A stretch of DNA of 64,000 bases from Kofleriaceae bacterium. Lineage in GTDB: Bacteria > Myxococcota_A > Polyangia > Haliangiales > Haliangiaceae. The stretch lies in contig JBKJLC010000202.1 of the NCBI GenBank assembly GCA_046597055.1, positions 21,121 through 85,120 of the forward strand, given 5' to 3'. The notes under the pieces were generated by a model. That model did no database searches. It was not told the DNA's origin and was given only the letters and a program-made list of their open reading frames with translations. This document shows, in pieces, positions 1 to 64,000 of the stretch (position 1 is its first letter; each line of letters begins with the position of its first letter). Position numbers and translations under genes: made by a program.

Positions 1-133
1 CCAGTTTCCGGCGAGGGTCGTGCGCCTCGGCAACGGGGCAACAGGTAGGAGTCATCCCACCAGACAGTCTCAATTTTAGTCCGATACCCCAGAGCGTACC
101 GGAGAACACGCAAAAATCAGGATAAGTAATCCC

Positions 134-3100
134 ATGAGCATGCGTGGGAGCAGCAGCGTGGTCGCGTGGCTGGTCGCGGCCGTGATGCTCCACACGCACG
201 GGACCGCCCACGCAGCCAACGATTTCGCGACGTGTGATCCGGCCGGGCCGTTACCGGTCTGCGACACGCGCAGCGGCATCGGCAGCTGCTGTCGGCGCCA
301 GTTTTCCGCCGGCTCGGTCATCATCCCGATGGACCGATGTCATCAGCTCGGCTCGGCCCCAGGTAATACCGTCAACAACTGGTGCGTGAACCCGTCGTCC
401 GGGAACGGCGACCACATCTACGGCCTGGTCTACCGGCTCATGCAGCAGGGGATCCCGGTCTACTGGGTCATCAACCCGAGCAAGCTGCCGACCGACAACG
501 TCACCGCCAACAAGACCGACATCGACTTCTGGGCGATCGGGGCCGGGTGCACGGTCGACCCGCGGACCCTGAACGCGGCGATGCCGGCGGCCAATGGCAC
601 CACGTGCAAGGCGCCGGTGCTGAAGCTCAACACCGCCACCAGCCCGTCGACGCTCTCGACGATCGCGGGCTCCTACACCGGCGCGGCCATCCCGTTCCGC
701 AGCGGCGCCTTTGTGATCGACTACAACGACCGGGCTCGCTTCAACCAGTACTGGGCGCGGCAGGGCCCCTTCGCCGCGCTGACCTCACCCGCGCATGACT
801 TCCGCGGCGTCAACATGTACGAGCTGCAGGCCAACGCCGCGCTGGCCTTCCAGGACTATCGGACGGCCGCGCCCTACGCCTACTACGTAGGGGGCTCGAC
901 CACCGCGCCGGTGGCGTCGACCATCGACCAGGCGCCGCCGAAGCTCGCGACCGTTTTCAGCTCGCAAGCCAAGCAATGGCTCGCCAAGGCCAACCTGGAC
1001 TACCCCGCGGGCAGCTGCTCGAGCGCGGCCTGGAACGTCAACGACGTCTACTGCGACATCTCGGAAGCGCAGATCCAGCGCGGCCTCCTGATCAGCAAGA
1101 GCTTCACCTCCCTGTGGGCCGATGTCAGCGTCTCGTGCGCCACCGCGACCAAGATCGGCGACTGGCTGCAGGCGGTGCCAAACGTCCGCACCGCTGGCAC
1201 CGCGGCCGTGATCGGGGCGTCCACCGTCGAGGCCTGGGAGGGATGCAACCTGTCATGGCGTTCGTCGCAGGCTGGGCTGACCCGCGCCAACGGGCCGACC
1301 ACCCAGTACGTCATCCCGAACCCGCAGAGCCTGTTCGTGCAGTTCGGCGACGTCCAGGCCAGCTTCCAGCCGGGGCAAGGCGCCAAGTGGTCGATCAACA
1401 CCGGTTACAAGCCGGCGATCACGTCGCTCAACCGGGTGATCGTCGAGGACGTGGCCAGCCCGGTCTGCGACAACCCCCGCTACTCGACGCGCAAAGCCGG
1501 CTGCTTCAGCGGCGGCGACAATGTCGACAACGTCTCGTACTATCGCCGACCGAACGCCAACGGCACCCAGAGCACCATCAACGGCGTGGTGTTCTACTTC
1601 GGCGGTCAGAACCCGAAGACCCAGCCGCCGCACTGGCGCATGCTGATGAACGCCTTCATCGGGCTACCCGGCAGCTCGGTCCCACAGCTGGCGCCGCCTC
1701 CGGTGGAGGTGGCGCGCGCGGCCCCGATCGCGCTCCAGCTGGGCAACCAACTGCATCAGCTGCAGGGCAGCCAGATGGTCTACACCACCGCAGTCACGCC
1801 GCCGACCTTCACCAGCGGGACCGCCGCCAGCTTCGTGTTCCCACACTTCTGGGGCCACTTCCGGGCCATCCCGATCACCTCGCGGACGGGCGCCTCGGCG
1901 TTCACCACCGCGACCTGGGACGCCAACGCTTGGCTGGAGGCAGCCCAGGGCGCCGACCGCGTCATCTTCACCAACACCACCACCGGCCTGGCTCCGACCC
2001 GGCTCGACTTCACGGCAGCCAACGCCAGTACCCTCAAGGCCAGCCTCGGGTTCGCCGCCACCGCCGACGCCAGCGGGCTGATCTCCCTCGTCCGGGCTGG
2101 CAGCAACGGCCGCCCGCGGCTCGGTGCCGTCGATCGCTCGGCGGCGGCGGTGGTCGGCCCGAGCCCCACAGCGGGCCTCGCGACCCGCCCGCAGGTCGCC
2201 TTCTTCGGCGCACTCGACGGCATGCTGCACGCGGTTTGTGTCGAGTCGGCCAATGGCTGCACGGCCGGCCGCGAGCTGTGGGCGTTCCTGCCGCGCACGC
2301 AGCTGCCGACGCTCAGCACCAACACCAGTCGCATCGACGGTTCGCCTGCGGTCGCCGACGTGTTCGACGACATCGAGGGCGACGGCACCAAGGAGTGGCG
2401 CACCATCCTGGTGTTCCAGACCGGCAGTGGCACCGCGGGCAGCACGACCACGCCGCCGGCCGCTTACGCCTTGGACGTCACCGATCCGACCGTGCCGCCG
2501 AAGCTGCTGTGGGAGCGCGTGCTGCCCGGCGTCGGCTTGAGCGTCACCATGGGGTCGGTGCGCGTGGGCGCCACGCGCCGGCACCTCACCTTCCTCGCCA
2601 CCAACAAGGGCAGCACCGCGGGCATACAGGTGATCGCGGTCAACACCACGACCGGCAACCGATCGACGGGCTCCGACTACCACTGGATGTTCGATCGCAC
2701 CTACACGATGAACGGCATGCCCGCGACCGGCAGCCCAGGCGGCGTCGCCGGCATCGACGCCACCGGCGAGGGCCTGCTCACGGACCTCCTGGTCCCAACA
2801 CTGGAGGGCAAGCTGTACCGGCTCGATGCGAGCTCCGGCCAGACCCCGGTCGGCGTGGTCTCGCCGATCCTCGCGTTCGAGGGCGTCAACCATCCGATCG
2901 GCAGCGCGCCCACGGTCTGGAAGGACCCCGCGGGCAAGCTGCACACCGCGGTGGTCAGTGGCGGCTACATCGACAACGTCGCGTTCACGAGCGCCTGGGT
3001 GCCACTGGGCCAGAAGGCGCACTACGTCGTCAGCGTGCCGATCGAGGGGAAGACCACACTCACGATCGCCGACGACGGCACGGTGAGCGGCGGCCCCGCC

Positions 3101-3460
3101 GACTTCGTACGCTCCTACGGGAACTCCAGCCGAGCGGTCGGCCAGGCGGTGGTCTCCGGCGAGGACCTCTACTTCCTGACCGACAGCGACGCCTACCCCA
3201 ACGCGCGGACCTACGGGCTCGCCGGCGATACCGGCGCGATGTTCCGCGTCGGGTTGGTCAACCCCCCGGTGTCCCTCACGTCCACCGCGGTGGCCGGCGG
3301 CGGCGGCCTCGATGTCGTGAACGGACAGGTGCTGGTTGGCGCTGGCCGAGAGGGCGCGCGCAGCATCGACCATACCGGCGACTACACGGCGACGGAGGGC
3401 ACGGAGCCCGCGGCCATCGAGAACCTGCGCCGCATCATGTGGATGACCAGCAACGAATAG
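134..3460 (+). CDS. PilY1/PilC-like type IV pilus tip adhesin with Cys-rich atypical N-terminal region
   Basis: Signal peptide. C-terminal PilC beta-propeller motifs FFGALDGMLHAV, GRELWAFLPR, IDGSPAVADV, WRTILV and YALDVTDP..LLWE. Confidence 0.85.
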   Translation: MSMRGSSSVVAWLVAAVMLHTHGTAHAANDFATCDPAGPLPVCDTRSGIGSCCRRQFSAGSVIIPMDRCHQLGSAPGNTVNNWCVNPSSGNGDHIYGLVYRLMQQGIPVYWVINPSKLPTDNVTANKTDIDFWAIGAGCTVDPRTLNAAMPAANGTTCKAPVLKLNTATSPSTLSTIAGSYTGAAIPFRSGAFVIDYNDRARFNQYWARQGPFAALTSPAHDFRGVNMYELQANAALAFQDYRTAAPYAYYVGGSTTAPVASTIDQAPPKLATVFSSQAKQWLAKANLDYPAGSCSSAAWNVNDVYCDISEAQIQRGLLISKSFTSLWADVSVSCATATKIGDWLQAVPNVRTAGTAAVIGASTVEAWEGCNLSWRSSQAGLTRANGPTTQYVIPNPQSLFVQFGDVQASFQPGQGAKWSINTGYKPAITSLNRVIVEDVASPVCDNPRYSTRKAGCFSGGDNVDNVSYYRRPNANGTQSTINGVVFYFGGQNPKTQPPHWRMLMNAFIGLPGSSVPQLAPPPVEVARAAPIALQLGNQLHQLQGSQMVYTTAVTPPTFTSGTAASFVFPHFWGHFRAIPITSRTGASAFTTATWDANAWLEAAQGADRVIFTNTTTGLAPTRLDFTAANASTLKASLGFAATADASGLISLVRAGSNGRPRLGAVDRSAAAVVGPSPTAGLATRPQVAFFGALDGMLHAVCVESANGCTAGRELWAFLPRTQLPTLSTNTSRIDGSPAVADVFDDIEGDGTKEWRTILVFQTGSGTAGSTTTPPAAYALDVTDPTVPPKLLWERVLPGVGLSVTMGSVRVGATRRHLTFLATNKGSTAGIQVIAVNTTTGNRSTGSDYHWMFDRTYTMNGMPATGSPGGVAGIDATGEGLLTDLLVPTLEGKLYRLDASSGQTPVGVVSPILAFEGVNHPIGSAPTVWKDPAGKLHTAVVSGGYIDNVAFTSAWVPLGQKAHYVVSVPIEGKTTLTIADDGTVSGGPADFVRSYGNSSRAVGQAVVSGEDLYFLTDSDAYPNARTYGLAGDTGAMFRVGLVNPPVSLTSTAVAGGGGLDVVNGQVLVGAGREGARSIDHTGDYTATEGTEPAAIENLRRIMWMTSNE

Positions 3461-3810
3461 GGGGGCGCGTATCGAACTTGGGTGTGGCGACGCGCAAGCT
3501 TCGCCTCGTCGGCCTGACGCTGGTAGTGCGTGGACGCTGGGAGGTGGAGACCAGCCCCACTCGACCGGCGCCATGACGTGTCCGTGGTCGACCGAGCATC
3601 GAACCCCGGCTTCGTGCTGACCCGAAACGCGGGGATTGGCTTGACCACCGCCCGGACCGGCGTCGCATGGTGGTGCGATGTCGGTGCGATGTGGCGATGA
3701 CAGGGCATGCAAGGGCGTTCTCGGCGCCCGCTCGCGACCGGCATCGAGTAGCCTCGATCAGACAGACGCGCGTCGCCCATCCGCCTCGCCCATCCGCCTC
3801 GCCCATCCGC

Positions 3811-4341
3811 ATGATGCAGCAGAACTCCCCGTCGCCCCTCCCGCCACCGGCCCCGGTGACCACCCGCGAGCGCGCGGTCGTCCGCATCGCAACCGCCGCC
3901 GATGCCGAGCAGATCTGCGTGGTCTACCGCCGGTCGGTGCGCGAGCGCGCGCGGGGTGCCTACACGCCCGAGCAGCTCGCCGGCTGGGGCGCCGGTCGCT
4001 GCGCCGCCGACTACCGCGCTGCGATGGCGCGCGGCGAGACGCTGTTCGTGGCCGAGATCGACGGCATCGTGGTCGGGTTCGCGTCGCTGGTCCGCCGCGA
4101 GGTCCAGGCGGTGTACGTGATCCCGGAGGGTCGGGGCCAGGGCACCGGCCTCCTGGCCGCGGTCGAGGTCGAGGCGCGGCGCCGCGGCCTCACCGCGCTC
4201 GACGTGCACGCCTCGCTCAACGCCGCCGGGTTCTACCGCCGGCATGGCTACGACGGCGACGATCAGGTCGAGATCACGCTGCCCGGCGGGACTCGCATCG
4301 AGTCGATCGTCATGCACAAGCCGCTGCACGACGAGCCCTGA
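3811..4341 (+). CDS. GNAT family N-acetyltransferase
   Basis: IVVGFASL, VYVIPEGRGQGTG (acetyl-CoA loop), ASLNAAGFYRRHGY. Start inferred. Confidence 0.88.
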   Translation: MMQQNSPSPLPPPAPVTTRERAVVRIATAADAEQICVVYRRSVRERARGAYTPEQLAGWGAGRCAADYRAAMARGETLFVAEIDGIVVGFASLVRREVQAVYVIPEGRGQGTGLLAAVEVEARRRGLTALDVHASLNAAGFYRRHGYDGDDQVEITLPGGTRIESIVMHKPLHDEP

Positions 4342-4446
4342 CCGCGGGCGCCCGTGGCGCCGCGCGCCGTTGCCGCGTCCGCCGGGCCGAAACGCAAACC
4401 GCCCGCCAGTGGTGGCGGGCGGAAGGCCGGGCGCGTCGGCCGTGGG

Positions 4447-5811
4447 TCACTCGGGGGTGCAGGTGGCGCTGCAGCCGTCGTTGCCGACCGCGTTGCCATC
4501 GTCACACTGCTCGCCGAGGTGGGTGCGGAGCGAGGCGGTGACGTCCTCGGACGAGCCGGCCAGGCACAGGTTGGTGGTGCTCACGCTCGGGTCGCTGCCG
4601 CCGGCATCGAACAGGGTCAGCACCTGCTTGGTGGCGGTGGGGTCGGCGATCTCGACGGTGGCCCAGGCGAGCAGGGTGCGGCCCGGGGCCGAGATCTCGA
4701 GGTCGACGCTGCCGGCGAGGAGCTCGAGCACCGACGGCTCGGACAGGGTCACCTGGCGAACCTGCGGATTGCAGGTGCAGCCGACGCCGCTCGCCGCGGT
4801 GCGCACGACCTCGACGCCGCCGATCGAGAAGGCGATCTGGTTGGGGCCGTCGCAGGCGGTCGCCAGCCAGGTCAGCGTGATGGACTGGGCGCCGACGGCG
4901 GGGTTGACCTCGCCGTCGCCGCACTCGACGACCGGCGCGATGTCGACGGTGGCCCAGCCAACGTCGACCGCCAGGCCGTCCGTGGCCAGGTACTCGAAGC
5001 CGGCCACGCCGTGGTGGTTCGGGGTCGGCGTGAAGATGACCTGGGTATCGACCAGCGCGACCGTGCCGCCGATCGCGCGGCCGGTGTCCAGCACCCACAG
5101 GGTCTGGCCGTCGGCGTCGCGATCGTTGGCGACCAGGGTGGTGCCGTCGACCGCCAGCGCCTGGTCCTCGACCGCATCGACGTGGTCGGCCTCGGCGACC
5201 GGGACGTCGTTGACGCCGCCGACCGAGATCTGGACGCGGGCCGCGGCCGTCAGCTCACCGTCGGACACCAGGTAGGTGAAGCCCGCCTTGCCGGTGTAGT
5301 TCACCGCGGGCGCGAAGACCATCGCGCCATCGGTCATGACCACGGTGCCGCCGACCGCGCCGCCCACGCCGACCATGGAGAGCAAGCCGCGCTCGGGGTC
5401 GCGATCGTTGCGCAGCAGGGTCGCCATGGCGATCTCGACCGCGACGTCCTCCTGGGTCGCGACGTGGTCGGGGGCGGCGGTGGGCGCATCGTTGCGGCCG
5501 ATCACGGCGACCTCGATGTAGGCGACCGTCTCCCGCGACCGTGACGTGACGTGCGCGACCACGAGGTCGGAGCCGTCGAAGTCGGTGTCGGGCACGTAGT
5601 TGTAGCGACCACCACTCGCGATCACCGTGCCGTTGGCCGGATCGTCGATCGTGATCGTCACCTCGTCGCCGTCCGGATCGGTGGCCACCACGTCGAACGC
5701 CGTCGCGGTGTCCTCGGCGACGACCAGCCGCTGGGCGGTGATCTCGGGCGGGCGATCCGTGGCGGTGGAACAGGCAGCCGCGAACAGGAACGCTGGGACG
5801 ATGCGACGCAT
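4447..5811 (-). CDS. Lipoprotein with tandem Ig/cadherin-like (Big_9-type) repeats and a myxococcal Cys-rich repeat
   Basis: Lipobox FAAAC. Three repeats with motifs such as V(A/Q)ED, ND.DP(D/E), F.P..N..G...F.Y..SDG. C-terminal GEQCDDGNAVGNDGCSATC. Confidence 0.85.
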   Translation of the reverse strand: MRRIVPAFLFAAACSTATDRPPEITAQRLVVAEDTATAFDVVATDPDGDEVTITIDDPANGTVIASGGRYNYVPDTDFDGSDLVVAHVTSRSRETVAYIEVAVIGRNDAPTAAPDHVATQEDVAVEIAMATLLRNDRDPERGLLSMVGVGGAVGGTVVMTDGAMVFAPAVNYTGKAGFTYLVSDGELTAAARVQISVGGVNDVPVAEADHVDAVEDQALAVDGTTLVANDRDADGQTLWVLDTGRAIGGTVALVDTQVIFTPTPNHHGVAGFEYLATDGLAVDVGWATVDIAPVVECGDGEVNPAVGAQSITLTWLATACDGPNQIAFSIGGVEVVRTAASGVGCTCNPQVRQVTLSEPSVLELLAGSVDLEISAPGRTLLAWATVEIADPTATKQVLTLFDAGGSDPSVSTTNLCLAGSSEDVTASLRTHLGEQCDDGNAVGNDGCSATCTPE

Positions 5812-5910
5812 GACTCCTGACTCGGCCGGTGCGGAAGGGAGTTGAGAGGACGCGACGTTTTTCCGGTACGCGCGCATACATCGCCACCCGACTGTCCTAG
5901 GTTCCCCCTC

Positions 5911-8151
5911 ATGGCGCACACGTGGCATTTCTTCCGGGCGGGTGGGGTCGACCAGGTCAGCATCCGCACCGGCGCGGACCTGATCGCGCTCCCCGAGCTC
6001 GACCAGAAGCTGTGGGTCGCGCTGGCGATGCCGGCGCGCGGCGTCGACATCGATCCGGCCACGCTCGATCTGCTCGACAGCGACCAGGACGGACGGGTCC
6101 GGGCGCCGGACATCCTGGCCGCGGTCGCCTGGATCGCGGCGACCTGGGTCGATCCCGCGGTGGTGCTCACCGGCGGTGTCACGCTGCCGCTCGCGGCGAT
6201 CAAGGCGCCCGCGGTGCTGGCCGCGGCGCGCCGGGTGCTGGCCGGCCTCGGCCAGGCCAGCGCCAGCTCGGTCGCGCTCGACGATGTCGTGGCGGTGGTG
6301 AAGACGTTCGCCAGCACCCGGCTCAACGGCGATGGCGTGGTCCCCGCCGACAGCGCCGATGCGCCGGCCCTGAAGCAGACCATCGAAGAGGCCATCGCCG
6401 GCGTGGGCTCGGTGGTCGACCGCAGCGGGAAGCTCGGCCTCGACCAGACGCTGGCCGACGGGTTCTTCACCGACGTCGATCTGCGCGCGACCTGGCTGGC
6501 CGGCGGGGCTCCGGTCCGGTCGTTTGGTGAGCGCACCACCGCCGCGGCCGACGCGCTGGCCGCGGTCCGCGCCAAGCTCGACGATTACTTCGCCCGCTGC
6601 CAGCTGGCCGCGTTCGATCCGCGCGCGGTGGCCGGGCTCAACGGCCAGGACGCCGACTTCGCCGCGCTCGGCGCCAAGACCATCGGGCCCACCGACGACG
6701 ACGTGGCCCGGCTCCCACTGGCGCGGATCGAGCCAGGCCGGTCGGCGCCCCTGCGGGGTCCGGTCAACCCGGCGTGGGCGGCGCGGCTGGCCACGTTCGC
6801 CGAGGCCTGCGTGACGCCGATCGTCGGCGCACGCGACGTGCTGACCAGCGAGGAGTACGCGACGATCGTCGCCCGGCTGGCGCCGTTCGACACCTGGCGC
6901 GGCGCGAAGCCGACCACCAAGGCCGATCACCTCGACGAGGCGCGGGTGGTGGCGCTCGCGGCCGGCTCCGAGCGGGTCGAGCTCGCCGCGCTGATCGCGG
7001 CCGACCACGCGCTCGAGCCCGAGTACGCGGCGATCGCGTCGGTGGAGAAGCTGCTGCGGCTGCAGCGCGACTTCGGCCGCATCCTGCGCAACTTCGTCAA
7101 CTTCTCGGACTTCTATACCAAGCGCGACGGCGCGTTCCAGGCCGGCGCGCTCTACCTCGACGGCCGCGCCTTCAAGCTGGTGGTGCCGGTCGCCGACGCC
7201 GCCAAGCACGCCTCCCTGGCCCCGATGTCGTCGGCGTACCTGGCGTACTGCGACCTGACCCGCGGCGCGGCGAAGCGGTCGATCGCGGTCGGCGTGACCA
7301 ACGGCGACACCGACAACATCTTCGTCGGCCGCAACGGCGTGTTCTACGATCGCGCCGGCGACGACTGGGATGCCACGGTCGCCAGGATCGTCGCCAACCC
7401 GGTCAGCGTGCGCCAGGCATTCTGGACGCCCTACAAGAAGCTCGTGCGGATGATCGACGAGCAGGTCTCCAAGCGCGCCGCCGAGGCGGATGCCAAGTCG
7501 CAAGCCTCGGTCGGGTCCACCGCAACCAAGGTGGCCACCGTCGACCAGCCGGCGCCGGGCACCGTGATCCCGCCACCGGCGCCCGTCCCCGACGCGGCGG
7601 CCGCCGCCCCGCCGGCCAAGAAGGGGTTCGACATCGGCGTCATCGCGGTGATGAGCCTGGTGATCACGTCGATCGCCGGCCTGATCGTGGGCGTCGCGGT
7701 CGGGTTGGTCGGGATGGGCTGGTGGGCGCCGTTCGGCGTCATCGGGCTCGTCCTCGCGATCAGCGGCCCCGCCATGCTGCTGGCGTGGATGAAGCTGCGC
7801 CAGCGCAACCTGGGGCCGCTCCTCGACGCCAACGGGTGGGCGGTGAATTCGCGGGCGCGGGTCAACGTCAAGTTCGGCGCCGCGCTCACGCACCTGGCCG
7901 TGCTGCCCAAGGGCTCGACCCGCTCGCTCGAGGATCCGTTCGCCGACAAGCGCCGACCGTGGAAGCTCTACGCGGTCCTCGTCGTGCTGCTGGTCCTGGC
8001 GGCCAGCTGGTACGTCGGCAAGCTCGATCGCTGGCTCCCGCCGGCGGCGAAGAGCACCAGCGTGCTCGGTGACAACGCGCCCGCGAAGGCGAAGGCCGAG
8101 CGCGCGACGACCATCACGGTCGATCCGGCGGCCGCGCCCGCGAAACCCTGA
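5911..8151 (+). CDS. Conserved hypothetical membrane protein with EF-hand-like motif
   Basis: 746-aa ORF with typical GC3 bias, DSDQDGRVRAPD EF-hand-like loop and about three C-terminal TM helices. Confidence 0.75.
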   Translation: MAHTWHFFRAGGVDQVSIRTGADLIALPELDQKLWVALAMPARGVDIDPATLDLLDSDQDGRVRAPDILAAVAWIAATWVDPAVVLTGGVTLPLAAIKAPAVLAAARRVLAGLGQASASSVALDDVVAVVKTFASTRLNGDGVVPADSADAPALKQTIEEAIAGVGSVVDRSGKLGLDQTLADGFFTDVDLRATWLAGGAPVRSFGERTTAAADALAAVRAKLDDYFARCQLAAFDPRAVAGLNGQDADFAALGAKTIGPTDDDVARLPLARIEPGRSAPLRGPVNPAWAARLATFAEACVTPIVGARDVLTSEEYATIVARLAPFDTWRGAKPTTKADHLDEARVVALAAGSERVELAALIAADHALEPEYAAIASVEKLLRLQRDFGRILRNFVNFSDFYTKRDGAFQAGALYLDGRAFKLVVPVADAAKHASLAPMSSAYLAYCDLTRGAAKRSIAVGVTNGDTDNIFVGRNGVFYDRAGDDWDATVARIVANPVSVRQAFWTPYKKLVRMIDEQVSKRAAEADAKSQASVGSTATKVATVDQPAPGTVIPPPAPVPDAAAAAPPAKKGFDIGVIAVMSLVITSIAGLIVGVAVGLVGMGWWAPFGVIGLVLAISGPAMLLAWMKLRQRNLGPLLDANGWAVNSRARVNVKFGAALTHLAVLPKGSTRSLEDPFADKRRPWKLYAVLVVLLVLAASWYVGKLDRWLPPAAKSTSVLGDNAPAKAKAERATTITVDPAAAPAKP

Positions 8152-8277
8152 CCGCACGTCACCTCGGGGTTTCGCCGGGTCCGTGCGCTTGACCACGCCC
8201 GGGGTGCGCGCGACCGTGCCGATGGCGCCCCGGGTAGAGCGATGGATGGCGGCGCGCGTTGCAGGCCTCAGGAGCTA

Positions 8278-11200
8278 ATGTTGAAACGATCGAACTCGTT
8301 CCGTGCCGTGGCGCTCGCCGTGGTCGTGCAGCTGGTCGCCCTCTCGTGTGGCGGCAAGCAGCCACCCAAGCAACCTGGGACCGGTGGGGTCGGCGGCGGT
8401 CAGCCGCTGATCCAGACCGGCGACGCGCCGCCCGGCATCACGCTGCGGCTCTCCGACGGCAACCAGGGCCGGCCGGCCGCCGACCGCTCGAAGCTGCCGC
8501 CAGCGACCAAGCTGACCGACGCCGAGGCCGAAGCGATCCTGGCACGGCTGGCGCCGATCGGCGCCAAGCCCGACGACCAGGCCGGGTTCGCGCTCCGCGA
8601 CCGCTCGACCCCGCCGCCGCGCACCGGCAAGACGCTTCGGGACAAGTTCCCGCCGCCGAACCCGTTCGCTGGCAAGCCGCCGAGCACCAACGACGCCGGC
8701 CAGGACCTGACGATCCTGCGCTGGGCGCCCGAGGGCGACGTGCCGCTGGCGCCGACGCTGCAGCTCACCTTCTCGCAGCCGATGATCGCGGTGACGTCGC
8801 AGGACGACGCGGCCAGGACGGTGCCGGTCACGCTGACCCCGACGCCGAAGGGACGCTGGCGCTGGCTGGGCACCCGCACCCTGATCTTCGATCCCGAGGT
8901 CCGGTTCCCGCAGGCGACGACGTACACGGTCGCGATCGCCAAGGGCACCAGCTCGGCGACCGGCAACGTCCTGAAGGACGGCAAGACCTTCACCTTCACC
9001 ACCCCGGCGCCGCGGATGATGTCGATGTGGCCCGATCAGGGGCCGCAGCAGCTCGATACGCCCATGTTCGTGCTGTTCGACCAGCGGATCGATCCGGCCG
9101 CGGTGCTGGCCACGATCAAGGTGGTGGCCAGCGGCAAGACCTACTCGACCCGCCTGCTCACGGCCGAAGAGGTCACGAAGCACGAGTCGATCTCCGGACT
9201 GGTCGCGTCGGCGAAGGCCAACCAGCAGGACGGTCGCTGGGTCGCGTTCCGCGCGGTCGAGACGTTTCCCAAGGACACCGCCATCACGGTGACGATCGGC
9301 CCCGGCACGCCGTCGGCCGAGGGCCCGAACCAGACCAAGGACCCGCAGGCCTACGACTTCGACACCTATCCGCCGCTCAAGATCGTGCGCGCCGAGTGCG
9401 GCTGGGGCGAGTGCCCGCCGGGCGCGCCGTTCACGATCGAGCTCAACAACGCGCTCGATCCCGACCAGTGGGACGACGCCCACATCGCGATCACGCCCGC
9501 GGTGCCGCGGCTGAAGATCGTCCAGAACGGCAACTACATCTCCGCCCAGGGCGCGACCGCCGGTCAGTCGACCTACCGGGTCCGGGTCTCGGGCGGGATC
9601 GTCGACAGCTTCGGCCAGACCCTCGGCAAGGACGCCGAGCTGACCTTCAAGGTCGGCAAGGCCTACCCGAACTTCTACGGTCCGTCGGGGATGATCGCGC
9701 TCGACCCCGCCGCCAAGCAGCCGTCGTTCGACGTCTTCTCGACCAACTACGACGCGCTCAAGGTCCAGCTCTACAAGGTCGAGCCCAAGGACTGGGCCGC
9801 CTACGGCTACTACCTGCAGCACCAGTGGGAGCGCCGGAAGCCGGCGCTGCCGGGGACCAAGGTCTTCGACGAGCGGATCGCCATCAAGGGCAAGGCCGAC
9901 GAGCTCACCGAGACCAAGGTCGCGCTCGCCAAGGCGCTCGGTCGCGGTGGGCTCGGCCACGTGATCGCGGTGGTCGAGCCGACCCCGTGGACGCAGCAGT
10001 ATGATGCGCCCCGGCTGGTGACCTGGATCCAGTCGACCCGGCTCGCGCTCGACGCCGCGGTCGACGCCGAGGAGATGCACGCGTGGGTCAACCGGCTCGG
10101 CGACGGCGCGCCGGTCGCAGGCGCCCAGCTCGCGCTCCTGCCGTGGGGCACCTCGGGCAAGAGCGACGACCGCGGCCTGGCCCGGCTCGCGCTGCAGGAC
10201 CGCGCGATGAAGGGGCCCAACCTCCTGGTCGCCCGCCTGGGCGACGACGTCGCGTTCCTGCCCGACAACAACGGCTGGTACGGCGACAGCGGCCAGTGGC
10301 GCAAGCAGCCACGCACCGACGGCCTGGTCTGGTACGTCACCGACGATCGCCAGATGTACCGGCCCGGCGAGCAGGTTCACCTCAAGGGCTGGATGCGCGT
10401 GCACCAGGGCCGGGAGGGCGGTGACATCGCCGGCGTGAGCGGGCTGGTGTCGTCGGTGAAGTACCGGGTGGTCGACCCGGTCGGCAACGAGATCACCACC
10501 GGCACCGCGCGGGTCTCGACCGTCGGCGGCTTCGACCTCGCGTTCACGTTGCCGAAGACGCCGAACCTGGGCTACGCCTCGGTCTACCTCGAAGCGCAGG
10601 GCCGCATGAGCGGCTCGACCCATCACGGCTTCCAGATCCAGGAGTTCCGCCGGCCCGAGTACGAGGTGTCGGCGCAGGCCAGCCAGGGCCCGCACCTGAT
10701 CGGCGGCAGCGCCGACGTGACCGTGCAGGCCAGCTACTTCGCCGGCGGTGGCCTGCAGGGCGCCGACGTGGCGTGGAACGTGTCGGCCAGCGAGACCTCG
10801 TACACGCCGCCCAACCGCGACGACTTCACCTTCGGCGTGTGGACGCCGTGGTGGGGCTGGCGACGCGGTTGGTGGCAGGGTGACGAGCGGTCCGTGCCGG
10901 AGAAGACCTGGCAGCACACCGCCAAGACCGACGCCACCGGCGCCCACGTGCTGCACTTCGACTTCGTCAGCGCCAACCCGCCGGTGCCGATGAACGTGTC
11001 GGCGAGCGCGGCGGTGACCGACGTCAACCGCCAGCAGTGGACGGCCAGCTCGACCCTGCTGGTCCACCCGTCGAGCGTCTACGTGGGCATGCGCACGCCG
11101 CGCGCGTTCGTCGAGCAGGGCCAGCCGATCGCGCTCGAGACGATCGCGGTCGACCTCGACGGCAAGGCCGTGATCGGCACGACCATCGACGTCAAGACCG

Positions 11201-14200
11201 TGCGGCTCGACTGGGCCTTCGAGAAGGGCCAGTACGTCGAGAAAGAAGTCGATGCCCAGGGCTGCGCGCCGACCTCGGCCGCGACCGCGGTGAGGTGCGA
11301 GTTCGCGACCCCCGAGGGCGGTCAGTACAAGATCACCGCGCTGGTCGCCGACAGCCGGGGCCGGGCCAACAAGTCTCAGCTGACCGTGTGGGTGTCGGGC
11401 GGCGACACCCCGCCGGCGCGCGAGGTCGAGCAGGAGACCGTACAGATGATCCCGGACGCCAAGGAGTACCGCGCCGGCCAGACCGCCGAGCTGCTGGTGC
11501 AGGCGCCGTTCTATCCGGCCGAGGGCGTGCTCTCGATCCGGCGCTCGGGGGTGGTCTCGATCGAGCGGTTCACGATGACCGGCCCGACCCACACGGTGAA
11601 GGTGCCGATCACCGACGGCCACACGCCCAACGTCTACGTCCAGGTCGATCTGGTCGGCGCGGCGATGCGCACCGACGACAACGGCAAGCCCGACGCGGCG
11701 CTGCCGAAGCGACCGGCGTATGCGAGCGGCACGCTCAACCTGCCGGTGCCACCGCGGCTGCGCACGCTGAAGGTCGAGGTCGCGCCGCGCGCGGCCAAGG
11801 TCGCGCCCGGTGACAAGGCGTTCTTCGACGTGGTCGTGCGCGACGCCGCCGGCAAGCCGGTGGCCGGCGCCGAGGTCGCGCTGATCGTGGTCGACGAGGC
11901 GGTGCTGTCGCTGACCGGCCACAAGCACGGCAACCCGATCGACGCGTTCTACAACCAGCGCGACGCGGGCGCGACCGATCACCACCTGCGCGGCTTCGTG
12001 AAGCTGGCGCAGCCCGATGCCGGCATGCTCGCCGCCACCGGCACCGCGACCGCCGAGAGCGCGGTCGCGGACGGCATGGCCGGCGGGGCGCCGCCGCCGC
12101 CGCCCTCGCCGGTCGCCGCCGCCCCCGGCGCGCGGGGACGTCAGCCGAGCGACAAGCGGATGATGAAGGACGAGGTCGCCGACGCCGCCCCGCAGCAGGC
12201 CAACCAGGCGATCGCGGTCCGCACCAACTTCAACCCGCTGGCGGTGTGGTCGCCCGAGCTGACGACCGGCGCCGACGGCAAGGCGACGCTCGACGTGAAG
12301 ATCCCCGACAACCTGACCCGCTACCGGGTGATCGCGATCGCGGCCCACGGGCCGCGCAACTTCGGCAAGGGCGAGAGCGCGATCACCGCGCGCATGCCGC
12401 TGATGGTGCGTCCGTCGCCGCCGCGGTTCCTCAACTTCGGCGACACCTTCGAGCTGCCGGTGGTGCTGCAGAACCAGACCGACCAGGCGATGGAGGTCAA
12501 GGTGGCGGTGCGCGGCTCCAACGCGGCGCTCACCGCCGGTCAGGGCCGCTCGATCACGGTCCCGGCCAACGACCGGGTCGAGGTCCGCTTCCCGGCCGCG
12601 GCCGAGATGGCGGGCACCGCCCGGTTCCAGCTCGCCGCCACCGCGGGCAGCTACGGCGACGCGGCCGAGGTCGCGCTACCGGTGTGGACGCCGGCGACCA
12701 CCGAGGCGTTCGCGACCTACGGCCAGATCGACAGCGGCGCGGTGCGCCAGCCGGTCGCCCTGCCCGGCAAGGTCATCACCGAGTTCGGCGGCCTCGAGGT
12801 CGAGACCTCGTCGACCCAGCTGCAGGCGCTCACCGACGCCTTCCTCTACCTGGTCCGCTATCCGTTCGAGTGCTCCGAGCAGATCTCGTCGCGCATCGCC
12901 GGCATCGCGTCCTTGCGCGACGTGCTGACCGCGTTCAAGGCCGGCGGCCTGCCGGCCAAGGCCGAGCTCGAGGCCACGATCGCCGAGGATCTCGAGCGCC
13001 TGTACAGCATGCAGAACGGTGACGGCGGGTTTCCGTTCTGGCAGCGCGGCCACGAGTCGTGGCCGTACCTGACCGTCCACATCACCAACGCGATGGTCCG
13101 GGCCAAGGCCAAGGGCTACCCGGTCGAGGCCGGGCCGCTCGACCAGGCGCTCGCGTACCTGAAGACGATCGAGCAGCGCTATCCCGGCTACTACCCGGTC
13201 GAGATCCGCCGCACGATCACGGCGTACGCGCTGTACACGCGGATGCTGAACGGCGACCGCGACGTGACCCGGGCCCGCGCGCTCATCAAGGAGGCCGGCG
13301 GCGTCGCCAAGCTGTCGATGGAGGCCAACGGCTGGCTGCTCGGCGTGCTCGCGCAACAGGGCGCGGCGGCCGACGAGCGCAAGGCGCTCCTGCGCCACCT
13401 CGACAACAAGGTGAGCGAGACCGCGGCCGCGGCCAACTTCACCAGCGGCTACGGCGACGGCGCCCACCTGCTGCTGCACTCGGATCGCCGGGTCGACGCG
13501 ATCATCCTCGAGTCGCTGATCGCCGAGCAGCGCGGCAGCGATCTCATCCCCAAGCTGGTGGTCGGCCTGCTCGGTCACGCCAAGGCCGGGCGCTGGACCA
13601 ACACCCAGGAGAACGTGTTCGTCCTGTTCGCGCTCGACCTGTACTTCCGCGAGTTCGAGAAGGTGACCCCCGACTTCGTGGCCCGGGTCTGGCTGGGCGA
13701 CGGCTACGCCGGCGAGCACGCCTTCAAGGGTCGCCAGACCGATCGCCACAACCTGGCGATCCCGATGAAGGTCGTGGCCGACCAGGCCGCCGGCAAGCCG
13801 GCCGACCTCGTCATCCAGAAGGACGGCAAGGGCCGGCTCTACTACCGCATCGGCATGACCTACGCGCCGGCCGATCTCAAGCTGGCCGCGGCCGACTACG
13901 GCTTCACCGTGGTGCGGCGCTACGAGGCGGTCGACGATCCCGGCGATGTCGTCCGGCAACCGGACGGTACCTGGAAGATGAAGGCTGGCGCCCGGGTCCG
14001 GGTCCGGCTGTCGATGGTCGCCGAGAACCGCCGCTACCACGTCGCGCTGGTCGATCCGCTGCCGGCCGGGCTCGAGGCGATGAACCCGGCGCTGGCGGTG
14101 ACCGGCCCGATCCCGCAGGACCCGGCCGCGCAGAAGGGCCAGGACCGCTACTGGTACTGGTGGCGGACCTGGTACGAGCACCAGAACCTGCGCGACGAGC

Positions 14201-14367
14201 GGGTCGAGGCGTTCACGTCGCTCCTGTGGGAGGGCGTGCACGAGTACACCTACGTCGCGCGTGCGACCACGCCCGGCAACTTCGTGGTCCCGCCGGCCAA
14301 GGCCGAGGAGATGTACTTCCCCGAGACCTTCGGCCGCTCGGCCAGCGACCGCGTGATCGTGCAGTAG
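8278..14367 (+). CDS. Bacterial alpha-2-macroglobulin family lipoprotein (Ig-like + MG domains)
   Basis: Lipobox ALSC, TDDRQMYRPGEQV (MG2), IQEFRRPEYEV, VRTNFNPLAVW, PDNLTRYRV, thioester motif YPFECSEQ, C-terminal PPAKAEEMYFPETFGRS. Confidence 0.95.
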   Translation: MLKRSNSFRAVALAVVVQLVALSCGGKQPPKQPGTGGVGGGQPLIQTGDAPPGITLRLSDGNQGRPAADRSKLPPATKLTDAEAEAILARLAPIGAKPDDQAGFALRDRSTPPPRTGKTLRDKFPPPNPFAGKPPSTNDAGQDLTILRWAPEGDVPLAPTLQLTFSQPMIAVTSQDDAARTVPVTLTPTPKGRWRWLGTRTLIFDPEVRFPQATTYTVAIAKGTSSATGNVLKDGKTFTFTTPAPRMMSMWPDQGPQQLDTPMFVLFDQRIDPAAVLATIKVVASGKTYSTRLLTAEEVTKHESISGLVASAKANQQDGRWVAFRAVETFPKDTAITVTIGPGTPSAEGPNQTKDPQAYDFDTYPPLKIVRAECGWGECPPGAPFTIELNNALDPDQWDDAHIAITPAVPRLKIVQNGNYISAQGATAGQSTYRVRVSGGIVDSFGQTLGKDAELTFKVGKAYPNFYGPSGMIALDPAAKQPSFDVFSTNYDALKVQLYKVEPKDWAAYGYYLQHQWERRKPALPGTKVFDERIAIKGKADELTETKVALAKALGRGGLGHVIAVVEPTPWTQQYDAPRLVTWIQSTRLALDAAVDAEEMHAWVNRLGDGAPVAGAQLALLPWGTSGKSDDRGLARLALQDRAMKGPNLLVARLGDDVAFLPDNNGWYGDSGQWRKQPRTDGLVWYVTDDRQMYRPGEQVHLKGWMRVHQGREGGDIAGVSGLVSSVKYRVVDPVGNEITTGTARVSTVGGFDLAFTLPKTPNLGYASVYLEAQGRMSGSTHHGFQIQEFRRPEYEVSAQASQGPHLIGGSADVTVQASYFAGGGLQGADVAWNVSASETSYTPPNRDDFTFGVWTPWWGWRRGWWQGDERSVPEKTWQHTAKTDATGAHVLHFDFVSANPPVPMNVSASAAVTDVNRQQWTASSTLLVHPSSVYVGMRTPRAFVEQGQPIALETIAVDLDGKAVIGTTIDVKTVRLDWAFEKGQYVEKEVDAQGCAPTSAATAVRCEFATPEGGQYKITALVADSRGRANKSQLTVWVSGGDTPPAREVEQETVQMIPDAKEYRAGQTAELLVQAPFYPAEGVLSIRRSGVVSIERFTMTGPTHTVKVPITDGHTPNVYVQVDLVGAAMRTDDNGKPDAALPKRPAYASGTLNLPVPPRLRTLKVEVAPRAAKVAPGDKAFFDVVVRDAAGKPVAGAEVALIVVDEAVLSLTGHKHGNPIDAFYNQRDAGATDHHLRGFVKLAQPDAGMLAATGTATAESAVADGMAGGAPPPPPSPVAAAPGARGRQPSDKRMMKDEVADAAPQQANQAIAVRTNFNPLAVWSPELTTGADGKATLDVKIPDNLTRYRVIAIAAHGPRNFGKGESAITARMPLMVRPSPPRFLNFGDTFELPVVLQNQTDQAMEVKVAVRGSNAALTAGQGRSITVPANDRVEVRFPAAAEMAGTARFQLAATAGSYGDAAEVALPVWTPATTEAFATYGQIDSGAVRQPVALPGKVITEFGGLEVETSSTQLQALTDAFLYLVRYPFECSEQISSRIAGIASLRDVLTAFKAGGLPAKAELEATIAEDLERLYSMQNGDGGFPFWQRGHESWPYLTVHITNAMVRAKAKGYPVEAGPLDQALAYLKTIEQRYPGYYPVEIRRTITAYALYTRMLNGDRDVTRARALIKEAGGVAKLSMEANGWLLGVLAQQGAAADERKALLRHLDNKVSETAAAANFTSGYGDGAHLLLHSDRRVDAIILESLIAEQRGSDLIPKLVVGLLGHAKAGRWTNTQENVFVLFALDLYFREFEKVTPDFVARVWLGDGYAGEHAFKGRQTDRHNLAIPMKVVADQAAGKPADLVIQKDGKGRLYYRIGMTYAPADLKLAAADYGFTVVRRYEAVDDPGDVVRQPDGTWKMKAGARVRVRLSMVAENRRYHVALVDPLPAGLEAMNPALAVTGPIPQDPAAQKGQDRYWYWWRTWYEHQNLRDERVEAFTSLLWEGVHEYTYVARATTPGNFVVPPAKAEEMYFPETFGRSASDRVIVQ

Positions 14368-14379
14368 CCGGGGCGTCGG

Positions 14380-15134
14380 TCAAAGCCGGCGGTGACGCCG
14401 GCGGTCACGGTGACCACGTCGGCGAAGCTGTCGCTGTCGAGCGCGGTCATCAGCGCCACCTGGGGGACCACGCGGCCGGCCGCGCGGTACTCGGCCGAGA
14501 TCGTGCCGGCGTGATAGAAGCGGTCCTCGTCCTCGTCGAGCGTGCCCGTGGAGAAGATCGTGGTGACCTCGGCCGAGGCGGCGAAGCGCGGCTCGGCGTA
14601 GCCGACGCCGACGCTGACGTGCCCCATCGGATCGATCGGGCCCGCGCCCATCACGCTCTCGTTGTCGAGGCCGATGTCGAATCCGACGTCGCCACGCACG
14701 AACAGGTTGCCCTGCTGGTAGGTCGGCGTCACGCCGAGCCGCAGCCACATGGTGTCGGGGATCGCCAGCACCTGGTCGCGGATGCGGGAGCCGGTCGACA
14801 GCAGGTTCACGATCATGCCGGCGTCGTCGTCGGACGTCGGCAGGGTGAGGCCGGCGTGGGCAGCGAGGGTCAGCTGCGGGGACAAGATGTGCTGGTACAT
14901 GCCGCCGAGCTCGACGTTCGACAGCGCGGTCTGCTCGTTCGCGGCCGGCGCGAACGGGTTGCCGTTGTCCTCGTCGAGGAAGCTCTTGCTGACCGCCACG
15001 TTGCCGTCGACGCCGAAGCCGCGCGGATCGAGGTACGCGCCGTCGAGATCGAGCCGCGACACCATGCCGGCGTCGTCGAAGAAGCCGCACGCGCAGCACC
15101 AGGTCTGCCGGTCTGTGCCGGCAACCTTGTTCAC
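14380..15134 (-). pseudogene. Outer-membrane beta-barrel-like protein, apparently frameshifted at its stop codon and lacking a signal peptide
   Basis: Alternating beta-strand pattern (LSNVELGGMY, LTLAAHAGLTLPT, VSVGVGY) ending VTAGVTAGF. TGA at 14380-14382 is one base out of frame. Confidence 0.6.
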
Positions 15135-15257
15135 GACCTGTGAACGTTCAGCGTGAAAGAACGCCGCGGACCCGGCCGACGGTGTGCGCCAGGTCGCGTC
15201 GAACCGCGCCCGGCCATCCGACGAGACGGTTGCGCGCCGCGCGCGCATCATGGGTAC

Positions 15258-15806
15258 GTGGACATCCTGCTGTTCGGCGCGCCCCGGCTCGAGCGATGGG
15301 ACCGCCGCGCCTTCCATCCGATGCACGCGGACCCGCGCGATCGCCACGACGCGTACGAGCGCGACCTCGCGCCGGAGCCGCCGGGCGAGCCGGGACCGCG
15401 GTTCCGGCGGGTCGCCGCCGCGATCCGCCGCTATCAGATCTTCCCGCCCGGCCTGGTCGAGGGCGTGCTGCGCCGGCCGGTCGAGGTCGACGACACCGTC
15501 GGCATCCACTACCGCGGCCTGCGCCTGGTACGGCTGTTCTTCGCGGCGCGCGTGATCGCGACGTTCGACGAGGCCGAGGCGGGCTGGTGGCGGGCCGGCT
15601 TCCGCTACCGCACGCTGGTCGGCCATCCCGAGCTCGGCGAGGAGACCTTCGTGATCGAGAAAGAGCTGGCGACCGGCCGGATGCGGGTCGCGCTGCGGAG
15701 CTGGAGCCGCCCCGGCACCCGGATCGCACGAATGTTCGCCCCGGTGGTCCGCCGGCTCCAGGTCCATGCCAGCGAGCGCGCGGTCGACCACCTCGCGCGC
15801 GGCTGA
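15258..15806 (+). CDS. DUF1990 family protein
   Basis: RAGFRYRTLVGHPELGEETFVIE and RSWSRPG motifs. GTG start inferred. Confidence 0.8.
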   Translation: MDILLFGAPRLERWDRRAFHPMHADPRDRHDAYERDLAPEPPGEPGPRFRRVAAAIRRYQIFPPGLVEGVLRRPVEVDDTVGIHYRGLRLVRLFFAARVIATFDEAEAGWWRAGFRYRTLVGHPELGEETFVIEKELATGRMRVALRSWSRPGTRIARMFAPVVRRLQVHASERAVDHLARG

Positions 15807-15848
15807 TCTAACGCCGTTCACGCCGCCGAGGCGCGATACCCTGGGGCC

Positions 15849-16556
15849 ATGCGCTTGCTCCTGCCTGTCTGTCTCGCGCCGTGCGCCTCGCTCCTGCTGC
15901 TCGCCTGCGGCAACGTGACCCCGGAAGAGGACGTCCTCGCCTGCGACGACGTCGCCGGCGTGCTGGCCTGCAACACCTTCGAGGCGGAGGACCCGCTGTG
16001 GACCACGCTGGTCGATCGTGGCGTCGCCGTGCTCGACGAGAGCGATCCCGGCGACGGCGCGAAGGCGCTGCGCGCGACCGTCGCGATCGGCGGCGGCAAG
16101 GCGGTGCGGACCCGCGCGCTCGAGACGGTCGACCGGTACTACGCGCGGTTCCTGGCCAACCTGCCGACCACCGCCGACGCCACCGGCCTGTCGCTCATGC
16201 ACCTCGGCGAGCCGGTCGCGCCCTACCTCGGCATCAGCATCGAGGTCTCCGCCGGCATGCTCGGCGTCGGCGTGCAGCCCGCCGACGTCTACGCCTACCC
16301 GACGCCGATGCCGCGCGACCGCTGGGTCTGCCTCGAGCTCGAGCTGGTGGTGTCCGAGACCGGCGGCCGCGTGATCCTGCGCGCCGACGGCGCGACCGTC
16401 CTCGATCGCAGCGGCATCGACACCCGCCCCGCCGCCGGCATCGGCGATCTCGAGGTCGGCCTGACCTACGTCGCCCCCGAGGCCACCGCCGGCACCACCG
16501 TGCAGATCGACGAGGTCGTCGTCGCCCGCGAGCCGCTGCCGGCCTGCCCGCAGTAG
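15849..16556 (+). CDS. Hypothetical lipoprotein, possible ConA/polysaccharide-lyase-like beta-sandwich
   Basis: Lipobox LLAC, LACNTFE, PRDRWVCLELEL, VQIDEVVV. Confidence 0.65.
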   Translation: MRLLLPVCLAPCASLLLLACGNVTPEEDVLACDDVAGVLACNTFEAEDPLWTTLVDRGVAVLDESDPGDGAKALRATVAIGGGKAVRTRALETVDRYYARFLANLPTTADATGLSLMHLGEPVAPYLGISIEVSAGMLGVGVQPADVYAYPTPMPRDRWVCLELELVVSETGGRVILRADGATVLDRSGIDTRPAAGIGDLEVGLTYVAPEATAGTTVQIDEVVVAREPLPACPQ

Positions 16557-16631
16557 CCGCGAGCCTGGGTCAGCGCGCCCTGCCCGTGCGGGTGCGGATC
16601 AGACCGCCGCTTCCCCCCGTCGGCGCTCGCA

Positions 16632-17207
16632 TCACGGTCCTGGAGAGTACGGCAAGGATGAGTGGTGCAAGACGATGCGGAGCGTGCCGTCGGACGCGAG
16701 CCGGTATCCAAAGGTCTTGTCGACGACAACCTCCTTTCCGCTCTTGTCCCCCAAGGTGACGTTGCCCATCGCGAGGGCGAGTTTGCCGTCGACCACGGTG
16801 CCCTTGACGACAGCTTGACAGCTGGTCCAGGGCTTCAGCGCGAAGCCGGTGTCGTCGGGGTAGCTCGAATCTCCCCCGACGAAGTAGGCGAGCGCACCCT
16901 CCTTGCTCATGCGGAAGGTCTGAGCGCCGAAGGTCAGCGTGGGCTTGAAGAGCACGCTGCCGTGGTCGAAGTCGTAGGCTGTCGACAGCACGGTTGCTGC
17001 GAACGCCCTCGCGTCGCCGCCGGCTGCGCCGAGCCGGCTGATCTCGAGCAGCGCACCGCACCAGGCGCGTTGCGCGTCGTCGATCTGGGCGACGCTGATC
17101 GGCGCCGTCGGTGGCGAGACAGGCGTGGTAGGTGGCGGGGCGCGCCCACACGCTTGGAGGAAAACAAGGATACAGACGGTCGGAGCGACGCGAATCAATC
17201 GACGCAT
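16632..17207 (-). CDS. NTF2/SnoaL-like lipoprotein (family often mislabelled phosphoribosyl-AMP cyclohydrolase)
   Basis: Lipobox LQAC, VLFKPTL, GALAYFVGG, DTGFALKPW, AMGNV, VDKTFGY, LRIVLHHSSLPY. Confidence 0.75.
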   Translation of the reverse strand: MRRLIRVAPTVCILVFLQACGRAPPPTTPVSPPTAPISVAQIDDAQRAWCGALLEISRLGAAGGDARAFAATVLSTAYDFDHGSVLFKPTLTFGAQTFRMSKEGALAYFVGGDSSYPDDTGFALKPWTSCQAVVKGTVVDGKLALAMGNVTLGDKSGKEVVVDKTFGYRLASDGTLRIVLHHSSLPYSPGP

Positions 17208-17259
17208 GTTGACAACTCTCGTGGTGAGGGATGAGTGGGGCACGGGTATGAGGGGCCTC

Positions 17260-17604
17260 TCAGTCAAAGACTTCCCCGAGGAGACCGGTGACGACAAAGA
17301 GGGCGCCCAGCACGAGGCCTACGTGCGCCAGGCCTGGCAGTGCCAGCCACTCGTCGTGCCACGAGGCGGGCAGGACCGCCGTCGTGAGCGCGAAGTACAC
17401 GTCCGACAAGGCCGCCCAGGCCCCGAGCGAGGAAGCGAGCGCCATGCCGGCCAGGCAGAGCAGCAACGCGCCTCCAGCCAGCAGCCCCCACGAGTAGAAG
17501 TGCGGGTGACGCCGCCGGCTCCAGCCTCCCTCATGCGGGTCGGCGCGGCGACGCTGGCCGCGTCGTTCACGACTACGTTGGAACTGGTCGAGGTCGAGAT
17601 CCAT
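17260..17604 (-). CDS. Small membrane protein (about 2 TM), paralog of 62718..63062
   Basis: 114 aa, 97/114 identical to the second copy by manual alignment. Confidence 0.75.
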   Translation of the reverse strand: MDLDLDQFQRSRERRGQRRRADPHEGGWSRRRHPHFYSWGLLAGGALLLCLAGMALASSLGAWAALSDVYFALTTAVLPASWHDEWLALPGLAHVGLVLGALFVVTGLLGEVFD

Positions 17605-17638
17605 GACAACAGGCTAGACACTTGCGGCCGCACGTCAC

Positions 17639-17675
17639 TGTCGAAGTTCCGACGTCGCGCTTCGGGAATCCCGCA
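17639..17675. promoter_or_regulatory. Tandem imperfect palindromic operator/enhancer boxes upstream of the small membrane gene
   Basis: TGTCGAAGTTCCGACG and TTCGGGAATCCCGCA, both conserved upstream of the paralog at about 63097-63133. Confidence 0.5.
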
Positions 17676-17717
17676 CCGTGGCCTGGTCGTCGAACCACAG
17701 CAACGTTCATGGCGCGG

Positions 17718-18875
17718 TCAGAACTGGCCGGCCATCGAGAACAGGAACTGCGGACGTTGGTCGTTGCTGTCGAAGGGGAGGGCCCAGTCGAAGCGCAGCG
17801 GGCCGATCGGGCTGCGCCACAGGAGCCCGGCGCCGACCGAGCGCGCCACGGTGGTGCCGGTCGGGCCCCAGGCGGGATCGGCGTTGTAGCGGAGGCCGGC
17901 GTCCGCGAAGCCGACGACCGACAGGCCGATCCGCGGCCACACCGGCAGCTCCAGCTCGACCTGGCCCTGCGCCTCGCCGTCGGCGCCGCCGGCCACCAGA
18001 TGATCGCCGAGCCACACCGGTGCGTCGAGCGTGCCGACCGCGTAGCCGCGCACGTCGGCGTGACCGTCGTGCTGGAGGCGCTCGCTCAGCGGGAGGCTAC
18101 CGCCGTCGCGGCTGCGCTGGTACGCGCCGCGGCCGTGGACGCGCAGGGTGAGCGGGCCCAGCGGGCGGGCGTGGTCGAGGTGGCCACCGACCCGGACGAA
18201 GGCGTGCTCGGAGCCGAGCGGGCGGGTGGCGGTCTCGCCGTACAGCTCGAGGCGGGTGCCCCGCCGCGGCGCGGCGTGATCGTCGAGCGTGTCGTGGCGG
18301 ATGCCGGCGGTCAGCGAGGCGATCACGCCGTCACCGAGGACACTGCCGGGCGCCGGGCCGGCCCGCATGGCGCGCTCGGGCCGGCCGAGATCGACGCGGA
18401 CGTCCTCGATCTGGTAGCGCAGGTATGTCTCGGTGTGCGGGCCGAGGTGCTGGACCAGGGTGGCGGCGCCGCCGGCCCCTGCGCGGGTGAGGCCGTGGTG
18501 GGCGAGGCTCGTGTTGAACAGCTCGGTGCGCAGCTCGAGGCCGGTGCCGAGGAGGTCGGGGTGGGCGTGCTCGAGCCGGAACGCTTGCCGGCGCGCCGAC
18601 AGCTCGCCCGACAGCGATAGTCGATCGGCGGTGCCGAACAGCCGATCCTGGGACAGCGCGGCGCGCGCGATGAAGCCCTCGTCGGGGTCGTGGCCGGCGC
18701 CCACCACGAAGCGTCCGGTTTTCGGACGGCCGTCCGCGACCGAGATCGGTGCGGGCGCGGCGGCGGGAGGGAGGACGGGCGCATCGGGCGTGGGCTGGTC
18801 CGCGCGCGCGTGCGCCGACCAGCCGACCACGAGCGAGGACGCGGTGATGACCGCGAGCAGGCGTGGCAGCGACAT
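17718..18875 (-). CDS. Omp85/BamA-type outer-membrane beta-barrel without POTRA domains
   Basis: Signal peptide and Pro-rich linker lead directly into TGRFVVGAG...QDRLFGT (BamA beta-1/2). Also PRRGT, loop-6 VRGY, FADAG, WRSPIGPLRFDWALP and terminal FSMAGQF. Confidence 0.88.
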   Translation of the reverse strand: MSLPRLLAVITASSLVVGWSAHARADQPTPDAPVLPPAAAPAPISVADGRPKTGRFVVGAGHDPDEGFIARAALSQDRLFGTADRLSLSGELSARRQAFRLEHAHPDLLGTGLELRTELFNTSLAHHGLTRAGAGGAATLVQHLGPHTETYLRYQIEDVRVDLGRPERAMRAGPAPGSVLGDGVIASLTAGIRHDTLDDHAAPRRGTRLELYGETATRPLGSEHAFVRVGGHLDHARPLGPLTLRVHGRGAYQRSRDGGSLPLSERLQHDGHADVRGYAVGTLDAPVWLGDHLVAGGADGEAQGQVELELPVWPRIGLSVVGFADAGLRYNADPAWGPTGTTVARSVGAGLLWRSPIGPLRFDWALPFDSNDQRPQFLFSMAGQF

Positions 18876-19098
18876 GTTGTGCGCTGTGACCGGCGGCGCG
18901 CGATCGGAGTTGCCCGCACGCGATCGCACCCGCCCGCCGCACGCGGGAGAATCGCCGCTCGCACGGCCGGCGCTCGCCCACCCGTCAATCTTGCGCCGCA
19001 ACCGGCCGCCCGTCGCCACACCCTGCCGGTGTCGGCGTCTTGACTTCGGGCCAAGGTCCAGTGACCGTGCAGTCGAGCTGCTTCCTGAAAGAGGACCG

Positions 19099-20073
19099 AT
19101 GATGACGAGCGGGGATGGCGCGTGGGTGTTGGCGGCGTGGGTGTTCTGCAGCGCGACCGGCAGCGGCTCGGTGGATCCCGGTACCACCGACGGTCCCGCC
19201 GCGACCGACGGGTCCACCGCGACCGACGCGTCGACCGAAGCGTCGACCGATGCGATGCCGGTGTGCGACCCGCTCGCGCGCTTCGACGCGCCGGTGCCGA
19301 TCCCCGCGCTGGCAACCCCCGCGCTGAACGAGGCCGGCCCGCGGCTGTCGGCGGACGAGCTCACGCTCTACTTCTCCGGCACCGCGACCGGCGCCACCAC
19401 GTCGGATCTGTACGTCGCGCGGCGCGAGACCCGGACCGCGCCGTTCGACGAGCCGACCTTGATGATGGCCCACAGCTCGCCGGCCCTGGACGTGGATCCC
19501 GCGGTGAGCAGCGACGGACTGACGCTGTGGTTCGCGTCGGACCGGGTCGCCAATCAGCCCTATCATCTATATGTGGCGACCCGCGGCTCGGTCCTGGCCG
19601 AGTTCGGCCTCCCCGGGCTGGCGGCGAACGTCAACGCCAGCGACCTCAGCCAGTCCGACGCACAGCCGTTCGTGACCGCCGACGGCAGCGAGCTGTGGTT
19701 CGGGTCGAGCCGCACGCCCACCATGGGCGGCTACGACCTGTGGCGGGCGCCCCGGTCGGGCGCCGGCTTCGGCACTCCGGTGAGGGTGGCGGAGCTCGGC
19801 TCGTCGGCCCACGACTGGTTCCCGACCCCGAGCGCCGACCGGCTCACGATCTACATCAGCTCGAACCGGACCGGCCCGGGCACCCGGGGCGGGTTCGACG
19901 TCTGGCGGGCGCGCCGCACCACCGTCAACGACGGGTTCGCGGCGCCGACCCTGGTCGAGGAGCTGAGCACGGCCGGCGATGACCGCGCGACCTGGCTGTC
20001 CGCCGACGGCTGCCGGATGTACGGCGGCGTCAACGGCGACATCTTCGTGGCAACCCGCGCACCCGCGCGGTAG
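19099..20073 (+). CDS. PD40/TolB-like beta-propeller protein
   Basis: Repeated P.(L/V)S.DGL.L(Y/W)F.S.R...DL(Y/W).A.R units. Confidence 0.85.
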   Translation: MMTSGDGAWVLAAWVFCSATGSGSVDPGTTDGPAATDGSTATDASTEASTDAMPVCDPLARFDAPVPIPALATPALNEAGPRLSADELTLYFSGTATGATTSDLYVARRETRTAPFDEPTLMMAHSSPALDVDPAVSSDGLTLWFASDRVANQPYHLYVATRGSVLAEFGLPGLAANVNASDLSQSDAQPFVTADGSELWFGSSRTPTMGGYDLWRAPRSGAGFGTPVRVAELGSSAHDWFPTPSADRLTIYISSNRTGPGTRGGFDVWRARRTTVNDGFAAPTLVEELSTAGDDRATWLSADGCRMYGGVNGDIFVATRAPAR

Positions 20074-20255
20074 GTCCCGCTCCGCGCCGACGCCTCGCGA
20101 GCCAGCGTACCAAGCCGCTCGGGCCTGTGGCGGCGTCCCGCCGCGGATCCTGGCCGCCCAGGCGTCCGCCGGCGGCCGCCGATGTGGCGCCGATCGCAAC
20201 TGACGGAGCCCCATCGCCCTTGCGGACGCCGGGGCAAATGGGTTTCATGCCCGCG

Positions 20256-22754
20256 ATGATCGAGCATAAACCCTTCGTCCCGCCCGAGGCGAACGTCCGT
20301 GAGCTGACCCCCATGGCACTCATCGTGGGTGCCTTCCTCGGTCTGGTCTTCGCGCTGTCGTCGGTCTACCTCGGCCTCAAGGTCGGGCTCACCGTGTCGG
20401 CCTCGATCCCGGTCGCGGTGCTGTCGATCACCCTGTTCCGCTGGTTCAAGCTGCGCGGCACGATCCTCGAGAACAACATCGCGCAGACCACCGGCTCGGC
20501 CGGCGAGTCGATCGCGGCCGGCGTCGCGTTCACCCTGCCGTCGCTGCTGCTGATGGGCTTCGACCTCGAGCTGGTCCGCGTGCTCATGGTCGCGCTGCTC
20601 GGCGGCCTGATCGGCGTGCTCATGATGATCCCGCTCCGCCACGGCCTGATCGTGAAGGAGCACGGCAAGCTCGCCTACCCGGAGGGCACCGCCTGCGCCG
20701 ACGTGCTGATCGTCGGCGAGAAGGGCGGCACCGAGGCCAAGATGGTGTTCCTCGGCCTGCTGACCGGCCTCGGCTACGCGTTCCTCAGCCTGATCCTCAA
20801 GCTCTGGAAAGAGGGCGCGACCCTGACGCTCGACGTCGGCGGTCGGCTCAAGGCGGCCACGCTCGGGGTCGAGGTGTCGCCGCCGATGCTCGGCGTCGGC
20901 TACATCATCGGCCCCAAGGTCGCCGCCAACATGCTGGGCGGCGGCCTGCTCGCGTTCGTCGTGCTCATCCCGATGATCGTCTTCTTCGGCGACCCCGAGA
21001 CCGTCGGCAAGATGTCGCCGGGCGCGATCCGCAACGAGTTCATCCTCTACATCGGCGCCGGCGCGGTCGCCGCCGGTGGCTTCATCGCGCTGGGCCGCTC
21101 GATCCCGACCATCGCGCAGGCGTTCAAGCGGGGCCTCGGCGACCTGCGCACCAGCGATGCCCCGCGCGCCGCGGTCATCCGCACCGAACGCGACCTGCCG
21201 ATGACGGTGGTGATCGGCGGCGCGGTCGCGATCGCCCTGACCATCTGGATCGCGCCGATCCTCGAGATCAACCTGATGACCGCGCTGCTGGTGGTGCTGT
21301 TCGGCTTCTTCTTCGTCACCGTGTCGAGCCGCATCACCGGCGAGATCGGCTCGTCGTCGAACCCGATCTCGGGCATGACCATCGCGACCCTGCTCCTGAC
21401 CTGCGGCCTGTTCGTGCTGCTGGGCTGGACCGGCGTCGAGTACAAGGCGATGGCGCTCACCACCGCCGCCCTGGTCTGCGTCGCCGCCTCGAACGGCGGC
21501 ACCATCTCGCAGGACCTCAAGACCGGGTTCCTGGTCGGCGCCACGCCCCGGGCGCAGCAGATCTCGATCCTGGTCGGCGTGGTGTCGAGCGCCATCCTCA
21601 TCGGCTTCACGCTGCTGATGCTCAACGACTCGCGCACGACGTACCCGGCGGTGAGCTACCCCGAGTTCACCGTGACCAAGATGAGCGACCAGACGCTCGA
21701 CGGCCCCGACGGCAAGAGCTACCGCGTGGTCTACCTGCGCGACGACATCGCGATCGTGCCCAAGGTCGAGGTCGCCAAGGGCCGCTACCTGGTGGACGCG
21801 ACCGGCGCGGTGCGGTTCACCCTCGGGCGCGACGACCAGCCGGTCAAGCGCGAGGTGCCGAACTACGTCGCCCCACCCGCCGGCGCCGACGCGGTCATGA
21901 TGGCCGGCCCCGACGGCGTCAGCTACCGCGTCGTCACGCTCGCCGCCTCGTTCAAGGATGCCGGCCGCCACGTGCCGCGCGGCAAGTACCTGGTCGACGC
22001 CAGCATGAAGCTCGCCTACCTGGTCGATCCCGGCGTCAGCGGCAGCTATCCGTACGAGCTCGAGAAGGCCACCGGCACGCTGCCGCCCGACGTCACCGTG
22101 AACGACGAGGACCAGCTGGTGCGCGGCACCACCGTGGTCGGCACCGACCGCGGCACCGAGCTCGGCATCGATCATCGATCGTACCGCCTGATCGAGCTGG
22201 ACGACGAGATCGGCGGCCTGCGCCCCGGCCGCTATCTGGTCGACGAGGCTGGCCAGGTCGCCTTCGTCGCGCGCGAGATCATCAAGTTCGATGCGCCCAA
22301 GGCCCAGCTGTTTCGCCTGATCATCGACGGCACCCTCGGCGGCAGCCTGCCGTGGGGGCTGGTCCTGATGGGCGTGCTGCTGGCGGTCATCCTCGAGCTG
22401 GTCGGGGTTTCGTCGCTGCCGTTCGCGGTCGGCCTGTACCTGCCGATCCACACCTCGGGCGGCATCTTCATCGGCGGCTTCGTGCGCTGGCTGGTCGACC
22501 GCAAGCGCCGCGGCGAGAGCGCGGCCGACGCCGAATTCTCGCCCGGCATGCTGATGGCCTCAGGCCTCATCGCGGGCGGCGCGATCACCGGCGTGCTCCA
22601 GTCGGTCATCTACGCGGCGAAGTGGAACCAGGCGATGGACCTCAGTGGCTTCCTGCCCGCGTCGCTGGCGGCCAACGAGACCTGGTGGCCGCTGACGCCG
22701 TTCCTGCTGATGGCGGCCGGCCTGTTCTACATCGCGACCCAGAAGCGGAAGTAG
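20256..22754 (+). CDS. OPT family oligopeptide transporter with large repeated loop insertion
   Basis: YLGLKVGLTVSASIP, ILENNIAQTTGSAGES, LAYPEGTACA, GSSSNPISGMTIAT, SQDLKTGFLVGATP, FAVGLYLP. Confidence 0.95.
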   Translation: MIEHKPFVPPEANVRELTPMALIVGAFLGLVFALSSVYLGLKVGLTVSASIPVAVLSITLFRWFKLRGTILENNIAQTTGSAGESIAAGVAFTLPSLLLMGFDLELVRVLMVALLGGLIGVLMMIPLRHGLIVKEHGKLAYPEGTACADVLIVGEKGGTEAKMVFLGLLTGLGYAFLSLILKLWKEGATLTLDVGGRLKAATLGVEVSPPMLGVGYIIGPKVAANMLGGGLLAFVVLIPMIVFFGDPETVGKMSPGAIRNEFILYIGAGAVAAGGFIALGRSIPTIAQAFKRGLGDLRTSDAPRAAVIRTERDLPMTVVIGGAVAIALTIWIAPILEINLMTALLVVLFGFFFVTVSSRITGEIGSSSNPISGMTIATLLLTCGLFVLLGWTGVEYKAMALTTAALVCVAASNGGTISQDLKTGFLVGATPRAQQISILVGVVSSAILIGFTLLMLNDSRTTYPAVSYPEFTVTKMSDQTLDGPDGKSYRVVYLRDDIAIVPKVEVAKGRYLVDATGAVRFTLGRDDQPVKREVPNYVAPPAGADAVMMAGPDGVSYRVVTLAASFKDAGRHVPRGKYLVDASMKLAYLVDPGVSGSYPYELEKATGTLPPDVTVNDEDQLVRGTTVVGTDRGTELGIDHRSYRLIELDDEIGGLRPGRYLVDEAGQVAFVAREIIKFDAPKAQLFRLIIDGTLGGSLPWGLVLMGVLLAVILELVGVSSLPFAVGLYLPIHTSGGIFIGGFVRWLVDRKRRGESAADAEFSPGMLMASGLIAGGAITGVLQSVIYAAKWNQAMDLSGFLPASLAANETWWPLTPFLLMAAGLFYIATQKRK

Positions 22755-22760
22755 GGGGCC

Positions 22761-22792
22761 GCCGACCTCGCCGCACACGTGGCGAGGTCGGC
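22761..22792 (+). terminator. Stem-loop downstream of the OPT gene
   Basis: Perfect 12-bp stem GCCGACCTCGCC / GGCGAGGTCGGC with 8-nt loop. No U-tract. Confidence 0.5.
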
Positions 22793-22969
22793 AAGTCACT
22801 GAAGGTTGGTCGTGCTGGGGTGGGATGTCTTCCCCCGAGGGGTGGTCTCGAGTCCTCAGGGACCACGGTCCGGCCGGCCCCATCCGGCTTGATCGAGTCA
22901 GATCGTCGGCGGCGCGTGCGTGGAATGGTCGTTGCACTGTTGAGGCTCGTCCTCACCGAAGGTGCCGCC

Positions 22970-24151
22970 ATGACTCGCTTCAACAACCTTCTCGCGCCTC
23001 TCCTCCTTTCTCTCGCTGCCGCATGCGGCGGTAGCTCGGTCGGCGGCGACGGCCCCTGCGGGCCGGGCAGCACCGACCCCATCTGCCAGCAGTCGTGCAA
23101 CGGCACCGACGCGTTGTGCCCCAGCGGCTTCTACTGCGGACCGGCAGGCACCTGCACCGCCGACTGCACCGCCGGCGGCGGCGAGTGCGGCCCCGGCCGG
23201 AGCTGCGACAACGTCGGCCACTGCTTCGACGACGACAGCGAGCTCGACGCCAACGCGTGCCCCGCCGTGACGGTGTCGCCGATGCCGCGCATCCCGACCG
23301 TGCAGCTCCTGATCGATCAGAGCGGCTCGATGACCCAGGCGTTCGGCAACACCAACCGCTGGGACGCCGTGAAGGCCTCGCTGATCGCAAACACCGGCGT
23401 CATCACCACCCTGCAGGACCGCGTCGTGTTCGGCGCCAGCCTTTACACGTACAACGCGGCGCAGGACACCAGCTGCCCGCGCATCACCAAGACGCCGCTC
23501 CGCGCGCTCAACAACCGCGGCGCGATCGCCACCCTGCTCAACGCCGCAGCGCCAGCGTCCGACACCCCGACCGGCGAGTCGATCCAGAAGGTGATCCAGG
23601 ACTTCCAGGCCAACCCGGCGGCCGCGAGCTCGGTGCCGGTGATCCTGCTGGCCACCGACGGCGAGCCCGACCGCTGCGCCGACCCCGACGGCCACGACAA
23701 CGTGTCGCGCCAGCTCTCGGTCAGCGCCGCGCAGCAGGCCTACACCGCCGGCATCCGCACCATCGTCCTGTCGGTCGGCAACGAGGTCGGTGACGACCAC
23801 CTGCAGCAGGTCGCCAACGCCGGCGCCGGCAAGCCGCCGACCACCGGCACCGAGCCGTTCTTCAAGGCCAACAACCCGGCCGAGCTGGCGACCGCGCTCG
23901 GGTCGATCCTCACCGGCATCCTGTCGTGCGAGCTCGACCTGTCGGGCACGGTCGACCCCGCCGGCGCCGCCGATGGCTACGTGGAGATGAGCGGCGGCGG
24001 GTGCGCCCGCACCGGCGCGCTCAGCTACGGCGCCGACTGGGAGCTGGTCGACGACAACACGATCCGCATCCGCGGCACCGCGTGCGAAGCGCTCAAGGCC
24101 GGCCAGTGCAGCCTGCAGGCGACCTTCGCCTGCGGCACGCTCATCAACTGA
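22970..24151 (+). CDS. Cys-rich vWA-domain lipoprotein (myxobacterial CglB-like architecture)
   Basis: Lipobox AAAC, Cys-rich N-terminal part, MIDAS DQSGSM..TPT..LATDGEP, C-terminal Cys-containing domain. Confidence 0.85.
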   Translation: MTRFNNLLAPLLLSLAAACGGSSVGGDGPCGPGSTDPICQQSCNGTDALCPSGFYCGPAGTCTADCTAGGGECGPGRSCDNVGHCFDDDSELDANACPAVTVSPMPRIPTVQLLIDQSGSMTQAFGNTNRWDAVKASLIANTGVITTLQDRVVFGASLYTYNAAQDTSCPRITKTPLRALNNRGAIATLLNAAAPASDTPTGESIQKVIQDFQANPAAASSVPVILLATDGEPDRCADPDGHDNVSRQLSVSAAQQAYTAGIRTIVLSVGNEVGDDHLQQVANAGAGKPPTTGTEPFFKANNPAELATALGSILTGILSCELDLSGTVDPAGAADGYVEMSGGGCARTGALSYGADWELVDDNTIRIRGTACEALKAGQCSLQATFACGTLIN

Positions 24152-24209
24152 GCCACGCCCGGCGCGCCGGCGCGGCTGCCACCCGGCGGCGCGCGGGTAT
24201 AGTCGCGCC

Positions 24210-25025
24210 ATGTCCGCCACCGCCACCGCCGTCGTCACCGGAGCTGCCCGCGGCCTCGGCCGCCTGATCGCCACCTCGCTCGCCGGCCGTGGCTTCGAGG
24301 TGCTGTGCACCGACCTCGACGGCGCGGGCGCCGAGGCGACCGCGCGCGCGATCGGCCGCGGCGCCTGGGGCCTCGGCCAGGATGTCCGCGATCCGGACAG
24401 CCACCGCAAGGTCGCAGCCGCCGCCAGCGCGCGCGGACCGCTCAAGGTGTGGGTCAACAACGCCGGCGTGCTCGCGGTCGGCGCGGCCTGGAAGGCGACC
24501 GAGCTCGAGGTCCGCCGCATGATCGAGGTCAACGTGCTCGGCGTGATGTGGGGATCGCAGGCCGCGGTCGACGCCATGGGCCCGGCCGGCGGTCACCTCA
24601 TCAACATCGCGTCGCTGTCGGCCTACGTGCCGGCGCCCGGCATGGCGGTGTACGCGGCCAGCAAGAGCGCGGTGCTCACCTACACGATCGCGCTGTCGGG
24701 CGACCTCCGCCACGCCGGCCTCCCGATCGAGGTCACCGCGATCTGCCCCGACGCGGTCGAGACCGACATGGTGAAGCAGGTCGCCCACCAGCCGGCCAGC
24801 GACATCCTGTTCTCCGCCGGCAGCATGCTGCGCGCCGAGGACGTCGCGGCCGCGGTCATCGCCAGCCTCGATCGCAAGAAGCTGGTCCGCATCCTGCCCG
24901 CCACCCGCGGCGCGATGGCCCACGCGCTCCATCCGTTCCCCGCCCTGGGCCTGCGCCTGCTCGATCGGTTCGCCGCGCTGGGCGCTCGCCACAAGGCCAA
25001 GCGCGGCGCCCCGTCGGCGCGCTGA
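24210..25025 (+). CDS. Short-chain dehydrogenase/reductase
   Basis: TGAARGLG, NNAG, YAASK. Confidence 0.95.
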   Translation: MSATATAVVTGAARGLGRLIATSLAGRGFEVLCTDLDGAGAEATARAIGRGAWGLGQDVRDPDSHRKVAAAASARGPLKVWVNNAGVLAVGAAWKATELEVRRMIEVNVLGVMWGSQAAVDAMGPAGGHLINIASLSAYVPAPGMAVYAASKSAVLTYTIALSGDLRHAGLPIEVTAICPDAVETDMVKQVAHQPASDILFSAGSMLRAEDVAAAVIASLDRKKLVRILPATRGAMAHALHPFPALGLRLLDRFAALGARHKAKRGAPSAR

Positions 25026-25074
25026 CCGCCACGGCGTCCGGTGCCCGGCGGTCCCCCCGAGCCCGGTCGGCGCG

Positions 25075-28000
25075 CTACCAGCGCCGCGACCACAGCAGGT
25101 CGAGGCCGTGGACGCCGTCGCCGGTGACGGCCTCGATCACCAGGCGACGGGCCAGCCAGTACTCGAGCTCGGCCTCGTTGGTGTTCTGGTCGGCGCGCGC
25201 CTCGACCCGGCGGCGGTAGGCGACGTAGAGGTTGCGCGAGAGCCAGCGGCCGGCCTTGAAGGCGGTGCTGGAGCGCGCGGTCGGCGCCTCGACCGCGAGG
25301 GTGTCGACCCGGAACGGCAGGCGATGGATGAACACGCCGGTCAGCGCCGAGGACGCGGTCGAGGTCGCGACCCCGAGCGCGGCGCCCTCGAGCTCGCCCC
25401 CCGGGGACACGCCGGGCGAGCCGCCCAGGACGAAGCTCAGCAGCTCGCCTTGCGAGTAGGTCGACGGGTCCGACCGGAACGTGATCACCGGGCGGCTGGC
25501 GCGACCGCCGGCGGCGATGAACAGGGTGAGCTCGGGGAAGCTGCGGCTGAGCAGCACGTCGAGCTGCGGATCGATCCCGCCGTCGAAGATCACCTTGGCC
25601 TGCTCGATGCGGTAGCGGCGATCGAGCAGCGTGAGCTCGCCGCGCGGCGCCTCGATGGTGCCATCGACCGCGATCACGTCGATGCCGACCGAGGCGGTCA
25701 GCGCGCCGACCGCCTCGCCGCGCAGGTCGGGCAGCTGGAAGTCGACCGGCTCGATGTCGATGCTCGCGATCAGGAATGGATTTTGGGGCCGCAGGTTGGC
25801 GCCGAGCCGGGCCCGCGCGCCGGTGCGGCTCGGCGCTCGGTTGCGGCCCCGGGCGCGCGCGCGCCCGCCGGTCCGCGCGTCGATGACCAGGTCGTCGGGC
25901 ATCGCGGTCGCGTGGAGATCGGCGCCGCTCTTCTCGGGCACCACCACCCGGCCCTTGCGGACACTGGCGGTGGCCCGCCAGTGGTCGCCCTCGCGCACGA
26001 CGTCGACGTGGACCTTGCCGCTGAGGATCGGCTGGAGGGCGTTGACCAGCTGGATCTTGGTCGCGCGCACGTCGATCACGGCGCGCTCGGGGATCAGCCC
26101 GGCCAGCGTGGCCGAGCCATCGAGCTCGACCACCCCGGCGCCGATCCGGCCCTCGAGCGCGAGCGTGGCCTGGCGATCGCGCAGGGTCAGCTTCACCGAC
26201 GCGCCCGACAGGGTCCCGATCGCCGGCGCCACCGGCAGCCTGGCCTCGGTGAGCTGGATCAGGCCGCTCGCGACCGCGGTGGCCGGATCGACGCCGCGGA
26301 TCTGGACATCGGCGTCGAGCAGCCCGCGCAGATCTTCGCCCGGGCCCGGCAGGAGCGGGGCCAGCCCGGCCAGCTGGTAGCCGGTGGCGGTGAAGTTGGT
26401 CCGGGCCGCAGCGAGCTGCCCGGGCGCGACCGTGCCGCGCAGCGCGAGGCGACCGCCGCTGGGCTGGGCGCCGACGACCTCGCCGGTGAGAGCCTTGCCG
26501 TCCCAGCGGGCGTTCGCGCTCAGCTGGCCAAGGCCGGTGAGCGCGCCGCGCAGATCACGGATCTCGAGGGTCAGCTCGCCGGTCGGCGCGCCGACGGTGC
26601 CAGCGACCTTGGCCGCCAGGTCGACCGTGCCGACCAGGCCGCGGTAGCGGCCGACCGCGCGCGCCAGCGGCGCGAGCGCGACCTCGTCCGCGGTCAGGGT
26701 GGCGGTCACCGGTGCCGGCCACAGCGCGGCCAGGCCGCGGCGCGCCAGCGCGTCGATCGGGACCTCGACGTGACCGCTGCCCCGCACCACCCGCAGGCCG
26801 CCCAGGCTCGCGACCAGGGTGCCGTCGAGGCCACGCACGCCGACGGTGGCGGTGACCTCGGCGTCGAGCCGCGAGCGCAGCGGCCCGCCGCGCAGGCCGA
26901 CCACGCCGACTCGCACCGCGGCGCCGGTCAGGCCGGGCTCGACGTCGAGCTTCAGGCTGAGCCGGCCCAGCCAGCGATCGGGCAGGCCGAGCCGCGCGGC
27001 GATCGGCCCGACCGGCAGGCCCTCGGCCCGGACCGTGGCCGACGCGACCGCGCGCTGATCCAGCCGCGCCCAGGCCGCCAGATCGAGCGGCCGGGCCGGC
27101 GTGGCGATGGTCGCGTCGGCGGTCAGGGCGCCGATGCCCTCGACGTCGATCACCGCGGTGACCGCCATCGGGGCCCCGACCTTGCCGTCGAGGGTCAGGG
27201 TGGCATCGACCCGCTCAGCCACGCGCGGGCTGGTCAGATCGCGCACGATGATCCGCCCGGTGACGCCAGTGGCGGTCGCGTGCAGCTCGCCCTCGACCTT
27301 GCCGTCGAGCCCGAGCTGGATCCCGGCCAGTCGGCTCAGCGCGGCCAGATCGACCGGCGGGTCGGTGGCCGCGACCGCGCTGCCGACCCGGAGGTCGGCC
27401 CGCACCGCGCGGGCATCGAGCCCGCGCCAGGACACTAGGTCGGTGACGTCGCGCGGCGGCACCACGTCGAGCGCGAACACGCCGCCGCCGACCTCGGGTC
27501 CGCGCGCGGTGCCGTCGATGGTGATGCGGGTCGGCGACAGCACCGCCGACGCCGACAGATCGATCGCGGGCGCACCCGGGCGCGGCCGCACCTGGTGCAT
27601 CGCCACGCCGACCTCGCCGGTCACCCGGCCGGCGCGCATGGCGCCATCGACCGAGACGTCGACCCGACCGCGGGCACCGCCCAGATCGAGGAGCCGATCG
27701 AGCGAGCCCAGCTCGAATCCCTTCAGCTGGGCGCGCACGTCGACGTCACCGGCGCGGCGGCGGCCACCGCCGCGGTGATAGCTGCCGGCCACGGTGGCGG
27801 TGCCACCATCGACCACCACCCGCACGTCGCGGGCATCGATCTGGTGGGGCCGGATCGTCACCAGCCCGCCCTGGGCCCGGAGGTCGACGTCGCGCACCTT
27901 CACGTGGGCGGTACCGAGCGCGATCGCGACCGCGTCCGGCCGGCGATCGACCAGCGCATCGATCGCGACCGGCATCCGGGTGTTGGTCGACGACACGCGC

Positions 28001-29589
28001 ACGGCGATGCGACCGTCGCGGCGGGTTCGCGCGTCGAGATCGAGGCGACCGAGGTGCTCGCCGGCGGCGTCGACGTCGCGGGCGACCACGTGGACGTGGC
28101 CGGTCGGGTGAGCCGGGACGCCCGCGGCGTCGATGGTCACGTGGACCGCGCCGACGTCGACCGGGGTCGAGGTGGCGAGGTGGAGCCCGCGGCCGGTGAC
28201 GGTGCCGCGCACGGTCACCTCCGGCGCCTCGTCGACCTTGCCGGCGACGGTGAGGTCGACGGTGCCGCCACCCCGGGTCAGCGGGCCCCGGAGCTGGGCC
28301 GGCACCACCAACGCCAGCTGGGGCGCGCTGCCGACCAGCCGGGCCGCGTGCACCTCGAGCCCGGTCCAGCCGAGCTTGGCCTGCACGGTCGCGCCGGCGC
28401 GCGCGCCGCCCGGGCCGGTGGCCCCGGCCGCGACCCAGAGCTGCCGGGCCGACAGCCCGGCGAACACGACCAGCGCGACCTGACGCGTCTCGGTCCCGAC
28501 CTGACCGCGCAGCGCGACGCTGGCGCGGATCGAGTCGACGCCGAGCGTGGGCCGCTCGGGATCGATGGTGACGTCGAGATCGACCCGCCCCGACACCACG
28601 TCGACCGGCCCGCCGATCACGACCTGCGACGGCGACAGGCCGGTGGTCTCGAGGTGTCCGGACAGCCGCTGCCGCCCGGGATCGAGCACCAGCACGCCGG
28701 CGACCACCGAGCCGGCCAGGGTGCCGTCGATGGTGGTCTGGATCAGGCCTTGGCCGGGCCCGGCCGCGGCGCGGAACACCAGCGCGGTGTCAGCGACGAT
28801 CGGCGTGCCGGTCAGCACCGACGGCCACCAGGCCGGCGGCACCGTCATCGAGATCGCGCCGGTGATCCCGTCACCGCGGACCGCCGCCTCGGTGATCTGG
28901 ACCCGGGCCTCGCCGAGCCCGAGCTCCGCGGTCGGGATCACCACGCCGGCGCTGGTGAGCTGGAGCTGCCCACGCAGCAAGACGTCGGCCCCCAGCTCGC
29001 GCCAGCGAGCGGTGACGTCGACCTCGCTGCCAACCTCGAATGCCTGACCGGCCAGCACCGACACCGAGCCGCGGATCCGCAGCGCGTCGAGGTGGCCCTG
29101 CTGGTCGGCGGTGGTCCAGTGCACGTCGCCATCGACCGCGAGGCGATCGATCACCACGTCCCACGACAGCGGCTCCTCGTCGATGATGATCAGGTCGGCC
29201 AGGGTGAACAGCGCCTTGGCCGACGACACCGACGAGCCGGCGGTGGTCGGCGAGACCGCGGTGACGTGCAGGCCCTCCAGATCGAGGTGCTCGATCCGGA
29301 TCTTGCGGCTCAGGAGCTCGGTCACGCCGAGGTTGGTGCGCAGCACGTCGAGCGTCACCATGGACGCGCCGCCGGCCTCGCGCAGCGTGATGTCGCGGAC
29401 CACCAGCTCGCCGAGCACGCTGCCCTCGATCTTGCCGATCTTGACCGTGCCGTTGACGTGGGTTGCCAGCACCGCCTCGACCTGCGTGCGCAGGCGGTCG
29501 CGGCCCCAGTCGGTGTGGACCAGCGCGAGCGCACCGCCGATGCCGACCAGGATCAGCGCCAGCACCACCAGCAGCGCGCGCGCCACCAT
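25075..29589 (-). CDS. tamB: Translocation and assembly module TamB-like protein (DUF490)
   Basis: N-terminal TM anchor, long beta-rich body, C-terminal FDGGIDPQLDV..FRSDP..ELLSFVLGG..GRWLSRNLYV..GLDLLWSRRW. Follows a TamA-like gene. Confidence 0.85.
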   Translation of the reverse strand: MVARALLVVLALILVGIGGALALVHTDWGRDRLRTQVEAVLATHVNGTVKIGKIEGSVLGELVVRDITLREAGGASMVTLDVLRTNLGVTELLSRKIRIEHLDLEGLHVTAVSPTTAGSSVSSAKALFTLADLIIIDEEPLSWDVVIDRLAVDGDVHWTTADQQGHLDALRIRGSVSVLAGQAFEVGSEVDVTARWRELGADVLLRGQLQLTSAGVVIPTAELGLGEARVQITEAAVRGDGITGAISMTVPPAWWPSVLTGTPIVADTALVFRAAAGPGQGLIQTTIDGTLAGSVVAGVLVLDPGRQRLSGHLETTGLSPSQVVIGGPVDVVSGRVDLDVTIDPERPTLGVDSIRASVALRGQVGTETRQVALVVFAGLSARQLWVAAGATGPGGARAGATVQAKLGWTGLEVHAARLVGSAPQLALVVPAQLRGPLTRGGGTVDLTVAGKVDEAPEVTVRGTVTGRGLHLATSTPVDVGAVHVTIDAAGVPAHPTGHVHVVARDVDAAGEHLGRLDLDARTRRDGRIAVRVSSTNTRMPVAIDALVDRRPDAVAIALGTAHVKVRDVDLRAQGGLVTIRPHQIDARDVRVVVDGGTATVAGSYHRGGGRRRAGDVDVRAQLKGFELGSLDRLLDLGGARGRVDVSVDGAMRAGRVTGEVGVAMHQVRPRPGAPAIDLSASAVLSPTRITIDGTARGPEVGGGVFALDVVPPRDVTDLVSWRGLDARAVRADLRVGSAVAATDPPVDLAALSRLAGIQLGLDGKVEGELHATATGVTGRIIVRDLTSPRVAERVDATLTLDGKVGAPMAVTAVIDVEGIGALTADATIATPARPLDLAAWARLDQRAVASATVRAEGLPVGPIAARLGLPDRWLGRLSLKLDVEPGLTGAAVRVGVVGLRGGPLRSRLDAEVTATVGVRGLDGTLVASLGGLRVVRGSGHVEVPIDALARRGLAALWPAPVTATLTADEVALAPLARAVGRYRGLVGTVDLAAKVAGTVGAPTGELTLEIRDLRGALTGLGQLSANARWDGKALTGEVVGAQPSGGRLALRGTVAPGQLAAARTNFTATGYQLAGLAPLLPGPGEDLRGLLDADVQIRGVDPATAVASGLIQLTEARLPVAPAIGTLSGASVKLTLRDRQATLALEGRIGAGVVELDGSATLAGLIPERAVIDVRATKIQLVNALQPILSGKVHVDVVREGDHWRATASVRKGRVVVPEKSGADLHATAMPDDLVIDARTGGRARARGRNRAPSRTGARARLGANLRPQNPFLIASIDIEPVDFQLPDLRGEAVGALTASVGIDVIAVDGTIEAPRGELTLLDRRYRIEQAKVIFDGGIDPQLDVLLSRSFPELTLFIAAGGRASRPVITFRSDPSTYSQGELLSFVLGGSPGVSPGGELEGAALGVATSTASSALTGVFIHRLPFRVDTLAVEAPTARSSTAFKAGRWLSRNLYVAYRRRVEARADQNTNEAELEYWLARRLVIEAVTGDGVHGLDLLWSRRW

Positions 29590-29627
29590 CCGCCGCGCCC
29601 GTCGCCAGAACCTGAACGGCCGCGGGC

Positions 29628-31541
29628 TCAGAACGCCTCGCCGAGGCTGAGGTGGTAGGCGATCCGTTCGCCGGCGCGCAGCTCGCCCGCGCCCAGCCGG
29701 TTGAGCCGCACGCCGACGTCGACCCGGACCGCGCCGACCACGGTCGGGATGCGCAGGCCGGCGCCGGCCGCCCAGTGCAGGCGGGTCAGGTCGAGCTCGG
29801 CGTGGCGCTCGGTGACGTCGGCGCCGTCGAGGAAGGTGGCGCCGTCGACGCGCAGCTTCCACACCGTGCCGAGCCGGGCCCGCACCTCGGCGCCGGCCTC
29901 GACCATCGCGCCGCCGCCGTACACCGCCGTGCGCTCCGTGCCGTCGATCACCGCGGTCGCGGTCGGCGCCAGCCGCCGCTCGGGGAAGCCGCGCTGGCTG
30001 TAGGCCCCGCCGGCGAACAGGCGACGGGTCACCGGGATCTGGCCGGTGATCACGCCGTACCGGACCCGGGCCGCCAGCGTGAGCGGCCGCCAGGACACGT
30101 ACCCGCGCAGCTCGGGGACGGCGCGGAGGTAGTCGATCGCGCTGCCGGCGAGCGCCGTGCCCTCCTCGAGCCGCAGCTCGGCGTACCCGCCGGTGCGAGG
30201 CGCGACCGGGTTGTCGCGCAGGTCGACGATCAGGGTCTGCGAGAAGAAGCCGAGCCGGTAGCGGAAGTCGTCGGAGGCGGGGTCGCCAGCGAGGCCGAGC
30301 CGGGTCGCCAGCCCCGGCTCGGTCCCCATCTCGATCGCCTCGTCGACGTCCTCGAACCGGAGCACCCGCAGCTCCCAGCCGATCGCGAGCGACGCGACCT
30401 CGCCGATGATCGGCGAGCGCAGCCCGAGCCGCAGCCTCGGTCCGATGGCGGTGTAGGCCTCGAGCGCCTCGTACGAGAACCCGGCCTCGGCCTCGCCGCG
30501 CAGCCGCGGCCGCCACAGGTCGATGCGATCGAGCCCGGCGACCGCATCGATCCGCGGCTCGACCTTGCCGTCGGCGCGCTGCAGCGCGACCGCCGGCCGC
30601 AGCTCGATCCGGCTGCTGGTGAGCGCCTCGGGGAAGCCTGCGATCGAATAGCCGGCGCGCGCGCGCACCTGGTAGGCGGCGCGGTCCAGCCCGAAGCCGC
30701 CGCCGAGCCGCAGCTCGCGCGGCGTGGTGGGCAGCACCGAGACCGTCACCGGCACCGCCGGCAGGCCGGCCGAACGATCGGGCTCGACCCGCACGCTGGC
30801 GAAGCGGCCCATGTCGCGGAGGGTGTTCTGGGTCGCCACCAGCTGCTTCGACGAGTACGGCTCGCCTTCGCGGATCAGGAACCGCGCCCGCGCCGCGGTG
30901 GCCAGCTTGCCGTCGACGCCGAGCAGGCCGATGGTGCCGAACCGCGCGCGGACGCCGGGCGCGAAGGTCAGCCGGATCGTCGCCTGGGCGCGCGCGCGAC
31001 TGGCATCGACCCAGGCGTCGACCCGGCCGTGGGCGTAGCCGTGCGCCTCGAGCAGCGCGATCAGCTCCGGCTTGGCCAGGTCGTACACCGCGTAGTCGAA
31101 GGGCGCGTCGTTGGCGAGGGGGATGGTGCGGCGCACGTCGTCGTAGGTCAGCTCGGGTGGTAGCCCGTCGATCTCCACGCCGGCCAGGGTGGCGCGGGGG
31201 CCCTCGGTGACCCGGAAGCGCACGGTGACGCCCCGGCGGCCCTCGATCACGTCGCTCTCGACCAGCGCGGCGAAGTAGCCGCGACGCGCGTACAGGCTGA
31301 TCAGGCGGTCGCGGTCGGTGCGCACGTGGGCCGGCTCGAACGACTGCCCGTCGCGACGGGCGCGCTCGGTGACCATGCCTTCGATCAGATCGTCGTGGTC
31401 GAGGGCGCTGACCCCGACCAGCTCGATCCCCGCGACCCCCTGCTCGCCGGCCGGCCGCACCACCCGCTTCGCCGGCGCGCCGCACGCCGCGCTCAGCGCG
31501 ACGGCGATCACGAGCACCAGCGCGGGGAGCGAGACACGCAC
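29628..31541 (-). CDS. tamA: TamA-like Omp85 protein with POTRA domains, possibly lipidated
   Basis: LSAAC lipobox-like signal, POTRA motifs (LYARRGYF, VTEGP, LRDMGRFASV), barrel DLRDNPVAP, LFAGGAYSQRGF, terminal HLSLGEAF. Confidence 0.85.
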   Translation of the reverse strand: MRVSLPALVLVIAVALSAACGAPAKRVVRPAGEQGVAGIELVGVSALDHDDLIEGMVTERARRDGQSFEPAHVRTDRDRLISLYARRGYFAALVESDVIEGRRGVTVRFRVTEGPRATLAGVEIDGLPPELTYDDVRRTIPLANDAPFDYAVYDLAKPELIALLEAHGYAHGRVDAWVDASRARAQATIRLTFAPGVRARFGTIGLLGVDGKLATAARARFLIREGEPYSSKQLVATQNTLRDMGRFASVRVEPDRSAGLPAVPVTVSVLPTTPRELRLGGGFGLDRAAYQVRARAGYSIAGFPEALTSSRIELRPAVALQRADGKVEPRIDAVAGLDRIDLWRPRLRGEAEAGFSYEALEAYTAIGPRLRLGLRSPIIGEVASLAIGWELRVLRFEDVDEAIEMGTEPGLATRLGLAGDPASDDFRYRLGFFSQTLIVDLRDNPVAPRTGGYAELRLEEGTALAGSAIDYLRAVPELRGYVSWRPLTLAARVRYGVITGQIPVTRRLFAGGAYSQRGFPERRLAPTATAVIDGTERTAVYGGGAMVEAGAEVRARLGTVWKLRVDGATFLDGADVTERHAELDLTRLHWAAGAGLRIPTVVGAVRVDVGVRLNRLGAGELRAGERIAYHLSLGEAF

Positions 31542-31594
31542 CCGGGTACGACGCCTCGCCCCGGCGCATGATGCAAGCGTCCGTCCCGATGCCA

Positions 31595-33334
31595 TTACGT
31601 GCGGGCCGCCCGCCCCCATGGATGAGCCGCAATCAACCGGTCGGCGCGCTCACGGACGGCGGGCTCGAGACGACTTGCGAAGGCCGCCTCGAGCATCCAG
31701 GCCAGCTCGCCGGCCGAGGCCAGGCGGCGCGCCGCATCCTTGGCCAACGCCAGGGCCACCACGCGATCGACGTCGCGCGGCAGGGTTTCGACGAGCTCGG
31801 ACGGGCGCAGCGGCATGCTGTAGACGACGGCGAAGAGGATCTGGGGGACGCCGGCGCCGCCGAACGGCGGCCGGCCCACCAGCGTGCGGTAGATCACGGC
31901 GCCGAGCGAGAACACGTCGCCCCGGCGATCGACCGTCTGGCCGCGCGCCTGCTCCGGTGACATGTAGCTCGGGGTTCCGACCAGCCCACGCTGGGTCAGC
32001 GTGCCATTCGATCCGGTCAACGTCGAGACCCCGAAATCGAGGACCTTCCAGACCCCGCGCGACGAGCCCGGCGTCCGCGATCGGAACAGGTTTTGCGGCT
32101 TGAGGTCGCGGTGAACGATGCCCGCGTCGTGGGCGAGGTCGAGGCCACGGGCGACCTGCTGCACCATCTCGATGGCGTCGACCGGCCCGAGGGTGCGGCT
32201 CTGGCGCAGCACGACCGCCAGATCCTCACCGACCAGCAGCTCCATCGCGAGGTAGGGCCCGATGCCCTCGACCTGCCCGAGCTCGTGGATGCGCACGATG
32301 TGCGGGGAGTCGAACCGGGCCATGATCTCGCCCTCGCGCAGGAACCGCGCCAGGATCCGGTGGTTGGCCAGGCCGTCGCCGCGCAGCAGCTTGACCGCGC
32401 CGAGCTCGCCGCCGTCAACCTGACGTCCGAGGTAGACCTCGCCCATCGCGCCGCGGCCGATGATCTCGGCAAGCTCGAACCGCCCGACCCGGCGGCCGGT
32501 GAAGCGTCCGACCCGGCCAGCGTCGGCCCGCAGCGCCTGGTCGAGGACCTGGTTGGCCTCGTTGAGCTGGGCCTCGCGCTGGCCGGCCAGCCGGAGGGCG
32601 TCGTTGGCACGTTCGACCGCGCGGATCATCGTGGCCCGCGACAGCCGCGCGATCCACAGCGTGAGCCCGAGCACGGTCGGCACCATCACCAGCACGAACA
32701 GCCGGGCCGGCATCGACGCCACCGGCGCGCTCAGCACACCATGGTCGGGGATCACGCCGAGCAAGGTCAGGGTCGCCAGCACCAGGTAGCCCCCGATCGC
32801 GTACAGCGGGACCGCCACCGCGTAGCGACGGTCGAGGCCGAGCCCGAAGAAGCTGATGCCGAGCGTGATCACGACCGGGGTCGGCGAGAACACGCCAAAG
32901 AAGTGGAGGACCTCGAACGACATGGTGGCCACGGTCCAGCCGAAGATCCGGAACACCGTGGTCGTGTAGCCGGCCTCGCGGCGGGTCCGGTGCAGCACCC
33001 AGAGGGAGACCCCGCTCAGCACCGCCAGCGAGGCCATGAATGGCAGGCGGCGCGCCCACGGCGCGGGCAGCAGCGGCGTGTACGCCAGGGCCGCGGCGCA
33101 CAGCACCAGCAGCGCGACCGACCAGGCGCGTGCGCGCTGGAGCTCCTCGGCCCGCAGCGCCGCGTTCATCTCGGCCGACGCCACGCCGGCGCCGGAGGGC
33201 GGGGGCGTGGTGGCGGAGTCGAACCGGTCGACCACGCCCGACGACGGCGAGGCGATGCGCGGCAGGCTGACCGTGGCCTGCTCGTCATCGTCGTCGACCA
33301 GCCCCGCCGCGGTCGCGTCCCCGGTCGTCGTCAC
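31595..33334 (-). CDS. Membrane-anchored Hanks-type Ser/Thr protein kinase (N-terminal multi-TM domain)
   Basis: IGRGAMGEVY, AVKLL, HRDLKPQN, DFG and GTPSYMSPEQ, preceded by about 5-6 TM helices and a helical linker. Confidence 0.93.
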   Translation of the reverse strand: MTTTGDATAAGLVDDDDEQATVSLPRIASPSSGVVDRFDSATTPPPSGAGVASAEMNAALRAEELQRARAWSVALLVLCAAALAYTPLLPAPWARRLPFMASLAVLSGVSLWVLHRTRREAGYTTTVFRIFGWTVATMSFEVLHFFGVFSPTPVVITLGISFFGLGLDRRYAVAVPLYAIGGYLVLATLTLLGVIPDHGVLSAPVASMPARLFVLVMVPTVLGLTLWIARLSRATMIRAVERANDALRLAGQREAQLNEANQVLDQALRADAGRVGRFTGRRVGRFELAEIIGRGAMGEVYLGRQVDGGELGAVKLLRGDGLANHRILARFLREGEIMARFDSPHIVRIHELGQVEGIGPYLAMELLVGEDLAVVLRQSRTLGPVDAIEMVQQVARGLDLAHDAGIVHRDLKPQNLFRSRTPGSSRGVWKVLDFGVSTLTGSNGTLTQRGLVGTPSYMSPEQARGQTVDRRGDVFSLGAVIYRTLVGRPPFGGAGVPQILFAVVYSMPLRPSELVETLPRDVDRVVALALAKDAARRLASAGELAWMLEAAFASRLEPAVRERADRLIAAHPWGRAART

Positions 33335-33402
33335 GGAAACAGTGTAGCTGGTTCTGGTCGACCGGAATTCGCGTGGGCCGGACCCGGGCGCTGGCTGCGC
33401 GG

Positions 33403-34644
33403 TCAGTTACTGGCGGGGGTCTCGCGGCCGATCACGATCGGCGCGCAGGTCGAAACGCCAGCGCCGACCACGACGTACTGCTGGTTCGTCAGCGGGACGG
33501 TGTGGGCCATGGTCGAGCGGTTGAGCGCGTGAACGCTGGCGATCGGGCCGGTGCCGGTGAGCGCGTTGACCGTGGTGACGAACACGTAGAACGTGCCGCC
33601 CCACTGCGCGAAGGCCCAGGCCCGGACCGAGCGGCCGGCGGCGGCGAGGTCGAACGACAGGCGCTGGCCGACCCCGGCGCCGGTGACCTTGTCGATCTGC
33701 TGGACGAAGGCGTTGGCCACGGTGTCGGGGAAGAACGCCCACAGGGTGGCATCGCCCAGGCCGCTGTACTCGGCGCTGTACTCGGCCGTCGGACCGACCG
33801 CGGCGACCCGGTTGATGGCGAGGGTGGTCGTGTCGATCCAGCCCAGCGAGCCCGAGGTCTGCAAGTCGGCGTTGCCGCCGCCGATCCACAGCTTCTCGGT
33901 GTCGCCGCCGGCCGCGTCGGTGACGAAGCCCATGCCGAACAGGTCCCAGCGCTGGCCACCCACGTTCTGGCTGGCGACGAAGTCGGTGGGCTGGCACGAC
34001 GCGTCGGCGGTCGAGACCTTGAAGATCTTGCCGCTGTTGTAGAGCACCCAGGCGACCGCGTCGCGGTCGACCGCCATCGAGAACGGCGTCGCCGGCGCGT
34101 TCGGATTGTTCGGGTCGGGCTCGAACGGCGTCCCCGGGTTGGGGCAGTTGAGCCGGCCGATCAGGCGGTACGGGCCGCCGGCCGCGCCGATGAGGCGAGG
34201 GTCGAACGCGACCAGGTTGTACGCGTCGTCGACGACGTAGATGAGGTCGACGCCGTCAGCCGAGCACGCGCGCGCGCACGCGCCGCTCGAGCACTCGGTG
34301 CCGGCGGCGCAGGTCTCGACGGTGGATCCGAACGTCCCGTCGGCGTTGCAAGTCACGACGCTGTTGCCGTTGCACGCGTTGCCGCTGCCGGGGACGCAGT
34401 CGAGGCAGCCGCCGTTGCTGGCGTCGCACGCGTTGGGGCAGTTCTCGGTGGTCGTGAACGAGCTGCCCTGGCAGGTCTGGTACTGGGTGCCGATGCAGCG
34501 GGTCTCGCTGCCGCTGCACGAATCGGCGCCGCCGTCGCCGTCGCCGACATCGTCGTCGTCGCCGCTGCCGCCACTGGGACCGCAGGCCGCAACGAGGCAC
34601 GCGAAGGCGAGGGTGAAGCATGAAACCAAGGTGCGCGATGCCAT
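33403..34644 (-). CDS. Myxobacterial Cys-rich lipoprotein with C-terminal beta-propeller-like domain
   Basis: Lipobox VAAC, GDDDDVG linker, Cys repeats, PFSMAVDR, WAFAQWGGTFYVF, VVGAGVSTCAP. Confidence 0.8.
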   Translation of the reverse strand: MASRTLVSCFTLAFACLVAACGPSGGSGDDDDVGDGDGGADSCSGSETRCIGTQYQTCQGSSFTTTENCPNACDASNGGCLDCVPGSGNACNGNSVVTCNADGTFGSTVETCAAGTECSSGACARACSADGVDLIYVVDDAYNLVAFDPRLIGAAGGPYRLIGRLNCPNPGTPFEPDPNNPNAPATPFSMAVDRDAVAWVLYNSGKIFKVSTADASCQPTDFVASQNVGGQRWDLFGMGFVTDAAGGDTEKLWIGGGNADLQTSGSLGWIDTTTLAINRVAAVGPTAEYSAEYSGLGDATLWAFFPDTVANAFVQQIDKVTGAGVGQRLSFDLAAAGRSVRAWAFAQWGGTFYVFVTTVNALTGTGPIASVHALNRSTMAHTVPLTNQQYVVVGAGVSTCAPIVIGRETPASN

Positions 34645-34775
34645 GAGAGTCCTCCTGGGGCAAACGTCCCGTCCGACGTGCGAGGTGTCTTGTACCGCAC
34701 CGGCCCCCGTCGGGGGAAGCGTCGCGACGGCCCCTGCCCCGGCATCCCGGCGCGGGGCTGATATGCTCCGCGCCG

Positions 34776-35327
34776 ATGGCGACCTTCGTGCAAGGCTGGG
34801 GGCTGACCGTGCTCCTGCTGGTGGTCATCACGCTGGTCTTCTTCGCCGGCCTGGTCCACCTGCGCGGCGAGCTGCGCTGGGTGCGCACGCTCACCGACCA
34901 CCTCGGGCTCGAGCTGGTCGACGAGACCGCGGCGCGGCGCCAGGGCGGGCTCGAGCTGGAGGCGATCCGTGACGAAGCGCACGCGGTGCGGACCGCGACC
35001 GACCCGGCGTGGGCCCAGAAGCAGGTGCGGACCTGGCAGATGCGCGCGTTCCGGCTGGAGCCAGCCCTGCTGTTCTGGACCGACCTGCTGCGTCAACTCG
35101 GGCTGCTCGGCACCGTGCTGGGCCTGGGCCTGGCGCTCGCGGTCAGCGGTGAGGGCGTCGCCGCGCTGATCGGCCCGCTGGCGCTCAAGGTGTGGTCGAC
35201 CGTGTTCGGCCTCGCCTACGCGATCGTGCTGTCGTCGCTGTACGGCATGAAGCTGCCGGCCTGGGTCGACGCCTGCGAGAAGAACATCGAGGCCTGGGAG
35301 GCGCGCCGGCGCGCGGGCACGCCATGA
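34776..35327 (+). CDS. Divergent MotA/TolQ/ExbB proton-channel family protein
   Basis: 3 TM helices, LGLLGTVLGL motif and STVFGLAYAI third helix. Confidence 0.75.
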   Translation: MATFVQGWGLTVLLLVVITLVFFAGLVHLRGELRWVRTLTDHLGLELVDETAARRQGGLELEAIRDEAHAVRTATDPAWAQKQVRTWQMRAFRLEPALLFWTDLLRQLGLLGTVLGLGLALAVSGEGVAALIGPLALKVWSTVFGLAYAIVLSSLYGMKLPAWVDACEKNIEAWEARRRAGTP

Positions 35328-35941
35328 GGCGGCGCCCGCTGCCCTCGCCGTCGGGGTCGATGACCTCGCTGGTCGACATCATGTTCATCCTGGTGTTCGT
35401 GCTGCTCGTGCAGGCCGCCGCGCGCGAGGAGCCGGCCAGCGCTGCGCCCGCGCCCCCGGTGGTGGTGCCGCCCCGACCGCCGGCGCCGCCGGCCGCGACC
35501 GCGAGGGTCCAGCAGGCCGCGCGGGTCGAGCTGGCCCGTCGGATCGAGCGCGCGCCGACCGTGGTCGCGCGGATCCTGCGCGACGGCCGGCTCACCGCCC
35601 TCGAGCTGCCCGACGGCCGGGTCGAGCTGGCGATCCCGCTGGTCATGGGCGTGGCCGATCCCGACGTCGGGCTCGCCTATCTCGGCGACCGGGCGGCCGA
35701 GCTGCGCTTGTGCCACGTCATCGCGCGCGAGCTCGGGGTCGCCGACCTCGATGGCCGGATCGTGGCGATCGCGCCCGAGGCCCCCATCGGCGAGCTGCCG
35801 GTCGCGCTGGTGGCCGGGCTGCGCCGCGATGCCGAGCGGTGCCTGACCGATCAGCGTGCGTTTGCGGTGCTGGTGGATCCAGCGGCGGTCCCGGCGAGCT
35901 CGCCGGCCGACCCCGCGGTCCAGGATGGAGGGATACCATGA
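35324..35941 (+). CDS. ExbD/TolR-like membrane protein with atypical periplasmic domain
   Basis: ATGA overlap with upstream gene. TM MTSLVDIMFILVFVLL with the conserved Asp, then a Pro-rich linker. Confidence 0.7.
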   Translation: MRRRPLPSPSGSMTSLVDIMFILVFVLLVQAAAREEPASAAPAPPVVVPPRPPAPPAATARVQQAARVELARRIERAPTVVARILRDGRLTALELPDGRVELAIPLVMGVADPDVGLAYLGDRAAELRLCHVIARELGVADLDGRIVAIAPEAPIGELPVALVAGLRRDAERCLTDQRAFAVLVDPAAVPASSPADPAVQDGGIP

Positions 35942-36381
35942 GTGATGCGATGGATCGCGCGGAGCGTCGGCGACGCCGGCGCCGACGCTGGTTCGGGCTG
36001 CTGCTGATCGCCGTCCTGGTGGCCTCGTTCTTTCTGATCCGCTGCGGCGGCGGGTTCGGCATCGGCGGTGGCGGCGGGCGTGGCGTCGGCCGCGGGACCG
36101 CCAAGGGCCTGAAGCGGGGCCCGGCCGCGGTGGTCACCGACGCGGGCCCGCGCTGCCGGGTCCGGGTGTCCGCCGCCGGCGTGAGGCTCGACGGCGACGC
36201 CTCGTCGATCGCCGCGGTCGTGGCCGCGTGTCGCCAGGCCGGCGGGGCCGAGGTGATCGTCACCGGCGACGCCCGCCAGGGCCAGTGGGACGAGCTGCGC
36301 GCGGCGCTCGACGCCGCCGCGGTGCCGGCGTTCGTCAACGGCGCCGGCCGCCCGACCCCGACCCTCGACGCCGGGAACTAG
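35938..36381 (+). CDS. Single-TM protein with Gly-rich linker and ExbD-like periplasmic domain
   Basis: ATGA overlap and GGAGG RBS. VRVSAAGVRLDG...VIVTGDARQG...LRAAL resembles the ExbD/TolR C-domain. Confidence 0.6.
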   Translation: MSDAMDRAERRRRRRRRWFGLLLIAVLVASFFLIRCGGGFGIGGGGGRGVGRGTAKGLKRGPAAVVTDAGPRCRVRVSAAGVRLDGDASSIAAVVAACRQAGGAEVIVTGDARQGQWDELRAALDAAAVPAFVNGAGRPTPTLDAGN

Positions 36382-36581
36382 ACGTAGCGGACGGCGTGAA
36401 CCGGCGGCAGCGAGGTCGCGACCTGGTGCCAGGCATCGCCCTGGTTGGCGGTGACCCACAGGTTGCCGGTGCTCGAGCCGAAGCCGAGCTGGTCGCCGTC
36501 CGGGGCGGTGGTGCCCTCGACCTCCGTGCTCGGACACTCGACGTGGCGCCGCAAGTTGGGCGTGAAGACGACCTCGGCCAT
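36378..36581 (-). pseudogene. In-frame deletion fusion of a MoaD/ThiS N-terminus and the C-terminus of a BNR/sialidase-like protein
   Basis: MAEVVFTPNLRRHVECPSTEVEGTT joined to APDGDQLGFGSSTGNLWVTANQGDAW..LPPVHAVRYV. Confidence 0.7.
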
Positions 36582-36646
36582 CGGGGCGGACTGTACCCGA
36601 AGGCCGCGGCGTGGACGCGGGAGCGAGCGCGCGGTAGCGTCCGCCG

Positions 36647-37204
36647 ATGAGCCCACTGGCGGAGTCCGCGCACGCCCTGCGTCCGTTCGCGTGCGTGGTC
36701 GCCGCGGACCAGGCGGGCGGCATCGGCCGCGCCAACGATCTACCGTGGCCCAAGCTCAAGGCCGACCTGCGCCACTTCCGCGACCTCACGTCGATCGCGC
36801 CCGCCGGCCAGCGCAACGCGGTGATCATGGGGCGCAAGACCTGGGACTCGGTGCCGCCGAAGTACCGGCCGCTGCCCGACCGGCTCAACGTCGTGATCTC
36901 GCGCGGCCAGGTCGCGCGGCCCGACGGCGTCCTGCTCGCGGGCTCGCTCGACGACGCGCTGGCGCATGCGGCCGCGGTGCCCGACGTCGACCAGCTGTTC
37001 GTGGTCGGCGGCGGCGAGATCTACTGGCAGGCGTTCGCGCACGACCGCTGCCGCGACGTGTTCCTCACCCGGCTCGCCAGCACGTTCGACTGCGACACCT
37101 TCATCCCGCCGGTCGCCGAGCGCTTCGCGCTGGCCGAGACGCTCGGCAGCCACCAGGACGCCGGCGTCGCCTACACGATCGAGCGCTGGGCACGCTGTCG
37201 CTAG
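36647..37204 (+). CDS. folA: Dihydrofolate reductase
   Basis: [54 protein letters not shown]. Confidence 0.97.
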
Positions 37205-38001
37205 ACCGCGATCGGGAACTTGATGAACGGGTGGTGCTGGTAGCCGTCGAGGCGGATGTCGTCGAAGCCGAGCTCGAGCAGCGGCTTGTCGGCGAGGTGC
37301 AGGGTCGGCAGCGGGAACGGCTCGCGCTCGAGCTGCTGCTTCACGCCCTCGACGTGATTGAGATAGATGTGGGCGTCGCCGAGCGTGTGGACCAGGTGGC
37401 GCGGCCGCTTCCCGGTCTCCTGCGCGACCATCGCGAGCAGGAGCGCGTAGCTGGCGATGTTGAACGGCACGCCCAGGGCGAGATCGGCCGAGCGCTGGTA
37501 GAGCTGCACGTCGAGCCAGTCGCCGGCGACATAGAACTGGAACAGCGCGTGGCACGGCGGCAGCTTCATCTTCGGCACGTCGGCGACGTTCCACGCCGAC
37601 ACGATCAGGCGGCGCGAGGTCGGGTCGCGCCGGATCGACTCGATCACCTCGCGGATCTGATCGATGCCGGTGCCGGGCGGCGCGCCGGGGGCCGCGCCCC
37701 AGTTGCGCCACTGGAAGCCGTAGATCGGACCCAGCTCGCCGTCGGCATCCGCCCACGCGTCCCAGATCGGCGTGTGCTCGGTCAGCCCGTCGTTGATGTT
37801 GGTCGCGCCGCGCAGGAACCAGAGCAGCTCGCGCACGACCGCGGGGAACAGGACCTTCTTGGTCGTGACGATCGGGAACCCGGCCCGCAGATCGTAGCGA
37901 GCCTGAGCGCCGAACACCGACAGCGTGCCGGTGCCGGTGCGGTCGATCCGACGCTCGCCGTCGGCGAGCACCAGGCGCAGCAGGTCGAGGTAGGGCCGCA
38001 T
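37201..38001 (-). CDS. thyA: Thymidylate synthase
   Basis: [58 protein letters not shown]. Confidence 0.98.
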
Positions 38002-38042
38002 CGCGCCTCGTATACCACCGGCGCTGTGATAGGTCTCCCGCG

Positions 38043-38879
38043 ATGTTCCCGACCGCGGTCCGCTTCACCGAGCTGGTCGAACGCTACGACGCCTTTCTGT
38101 TCGATGCCTACGGCGTGCTCGTGGATGCCGGCGGCCCCTGCCCGGGCGCGGCCGCCGCGCTGGCCGCGGTGCGCGCCGCCGGCAAACCGCTGCTGGTGGT
38201 GAGCAACGACGCGTCGCGCCTGCCGGCCACCGCCGAGGCCCGGTTCGCCCGGGTCGGGCTGCCGATCGCGGCCGACGAGATCGTGCTGTCGAGCGGCCTG
38301 ATCGCCGCCGACGTGGCGGAGCACGGGCTCACCGGCGCGGTCGCGATGGTGCTCGGCACCCCCGACGCGCGCGCGGCCGCGACCGCCGCCGGCCTCGTGG
38401 TGGTGCGGCCCGACGACGCCGCCGCGATCGACCTGCTGCTGGTGTGCGATGACAGCGGCTTCGAGTTCCTCGCCGGCATGAACGCGGCGCTCACGGCGTG
38501 TGTACGCGCACTCGATGCCGGCCGCGCGCTCACGCTGGTGTGCCCCAACCCCGATCTGGTCTACCCGCGCGGCGGCGGCGCCCTCGGCTTCACCGCTGGC
38601 TCGATGGCGATGATCCTCGAGGCCGCGCTGGTCCGCCGCGACCCCGGCGCGCCGCGCTTCCGCTACCTCGGCAAGCCGCACCCGCCGATCTTCGCCGAGG
38701 CGCGTCGGCGCGTGCCCGGCGCGACCCGGCTGCTGATGGTGGGCGATCAGCTCGAGACCGACATCGCCGGCGCCCGCGCGGCCGGGATCGACGCCGCGCT
38801 GGTCACCGGCATCTCGCGCTGGCGCGTCGGCGCGACCGCGCCCGACCTGGCGCCGCACTGGCTGCTCGACTGGCTGTGA
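38043..38879 (+). CDS. HAD-superfamily class IIA hydrolase (NagD-like)
   Basis: [37 protein letters not shown]. Confidence 0.92.
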
Positions 38880-38942
38880 GCAGAACGGCGAGTCACGGCA
38901 GATTCGGTCACGAGGGAAGGCGCCGCCGTGCGCTCCCGTATC

Positions 38943-40757
38943 ATGGGGACGATGCCCTTCGACAGACGTACGTCCACCGGCACGGGTGACACGGGTGGCG
39001 CGCGCTTCGAGGGCGGCGCCGGCAAGCGCACGCTGACCGAGCGTCTCCAGCCCCGCCTGCGGGTCGGCGCCTCCTCCGACGTCCACGAGCAGGCCGCCGA
39101 CAGCGCGGCCGAGCGGGTGACCAGCGTGCTCCACGGTGGCGAGGCGGCACCGGCGGCGCCGCTGGCGATCGGCTCGGTCGGGGCCGGCGAGGCCCAGGGC
39201 AAGGACGCCGATGCGGGCGAGGCGCCGGCCAGCGTTGAAGCCGCGACCAGCGGCGGCGGCGGCAACCCGCTCGACCCGACCACCCAGAGCCGGATGGAGG
39301 GCGCCTTCGGCGGCCACGACTTCTCGAGCGTGCGCGTGCACACCGACGGTGGCGCCGCCGCGTCGGCGGCCGACATCGGCGCCAGCGCCTACGCGGTCGG
39401 GCAAGACCTCTTCTTCGGCGATGGCGCGTACCAGCCCGGCAGCGCCGCGGGTGATGGCCTCCTCGCGCACGAGCTGACTCACACCGTCCAGCAGGGCCAC
39501 GGCGGCGCCGCCCAGCGCCGGGTGGTGCAGCGCGGTGGCCCCGGCGATCCGCCGGCGGTGGCCCCGGCCGGCCCGACCGCCACGCCCGGCGAGGACCCGG
39601 TCGACAACGAAGGCAACCACTACCGCACGGTCGGCGGCAAGACCCACATCACCGCGGCGCCGGTGCAGGCGGTGCCCGGCCACAGCGGCAAGTTCGAGGC
39701 GCTGCCGGCCAACCCGCTCGCGACGTTCAACGCGCTCATGGCCCAGGTCGAGGCGGCCAAGGTCACGCAGCTCGCGACCGCCGACGGCTTCGCCGGCGGG
39801 CGGGTGCCGCCGGCCGACTACAAGTACTGGTTCGCCAAGGTCTACTACTACGTCACCGAGCACGAGCTCGCCGCGATCCGCGCCGGCACCTACCAGTACC
39901 CGATGATGAAGGCGCAGGAGGTGATCTGGTTCAACAACGCCTACATGGCCAATGTCCACCGCTGGGCGTCGGGCGCGCAGGCCGAGTGCGAGCCGCACTG
40001 GCGGCAGGCGTTCACCAACGCCGAGAGCCAGGCGTCGACCGAGGTCGACACGCTCACGCCGCTGATCGGCCAGGGCGTCGGCGGTGGCGTCGGGCTCGCC
40101 GGCGGCGCCGCCGCCGGGGCCCTGATCGGCACGTTCGTGTTCCCCGGGATCGGGACCGCGCTTGGCGCCGGGCTCGGCGCGCTCGGCGGTGCCCTGACCG
40201 GCATGATGGCGGGCGCGCCGGCGGCCAACTCGCTGTCGGAGGGTGCGCGCCGGGTGATGGCGGCGCTGCTGCCGTCGATGCAGGCGCACATCCGCTTCGA
40301 TCTCCCGCGCGCGATCGCAGGCTGCTTCCAGTCGTACTACGCGGGCCTGCCCAGCATCGGGCTCGGCGACTTCCACCCCGACTTCGACGCGATGGGCCCG
40401 GTGTTCGATCAGGCGCAGACCAGCCTCAATCCCGAGATCGCCGCCGCCACCGGCGTGCCGGCCTCGGTGCTGACCCAGGCCGCGACCCACGCCTTCCCGG
40501 CCTACTTCGACGTCGCCGCCGAGCGCCAGACCACGTGGACGAAGTCGGCCGAGCTGGTCGCCGCGCACACGGCGGGCGCGACCAACCAGGCGTCCGAAGA
40601 TCGGATGCGCGCGGTCACCGGCGCCGGCTCGCCGGTCTCAGGCGCGAGCGCCTACCAGGTTGACGGGCATGACATCTCCGGGTTCGACTGGGGCATCAAC
40701 CCCGGCACCGCCCCGCCGCAGACCATGCCCACGCCCCCCGCGGGTGGAGGTAACTGA
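38943..40757 (+). CDS. DUF4157 (eCIS core) protein with C-terminal DUF5995-like domain containing a glycine zipper
   Basis: RMEGAFGGHDFSSVRVHTD..AYAVGQDLFF..LLAHELTHTVQQ. C-terminal FAKVYYYVTE..WRQAF..MQAHIRFDLPRAI. Confidence 0.85.
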   Translation: MGTMPFDRRTSTGTGDTGGARFEGGAGKRTLTERLQPRLRVGASSDVHEQAADSAAERVTSVLHGGEAAPAAPLAIGSVGAGEAQGKDADAGEAPASVEAATSGGGGNPLDPTTQSRMEGAFGGHDFSSVRVHTDGGAAASAADIGASAYAVGQDLFFGDGAYQPGSAAGDGLLAHELTHTVQQGHGGAAQRRVVQRGGPGDPPAVAPAGPTATPGEDPVDNEGNHYRTVGGKTHITAAPVQAVPGHSGKFEALPANPLATFNALMAQVEAAKVTQLATADGFAGGRVPPADYKYWFAKVYYYVTEHELAAIRAGTYQYPMMKAQEVIWFNNAYMANVHRWASGAQAECEPHWRQAFTNAESQASTEVDTLTPLIGQGVGGGVGLAGGAAAGALIGTFVFPGIGTALGAGLGALGGALTGMMAGAPAANSLSEGARRVMAALLPSMQAHIRFDLPRAIAGCFQSYYAGLPSIGLGDFHPDFDAMGPVFDQAQTSLNPEIAAATGVPASVLTQAATHAFPAYFDVAAERQTTWTKSAELVAAHTAGATNQASEDRMRAVTGAGSPVSGASAYQVDGHDISGFDWGINPGTAPPQTMPTPPAGGGN

Positions 40758-41254
40758 TGAACCCGACCACCGAGCCCCCCGCCGCGATCAAGCAGTTCGT
40801 CCTCGCCGGCGGTCAGATGGACGTCGACACCATGTTCGGCCTGGTCGACTGGCTCATGACCCACGCGCCCGACTGGGCGCGCAGCCTCGACAGCCCGGCG
40901 CTGCCGGCCGACCGCGCCGAGGCCCTGGCCGACGCGGGCATCAAGGAGCTCGAGCACGTCACGCTGCCGATGGTGCGCAATCGCCTGACCGAGATGACGC
41001 TGGCGCTCGGGGCCGGCGGTCAGGTCCGGCCCGCCACCGACGACGAGCGCGCCAAGGTGCTGGCCGCGGTCCAGGTGCCGGCGGTCAGCCGCGCGTTCCC
41101 GACCCGGGTCACCAATCGCCTCGAGGTCTGGCGCGGCCGCGCCCAGCAGGCGTCGGGGCCGTGGTGCGCGACCGCCGACGGCAAGACGTTCTGGCTGGTG
41201 CTGAACCCCGACCAGGATCGCGTGATCCTCGTGAAGTCCGGGGCGGTCCGATGA
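40757..41254 (+). CDS. Hypothetical protein translationally coupled to the DUF4157 gene (candidate immunity/chaperone)
   Basis: TGATG stop/start overlap and GGAGG RBS. 165 aa, no signal peptide. Confidence 0.7.
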
Positions 41255-41273
41255 CACCCGGGGAGGAGCGCTC

Positions 41274-42851
41274 ATGAGCAACCGCGAAGGCCGATCGGAG
41301 CCCGGGTCCACCACCGGCGAGGCCGCGAGCAGCGGCGGCGGCGCGCCCGGCAAGCGAACCCTCACCCAGTCGGTCCAGCGCAAGGCCGGTGGCGCTCCGG
41401 CCGCCGCCGGTCCTGCCGGTGGCGAGGCCGCGAGTGGCGCGGCCGGGCCCGGCCCCGACGTGGCCGCGGCCAAGGCGGCCGCGATCGTCGAGCGCGCGAT
41501 GGCGCGCAAGCGCGCGCAGCAGGGCGGCGCCGATCCGGCGGCCGCCGCCGGCGAGGCCCCGGCCGGCGAGGGGGCCAGCGGCGACAGCGCCGCCTCGGGT
41601 GGGCCGGTCCAGATGGACGGGGACGGCGCGCGCGCGGACCCCGACACCATCCACGCCGCCGCGGCCGATGGCGTCGGCGGCGCCGCCGGTCGCCTGCCGT
41701 TCGCCGACGCGATCCAGCAGTCGTTCGGCGGCCACGACGTGTCGGGCGTACGCGCGCACGTGGGCGGCGCCGCCGCCGAGGCCTGCGCGACCATGGGCGC
41801 GTCGGCGTACGCGAGCGGCAGCGACGTCGCGTTCGCGTCGAGCCCCGATCTCCACACCGCGGCCCACGAGGCCGCCCACGTCGTGCAGCAGCGCGGCGGC
41901 GTCCACCTCTACGGCGGCGTCGGTGAGACCGGCGACGTCTACGAGCGCAACGCCGATGCAGTCGCCGACCGCGTGGTCGCCGGCGCCTCGGCCGACGACC
42001 TGCTCACGCCGTTCGCGGGCGGCGCCAGCACCCCGGCGGTGCAGCGCAGCGCGGTGCCCGCCGCCAGCGCGACCCCCATGGAAGGCCCCGGCGCCACCGG
42101 CGGCGGCGCGACCACGGCCGCGGCGGGCGGCACCGGCACCAGCCACTACGTCGTCGAGCTGAAGGCGTGGATCCCGCACGACAAGGTGGTCGACCCCGAG
42201 GAGCCGGCCCGCGCCAGCGACTGGCTCGACTCGATCAGCGGCGTCGTCGACAGCGTGCTCGACTCGATGCCGTTCTCGGCGGTCGGCCCGCGGCTCAAGT
42301 ACGACTTCCACTCGTACTACCGGGGCGACAACCACGCCGGCTACGACGGCGGGCACCGCGTGATCTCGAAGGCGGAGTTCGACTTCGACGGCACCACCGT
42401 CAGCAGCTTCAAGCACACCGGCAACGCCCACGCGAGCCACCGCGACTACGACTACCGGGCGTGGATCGAGTTCCTCTACGGCCTGGCGTCGATCGAGGTC
42501 ACCAGCGGCGCGGGCTCCGAGAGCGCCACTGCCGGCGGCAGCTGGTCGGGCGCGACCGCGGGCCCCAACAGCTTCGACCTCGGGTTCGCCAGCGCCAACC
42601 CGCTGGTGATGACGTGGGCGCCCGACATCGACTCCACCGGCCACGGCACCCTCGGCAGCGGCCTGACCTTCAGCTACAACACCGACCTGTTCCCGAGCCA
42701 CGGCGTCCGCGTCTACAAGAACGGCAGCGCGGTCGAGACGAAGGTGGTCAACGACGCATCCGGCGTCAACGGGCTGGGCCCGATCGGCGCTGCGCTGATC
42801 GGCCACCGGCTCACGTCTCAGACCAACGCTGGCTCGATCACGGTGCCGTGA
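41274..42851 (+). CDS. DUF4157 (eCIS core) protein with C-terminal DUF3238-like domain
   Basis: [41 protein letters not shown]-terminal KAWIP, YRGDN, SANPL..APDID, DLFPSH. Confidence 0.85.
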
Positions 42852-43302
42852 CCGACCAGTCGGGCGGCTCGCCGGCCGGCCCGCGCCCGACGTGAAAGCC
42901 CTCGAACCGGCGGGAGGTCCCGCTGGCGCCACCGGCCACGCCCGCGTGCCAGCAGCACACCACCGGGCTGGCGAAGCGCCGGGTGGCGGCGTCGGGGCCG
43001 GTGCCGCGGTCGCGCGAGGCGTCGACCAGCGGTGTCCGGTTTCCGGACGCATCGACCGCGAGGTAGCGCTGGTGGAGGATGCCGGCCTCGGCGCGGCTCG
43101 AGGTGGCCAGGTACCCGCTGGCCGGGATGCGGATCACGCGCTCGGCGCCGACCACCGGCAACGGTGGCGAGGACCGGACCTCGAGCTCGACGACGACCCA
43201 GCCCTCGAAGCCGGCCGGGAGCTCGTAGACCACCGGCGTGGTGTGGTCGCGGCGATCGCAGCCCGCGGTCGTCACCAGCGCCGCGAGCAGCGCCGCCTTC
43301 AT
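42838..43302 (-). CDS. Small lipoprotein (DUF6843-like)
   Basis: Lipobox [29 protein letters not shown]. Confidence 0.65.
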
Positions 43303-44006
43303 GCCCGGTCAGCCCCGGCCGGGAAGTGACGGTCGAGGAGCAGGTCCAGCTCGCCCGGGACCAGCGCGAACCAGCCGGTGACCTCGGCCGGCGAGAACCG
43401 CCGGGTCAGGCTGTCCTCGATCAGCGTGTTGAGGTCTTGCTCGACGTGGACCGCCCGCATCAGCGACGGATCGGGCCCGGGCGCGGTGCGGCTGCGGGTC
43501 CACGCGTTGACGACGTACTGGTCGCCGAGCGGATAACGATGGTGGAGCGCGATCTCGAACATCTGCGGCGGATCCATCGTCCAGCGCGGCTGGCAGTAGT
43601 GCGCAGCCAGGTACGCGCCCGGCGTGTCGTGCGCGGCCAGGCGCGTGATCACCGCGGCCAGGCGGGCCACCCGCTTGTGCGCGACCTGCATGAGCTCGAC
43701 CAGCAGCTCGGCCGCGGCCGGATAGAACGCGTGCGGCAGCGGGGTGGCGGCAGCCGCATCGGCCAGCACCCAGTACACATCGGCGCGGGTCGCGGTCACC
43801 TCGGCGCGCCACGCCCGCGCCTGGTCGGACAGGATGAACCGCGGCGCACCGCCGTCGCCGGGCGCGACCACCGGGTCGGCATCGAACCGCGCCAGCCAGC
43901 CCGGCAGCTGCCGCATGACGCGGCCGAAGCCGGCGTCGTGATCGGGCGTGAACACCGTCGCCTGGCACACCGTGACGGTGAACGCGCCGGCGGCGAGGGC
44001 GGTCAT
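43299..44006 (-). CDS. Hypothetical protein (weak resemblance to TIGR04255-like fold)
   Basis: Coding-like ORF with ATGA overlap to the next gene. Motifs RVARLAAV and VEQDLNT. Confidence 0.6.
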   Translation of the reverse strand: MTALAAGAFTVTVCQATVFTPDHDAGFGRVMRQLPGWLARFDADPVVAPGDGGAPRFILSDQARAWRAEVTATRADVYWVLADAAAATPLPHAFYPAAAELLVELMQVAHKRVARLAAVITRLAAHDTPGAYLAAHYCQPRWTMDPPQMFEIALHHRYPLGDQYVVNAWTRSRTAPGPDPSLMRAVHVEQDLNTLIEDSLTRRFSPAEVTGWFALVPGELDLLLDRHFPAGADRA

Positions 44007-44101
44007 CGGGTCCTCGCGATGGCCATGGCTCATCATTCCACACTCGCTCGAGCGCCGCTGCTGACCGGACCCGCGCGCTGGCGCCAGGGCCGCCGCCCGG
44101 C

Positions 44102-45064
44102 TCAGTGGGTCGGCAGGCCCGGGTTCGCGACGGTGACCTGGTAGACCCCGGTCCGGGCGGTGACCAGCAGCGTGCGCCCGTCGACGCCGCCGAAGGCGCA
44201 GTTCGACGGCTGCTGCGGGATCGCGATCACGCCCCAGCGGTGGCCGTCGGCCCGGTACACCTCGACGCCCTGCGAGGTGGCCACGAACAGGTTGCCGTCG
44301 ACATCGACCGCCATGCCATCGGGCGTGCTGGCCGGCGTCACGAACGTCCGGGCCTCGGACAGCGCGCCGCCCGCGGCGACCGTGAACGCCCGCACCAGCG
44401 CGGCCTCGGAGTCGCCGACGTAGAGCGTGCGCTGGTCGGGCGCGAGCGCGAGGCCGTTGGGCCGCTCGGTGAGCGCGCCGCGGCGCTCGGCGGTGACCGC
44501 GCCGCCGGGCGCGACCCGGAAGACGCCCATGAAGTCGAGCTCGGCCGGGGCACCCTCGAGCCCGTAGGGCGGGTCGGTGAAGTAGATCGTCCCGTCGCTG
44601 CGCACGACCGCGTCGTTGGGCGAGTTGAACCGCCGGGTCTCGAAGCGCTCGACGACGGTGGTCGGATCGGGGCCGTTGCCGCGCGAGATCCGTCGGGTGC
44701 CGTGCTCGCACGCGATCAGCTGACCCTGCGGGTCGACCGCGAGCCCGTTGGCGTTGCCGCTGGGCTGGCGGAACGACGCCGGCGCGGCCCCGCCCGGGGT
44801 CCACCGGTAGATCCGGTTGGCCGGGATGTCGCTGAACACGAACTCGCCCGCGCCCGCGCGCCACTGCGGGCCCTCGGTGAACATGTAGCCGGTCATCACC
44901 GGCGTCACCGTGCCGATGCCGACCAGCGGATCGCCGCGTGCGGCGTCGAGGCCGCCGCCGTCGTTCGCGCCGCCGTCGTTGGCCCCGCCGTCGACCGGAT
45001 CGACCGCGTCGTCACCACCACCGCAGGCGCCGAGGATCACGAGGGCGAGGACGGCGCGGCTCAT
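44102..45064 (-). CDS. SMP-30/gluconolactonase family lipoprotein
   Basis: Lipobox LGAC, FTEGPQW, FSDIP, NSPND, IYFTDPPYG, PNGLAL, PDGMAVD, SNCAFGG. Confidence 0.95.
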   Translation of the reverse strand: MSRAVLALVILGACGGGDDAVDPVDGGANDGGANDGGGLDAARGDPLVGIGTVTPVMTGYMFTEGPQWRAGAGEFVFSDIPANRIYRWTPGGAAPASFRQPSGNANGLAVDPQGQLIACEHGTRRISRGNGPDPTTVVERFETRRFNSPNDAVVRSDGTIYFTDPPYGLEGAPAELDFMGVFRVAPGGAVTAERRGALTERPNGLALAPDQRTLYVGDSEAALVRAFTVAAGGALSEARTFVTPASTPDGMAVDVDGNLFVATSQGVEVYRADGHRWGVIAIPQQPSNCAFGGVDGRTLLVTARTGVYQVTVANPGLPTH

Positions 45065-45113
45065 GACACCGATGATACGCCAGGGCGCTTCGCGGCGGCC
45101 CACGCTCGCGAGC

Positions 45114-45416
45114 TCACGCCTCGTCGACGGCGAAGCTCCAGGTCTTCACCACCACCGCGCGGGCGGCGAGATCTTCGAACACCGCCTGCCAGGCGTCGCT
45201 CGCCATCGCCGCCGCCAGCTCCGGCAGCGAGCCGAACCGCGCGACCAGGGACAGGTCCCAGCGCGCCGCGCTGTCGTCGGCAGGGCTGCCCAGGGTGAGG
45301 CGAACCAGGCCGGGCGCGCCGGCGAGCCCGGCGCGGATCGCCGCCAGCGCGGTGGCGCGGCCGTCGGGCGTCGCCTGCTCGGCTACCAGGCGCACGAAGC
45401 AGTAGCGATCGATCAT
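45114..45416 (-). CDS. Dabb (stress-responsive alpha/beta barrel) family protein
   Basis: MIDRYCFVRL..PGLVRLTLG..WDLSLVARFGS. Confidence 0.7.
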   Translation of the reverse strand: MIDRYCFVRLVAEQATPDGRATALAAIRAGLAGAPGLVRLTLGSPADDSAARWDLSLVARFGSLPELAAAMASDAWQAVFEDLAARAVVVKTWSFAVDEA

Positions 45417-46333
45417 GGGGCTTCCGGAGGCGCCGGCTCGGCGCGCAGCGCGGCCAGCCACGGCGCGAGGTCGTCGGGGATCGGGCTCACCCAGCGCACG
45501 GGCTCGCCGGTCGCCGGGTGCTTGAAGCCGAGCACGGCCGCGTGCAGCGCCAGCCGGGGCGGCGCCGGGTCGAAGCGGCGCGCCTCCTCGCCGCCGTGCT
45601 GGCCGTCGCCGAGCACGGGATGGCCGGCCTCGGTGAGGTGGATGCGGATCTGGTGGCTGCGCCCGGTCTCGAGCCGCACGGTGAGGATGGTGGCGCGACC
45701 GCCGGCGACCCGCTCGCGCCCGACGACATGGGTCACCGCGCGGCGTCCGGCGATCGGACGTTCGAACAGGGTCAGCGTCGATGGCACCGAGCCAGCCACC
45801 ACGGTGAGGTACTCGCGCTCGACGTCGTGGGCCGCGAACCGCTCGGCCAGCACGCGGTTGGCGAGGTCGGTGCGGGCGAACACGAGCAGGCCGCTGGTCG
45901 GCAGATCGATGCGGTGGACCAGGAACACCGGGCCCGCGTCGGGCCGACGCGCCAGCATGTCGAGCAGATTGCCGCGATCGCTCTCGGGCGTCGGCGCGGT
46001 GACCAGCCCGGCCGGCTTGTCGGCGATGATCAGGTGCTCGTCCTCGTGGACGATCCGGTAGGCCGGCAGCGCGGCGTCGGAGCGGGCCCGCGCCTCCTTG
46101 CCGGTGCCGCCGGCGCGATCGAGCGCCCCGCCGACGTTGGCCTCGACCACCTGGCCCGGGCGCAGCGTGCGGCCGGCGGCCTTGACCCGGGCCTTGTCGA
46201 CGAACACGCCGCCGATGTCGATCAGCACCCGCGCGCGACGGCGCGACAGGCCCGGCACGTGGCGGGCCAGGATCTGATCGAGGCGCATGCCCGCGTCGGC
46301 ATCGGCAACGGCGAAGCGGACGGAGTGGGCCAC
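45413..46333 (-). CDS. RluA-family pseudouridine synthase with S4 domain (RluD-like)
   Basis: RLDQIL..SR, DKPAGLVT, VHRIDLPTSGL, LETGRSHQIRIHL, GHPVLGD, ALHA. Confidence 0.95.
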   Translation of the reverse strand: MAHSVRFAVADADAGMRLDQILARHVPGLSRRRARVLIDIGGVFVDKARVKAAGRTLRPGQVVEANVGGALDRAGGTGKEARARSDAALPAYRIVHEDEHLIIADKPAGLVTAPTPESDRGNLLDMLARRPDAGPVFLVHRIDLPTSGLLVFARTDLANRVLAERFAAHDVEREYLTVVAGSVPSTLTLFERPIAGRRAVTHVVGRERVAGGRATILTVRLETGRSHQIRIHLTEAGHPVLGDGQHGGEEARRFDPAPPRLALHAAVLGFKHPATGEPVRWVSPIPDDLAPWLAALRAEPAPPEAP

Positions 46334-46462
46334 GGGCGCATGATGGAGGCGAGCGCCAGATCCGTCAACGCGCCAGCCCGGGCCCGTGGTCACCACCTGG
46401 ATGGCACGCCGGCTTTCGACCCGCGACTGGCGCTTCGTCGATCGCCAGGACCGCGCGGCGGG

Positions 46463-47362
46463 TCAGTTGATGCGCGCGCCGACCAGGTCGCGGATCGCGT
46501 CGGCGATCGGGCCCGGGACCTCCTCCTGGAGGAAGTGACCGGCGGCGGTGCGGACCACGCGCGCATCGGGGAGCTGCCGCTCCAGGAACGACAGCACGCG
46601 GCCGAGGACCGGGTCGCGGGTGCCCCACACCAGCGACACCGGGCCCTGGTACCCGGTCACCAGCGCCTGACAGCGCTCGAGCAGCGGGATCGAGGGATGG
46701 TCGGCCCCGTCGGGGACCATCCGCGCCAGCGCCAGCGGCGCCGCGCGGTCGCGCACGTGCCGCAGCGGCCACAGGTACCCGAGGGTGGCCTTGCCGAGCA
46801 GGCTAGTCTTGTCGCCCTGCACCAGCGCCATGCCCGCCTGCGGGGCGCCGACCAGCCGGAACAGCAGGTCGCTCACGACCGGCAGCTGCGCGAGGCGATG
46901 AAACGCCGACGGCTTGAATCCCGGGCGCGGCGGGCCGATGACCGTGTTCAGGAGCACGATGCCGCGCACCCGCGCCATCCGCTCGGCCAGCGCGAGCAGG
47001 CCGATGGGACCGCCCCAGTCCTGTCCGACGAAGTAGACGTCGTCGGGTGCGATCTCGTCGAGGCAGCGCGCGACCCAGGTCCGGTGCGCGGCCAGCGAGT
47101 GCGCGGCGACATCGCGCGGCTTGTCGGACAGGCCGAGGCCGATCAGGTCGGGCACCACCAGGCGCAGGCCATCGCTGGCGAGCCCGGCGACCACCTTGCG
47201 CCACAGGAAGCCCCACGACGGGTTGCCGTGCAGCAGCACGACGGTCGGGCCGCGGCCCCACTCGGCGACGTGCATGCGGACCCCGCCGACATCGACCAGG
47301 CGCCGGCGCATGCCGGGCGGGAACATCGCCTCGAGCCAGGCCGGCATCGCAGGGGCATCCAT
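46463..47362 (-). CDS. Alpha/beta hydrolase, haloalkane dehalogenase-like
   Basis: LLHGNPSW, PDLIGLGLSDKP, nucleophile GQDWGG, AGHFLQEE. Confidence 0.9.
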   Translation of the reverse strand: MDAPAMPAWLEAMFPPGMRRRLVDVGGVRMHVAEWGRGPTVVLLHGNPSWGFLWRKVVAGLASDGLRLVVPDLIGLGLSDKPRDVAAHSLAAHRTWVARCLDEIAPDDVYFVGQDWGGPIGLLALAERMARVRGIVLLNTVIGPPRPGFKPSAFHRLAQLPVVSDLLFRLVGAPQAGMALVQGDKTSLLGKATLGYLWPLRHVRDRAAPLALARMVPDGADHPSIPLLERCQALVTGYQGPVSLVWGTRDPVLGRVLSFLERQLPDARVVRTAAGHFLQEEVPGPIADAIRDLVGARIN

Positions 47363-47419
47363 GGGCGGTGACGTTAGCACCACCGCCGACGCTGCCTCGG
47401 TACGCGGCAACGCGGTACC

Positions 47420-50014
47420 TTGCGCGGGGTGCGCCCCACCGCGCTTGCCGCTGGCCTGCTGTTCGCCTCGGGAGCAACCGGGCTCGCGTACGAGGTCGCG
47501 TGGGCGCGCGAGCTGGGCCCAGTGCTTGGCCACACCGCCGACGCCGCCGCGGTGGTGGTCGCCGCCTACTTCGTCGGCCTCGCGGTCGGCGGCCTCGCCG
47601 GCGCGCGCCTCGCCCGCCGCCTGCGCCGACCGCTCCTCGGCTACGCCATCGCCGAGACGATCGCGGCCCTGTGGGCGCTCGCGCTGGGCCCCATCCTCGA
47701 TCTCGCCGGCGGCACCGCCCTGGCTCGCGCGCTCCACGACGCGGCCCCGCTGACCGCCGGCCTGGCCCGCGCCGGCGTCGCCTTGCTCGCGCTCCTGCCC
47801 GCGACCGTCGCGCTCGGCGTGACGATCCCGCTGGTGGCCGCCCACCTGCGCACCGTCCGTGGCGCCGCGTGGGCCTACGCAGCCAACCTCGCCGGCGCGG
47901 TGGTCGGCACCGCCCTCGCGACCTTCGTCCTCCTCGGCGCCGTCGGCGTCACCGCCACCGGCCGCCTCGCCGCCGTGCTGGCCCTCGCCGTCGCCGCGCT
48001 CGCCGCCCTCGCCAGCCGCAGAACCAACCCGGCAGGCGCCCACGCGCCTCGCCCTTCGACTCCGCCCCTCGGGCTTCGCTCAGGGACACCGGAGAGAGAC
48101 GCGTCGTCCGACTTTCGGACATCTTCCCCGTCACCTTTTCCCTCGCCCTCGCCCTCGCCCTCGCCCTCGCCCTTTCCCTCTCCCTTTCCCTCTCCCTTTC
48201 CCTCTCCCTTTCCCTCTCCCTCTCCCTCTCCTTCTCCTTCTCCCTCTCCCTTTCCTTCCCTCGCTTCCCCGACAGCCGCCCCCGGCCTCGCCCTGCTCCT
48301 CGCCATCGTCTCCGGCCTCGGCAGCGCCGCGACCCAGGTCCTCTTCACGCGCGCCCTCGCCCTCACGTTCCACAACAGCGCCTACACCTTCGGCGCGGTC
48401 ATCACGGCGTTCCTGCTCGCGCTCGCCGCCGGCGCCGCCCTCGCCGCTCGGGTCGATCGCAGTCCCGCCGCTACCCTGCGCGCCGCCGGCCGCGCTGCGC
48501 TCGCCGCCGCGATCCTGCTGCCCGGCGGCGTCCTCGTCCTGTGGGCCTCCACCCAGGGGCTCGGCTACTTCACGGCCTCCGGCGCGCTGCCCGGCTACGT
48601 CGTCGCCGCCGTCGGCCTCGCGGTCCTCGTCGTGGGGCCGCCCGTCACCGCCATGGCCTTCCTCCTCCCCCTCGCCTGGCGGCTCGGCGACGCCACCCCG
48701 GCCCGCGACGGCATCGGCGGCCCCGCCCCCGCCGTGCCGGTCGGCGCCACCATCGGCCGGCTCACCGCCGCCAACAACCTCGCCGGCGCCGCCGCCTCGC
48801 TCGCCACCGCGCTCCTGATCGCCCCGTCCCTCGGCCTCTGGAACAGCGTCGCCGCGGTCACCGCGCTCTACGCGATCACCGGCGCGGTCCTCGCGTTCCG
48901 CGCCGGCGAGCGCCGCGCCCTGATCGCGGTCGCCGTGCTCCTCGCCGCCGCCACCGCCGCGATCGCCCGCCCGATGCCACGCCTCCCCGCCGGCACCCAC
49001 CTGCTCGCCCGCTGGGAGACCGCGTACGGCTGGCTGGACGTCGTCGAGGACGCCCGCGGCGAGCGTCGCCTGCGCCAGAACCTCCACTACGGCTTCGCCT
49101 CGAGCGACAACGACCTGCGCCAGCGCCGCATGGGCCAGCTGCCGCTGCTCCTGCATCCCGAGCCCCGCCGCGCGCTGTTCCTCGGGCTCGCCACCGGCAT
49201 AACCGCCGGCGGCGCGCTCGCCGATCCCGCCCTCGAGCGCCTCGACGTCGTCGAGCTGATCCCCGAGGTCCGCGCCGCCGCCCGCCACTTCACCGCGTGG
49301 AACGGCGGCGTCCTCGACGATCCGCGCGCGCATCGCCACCACGGCGACGCGCGCTTCTGGCTGCGCGGCGCGGACGCCCGGTGGGACGTGATCGTCACCG
49401 ACCTGCAGCTGCCGTGGGCGAGCCAGACCGGCTACCTCTACGCGCTCGAGCACTACCGCGAGGTCGCGCGTCACCTCGCGCCCGGCGGCGTCCACGTCCA
49501 GTGGCTCGCGCTGTGGCAGGTCAGCCAGGCCGACCTCGAGCTCATCGCCGACACCACCCGCGCGGTGTTCCCGACCGTCGCGCTCTGGCGCGGCGACAGC
49601 TCGCGGCGCTGGGGCCTGATCGCCGTGGTCGCGTCGACCGCACCGATCACGCTCGACGCCGCGGTGCTCGCGCCGCGCATGGCTCGGCTGCGCCCGGCGC
49701 CCCGCCATCCCGATCCGGTGATCGCGTCACCACGCCGGATGGTCGAGCTCTACATCGGCGACTGGCCGGCGCGCGCGCGCGCGCCGCTCAATCACGACGA
49801 CACCCTGCGCCTCGAGCTCGATGCGCCCAAGAGCGATCGCCAGCGCACCGCGCTGACCGGCGAGCGGCTGGTCGGCTTCTACCGCACCGTGCTCGCACCG
49901 CTGACGCGCGCGGCCGTGCAGTTCACGCCGGCGGCCGGAGATCCCCCGTGGGATCCCGATGGTGGCGTGCGCATGCAGATGGGTGCCGCCGGCGAAGACG
50001 GCACCCCACCCTGA
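47420..50014 (+). CDS. Fused MFS-like membrane domain / spermidine synthase-like methyltransferase
   Basis: SGATGLAYEVAWAREL, YAANLAGA, LFLGLATGITA, VVELIPEV, DARFWL, DVIV, LAPGG..QW. Confidence 0.9.
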   Translation: MRGVRPTALAAGLLFASGATGLAYEVAWARELGPVLGHTADAAAVVVAAYFVGLAVGGLAGARLARRLRRPLLGYAIAETIAALWALALGPILDLAGGTALARALHDAAPLTAGLARAGVALLALLPATVALGVTIPLVAAHLRTVRGAAWAYAANLAGAVVGTALATFVLLGAVGVTATGRLAAVLALAVAALAALASRRTNPAGAHAPRPSTPPLGLRSGTPERDASSDFRTSSPSPFPSPSPSPSPSPFPSPFPSPFPSPFPSPSPSPSPSPSPFPSLASPTAAPGLALLLAIVSGLGSAATQVLFTRALALTFHNSAYTFGAVITAFLLALAAGAALAARVDRSPAATLRAAGRAALAAAILLPGGVLVLWASTQGLGYFTASGALPGYVVAAVGLAVLVVGPPVTAMAFLLPLAWRLGDATPARDGIGGPAPAVPVGATIGRLTAANNLAGAAASLATALLIAPSLGLWNSVAAVTALYAITGAVLAFRAGERRALIAVAVLLAAATAAIARPMPRLPAGTHLLARWETAYGWLDVVEDARGERRLRQNLHYGFASSDNDLRQRRMGQLPLLLHPEPRRALFLGLATGITAGGALADPALERLDVVELIPEVRAAARHFTAWNGGVLDDPRAHRHHGDARFWLRGADARWDVIVTDLQLPWASQTGYLYALEHYREVARHLAPGGVHVQWLALWQVSQADLELIADTTRAVFPTVALWRGDSSRRWGLIAVVASTAPITLDAAVLAPRMARLRPAPRHPDPVIASPRRMVELYIGDWPARARAPLNHDDTLRLELDAPKSDRQRTALTGERLVGFYRTVLAPLTRAAVQFTPAAGDPPWDPDGGVRMQMGAAGEDGTPP
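48052..48085. repeat. REP-like element CCCTTCGACTCCG...CTTCGCTCAGGG inside a CDS
   Basis: Matches the CCCTTCGAC...GCTCAGGG REP-like palindrome pattern and lies in a linker with atypical codons. Confidence 0.55.
48123..48269 (+). repeat. Hexamer microsatellite (CCCTCN/CCCTTT) encoding (SP/FP)n
   Basis: Pyrimidine-rich tandem hexamers translating to SPSPFPSPSPSPSPSPFPSPFP... Confidence 0.9.
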
Positions 50015-50020
50015 CCATCA

Positions 50021-50050
50021 GAGGGTGCGATTCTATCGAATCTCGCCCTC
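50021..50050. terminator. Hairpin between convergent genes
   Basis: GAGGGTGCGATTC-TATC-GAATCTCGCCCTC followed by CCTTT. Confidence 0.45.
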
Positions 50051-50139
50051 CCTTTCGATCGGTCGGCCGCGGGCCAGAGCCCGCGCCCGCGCCCGATCTG
50101 TACGGAACCAGAGCGCTTCGGCTCGGCTCAGGTCAGGGG

Positions 50140-50736
50140 CTACCAGTCGCCGTCTTCGCCACGACGCCGGTTGCCGCCGCCGCGCTTGCCCTTCTCGGGC
50201 TCGGGCGGGCCACCGGTGCGGCCCTTGCCGCCACCAGGACCGCGTCGCGCATCGGCTCCGCCCGGCGGCGAGTTCGCGCCGAAGCGCGGCACCGTCGGGC
50301 CGTTGCCGCCCGGCGGGACGCCGTACGGGCGCGCGGGAGGCGCGCCGTACCCGCCACCGCCACCAGCCGGAGCGCCGCCGCCGCCGCCGGCATAGCCACC
50401 GCCGCCGCCGCCAGGCGCGCCGCCGTAGCCACCGGTCGGACCGCCAGCGCCACCGCTGTACGGACGCGGCGGGCCGCCGCGCGACTCACGCTCGCGAGCC
50501 TCGTTGATGCGAAGCTGACGGCCGTCCATGTCGGCGCCGTCGAGCTCCTTCAAGGCTTGCTGCGCGAACTCGGACGTCGACATCTCGACGAACGCGAATC
50601 CGCGGGAACGACCGGTCTCTCGATCCATGATGATCGAGACGCTGGTTACTTCTCTGCCGTTGGCCGAGAACAGTTCCCTGAGCGACGACTCGGTGGTGTT
50701 GTAGTTCAGGTTGCCCACGTAGAGCTTCGTACCCAT
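50140..50736 (-). CDS. RRM-type RNA-binding protein with Gly/Pro/Tyr-rich tail
   Basis: RNP2 KLYVGNL, RNP1 RSRGFAFVEM, GRQLRINEARER. Confidence 0.96.
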   Translation of the reverse strand: MGTKLYVGNLNYNTTESSLRELFSANGREVTSVSIIMDRETGRSRGFAFVEMSTSEFAQQALKELDGADMDGRQLRINEARERESRGGPPRPYSGGAGGPTGGYGGAPGGGGGGYAGGGGGAPAGGGGGYGAPPARPYGVPPGGNGPTVPRFGANSPPGGADARRGPGGGKGRTGGPPEPEKGKRGGGNRRRGEDGDW

Positions 50737-50970
50737 GACAGTCGAGATCTCCTGCGCTTTGCTTCGAGAAACGGTTGAAATCAGATCGGGGGAAAACGGT
50801 CGCGACGAGTCCGTGGTTAGCTCCACGGGGAAACCGTCCCAGAGGCTATCACGGGCCGGCCAGGCCGCGACATCAATGACGTGACACGACCGGATCGGGG
50901 GGTGTAATGGGGCCTAAACCGGCGAACACCCTCGAATCTCGCGGCACCACTGGTCGCGATGGAGGGCTCC

Positions 50971-51114
50971 ATGCCCCTTCTCACCTGTGCCGCCTGCGCC
51001 GGCCTCGTCCCCGCCACCCGCCGCCGCGGCCTCCACTGTGACGCTCCTCTCACCATGCGGCTCGGCTGGCTGCGCCGCACGCTCGGCGCCGCCACCGCCG
51101 GGGTCACACCGTAG
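50971..51114 (+). CDS. Small 47-aa protein, degenerate zinc-ribbon-like (not in ORF track)
   Basis: GGAGGG RBS. MPLLTCAACAGLVPATRRRGLHCDAPL...GVTP*. Confidence 0.45.
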   Translation: MPLLTCAACAGLVPATRRRGLHCDAPLTMRLGWLRRTLGAATAGVTP

Positions 51115-51164
51115 CCGCGGCGGCTTTCGGTCCGCGCGCGCGCGAGGCAACCTCGCGGGGACCG

Positions 51165-54100
51165 ATGGCGTTGCCGTACCCGCACCGGATCGCGCTCCTG
51201 CCGCCCGTGCTCTCGCTGGGCGCGGGCGCGGGCGCGCGCGGGCTGCTCTACGCCAAGCTGTTCGGCGCCATCATCGCCGACCACCTGGCGCGCCACCCCG
51301 TCATCTCGGTGTTCGATCCCGAGGACCAGACGATGGCGGATCGCAGCGGCACGCTGGTCGACGCCACCCACCCCGACGTCGAGCGCGCGGTCGACTGGTT
51401 CTTCCGCACCGGACGGCGCGACGAGATCCTGTGGCTCGAGCTCGGCCTCGATCCGGCGCGGACGAGCGCCCCGGTCCACCTGCGCGCGCGCCGACCGCGC
51501 GGCGCGCTCGCCGACTACCGCGGCGAGGGCGCGACCCTGTCGGAGCAGCTCGGCCACGCCCTCGCGCAGTGGCTGGCCGAGCGGCGGCTGGCCGGCGCCG
51601 GCGCGATGCCGCCGTTCACCGCCGACGACGTCCACGAGGTGGTGGCCGAGCTGGCCCGGACCCTGGCCGCGGTCGCGCCCCGCGACGACAACGCCCAGCC
51701 CACGATCCCCGAGGGGCTGCTGGCACCGCCGCCCCGGCTGGCGACCGCGTACTTCCGCGTGCTCGAGGATCTCGCCCACGTCGATCCGGCGATCCTCGAC
51801 GCCCGGCTGCTCTCGGTCGATCCGGATCACCTGCTGGCCCGGCTCAACCGGGTGCTGGCCCAGCTCGGCGCCGGCACCTCGCGCCGCGACCTGCTGGCGA
51901 TCGTCGCCGAGGCGCCGATGCTCGGCACGCCCCACCTGTCGATCCACGGCGAGGAGTTCGACGACGATCGCCGCGACGAGGGCATGGCGCTCCGCCACCA
52001 GGGCCTCGCCGCGCAGCTGCAGCCGGCCAGCCCGTGGGCGTGCCGGCGCTACGCGCTCGAGCTGTGCGACGCCGGCCGGTTCGAGGAGGCCTACCGCTGG
52101 TTCGACCGCGCGGTGGTCGCCAACCCGGGCGTGCGCATCGCGATGCTCGACGCGATCCGTACGCTGCGCGAGTGCCAGCGCACCGGCGCGACCTTCGCCG
52201 AGACCGCGCGTCGCTGCGGCGAGCTGCTCACCTCGATGCGCGAGGGCCGCGCCCACCCCGATCGTGCGCTGCGCCGCGACGCGGGCTTGCTGGTCGCGCA
52301 GGCTCACCTCGACGCCGGCCGACTCGACGACGCGATCGCGATCGCGATCGACCCGGGCGACCCGACCAGCGCGAGCGTCGGCGGCGGTGACGACGACGAT
52401 CCGCTGCGCCCGCTCCTGCGCGACTGGCGCGAGGACCCCGAGCTGTTCGCGCGCGCGTACGCGTGGGAGGGCTTCCACCGCGGCGAGCTGGGCCGGGTGC
52501 TGGCCGGGTTCGGACGCGGCAGCGTGACCACCGCCGAGGACGCGCGCATCCTGGTCGAGGCGCTGACCGCGCTCGGCCGCGACGACGAGGCGGTGATCGC
52601 GTTCCACCACGCGCTCGGATCGGGTCGCACCGGCGTGGTCGGCTTCGGCCGCACCCGTCTCGCCGGCGCGCGCGCGATGATCCTCACCGGCGATCTCGAC
52701 GGCGCGATCGCGCAGCTGCAGACCGCGCAGCTGCGCCGCGGCCAGTACCGGCTCGAGGCCGAGGTCAACCGCACGCTGCGGCTGGCCGCGATCCATCCCG
52801 GGTCGGCCTGGGCCGCCGTGATCGAACGCCTGCTCGCGCGCGGCGCCCGGACCCTCGCGCGCATGGCGGCTCGCGACCTCGCCGACTTCGTGCCCGGCCT
52901 CGACCTGGGGGTGGTCCACGCCGCGCTCCGCGAGCCGCGCCCGCTCACCATCGAGCCGGGCTGGCTGCTCGGGTTCGCCACCGACCTCGGGCTCGATCCG
53001 GCGATCGCCGCGCGGGTCGACGAGCGGCTGGCCCGACCGCTCGAGGTCACGCTGGCCGCGGCCGACGAGCTGGCCGCCAGGTGGTTCATGGCGGTGCCCC
53101 CGCCGGCGCGCGACGCCACCCTGCACGCCAACGCCGCGGTCTACGCGCTCGGCCTGGCGATCGCAGAGTACTTCGCGAGCAGCGCGGGCCGGCCCTCGCC
53201 GATCGCCGGCGGCTACCGCCAGATCGCGACCGACGCGCTGCACCTGTGTCACCGGGCCCGGTTCGAGATCAGCGAGTCGGCGACCCGCGGGCTGCTGGCG
53301 CTGCTCGAGCAGATCCCGGTCGACGACGAGGTGCTCGATCCGTGGCTGCTTCGCATCGAGCGCGCCCTCGATCTCGAGGCGACCTGGGGCGGCTACTTGC
53401 CGTACCTGGTCGCCGACCTGCCCCGGGTGCGCCGGCTGCTGCGCGGCGACGAGCGGATCGGCTGGGAGCTGCGGCTCGCCCACGACCTGCGCGCCGACGG
53501 CAGCCAGCTCGAGCCGGCCGAGCGCCTGTTCGCGCGCACCGCGATCGCGGCCGACGACTGGGCGGTGTTCCGGACCTGGTCCGACGTCGCCGCGCTCGCA
53601 CTACCGGGCCCGGACGCGCTCGACGTGCACTGGACCTGCGCGCGCGCCAACCCCGGCACCAACGCGGTCGCGTGGGTCCACGCCGCGCGCGCGCTGTTCG
53701 CCGCCGGCCGCAGCGACGAGGCGGTCGCGACCCTGTCGTGCGCCTACGGCAACACCACGCCCGAGTGGCGACAGGCGTCGATCGCCGGCTTCGAGGAGCT
53801 CTGGCGCGCGGCCGAGGTCGACGTGCCGTTCGGGCTCGACGACGCCTGCCGGACCGCGCACGCCGCGGTCGCCACCGGCGATCTGGCCCGGGCCGAGCGC
53901 TGTATGCGTTGGGCGTGCGCGCGCGATCCAGCCAGCCCCGAGCTGGCCCGCGAGCTCGGCGTGATCGTGGGCCTGCGCGGCGATGCGCCCGAGGCGGTGC
54001 GCGCGTTCGCCCACGCCGATCGCGAGCACGCCGCCTGGCAGGCCGGGGTCGCGCTGTTCCAGCACGGTCGGCCGGTCGAGGCGGTGCGCGCGCTGCGGCT

Positions 54101-54890
54101 GGCCGCGCTGCGCTTCCGCACCGCCGACGAGTGGCGCTTCCTGGCCACCGCCGCCTGGTACGCCGAGGATCCCGAGACCGCCGCGGCCGCGTGCCGCGCG
54201 ATGATCGCGGCCGGGGCACCGTCGGATCCGCCGACGCTACACCTGCTGCTGTCGGGGCTGGTGCGCAGCGGCCAGTGGGCCGAGGCCGAGCAGGCGGCCC
54301 AGCGGCTGGGCGCGATCGCGGGCGCCGATCCGACCTGGGCCGCGCTCGCCGCCGGCGGCCGGGCGCGCGCGCTGTGCGGACAGGGTCGCTACGGCGAGGC
54401 GCTGCCGTGGGCCGAGCGCGCGGCCGCGATGAACGGCGTCGCCGAGCACGCCCCCGAGCTGGCCGACACCCTCGCGTGCGCGCGCAACCGCACCCCGCCA
54501 GCCCACCGGCCCGGCGCCCGCAGCCGGCCCGGCGCCCGCGCGCTCGCGCTCCTGGTCGCGGGCGACGTCGCCGGGTGCGCCCGGATGGCGCGCGACGGCA
54601 CCACCTGGGACGTGCGCACCGCCGAGCTGCTCGCGGCCGCGGTGCGCGCCCCTGGCGAGGACGATCGCCTGCTCAGCCCGCGCGCGCTCGAGGCGGCCAG
54701 CGGGATCCTCGATCGCTCGTGCGGCGCGGTCGAGCGCGACGCGGTGCGGGCCCGGATCCTGGCCCTGCGCATCGTCGAGGACGCCTTCATCCAGATCGAT
54801 CCGCCGCCCCCGCTGGGCGCGCGGGTCGACGCCGCCGCCTTCGAGCGGCTGTGGGCCGACCGGCTCGCCCGCCAGCGCCCAGCCACCTGA
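51165..54890 (+). CDS. Large TPR-like helical repeat protein
   Basis: 1241 aa with repeated AGRFEEAY, AGRLDDA, AGRSDEA, GRPVEA and QGRYGEAL helical motifs. Confidence 0.75.
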   Translation: MALPYPHRIALLPPVLSLGAGAGARGLLYAKLFGAIIADHLARHPVISVFDPEDQTMADRSGTLVDATHPDVERAVDWFFRTGRRDEILWLELGLDPARTSAPVHLRARRPRGALADYRGEGATLSEQLGHALAQWLAERRLAGAGAMPPFTADDVHEVVAELARTLAAVAPRDDNAQPTIPEGLLAPPPRLATAYFRVLEDLAHVDPAILDARLLSVDPDHLLARLNRVLAQLGAGTSRRDLLAIVAEAPMLGTPHLSIHGEEFDDDRRDEGMALRHQGLAAQLQPASPWACRRYALELCDAGRFEEAYRWFDRAVVANPGVRIAMLDAIRTLRECQRTGATFAETARRCGELLTSMREGRAHPDRALRRDAGLLVAQAHLDAGRLDDAIAIAIDPGDPTSASVGGGDDDDPLRPLLRDWREDPELFARAYAWEGFHRGELGRVLAGFGRGSVTTAEDARILVEALTALGRDDEAVIAFHHALGSGRTGVVGFGRTRLAGARAMILTGDLDGAIAQLQTAQLRRGQYRLEAEVNRTLRLAAIHPGSAWAAVIERLLARGARTLARMAARDLADFVPGLDLGVVHAALREPRPLTIEPGWLLGFATDLGLDPAIAARVDERLARPLEVTLAAADELAARWFMAVPPPARDATLHANAAVYALGLAIAEYFASSAGRPSPIAGGYRQIATDALHLCHRARFEISESATRGLLALLEQIPVDDEVLDPWLLRIERALDLEATWGGYLPYLVADLPRVRRLLRGDERIGWELRLAHDLRADGSQLEPAERLFARTAIAADDWAVFRTWSDVAALALPGPDALDVHWTCARANPGTNAVAWVHAARALFAAGRSDEAVATLSCAYGNTTPEWRQASIAGFEELWRAAEVDVPFGLDDACRTAHAAVATGDLARAERCMRWACARDPASPELARELGVIVGLRGDAPEAVRAFAHADREHAAWQAGVALFQHGRPVEAVRALRLAALRFRTADEWRFLATAAWYAEDPETAAAACRAMIAAGAPSDPPTLHLLLSGLVRSGQWAEAEQAAQRLGAIAGADPTWAALAAGGRARALCGQGRYGEALPWAERAAAMNGVAEHAPELADTLACARNRTPPAHRPGARSRPGARALALLVAGDVAGCARMARDGTTWDVRTAELLAAAVRAPGEDDRLLSPRALEAASGILDRSCGAVERDAVRARILALRIVEDAFIQIDPPPPLGARVDAAAFERLWADRLARQRPAT

Positions 54891-54927
54891 TCGGGCGCCA
54901 CCAGCGGCAGACGGCCGGGACCCGGGA

Positions 54928-55923
54928 TCAGCGCCAGGCGACCGCGCACAGCTCGTGGCGGTTGGCCGGCAGGTGCGTGACCTCGACCCGCTTGAAGCCC
55001 ATCTCGCGCAGCCGCTCGAGGTAGGTCGGCAGCCCGCGCCGGATCGCGGCGTCATTCATCTTGAGGGTCACCACCGCGCCGCGCAGCGACTTCTTCCACG
55101 CGGGCACCAGGCGGGTCAGGCCGTGCAGCGCGACCGGCGGCGCCAGGTGGACGTCGCACAGGAGCCAGTCGACCGCGCGCGGCAGCGACTCCCACCGCAC
55201 CGCCGCCAGCGACTCGGTGAGGTGATGGACCCGCGCGCCGCGGGGCCCGACGTACGCGAGCACGCCGGGATCCATCGCGGCCGGATCGACGCCCCACACG
55301 GTCACCCCGCGCCGGGCCAGCGCCAGCGCGGCGCCGCCGGGAGCGCTGCCGATCTCGACCGCGACCTGGCCGGCGACCAGCGGCAGCTCGGCCCACGCGA
55401 TCGCCTCCTCGAGCTTCGCGTACGCGCGCGACGGCGACTCGGCCGGTACCTCGACCGCCCACCCGCCACCGGGCCACGGCGAGCGCAGCGGCCCGTGTCG
55501 GTGCAGCCCGCAGAACCACGGCTCGCCAGGCGCGATGATGATGTCGGCGACCCGCTCGCCGGCCCGCGCCCGCGGCTCGTCGTCGAACCGACCCAGCGCC
55601 ATGAGCGCGGTGCGCACCTCGGTCACCTCGGCCGCGGCGCCGTCGGCCTCGGGCTCGCGGGCGAACACGTGCAGCCGGCGCACGTCGGGCGGGATCAGCG
55701 CGGCGGCGTCCTCGGCGCCGGTGGCGGCGCGCCCGATCGAGGCGCCCCACACCCGCGCCCACGGGCTGGGCCGGGCCACATCGGGACTGCCGTCGCCGTC
55801 GACCTTGAACGTCACCAGCCCCGGCCGCGAGAACGCGAGCCGCAGCGCCGGCTGTCCGACAGCGACGTCTTCCTTCAGCTCCGCTTCGAAGCCCGGCTGG
55901 CAGATCGCGAAGACAAAGCCCAT
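54928..55923 (-). CDS. rlmM: RlmM-like 23S rRNA 2'-O-methyltransferase
   Basis: CQPGFEAEL, SPWPGG, SPSRAYAKLEEA, EIGSAPGG, DWLLCD, TLKM, NRHE. Confidence 0.75.
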   Translation of the reverse strand: MGFVFAICQPGFEAELKEDVAVGQPALRLAFSRPGLVTFKVDGDGSPDVARPSPWARVWGASIGRAATGAEDAAALIPPDVRRLHVFAREPEADGAAAEVTEVRTALMALGRFDDEPRARAGERVADIIIAPGEPWFCGLHRHGPLRSPWPGGGWAVEVPAESPSRAYAKLEEAIAWAELPLVAGQVAVEIGSAPGGAALALARRGVTVWGVDPAAMDPGVLAYVGPRGARVHHLTESLAAVRWESLPRAVDWLLCDVHLAPPVALHGLTRLVPAWKKSLRGAVVTLKMNDAAIRRGLPTYLERLREMGFKRVEVTHLPANRHELCAVAWR

Positions 55924-55957
55924 CAGTCGGCCCACCTTACTATGGTAAGGACCGCGC

Positions 55958-57046
55958 ATGCTCTACCGGGCGCTGTTCTGGCTCGTGCTGCGGCACCTCC
56001 CGGCCGAGACCGCGCATCACGCTGGCTTCGGGCTGCTGCGTGGCCTGGCCTGGATGCCCGGGGCCGTGCCGCTGCTGCGCTGGCTGTGCACCGCGCGCGA
56101 TCCGGCGCTGCGGGTGCGCGTGTTCGGGCGCGAGCTGCCGTCGCCGCTCGGGCTCGCCGCCGGCTTCGACAAGGACGGCCAGGGCCCGGCCGCCCTGGCG
56201 GCGCTCGGCTTCGGCGCGATCGAGGTCGGCACGATCACCGCGCAGCCGCAGCCGGGCAACCCGACCCCGCGCATGTTCCGGCTGACCCGCGATCGCGCGC
56301 TGATCAACCGGCTCGGCTTCAACAACCAGGGCGCCGAGGTCGCGGCCCGCCGCCTGGCCCGCCGGCCCGCGGTGCCGCTGCTCGGCCTCAACATCGGCAA
56401 GACCAAGCTCGTCCCCGACGACGGCGCGCTCGCTGACTACGCCGCGTCGGCCGAGCGGCTGGCCCCGCTCGCCGACTACCTGGTCGTCAACGTCAGCTCG
56501 CCCAACACGCCAGGCCTGCGCGACCTGCAGGCGGTCGGCAAGCTGCGGCCGCTGCTCGTCCACGTCCGCGCCACCCTCGACCGCGCGTCGCCCGACCGGC
56601 GGGTCCCGCTGCTGGTGAAGATCGCGCCCGACCTGGCCGACGACGACGTCGACGCGGTCGCGGATCTCGCGCTCGAGCTCGGCCTCGACGGCATCATCGC
56701 GACCAACACCACGATCGCGCGCACCGGCCTGACGACCCCGCCGGGCGCGGTGGCAGCGCTCGGCGCCGGCGGCCTGTCGGGCGCGCCGCTGCGCGCTCGC
56801 GCGCTCGAGGTGCTGCGCCGCCTGCGGGCACGCACCGGCGACCGGCTGGTGCTGATCGCCGCGGGTGGCATCGAGACCGCCGACGACGCCTGGGCCCGCA
56901 TCCGCGCCGGCGCCACGCTGGTCCAGGGCTACACCGGGTTCGTCTACGGCGGCCCGCTGTGGCCGCGCCGCATCCACCGCGGCCTGTCGCGCCACCTCGC
57001 GGCCCGCGGGCTCACGCTCACCGACGCCATCGGCACCGACGCCTGA
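55958..57046 (+). CDS. pyrD: Quinone-dependent dihydroorotate dehydrogenase (class 2)
   Basis: [56 protein letters not shown]. Confidence 0.97.
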
Positions 57047-57109
57047 CGGCGCGTCGGGCCCACCCGGCCGCGACCGGCCTCCACGCCTGACCGCGCCGCG
57101 CGAGCAGCA

Positions 57110-57838
57110 TCACCCCGTCGTCGGCCAGCCCGCCGCGGCCCCCCGCGCCGCGATCAGGGCCGTGCTGGCTGTCCGCATCTCGGACAGCCTGGGATGACCG
57201 GTGAAGTGCAGCCGGGCCAGGAGGTCGGCCAGCTCGCCGGGCCCCCCCGTCGGCAGCCGCACCGGCGTCGGCACCCGCGCCAGCGTGACCGCGAAGCCAG
57301 CGGCCTCGAGCACGGTGGCCGCGCGGGCGGCCAGCCAGCCGTGGTGCGCCGACGGCTGACCGGCGATCGCGGCCTCGCACAGGTAGACCTCGACCAGGTC
57401 GTTGCCGGGCGCGGCCTGCACGATCACCACCCGGTCACGCGCGATCCGCGCGAGCTCGGCGACCGCCCGGGTCGGCTCGTCGGTGTACTGCAGCACCCAG
57501 GTCGCGATCGCGGCGTCGGCGCCGCGATCGGGCACCGGCACGTCCCCGGCGCGCCCGGCGACCACGGTGAGCCCGGCCGGCAGGTGCGCCCGCTGCTCGG
57601 CGCTTGGCTCGACGATCGTGACCGGCGCGACCCGCGCCGCGAGCGCCTGGGTGATGAGCCCGGTGCCGCCGCCGACGTCGACGATCGAGCCAACCCCGGC
57701 GAGCGCGACGATCAGCGCCTCGATCTCGTCGGCCGAGTCGAGCAGCGCGGCCAGCGCGCGCCACGCGGTCGGGTCGAGGCGCTCGGGTCCCCAGAACCTC
57801 GCCGGAACCGGCCGGTCCGGATCGCACAGCGGGTGCAT
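57110..57838 (-). CDS. Class I SAM-dependent methyltransferase
   Basis: VDVGGGTG, VEPS, ADAAIATWVLQY..ELARIAR. Confidence 0.85.
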   Translation of the reverse strand: MHPLCDPDRPVPARFWGPERLDPTAWRALAALLDSADEIEALIVALAGVGSIVDVGGGTGLITQALAARVAPVTIVEPSAEQRAHLPAGLTVVAGRAGDVPVPDRGADAAIATWVLQYTDEPTRAVAELARIARDRVVIVQAAPGNDLVEVYLCEAAIAGQPSAHHGWLAARAATVLEAAGFAVTLARVPTPVRLPTGGPGELADLLARLHFTGHPRLSEMRTASTALIAARGAAAGWPTTG

Positions 57839-57944
57839 CAGCCAGCGTGCCAGGCTCAGGCCGACAGGATCGCACACCGCGCGACCGCAGCCAGCGCCGG
57901 CCTCGGTTCCCACCCCGTGGTACGGTGCCGCCGAGTCCGACCCG

Positions 57945-59033
57945 ATGGTTGACGAAGAGCGCCGCGGCCACACCCGCGAACAGACCGACGAGAGCCTGCG
58001 CGCCGAACGTGAACGCGTCGACGGCCTGGTCGAGAAGAAGCGCGAGGACATCGAGCACGAGGCCGACCAGGTCGTGCAGCTCGCCCGCGAGCGCGCCGAC
58101 AAGGTCGTCCAGGCGGCTCGTGACGAGGTCGACCACGAGCGCTCCTCGCGGCGCCAGACCACCGCGTCGGAGACCAGCTCCGAGCGCGAGCGCAGCCAGG
58201 CCGACGACGTCCTCCAGCTCGAGCGCGCCAGCGCCGACCAGGTGCTCGAGCGCGAGCGCGCCGAGCGCCGGCGGGTCCTCGCCGACTTCCTCGCGGTCGA
58301 GCGCGAGGCCACCGACGACGATCTGATCGACGAGCGCATCCACGCCGACACCGAGATCGCGGCCCGCGACGCGTTCCTCGCCACCGTCAGCCACGACCTG
58401 CGGTCGCTGCTCCACGGGCTGTCGCTCAACGACGCGCTCCTGGTCGAGCACGCACCCGAGGGGCCCGACGGCGACAAGGCACGCCGCCACGCCGCCACCA
58501 GCAAGCGCCTGGTCGCGCGCATGAACCGGCTGATCAACGACCTCCTCGATGTCGCCAGCATCGAGGCCGGCAAGCTCGGCGTCACCCTCGAGCAGGTCGA
58601 GCTCGCCGACCTCCTGCGCGACACGCTCAACGCCTTCGAGTCGATCGCGGCCGCCAAGCAGATCACGATCGACGTCAGCTGCGCGGAGGCGCTGCGCCAC
58701 GCCTAGCTCGACGGCGGTCGCATCCTGCAGGTGCTGGCCAACCTGGTCAGCAACGCGATCAAGTTCACCCCGGTCGCCGGCCGGATCTCGATCCAGATCG
58801 GCTCCGAGGGCAACGACCTCACGTTCATGGTGAAGGACACCGGGATCGGCATCCCGCCCGACGCCCTGGAGACCGTGTTCGAGCGCTTCCGTCAGCTCAG
58901 CAAGGATCGCCGCGGCCTGGGCCTCGGTCTCCACATCTCGAAGTCCATCGTCGAGGCCCACGGCGGCCGGATGTGGGCCGAGAGCACGCTCGGCGTCGGC
59001 ACCACGATCCACTTCGCCCTGCCGCGGCGCTGA
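57945..59033 (+). pseudogene. Cytoplasmic sensor histidine kinase interrupted by an in-frame amber codon (58704-58706)
   Basis: H-box FLATVSHDLR lies before the TAG. N/G/F boxes (NLVSNAIKFT, DTGIGI, FERF, GLGLGLHI) lie after it in the same frame. Confidence 0.88.
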
Positions 59034-59234
59034 CCCGCCGCCGCGCGCGACTACCGCCGGCCGGCCGACCGCCGCCAGCGCGGCCCCGGCGCGGGCCCGC
59101 CCACCGACGCGACCTCGCGCGCGACGTCGGCGCGGGCTTCCCCCGCCTCGTTCGAGCGAAGCGAATCAGCTACCTAGGCATCGTTGGCTCTTCGTGAGAA
59201 ACCCTGGCGGCACTTCGTCGATACCCGCGGCCAG

Positions 59235-60542
59235 ATGACCTCCAGACCCCCGCCTGACCTCGGGCAGCCGCGCTCCGCCGAGGTGAGCACGGGAGGATCC
59301 GCGTCGGTGGGCGTTCGTTCGCGCACCGCCGAGCGCTACCGAGGCTCCGGGCGGGACGGCGACGGCGCGGCGACCGGCTCGGTACCGAAGCCGGCCGCGT
59401 CGTCCGCGCCGATGACGCCGGCATACACCAGTCCCGCCTACCTCGGAGAAGACCCGTTCGGGGTGCACCTGCTTGGCGACGCCGTCCAGCTGACGGGGCC
59501 GGCCGGTGGGGCCGCGGTCCACGCAGCCGCGGAGCGCGGCGTCGAGTCCGCCGGCGGCTCACTGCCCCATCGCGACGCGATCCAGGCGTCGTTCGGCGAG
59601 CTGGTCAACCGGATGCGCAGCTCGGGCGCGATCACGAGTGGCTCCCGCGTCCGTGGCGCTGCGCTGGGTCGGCAAGAACGCCGGGGGCGCAGTCGATCTT
59701 GCGGAGATGCTCGGCAAGCTCGTCCTCGAGCTCGTCGAGCACGGCCTCGATGCGCTCCTCGAGCTCGGCAAGAAGGCCGGCGAAGCCTTCGAGAAGCTGC
59801 CCGCCGTGCTCAAGTCGCTCGAGAAGTGGTTCGTCGATGGCTGGACCCGTGAGGACCCACAGGACCGCGGTGAGTTCCAGGGCGAGGTGATCGGCTATCA
59901 AGGTCCTGCGGGCCCTCGACCAGGCGGCGGACCCGTTCTTCTACGCCAGCAAGCTGGGCAAGTCGCTCAAGGTCGCCCGCCAGATCACCGACAAGGTGCG
60001 CGAAGGCCGCAAGGTCGTGGGCAAGGCCGACGACGTGGCGGGCGGCACGGACGATCGCGCGCGGACGATGACCCGCGAGGCGGGCCGGATCCCGAGCCGA
60101 CCCGACCGACGCGACGCCGGTCGGCGAGCCGAAGATGGAGACCCACACGAGATCGAAGGACGACAACCCCCGCGACCGGCGCGACTTTCACAACGACATC
60201 CGAACCATGTCTCCAGCCGCTCAACAGCACATCCGCCACATCGAAAATCGGGGTTGGGTCCACGTGTCCGAGATCGCGCCCGAGGATCTCGTCGATATGT
60301 CGAGGTGGTTCGGAAAAGAACTTGGGGTCGTCCAGACGCCGTACGGAAAGCTACGGCTCATCCTGGGCACCGAGGATCAACTCATTGAATCGCAGATCTT
60401 GGCGGGCGAGATCTTCGTCGTGCACACCCACCCCGTCATGCGTACTCTGAAATCCCACTTCAAGGTCGACGTCCCCAATGCTGGCGACCGTGTCGAGGCG
60501 GTCATCGACTGGGGGGGCCAGATCGCATATTTCAGCAAGTCT
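59235..60542 (+). pseudogene. Degraded DUF4157-type polymorphic effector with C-terminal JAB-like domain
   Basis: VHAAAERGV..SLPHRDAIQASFG (start of DUF4157, then deleted), frameshifted helical linker (GEFQGEVIGY), tip with KELG..HTHP....SH..D. Confidence 0.7.
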
Positions 60543-60975
60543 GTAAGCGCTGCACGGACCGCACAGAGAAAGGCGCGAGCGGACCGTTGATGCTGCGGGC
60601 ATGCGAAGGCACTACACGCACTACACGCACTACACGACTGACCAGCGGGCGCAATTGATCGACCTGGTCCGGGGCGGGACGGCGGTCCCGGAGGCTGCGG
60701 CTCGGCTCGGGTGCAACCGGCCACCGCCTACACGTGGACCAAGGCGACGAGGGCGTCGCCGTCAGGGCGCGGCCGAGAGCGGCGGCGGCCACGTGGGGTG
60801 CCGGCAGCGCCGCCGGGTGGCACCCTGTCGCGCGGCTGGTCCCGGCCGAGGGCCGCGAGCCGACGATCATTGTTCGCGCCGGGGGCGCGACGGTCGAGGT
60901 GCGCCCCGGCTTCGACGCCGAGTTGCTGCACGCGGTGGTCGCCGCGCTGCGCGGAGGACGGGCGTGATCGGGCAC
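60543..60975 (+). mobile_element. IS66-family remnant (left TIR, frameshifted tnpA, start of tnpB only)
   Basis: Begins GTAAGCG. HTH YTTDQRAQLIDLV..AAARLG and C-terminal VEVRPGFDAELLHAVVAALR, followed by an overlapping GTGATC. No tnpC. Confidence 0.75.
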
Positions 60976-61137
60976 AGAACCCGGCCCGAGCGTCGTAGCC
61001 CCCTCGGCCGCGCGCGTCCATCTCGCGGGGCGCGGGGCGCGCCGCCGGCCCCGCGATCGTCGTGTCTCTCAGCGCGTAGGCCCCACTGTCTTGCAACATC
61101 GGAAGAAACCGCCGCTGTCGTGCGTTGCAAGGGCCCA

Positions 61138-61667
61138 TGAGGGTGCAGCGACAACTCACGACCATGCTTGCGGCGCTGGCGCTGATCGTCACAGGCGGAG
61201 CGGTGGCTGCCGATACCGACCCGCGGCGTGCGGCCTGCCGGGCTCACCTCGAGCGGGCGCGCGCCGAATTGCTCGATCGCGGATTCGCCCCGACCACCGA
61301 CCGAGACACAGCCCGTTGGTTGGAGATCTACGAATCGGAGGATGGCACTCTCAGCTTGGCGCTCATTATGCGGGCCAGCGCCGATGGCGCCCAGACCGGG
61401 TACGCGCTGACGTTTTCCCGGACACGGAAGCGCGCGCCGACGCGCTGGCGCTATCAGCGGCGCAAACGATGCTGTGACGACCACGCCGAAAGAACGGACC
61501 ATTTGGTCGAGCTCAAGTGGCAGCGTGGTGAGCAGGGCTGGCTGGCCGCCATCTCGATCATCCAGTCCACCGCAGCGCTGCGCGATCGCGGCGCGGCCGG
61601 CGAGCGCGCGCTCTTCTACGACATCGCCCGTGTCGCCGCCGACGAATGCCTGGCCGCGAACCCATAG
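61138..61667 (+). CDS. Hypothetical secreted protein
   Basis: Signal peptide (LAALALIVTGGAVAA) and 4 Cys. Confidence 0.55.
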
Positions 61668-61759
61668 CCACGCAAGGGCGCCTACGCCGCGTACGATCGT
61701 TCGACGTGAGATCGATCGAACACCGCCTGCCCAATGCCCGCCGATCGCTCGATCAGGGG

Positions 61760-61959
61760 CCCAGGCCCCGCGGTGCACCCTGTTACTCTAAAACCTGCCG
61801 CGTCTCGGAAGTCCGCGAAACCCGGCAGTGCCCGTCGGGTTGATGCGGAACGTGTCGCCGTGCGCGTCATACCCGGCGTCCCACCAATTTCGCGGTGTTG
61901 CCGACGGAGACGTGCCCTCAGAGTCCCTTAGAGTAACAAAACGCACCGCGGGCCCTGGG
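61760..61959. mobile_element. 200-bp MITE-like / internally deleted IS with about 32-bp imperfect terminal inverted repeats
   Basis: CCCAGGCCCCGCGGTGC-accc-TGTTACTCTAA ... TTAGAGTAACA-aaac-GCACCGCGGGCCCTGGG. Confidence 0.7.
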
Positions 61960-62008
61960 ACACCTTCATGCGGCCAGCCCTGGCGTCCTGACGTCCGCCT
62001 GTCCGGGA

Positions 62009-62629
62009 TCAGGGCCAGCAGTGCGTCCCGGCCGGTGCGCCGTCGATCGTGACAGGCGCGCAGAAGTCGTCGCCGACCTCGTCGAGGTGCACGACCAACA
62101 CATCCCGGCCGTGCAGCTCGATCGTGCCGCGGAACGGGGTGGCGCTCCACACGCCCATGATCTCGGCGGTGCCGATGCCCGGGATGTCGAGCAGCGAGCC
62201 GGCGGTCGCAGACTCATCGTCGCCGAGGACGGGACCGCGGGTCCAGCGCGCGTCGACTTTGATGGGCATGTCGGCGAGATCCGATGTGTAGATCGCGTGA
62301 CCGTCAGCCCCGAGCAGGCCGTCGAGCGCGAGGTCGGGCGCGAAGCTCGGGTCGCCACCGATCGCAGTGAAGCCCTGGTAGCGCACCTCGCTTGGCTCGG
62401 TCGGAGCCGGTCCCCCAGGCGGCCGCTCGTTGGTCGAGACGATGCGGCCGGCGAGATCGTACCCACGCGCGCGGCAACCGAACGTGAGCGTCCGGGTCGT
62501 GCCTTCCCGGCCGATCTGGGGGCAGGCAGCCTCCGGGTAGTTCACGAGGTTCGCCACCAGGACGTGGGCGCGGATCAAGTCGCGACCGATCGCAATCTGG
62601 ATCGCGCGGTCGCGTTGCGCGGTGGTCAA
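62009..62629 (-). CDS. Hypothetical protein, probably a 5'-truncated lipoprotein
   Basis: Coding-like ORF ending FCAPVTIDGAPAGTHCWP. The upstream in-frame GDDASSRTARLAA is cut by a stop, and there is no intact signal peptide. Confidence 0.55.
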   Translation of the reverse strand: MTTAQRDRAIQIAIGRDLIRAHVLVANLVNYPEAACPQIGREGTTRTLTFGCRARGYDLAGRIVSTNERPPGGPAPTEPSEVRYQGFTAIGGDPSFAPDLALDGLLGADGHAIYTSDLADMPIKVDARWTRGPVLGDDESATAGSLLDIPGIGTAEIMGVWSATPFRGTIELHGRDVLVVHLDEVGDDFCAPVTIDGAPAGTHCWP

Positions 62630-62717
62630 CGCAGCCAGGCGCGCGGTCCGGCTGGAAGCGTCGTCGCCATGCGGTCAACTCCTTGATGGGGCGAGGCTGG
62701 ACGGTTTCGGGGCGGTC

Positions 62718-63062
62718 TCAGTCGAAGACTTCGCCGAGCAGACCGGTTCCAACGAAGAGTGCCCCGAGCACCAGACCGACGTGTGCCAGGCCCGGCAGTG
62801 CGAGCCACTCGTCGTGCCACGAGGTGGGCAGGATGGCGGTCGTGATGCCGAAGTACACGTCCGACAGGGCACCCCATGCACCGAGCGAGGAGGCAAGCGC
62901 CATGCCGGCCAGGCAGAGCAGCAACGCGCCACCTGCCAGCAGCACCCACGAGAAGATGTGCGGGTGTCGGCGCCGGCTCCAGCCTTCCTCGCGCGGCTGG
63001 CTACGGCGACGCTGGCTGCGACGTTCACGCCTACGGTCGAAGAGGTCGAGGTCGAGGTCCAT
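62718..63062 (-). CDS. Small membrane protein, paralog of 17260..17604
   Basis: 114 aa, about 85% identical to the first copy. Confidence 0.75.
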   Translation of the reverse strand: MDLDLDLFDRRRERRSQRRRSQPREEGWSRRRHPHIFSWVLLAGGALLLCLAGMALASSLGAWGALSDVYFGITTAILPTSWHDEWLALPGLAHVGLVLGALFVGTGLLGEVFD

Positions 63063-63140
63063 GAGGACAGACTAGACACTCGCGTCGGCCCGTCATTGTC
63101 GAAGTTCCGACGTGGCGATTCGAAAATTCCGCACCCTGCC

Positions 63141-63368
63141 TCACCTCGACGGCAACCACACCGGTTGGGCGACGGCCGGCAACGTACCGAGCACTGGAGC
63201 GCCCGAGAGCGCGCCCCGGAGGCGCTCTTCGTCCTCGGCGTTCATCGACGTGTGCAGGACACGACCACCGTACGCGGCGAGCTCGCGCTCGAGCTTGCCC
63301 ACCGTGGCTCGGCGCAGCAGCACGAAGATCGCAGACGTCTCGCGCTCAATGGTCCGTACCCGCTGCAC
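63141..63368 (-). pseudogene. C-terminal fragment of a DUF1269-like protein
   Basis: TSAIFVLLRRAT..KL..EL..YGGRVLHTSMNAEDEERLRGAL. The N-terminal part is absent and a transposon end lies upstream. Confidence 0.6.
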
Positions 63369-63442
63369 GATGCCGGGCGATCAACACCTGCTGGTGAGTG
63401 TTACCGAGCGGGCCTGTTGATGAACATCGAGACCGCCTGATT

Positions 63443-63570
63443 GATGGGCATCATGATCGTGGCGGGCGGGCGGCACGGCGAGATGGCCATCATGATCGTG
63501 GGGGGCGGGCGGCACGGCGAGATGGCCATCATGATCGTGGCGGGCGGACGGCAAGGGCGAGATGGGCATC
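63443..63570. repeat. Three 39-40 bp tandem repeats plus a partial unit (likely transposase-binding sites at a transposon end)
   Basis: Unit GATGG(G/C)CATCATGATCGTGGCGGGCGGGCGGCACGGCGA starting at 63443, 63482 and 63521, partial at 63561. Confidence 0.85.
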
Positions 63571-63659
63571 GGCGGCGTGCATGGGGTGATCCGGAACGCC
63601 GATGGCCACCGCGACGGAGTTGAAGTCCGGCGCGGTGGCGGTGGGATCGGCGGGGGTGG

Positions 63660-64000
63660 TCAGCGCTCGCGGGTGTCGGCCTCGATGACGCGGGCGACGA
63701 CGTCGCGCTCGACCAGCTTGCGCTTCTTCTTGGCGGTCTCGCGGAGGGCGGCGGCGGCGAGGCGGTCGAGATCGCGCATGGCGCCGGCGGTGGCCTCGTG
63801 CAGGAGCGCGGCGGCGTCGGTCGCGAACAACTCGCGGTCGCAGCCGGCGTGGCGGAGGCGGAGCCGGAGGTACTCGGCGGTGTCGCCGGGCACGAGGGGC
63901 TCGATCTCGAGGCGATGGTGGAGGCGCGAGTACAGCGAGCGGTTGCGACGCAGGGCGAGCCGGTCGCGAAGTTCGGGCAGGCCGACGAGCACGACCGAGA
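63660..64000 (-). CDS. C-terminus of an ExeA-like AAA ATPase (transposition helper), continues beyond the window
   Basis: LVGLPEL..L..RSLYSRL..L..TAEYLRLRL..AG..LF..A..LLHEATAG..R.LDRLA. Confidence 0.85.
   Translation of the reverse strand, partial: SVVLVGLPELRDRLALRRNRSLYSRLHHRLEIEPLVPGDTAEYLRLRLRHAGCDRELFATDAAALLHEATAGAMRDLDRLAAAALRETAKKKRKLVERDVVARVIEADTRER

Follow-up and report, generated by a model that had tools for sequence, protein, structure and literature searches.

A Kofleriaceae locus with two abutting modules of likely eCIS toxin cargo and candidate immunity genes

What are two neighbouring genes for that share an N-terminus and a core domain and differ in their C-termini, and what is the role of the small gene between them? 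The question is raised by a locus in the window, which is the whole analysed stretch of 64,000 nucleotides from a Kofleriaceae bacterium and lies on contig C135. The initial annotation saw here a single cluster of modular effectors, and the features that have been assigned to the region are the following.

38943..40757, forward strand: cargo gene 1, with probably disordered N-terminus, eCIS_core (DUF4157) and DUF5995 tip (Pfam, homologues, model)
39021..39038, forward strand: GKRTLT motif of gene 1, which may be its loading signal (motif scan)
39267..39503, forward strand: eCIS_core (PF13699) of gene 1, with HExxH (Pfam)
39660..40757, forward strand: DUF5995 tip, predicted all-helical, with invariant Q/Y/W and H-x-R-x-D-x-x-R residues (Pfam, alignment, model)
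40086..40226, forward strand: Gly-zipper insert within DUF5995, hydrophobic, optional, pLDDT <50 (model, alignment)
40757..41254, forward strand: 165-aa partner, translationally coupled and of an unnamed family, which may confer immunity to the DUF5995 tip (profile, neighbourhood counts)
41274..42851, forward strand: cargo gene 3, with probably disordered N-terminus, eCIS_core (41712-41900) and DUF3238/BAS0735-fold tip (42141-42851) (Pfam, homologues, model)
41349..41366, forward strand: GKRTLT motif of gene 3, which may be its loading signal (motif scan)
42838..43302, reverse strand: DUF6843 protein with lipoprotein-type signal (by eye), which may confer immunity to the DUF3238 tip (Pfam, co-occurrence)
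43299..44006, reverse strand: 235-aa ORF without family match, coupled (ATGA) to the DUF6843 gene and co-distributed with gene 3 (ORF searches, co-occurrence)

Two abutting modules and their tips

Both cargo genes carry an HExxH-containing eCIS_core (PF13699) above the Pfam cut-off, N-terminal to a variable domain, at residues 109-187 in gene 1 (101 bits, AHELTH) and at residues 147-209 in gene 3 (53.7 bits, AHEAAH), and the proteins of 38943-40757 and 41274-42851 align over the N-terminus and core only (33% identity, E 9e-18), so that the tandem arrangement and the unrelated C-termini described initially are both borne out. The start of gene 1 is probably the ATG at 38952, judged from homologue starts. 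The cargo N-termini are polar, with 36-50% G+A and 8-15% hydrophobic residues, and are probably disordered, to judge from this composition. The supposed cluster, however, is really two abutting and separable modules, and the partners of gene 3 lie beyond its original limits, at 42838-44006. In a genome of another genus (G538), gene 1 and its partner form a 92.8% identical block that ends at the start of gene 3, and the modules are found there on different contigs (92.8% vs 77% identity), and one three-gene unit was rejected on this ground. The gene junctions are no assembly artefacts: 39795-41870 is covered by a single contig of the same study, and 40878-41356 by one from another study. The GC content of the region resembles that of its flanks, promoter and terminator scans gave chance-level results, and no RNA holder is listed.

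The tip of gene 1 had been called DUF5995-like, and with 60.6 bits against a Pfam cut-off of 27 it clearly is a DUF5995 domain (PF19458). The Gly zipper noticed in it exists as well, but as an optional insert: 9 of 52 homologues have it in a long form, and in the remaining 43 it has 17-33 residues. A Gly-zipper pore as core mechanism was rejected, the hydrophobic hairpin not being conserved. No fold search with the DUF5995 model (pLDDT 84.9) produced a clear match (best results: PDB Foldseek E 1.2, VIA Z 5.5, viral E 0.71), and these nulls indicate neither a new fold nor a function. PDB sequence searches with the single tips gave no match, and the tip-1 profile matched there only OmpA domains of homologues. 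DUF5995 cargo also occurs fused to OmpA-like and LysM domains, and DUF5995 is further found in SRPBCC fusions and next to an oxidoreductase in a polyketide biosynthetic cluster (PMC11672594), so that the family extends beyond toxins. The DUF3238-like tip proposed for gene 3 holds in part: the protein itself has no match to PF11579 at E 0.1, but 8 of 50 homologues match weakly (best 9e-5), the tip model shares its fold with BAS0735 (PDB 3c5p; Z 19.2, rmsd 2.4, 179 aligned), and the tip profile finds 3c5p with E 0.0023. BAS0735 is presumably a DUF3238 member, which fits the PF11579 matches of the homologues. It is a 197-aa protein that stands alone, has no assigned function and shows 10-13% identity, whereas here the domain tips an eCIS cargo with a linked lipoprotein. 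The DUF3238 tip has also been found fused to peptidoglycan-binding domains and on proteins with secretion-type N-termini (read by eye), and no relatives of it were found in plasmids or viral contigs. In both tips, polar residues are invariant in the homologue alignments. The swapped tips are not unique to this locus but belong to two families, for which homologue searches gave at least 53 and 64 proteins, respectively.

The architecture as such is known from PVC-metallopeptidase toxins and from Cgo1/2 of AlgoCIS. According to the accessible parts of the respective papers, the former toxins, described already in 2012 and including Haliangium examples (Zhang et al. 2012, PMC3482391; Geller et al. 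2021, PMC8213781), also combine a constant N-terminal DUF4157 that has HExxH with C-terminal tips that vary, OmpA-type tips among them, and have several representatives per genome. Cgo1 and Cgo2 (PMC8894135; 10.64898/2026.05.27.728243) likewise are encoded by two tandem genes and have a disordered N-terminus, a central DUF4157 and different C-termini, but their genes lie inside the eCIS cluster and the text mentions no immunity gene, whereas here the cargo is encoded off the eCIS contig. The DUF5995 and DUF3238 tips with their partners were not found in literature searches on PVC-metallopeptidase and eCIS toxins.

An eCIS encoded elsewhere in the genome

A dispersed, modular set, possibly for predation and delivered in trans by a contractile injection system or an unknown route, had been suggested, with a genome search for eCIS and T6SS loci as a check. 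Such an unknown route gives way to a complete eCIS locus on contig C74, comprising Pvc16_N, two sheaths, two gp19 tubes, CIS_tube, a GPD hub, a spike, gp25, baseplate J, Tail_P2_I and a weak CIS13 match. The dispersal itself is confirmed: 26 eCIS_core frames lie on 22 contigs other than C74, and none of the 30 PF13699 matches in the genome is on C74, which the eCIS locus nearly fills, so that its flanks lie beyond the contig. This differs from the known EATs, 88% of which are encoded in or near the eCIS operon (PMC11297309). Four similar AAA-type ORFs, one of them checked by Pfam, are found on other contigs. Searches of the 94% complete assembly for the T6SS proteins VipB and Hcp gave no match, and T6SS delivery was rejected. 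The assembly has a contamination of 7.6% and C74 could in principle be foreign, but a foreign origin is made less likely by the tube genes, present in 132 of the 138 genomes of the family; eCIS_core is likewise present in 132 of 138. All 16 same-genus genomes carry eCIS_core, with 21 to at least 37 matches each. The cargo modules are patchy in the family (3 to 6 of 138 genomes).

A short motif, P/A-G-K-R-T-L-T, is a new mark of the cargo N-termini and a predicted loading signal. Twenty frames score at least 18, the rest of the 4,033 frames at most 13.8, and the scan yields two more cargo candidates; 6 of the 26 eCIS_core frames have no match. In held-out relatives it was found in 12 of 27 versus 0 of 540 shuffles, the training set having been picked by a pattern chosen after the sequences were seen. 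In AlgoCIS, a disordered N-terminus is needed for loading and system-specific, the loading sequences not being conserved between systems (10.64898/2026.05.27.728243), whereas here the short motif recurs across the family.

Partner genes linked to the tips

The orphan gene behind gene 1 is coupled to it just as first described: the 165-aa ORF overlaps the stop of gene 1 (TGATG), is preceded by GGAGG, and has no Pfam or NCBIfam match. It belongs to an unnamed family, and with a profile that was built blind to gene neighbours, a member of this family is the gene directly 3' of the tip, within one supported DUF5995 clade (99/98), at 10 of 12 testable loci, as against none of 18 other DUF5995 loci (0/9 EWEE-type, 0/7 SRPBCC-fused, 0/2 stand-alone), in agreement with the supposed co-occurrence of middle gene and tip. 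The two testable loci without it are those of G012 and G544. The first count leaves out duplicates (L059, L061, L064, L068, L070, L128, L130), full tips with less than 300 bp downstream (L075, L127), seven contig-end fragments (L072, L076, L077, L080-L082, L085) and the fragments L074 (weak partner match, 17.5 bits), L078 and L084 (no partner), and the EWEE count leaves out the duplicates L051 and L131; L036-L040 gave no score with the tip profile. In 400 genomes of the phylum, the only clear homologue picked up by the partner profile was that of G038, four weak matches (20-27 bits) having been set aside, and the profile matched nothing in the PDB; the Atlas gave no usable match for tip 3 or the 165-aa partner. 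That the gene tracks this one tip clade is new, and it is likely, as far as sequence can tell, that it encodes the antidote to the tip. A role as partner of gene 3 was rejected.

Also new is that the DUF3238 gene travels with the DUF6843 gene and the 235-aa ORF, in 3 of 138 family genomes and two distant genomes. The tip and DUF6843 occur in the same three family genomes and are adjacent in all three, which may share one ancestral cassette; the DUF6843 gene is convergent to the tip gene there and not co-transcribed with it. It lies co-oriented and directly downstream of the tip in a genome of another family (G424). Outside the family, DUF6843 adjoins the tip in one of five loci, and neither partner is present in three of the five.

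Function of the modules

We thus regard each of the two modules as likely toxin cargo of the genome's eCIS together with its own likely immunity gene, a reading to which we give a probability of about 0.6. An eCIS AAA ATPase would recognise the probably disordered N-terminus via GKRTLT and thread the cargo into the tube, as in AlgoCIS, where Cgo1/2 sit inside the lumen of the tube (PMC8894135), with DUF4157 in an accessory role, and the particle would then deliver the tips into bacteria nearby. The DUF5995 tip would likely be an enzyme acting at the membrane or envelope that is neutralised by the 165-aa protein, and the DUF3238 tip would likely act in the periplasm or on the cell wall and be neutralised by the DUF6843 lipoprotein; an envelope or cell-wall target is hinted at by the invariant polar residues and by the fusions to OmpA-like and LysM (DUF5995) or peptidoglycan-binding domains (DUF3238). 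Spreading as stand-alone cassettes, the modules would make the arsenals of related strains differ. In the accessible parts of PMC3482391 and PMC8213781, many eCIS toxins have no immunity gene, whereas here both tips have candidates; the EAT5 and other eCIS pairs (PMC8213781) and the PT-PIM pairs (10.1101/2021.10.19.465003) are alike in that a toxin has a conserved adjacent partner, predicted by synteny, but their families differ, as far as the accessible descriptions alone can tell.

The partners, however, could also be chaperones, adaptors or co-effectors of an eCIS cargo, aiding its tip in folding, loading or activation, the 165-aa protein as well as the DUF6843/235-aa pair. A chaperone would explain the tight coupling and the co-occurrence just as well; in Streptomyces, a CIS effector is bound by a partner that is genetically coupled to it (PMC13277306, in its accessible part); and two DUF5995 loci do without the partner and show no obvious harm. 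Yet a loading chaperone would be expected to track the N-terminus and not the tip. Orphan copies and fusions to other domains are common among immunity genes, and partner homologues do occur as orphans away from any tip (G038, G041) and fused to other, unrelated domains; these, a lipoprotein-like form in L058 (read by eye) and a tandem duplication of DUF6843 in G490 fit immunity better, and we consider the chaperone-like roles unlikely. It is quite improbable that the proteins are loaded into the eCIS not as antibacterial toxins but for use on kin cells, in development or on eukaryotic prey, DUF5995 then being an enzyme for lipids or small molecules. The SRPBCC fusions and the biosynthetic cluster (PMC11672594) would suit such a function, Streptomyces CISs act in development as far as the accessible text goes, and purified AlgoCIS killed none of the bacteria tested (PMC8894135), but the dedicated downstream partners, the envelope-related fusions and the patchy horizontal spread point to inter-bacterial conflict. 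Very improbable is an export that bypasses the C74 eCIS, with DUF4157 as an autoproteolytic release domain: autoproteolysis has been proposed (PMC3482391, accessible part), the eCIS locus has no linked cargo gene and the DUF3238 tip also sits on secretion-type N-termini, but the cargo N-termini in the window have few hydrophobic residues, a T6SS match is lacking in the genome, and in L083 the gene directly upstream of a gp19 tube gene is an EWEE-type DUF5995 gene.

Toxin cargo with own immunity genes being the preferred reading, a wider one is possible but tentative, namely that in Kofleriaceae-type myxobacteria one cargo-free eCIS is the shared launcher for dozens of scattered toxin-immunity cassettes traded horizontally, with P/A-G-K-R-T-L-T as a lineage-specific tag read by an eCIS ATPase, DUF5995 and DUF3238 as new antibacterial enzymes, and the unnamed family and DUF6843 as immunity proteins. 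If true, the loading signal of an eCIS would be defined by its sequence, and cargo could be listed by it whether or not DUF4157 is present; the motif bears on how an eCIS picks its cargo, a point of relevance to engineered protein delivery. Candidate, testable roles are obtained for three DUFs and two unnamed families as two candidate toxin-immunity pairs, and the many eCIS_core matches in all same-genus genomes point to the eCIS as a major, mostly unstudied weapon of abundant predatory soil bacteria.

The window contains one further trace of such cargo.

59235..60590, forward strand: broken cargo remnant, with cargo-type N-terminus, truncated core, fragments in several frames and an HTHP-bearing last ORF (homology, ORFs)

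It had been described as a third, broken copy with a JAB-like tip, of which the tip is unconfirmed: the last ORF (60135-60590) has no Pfam or NCBIfam JAB match, its best match within the genome (E 0.012) is no clear paralogue, and it has HTHP, but the downstream spacing is not canonical for what we take to be the JAMM motif. The broken copy itself is borne out in part: 59235-59600 is homologous to cargo N-termini and the core start (E 1e-18 to a cargo frame on contig C105), but has no HExxH.

Two probable cargo genes and a scattered cargo set

The genes considered here, with "tip" for a C-terminal domain, "cargo" for proteins with eCIS_core (PF13699, DUF4157) and eCIS for extracellular contractile injection system, are:

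38943..40757 (+): gene 1, cargo with a DUF5995 tip
40757..41254 (+): 165-aa partner, forming module 1 with gene 1
41274..42851 (+): gene 3, cargo with a DUF3238/BAS0735-fold tip
42838..43302 (-): DUF6843 gene, in module 2 with gene 3
43299..44006 (-): 235-aa ORF, also in module 2
59235..60590 (+): remnant, a broken cargo copy

The initial annotation had ascribed to genes 1 and 3 a common HExxH-bearing DUF4157 core and unrelated C-termini, and both statements were borne out, the core by Pfam and alignment, and the C-termini by pairwise alignment, in which the genes are alike only in N-terminus and core. By Pfam, DUF5995 is the C-terminal end of gene 1, the stop codon of which is overlapped by the 165-aa ORF, and the gene junctions are bridged by contigs from two studies. 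The feature is real and the kind of system already known; what is new, as judged from sequence, are two candidate toxin-immunity pairs and one candidate loading motif.

DUF4157 polymorphic toxins, with Haliangium examples and often without immunity genes, are described in PMC3482391, PMC8213781 and PMC11297309; further literature set beside this system comprises PMC8894135, PMC13277306, PMC12210884 and 10.1101/2021.10.19.465003. The supplements searched alongside PMC11297309 gave no match to the DUFs of this region, and DUF5995 is named in one paper found, which has it in a polyketide cluster (PMC11672594). No naming paper was found for DUF3238, BAS0735, PF11579 or DUF6843 in a search outside which lay subscription papers, preprint supplements and the additional file of PMC3482391, material that may bear on novelty; nor did any title or abstract found in the literature match eCIS motifs or eCIS in myxobacteria.

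The dispersal proposed for the cargo set was borne out by a PF13699 scan of the whole genome (8.4 Mb, 94% complete, with the window on contig C135), which gave 30 matches, distributed over 26 frames and 22 contigs. In 22 other cargo frames scanned, the tips mostly have no Pfam name, those with one including LysM, OmpA, SH3/DUF6861 and MgtE_N-like. Tube genes occur in 132 of 138 family genomes, as does eCIS_core (132/138), and each of the 16 same-genus genomes has from 21 to at least 37 eCIS_core matches (G478 and G479, both unpublished, are counted in all these figures); scattered cargo is thus the rule in this group.

Partner genes of the two tips

Within the lengths searched, 53 homologues of the DUF5995 tip were found, about half with eCIS_core and some with an OmpA-like end. 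The model of the tip is all-helical (pLDDT 84.9), and the residues Q37, Y62, W114, H210, R212, D214, R217, D241 and R289 (numbered from position 39660), invariant in 52/52 rows, suggest an enzyme. The Gly zipper noted for gene 1 is present, but as an optional insert in DUF5995 that is not constant across homologues. SRPBCC-DUF5995 fusions without cargo features were also seen (L043:1360-2526 on contig C157 of this genome; L041-L047), from which a lipid or small-molecule substrate may be surmised, and L132:27-1703 (G012), with no eCIS_core match, has DUF5995 and an OmpA-like end together with the N-terminal motif.

The 165-aa partner, for which no Pfam family was found, has 95 profile matches, one or two clearly spurious. 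In 31 metagenome loci plus genome loci, with duplicates merged before counting, its expected co-occurrence with the DUF5995 tip was borne out: in one supported clade, 10 of 12 testable members have the partner directly behind the tip, against none of nine loci where an 'EWEE' domain is added at the C-terminus, none of seven SRPBCC fusions and neither of two stand-alone genes. Flanking genes of the pairs are, by eye, apparently unrelated housekeeping genes; the tip occurs without partner in G012 and G544, and the partner as an orphan in G038 and G041. A block 92.8% identical to gene 1 plus partner lies in G538, of another genus, and ends where gene 3 would start, with transposase-like DNA next; codon changes between the copies are mostly synonymous (65/111 in gene 1, 14/22 in the partner). 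Several EWEE-type cargo loci have a leucine-rich-repeat gene behind them (L057, L073, L050/L051, L137:3919-4995), a candidate further toxin-immunity pair, and in L083:1018-1569 a gp19 tube gene lies directly downstream of an EWEE-type gene.

For gene 3 the label 'DUF3238-like' stands in part: its tip model (pLDDT 93.9) fits the BAS0735 structure PDB 3c5p, and DUF3238 matches in homologues are weak. The 64 matches of the tip are fused to eCIS_core, peptidoglycan-binding domains or secreted-looking proteins, and an active site is suggested by two invariant motifs, GDxH and TDxFPSH. Downstream, on the opposite strand, lie the 235-aa ORF and the coupled DUF6843 lipoprotein-type gene. Within the family, tip and DUF6843 share one distribution, 3 of 138 genomes, and are adjacent every time (DUF6843 in two copies in G490); these three genomes also have the 235-aa ORF, which recurs near a contig end in G484. 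G538 carries module 2 at 77% identity, on a contig other than that of module 1. Outside the family the tip was found in 5 of 400 phylum genomes, in G424 with DUF6843 directly behind and co-oriented, in G038 with a 235-aa homologue, and in three with neither.

N-terminal motif and probable route of delivery

By a loose pattern, 20 of 26 eCIS_core frames have a G-K-R/T-T/S-x-T motif in the N-terminus. Of 4,033 coding-like frames, 20 score at least 18 with a matrix built from 18 of those pattern-matching frames, and all others at most 13.8; the high-scoring set consists of 17 frames used in training, a held-out cargo and two frames without eCIS_core match (C41, C208). In leave-one-out, 13/18 training frames stay above background. 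Of relatives' cargo loci 12/27 score at least 14 (same genus 9/11, others 3/16) vs 0/540 shuffles. The frames without eCIS_core match are L139:1937-6280 (+), with an HVHP-bearing tip, and L140:4296-5978 (-), with a weak Peptidase_Mx match. Fourteen homologues of these two tips instead have an LQRxAGNxAV-type N-terminus without the DUF4157 pattern, so that the N-terminal tag joined to the tips varies from host to host. In agreement with this, a disordered, system-specific N-terminus, perhaps read by an AAA ATPase, is reported to be needed for loading (10.64898/2026.05.27.728243); we infer that the GKRTLT-type motif may be a loading signal.

A delivery system was found as a full eCIS locus on contig C74 (C74:152-23286; L001, L002), which holds neither eCIS_core cargo nor an ATPase. 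It contains a 1,700-aa low-complexity ORF, and further gp19 tube genes lie on C286 and C252. Four similar AAA-type ORFs (700-1,100-aa frames; C79, C208, C230, C233), apart from the locus, are cargo-loading candidates. The products of genes 1 and 3 are very probably eCIS cargo. The most likely course is that an ATPase would place the tagged cargo in the C74 tube and that the particle would then inject nearby bacteria with it; producer and kin would be shielded by the partners.

The cargo might leave by another export route; a search for T6SS (VipB, Hcp) in this assembly found none. It might also be non-toxic; OmpA, LysM and peptidoglycan-binding fusions, together with lipoprotein-type partners, suggest from domain content an envelope target for the tips. 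The partners, in turn, might be chaperones; in some longer proteins (P0154, P0162, P0176, P0190, P0196, P0211) members of the 165-aa family are joined to several further unnamed domains, and these fusions resemble poly-immunity proteins. To the toxin-immunity reading as a whole we give a probability of about 0.6.

Remnant and surrounding DNA

The third copy, at 59235, is a remnant: its N-terminus is of cargo type, and its core breaks off ahead of HExxH. Its JAB label has no Pfam or NCBIfam support. Beside it lie what we take to be insertion-sequence-like fragments (60590-61000 and 63660-64000); similar DNA opens contigs C165 and C201. A histidine-kinase-like gene (57402-59033, +) is broken, by eye, by an in-frame TAG at about 58704-58706. 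At 47875-48375, within an 864-aa membrane-protein ORF, a simple repeat encodes Pro-Ser/Pro-Phe runs with strong GC and AT skew. Upstream of module 1 (36647-38879, +) lie dihydrofolate reductase-like, thymidylate synthase-like (by eye) and HAD hydrolase genes, and in G538 module 1 is accompanied by the final 143 bases of the HAD gene.
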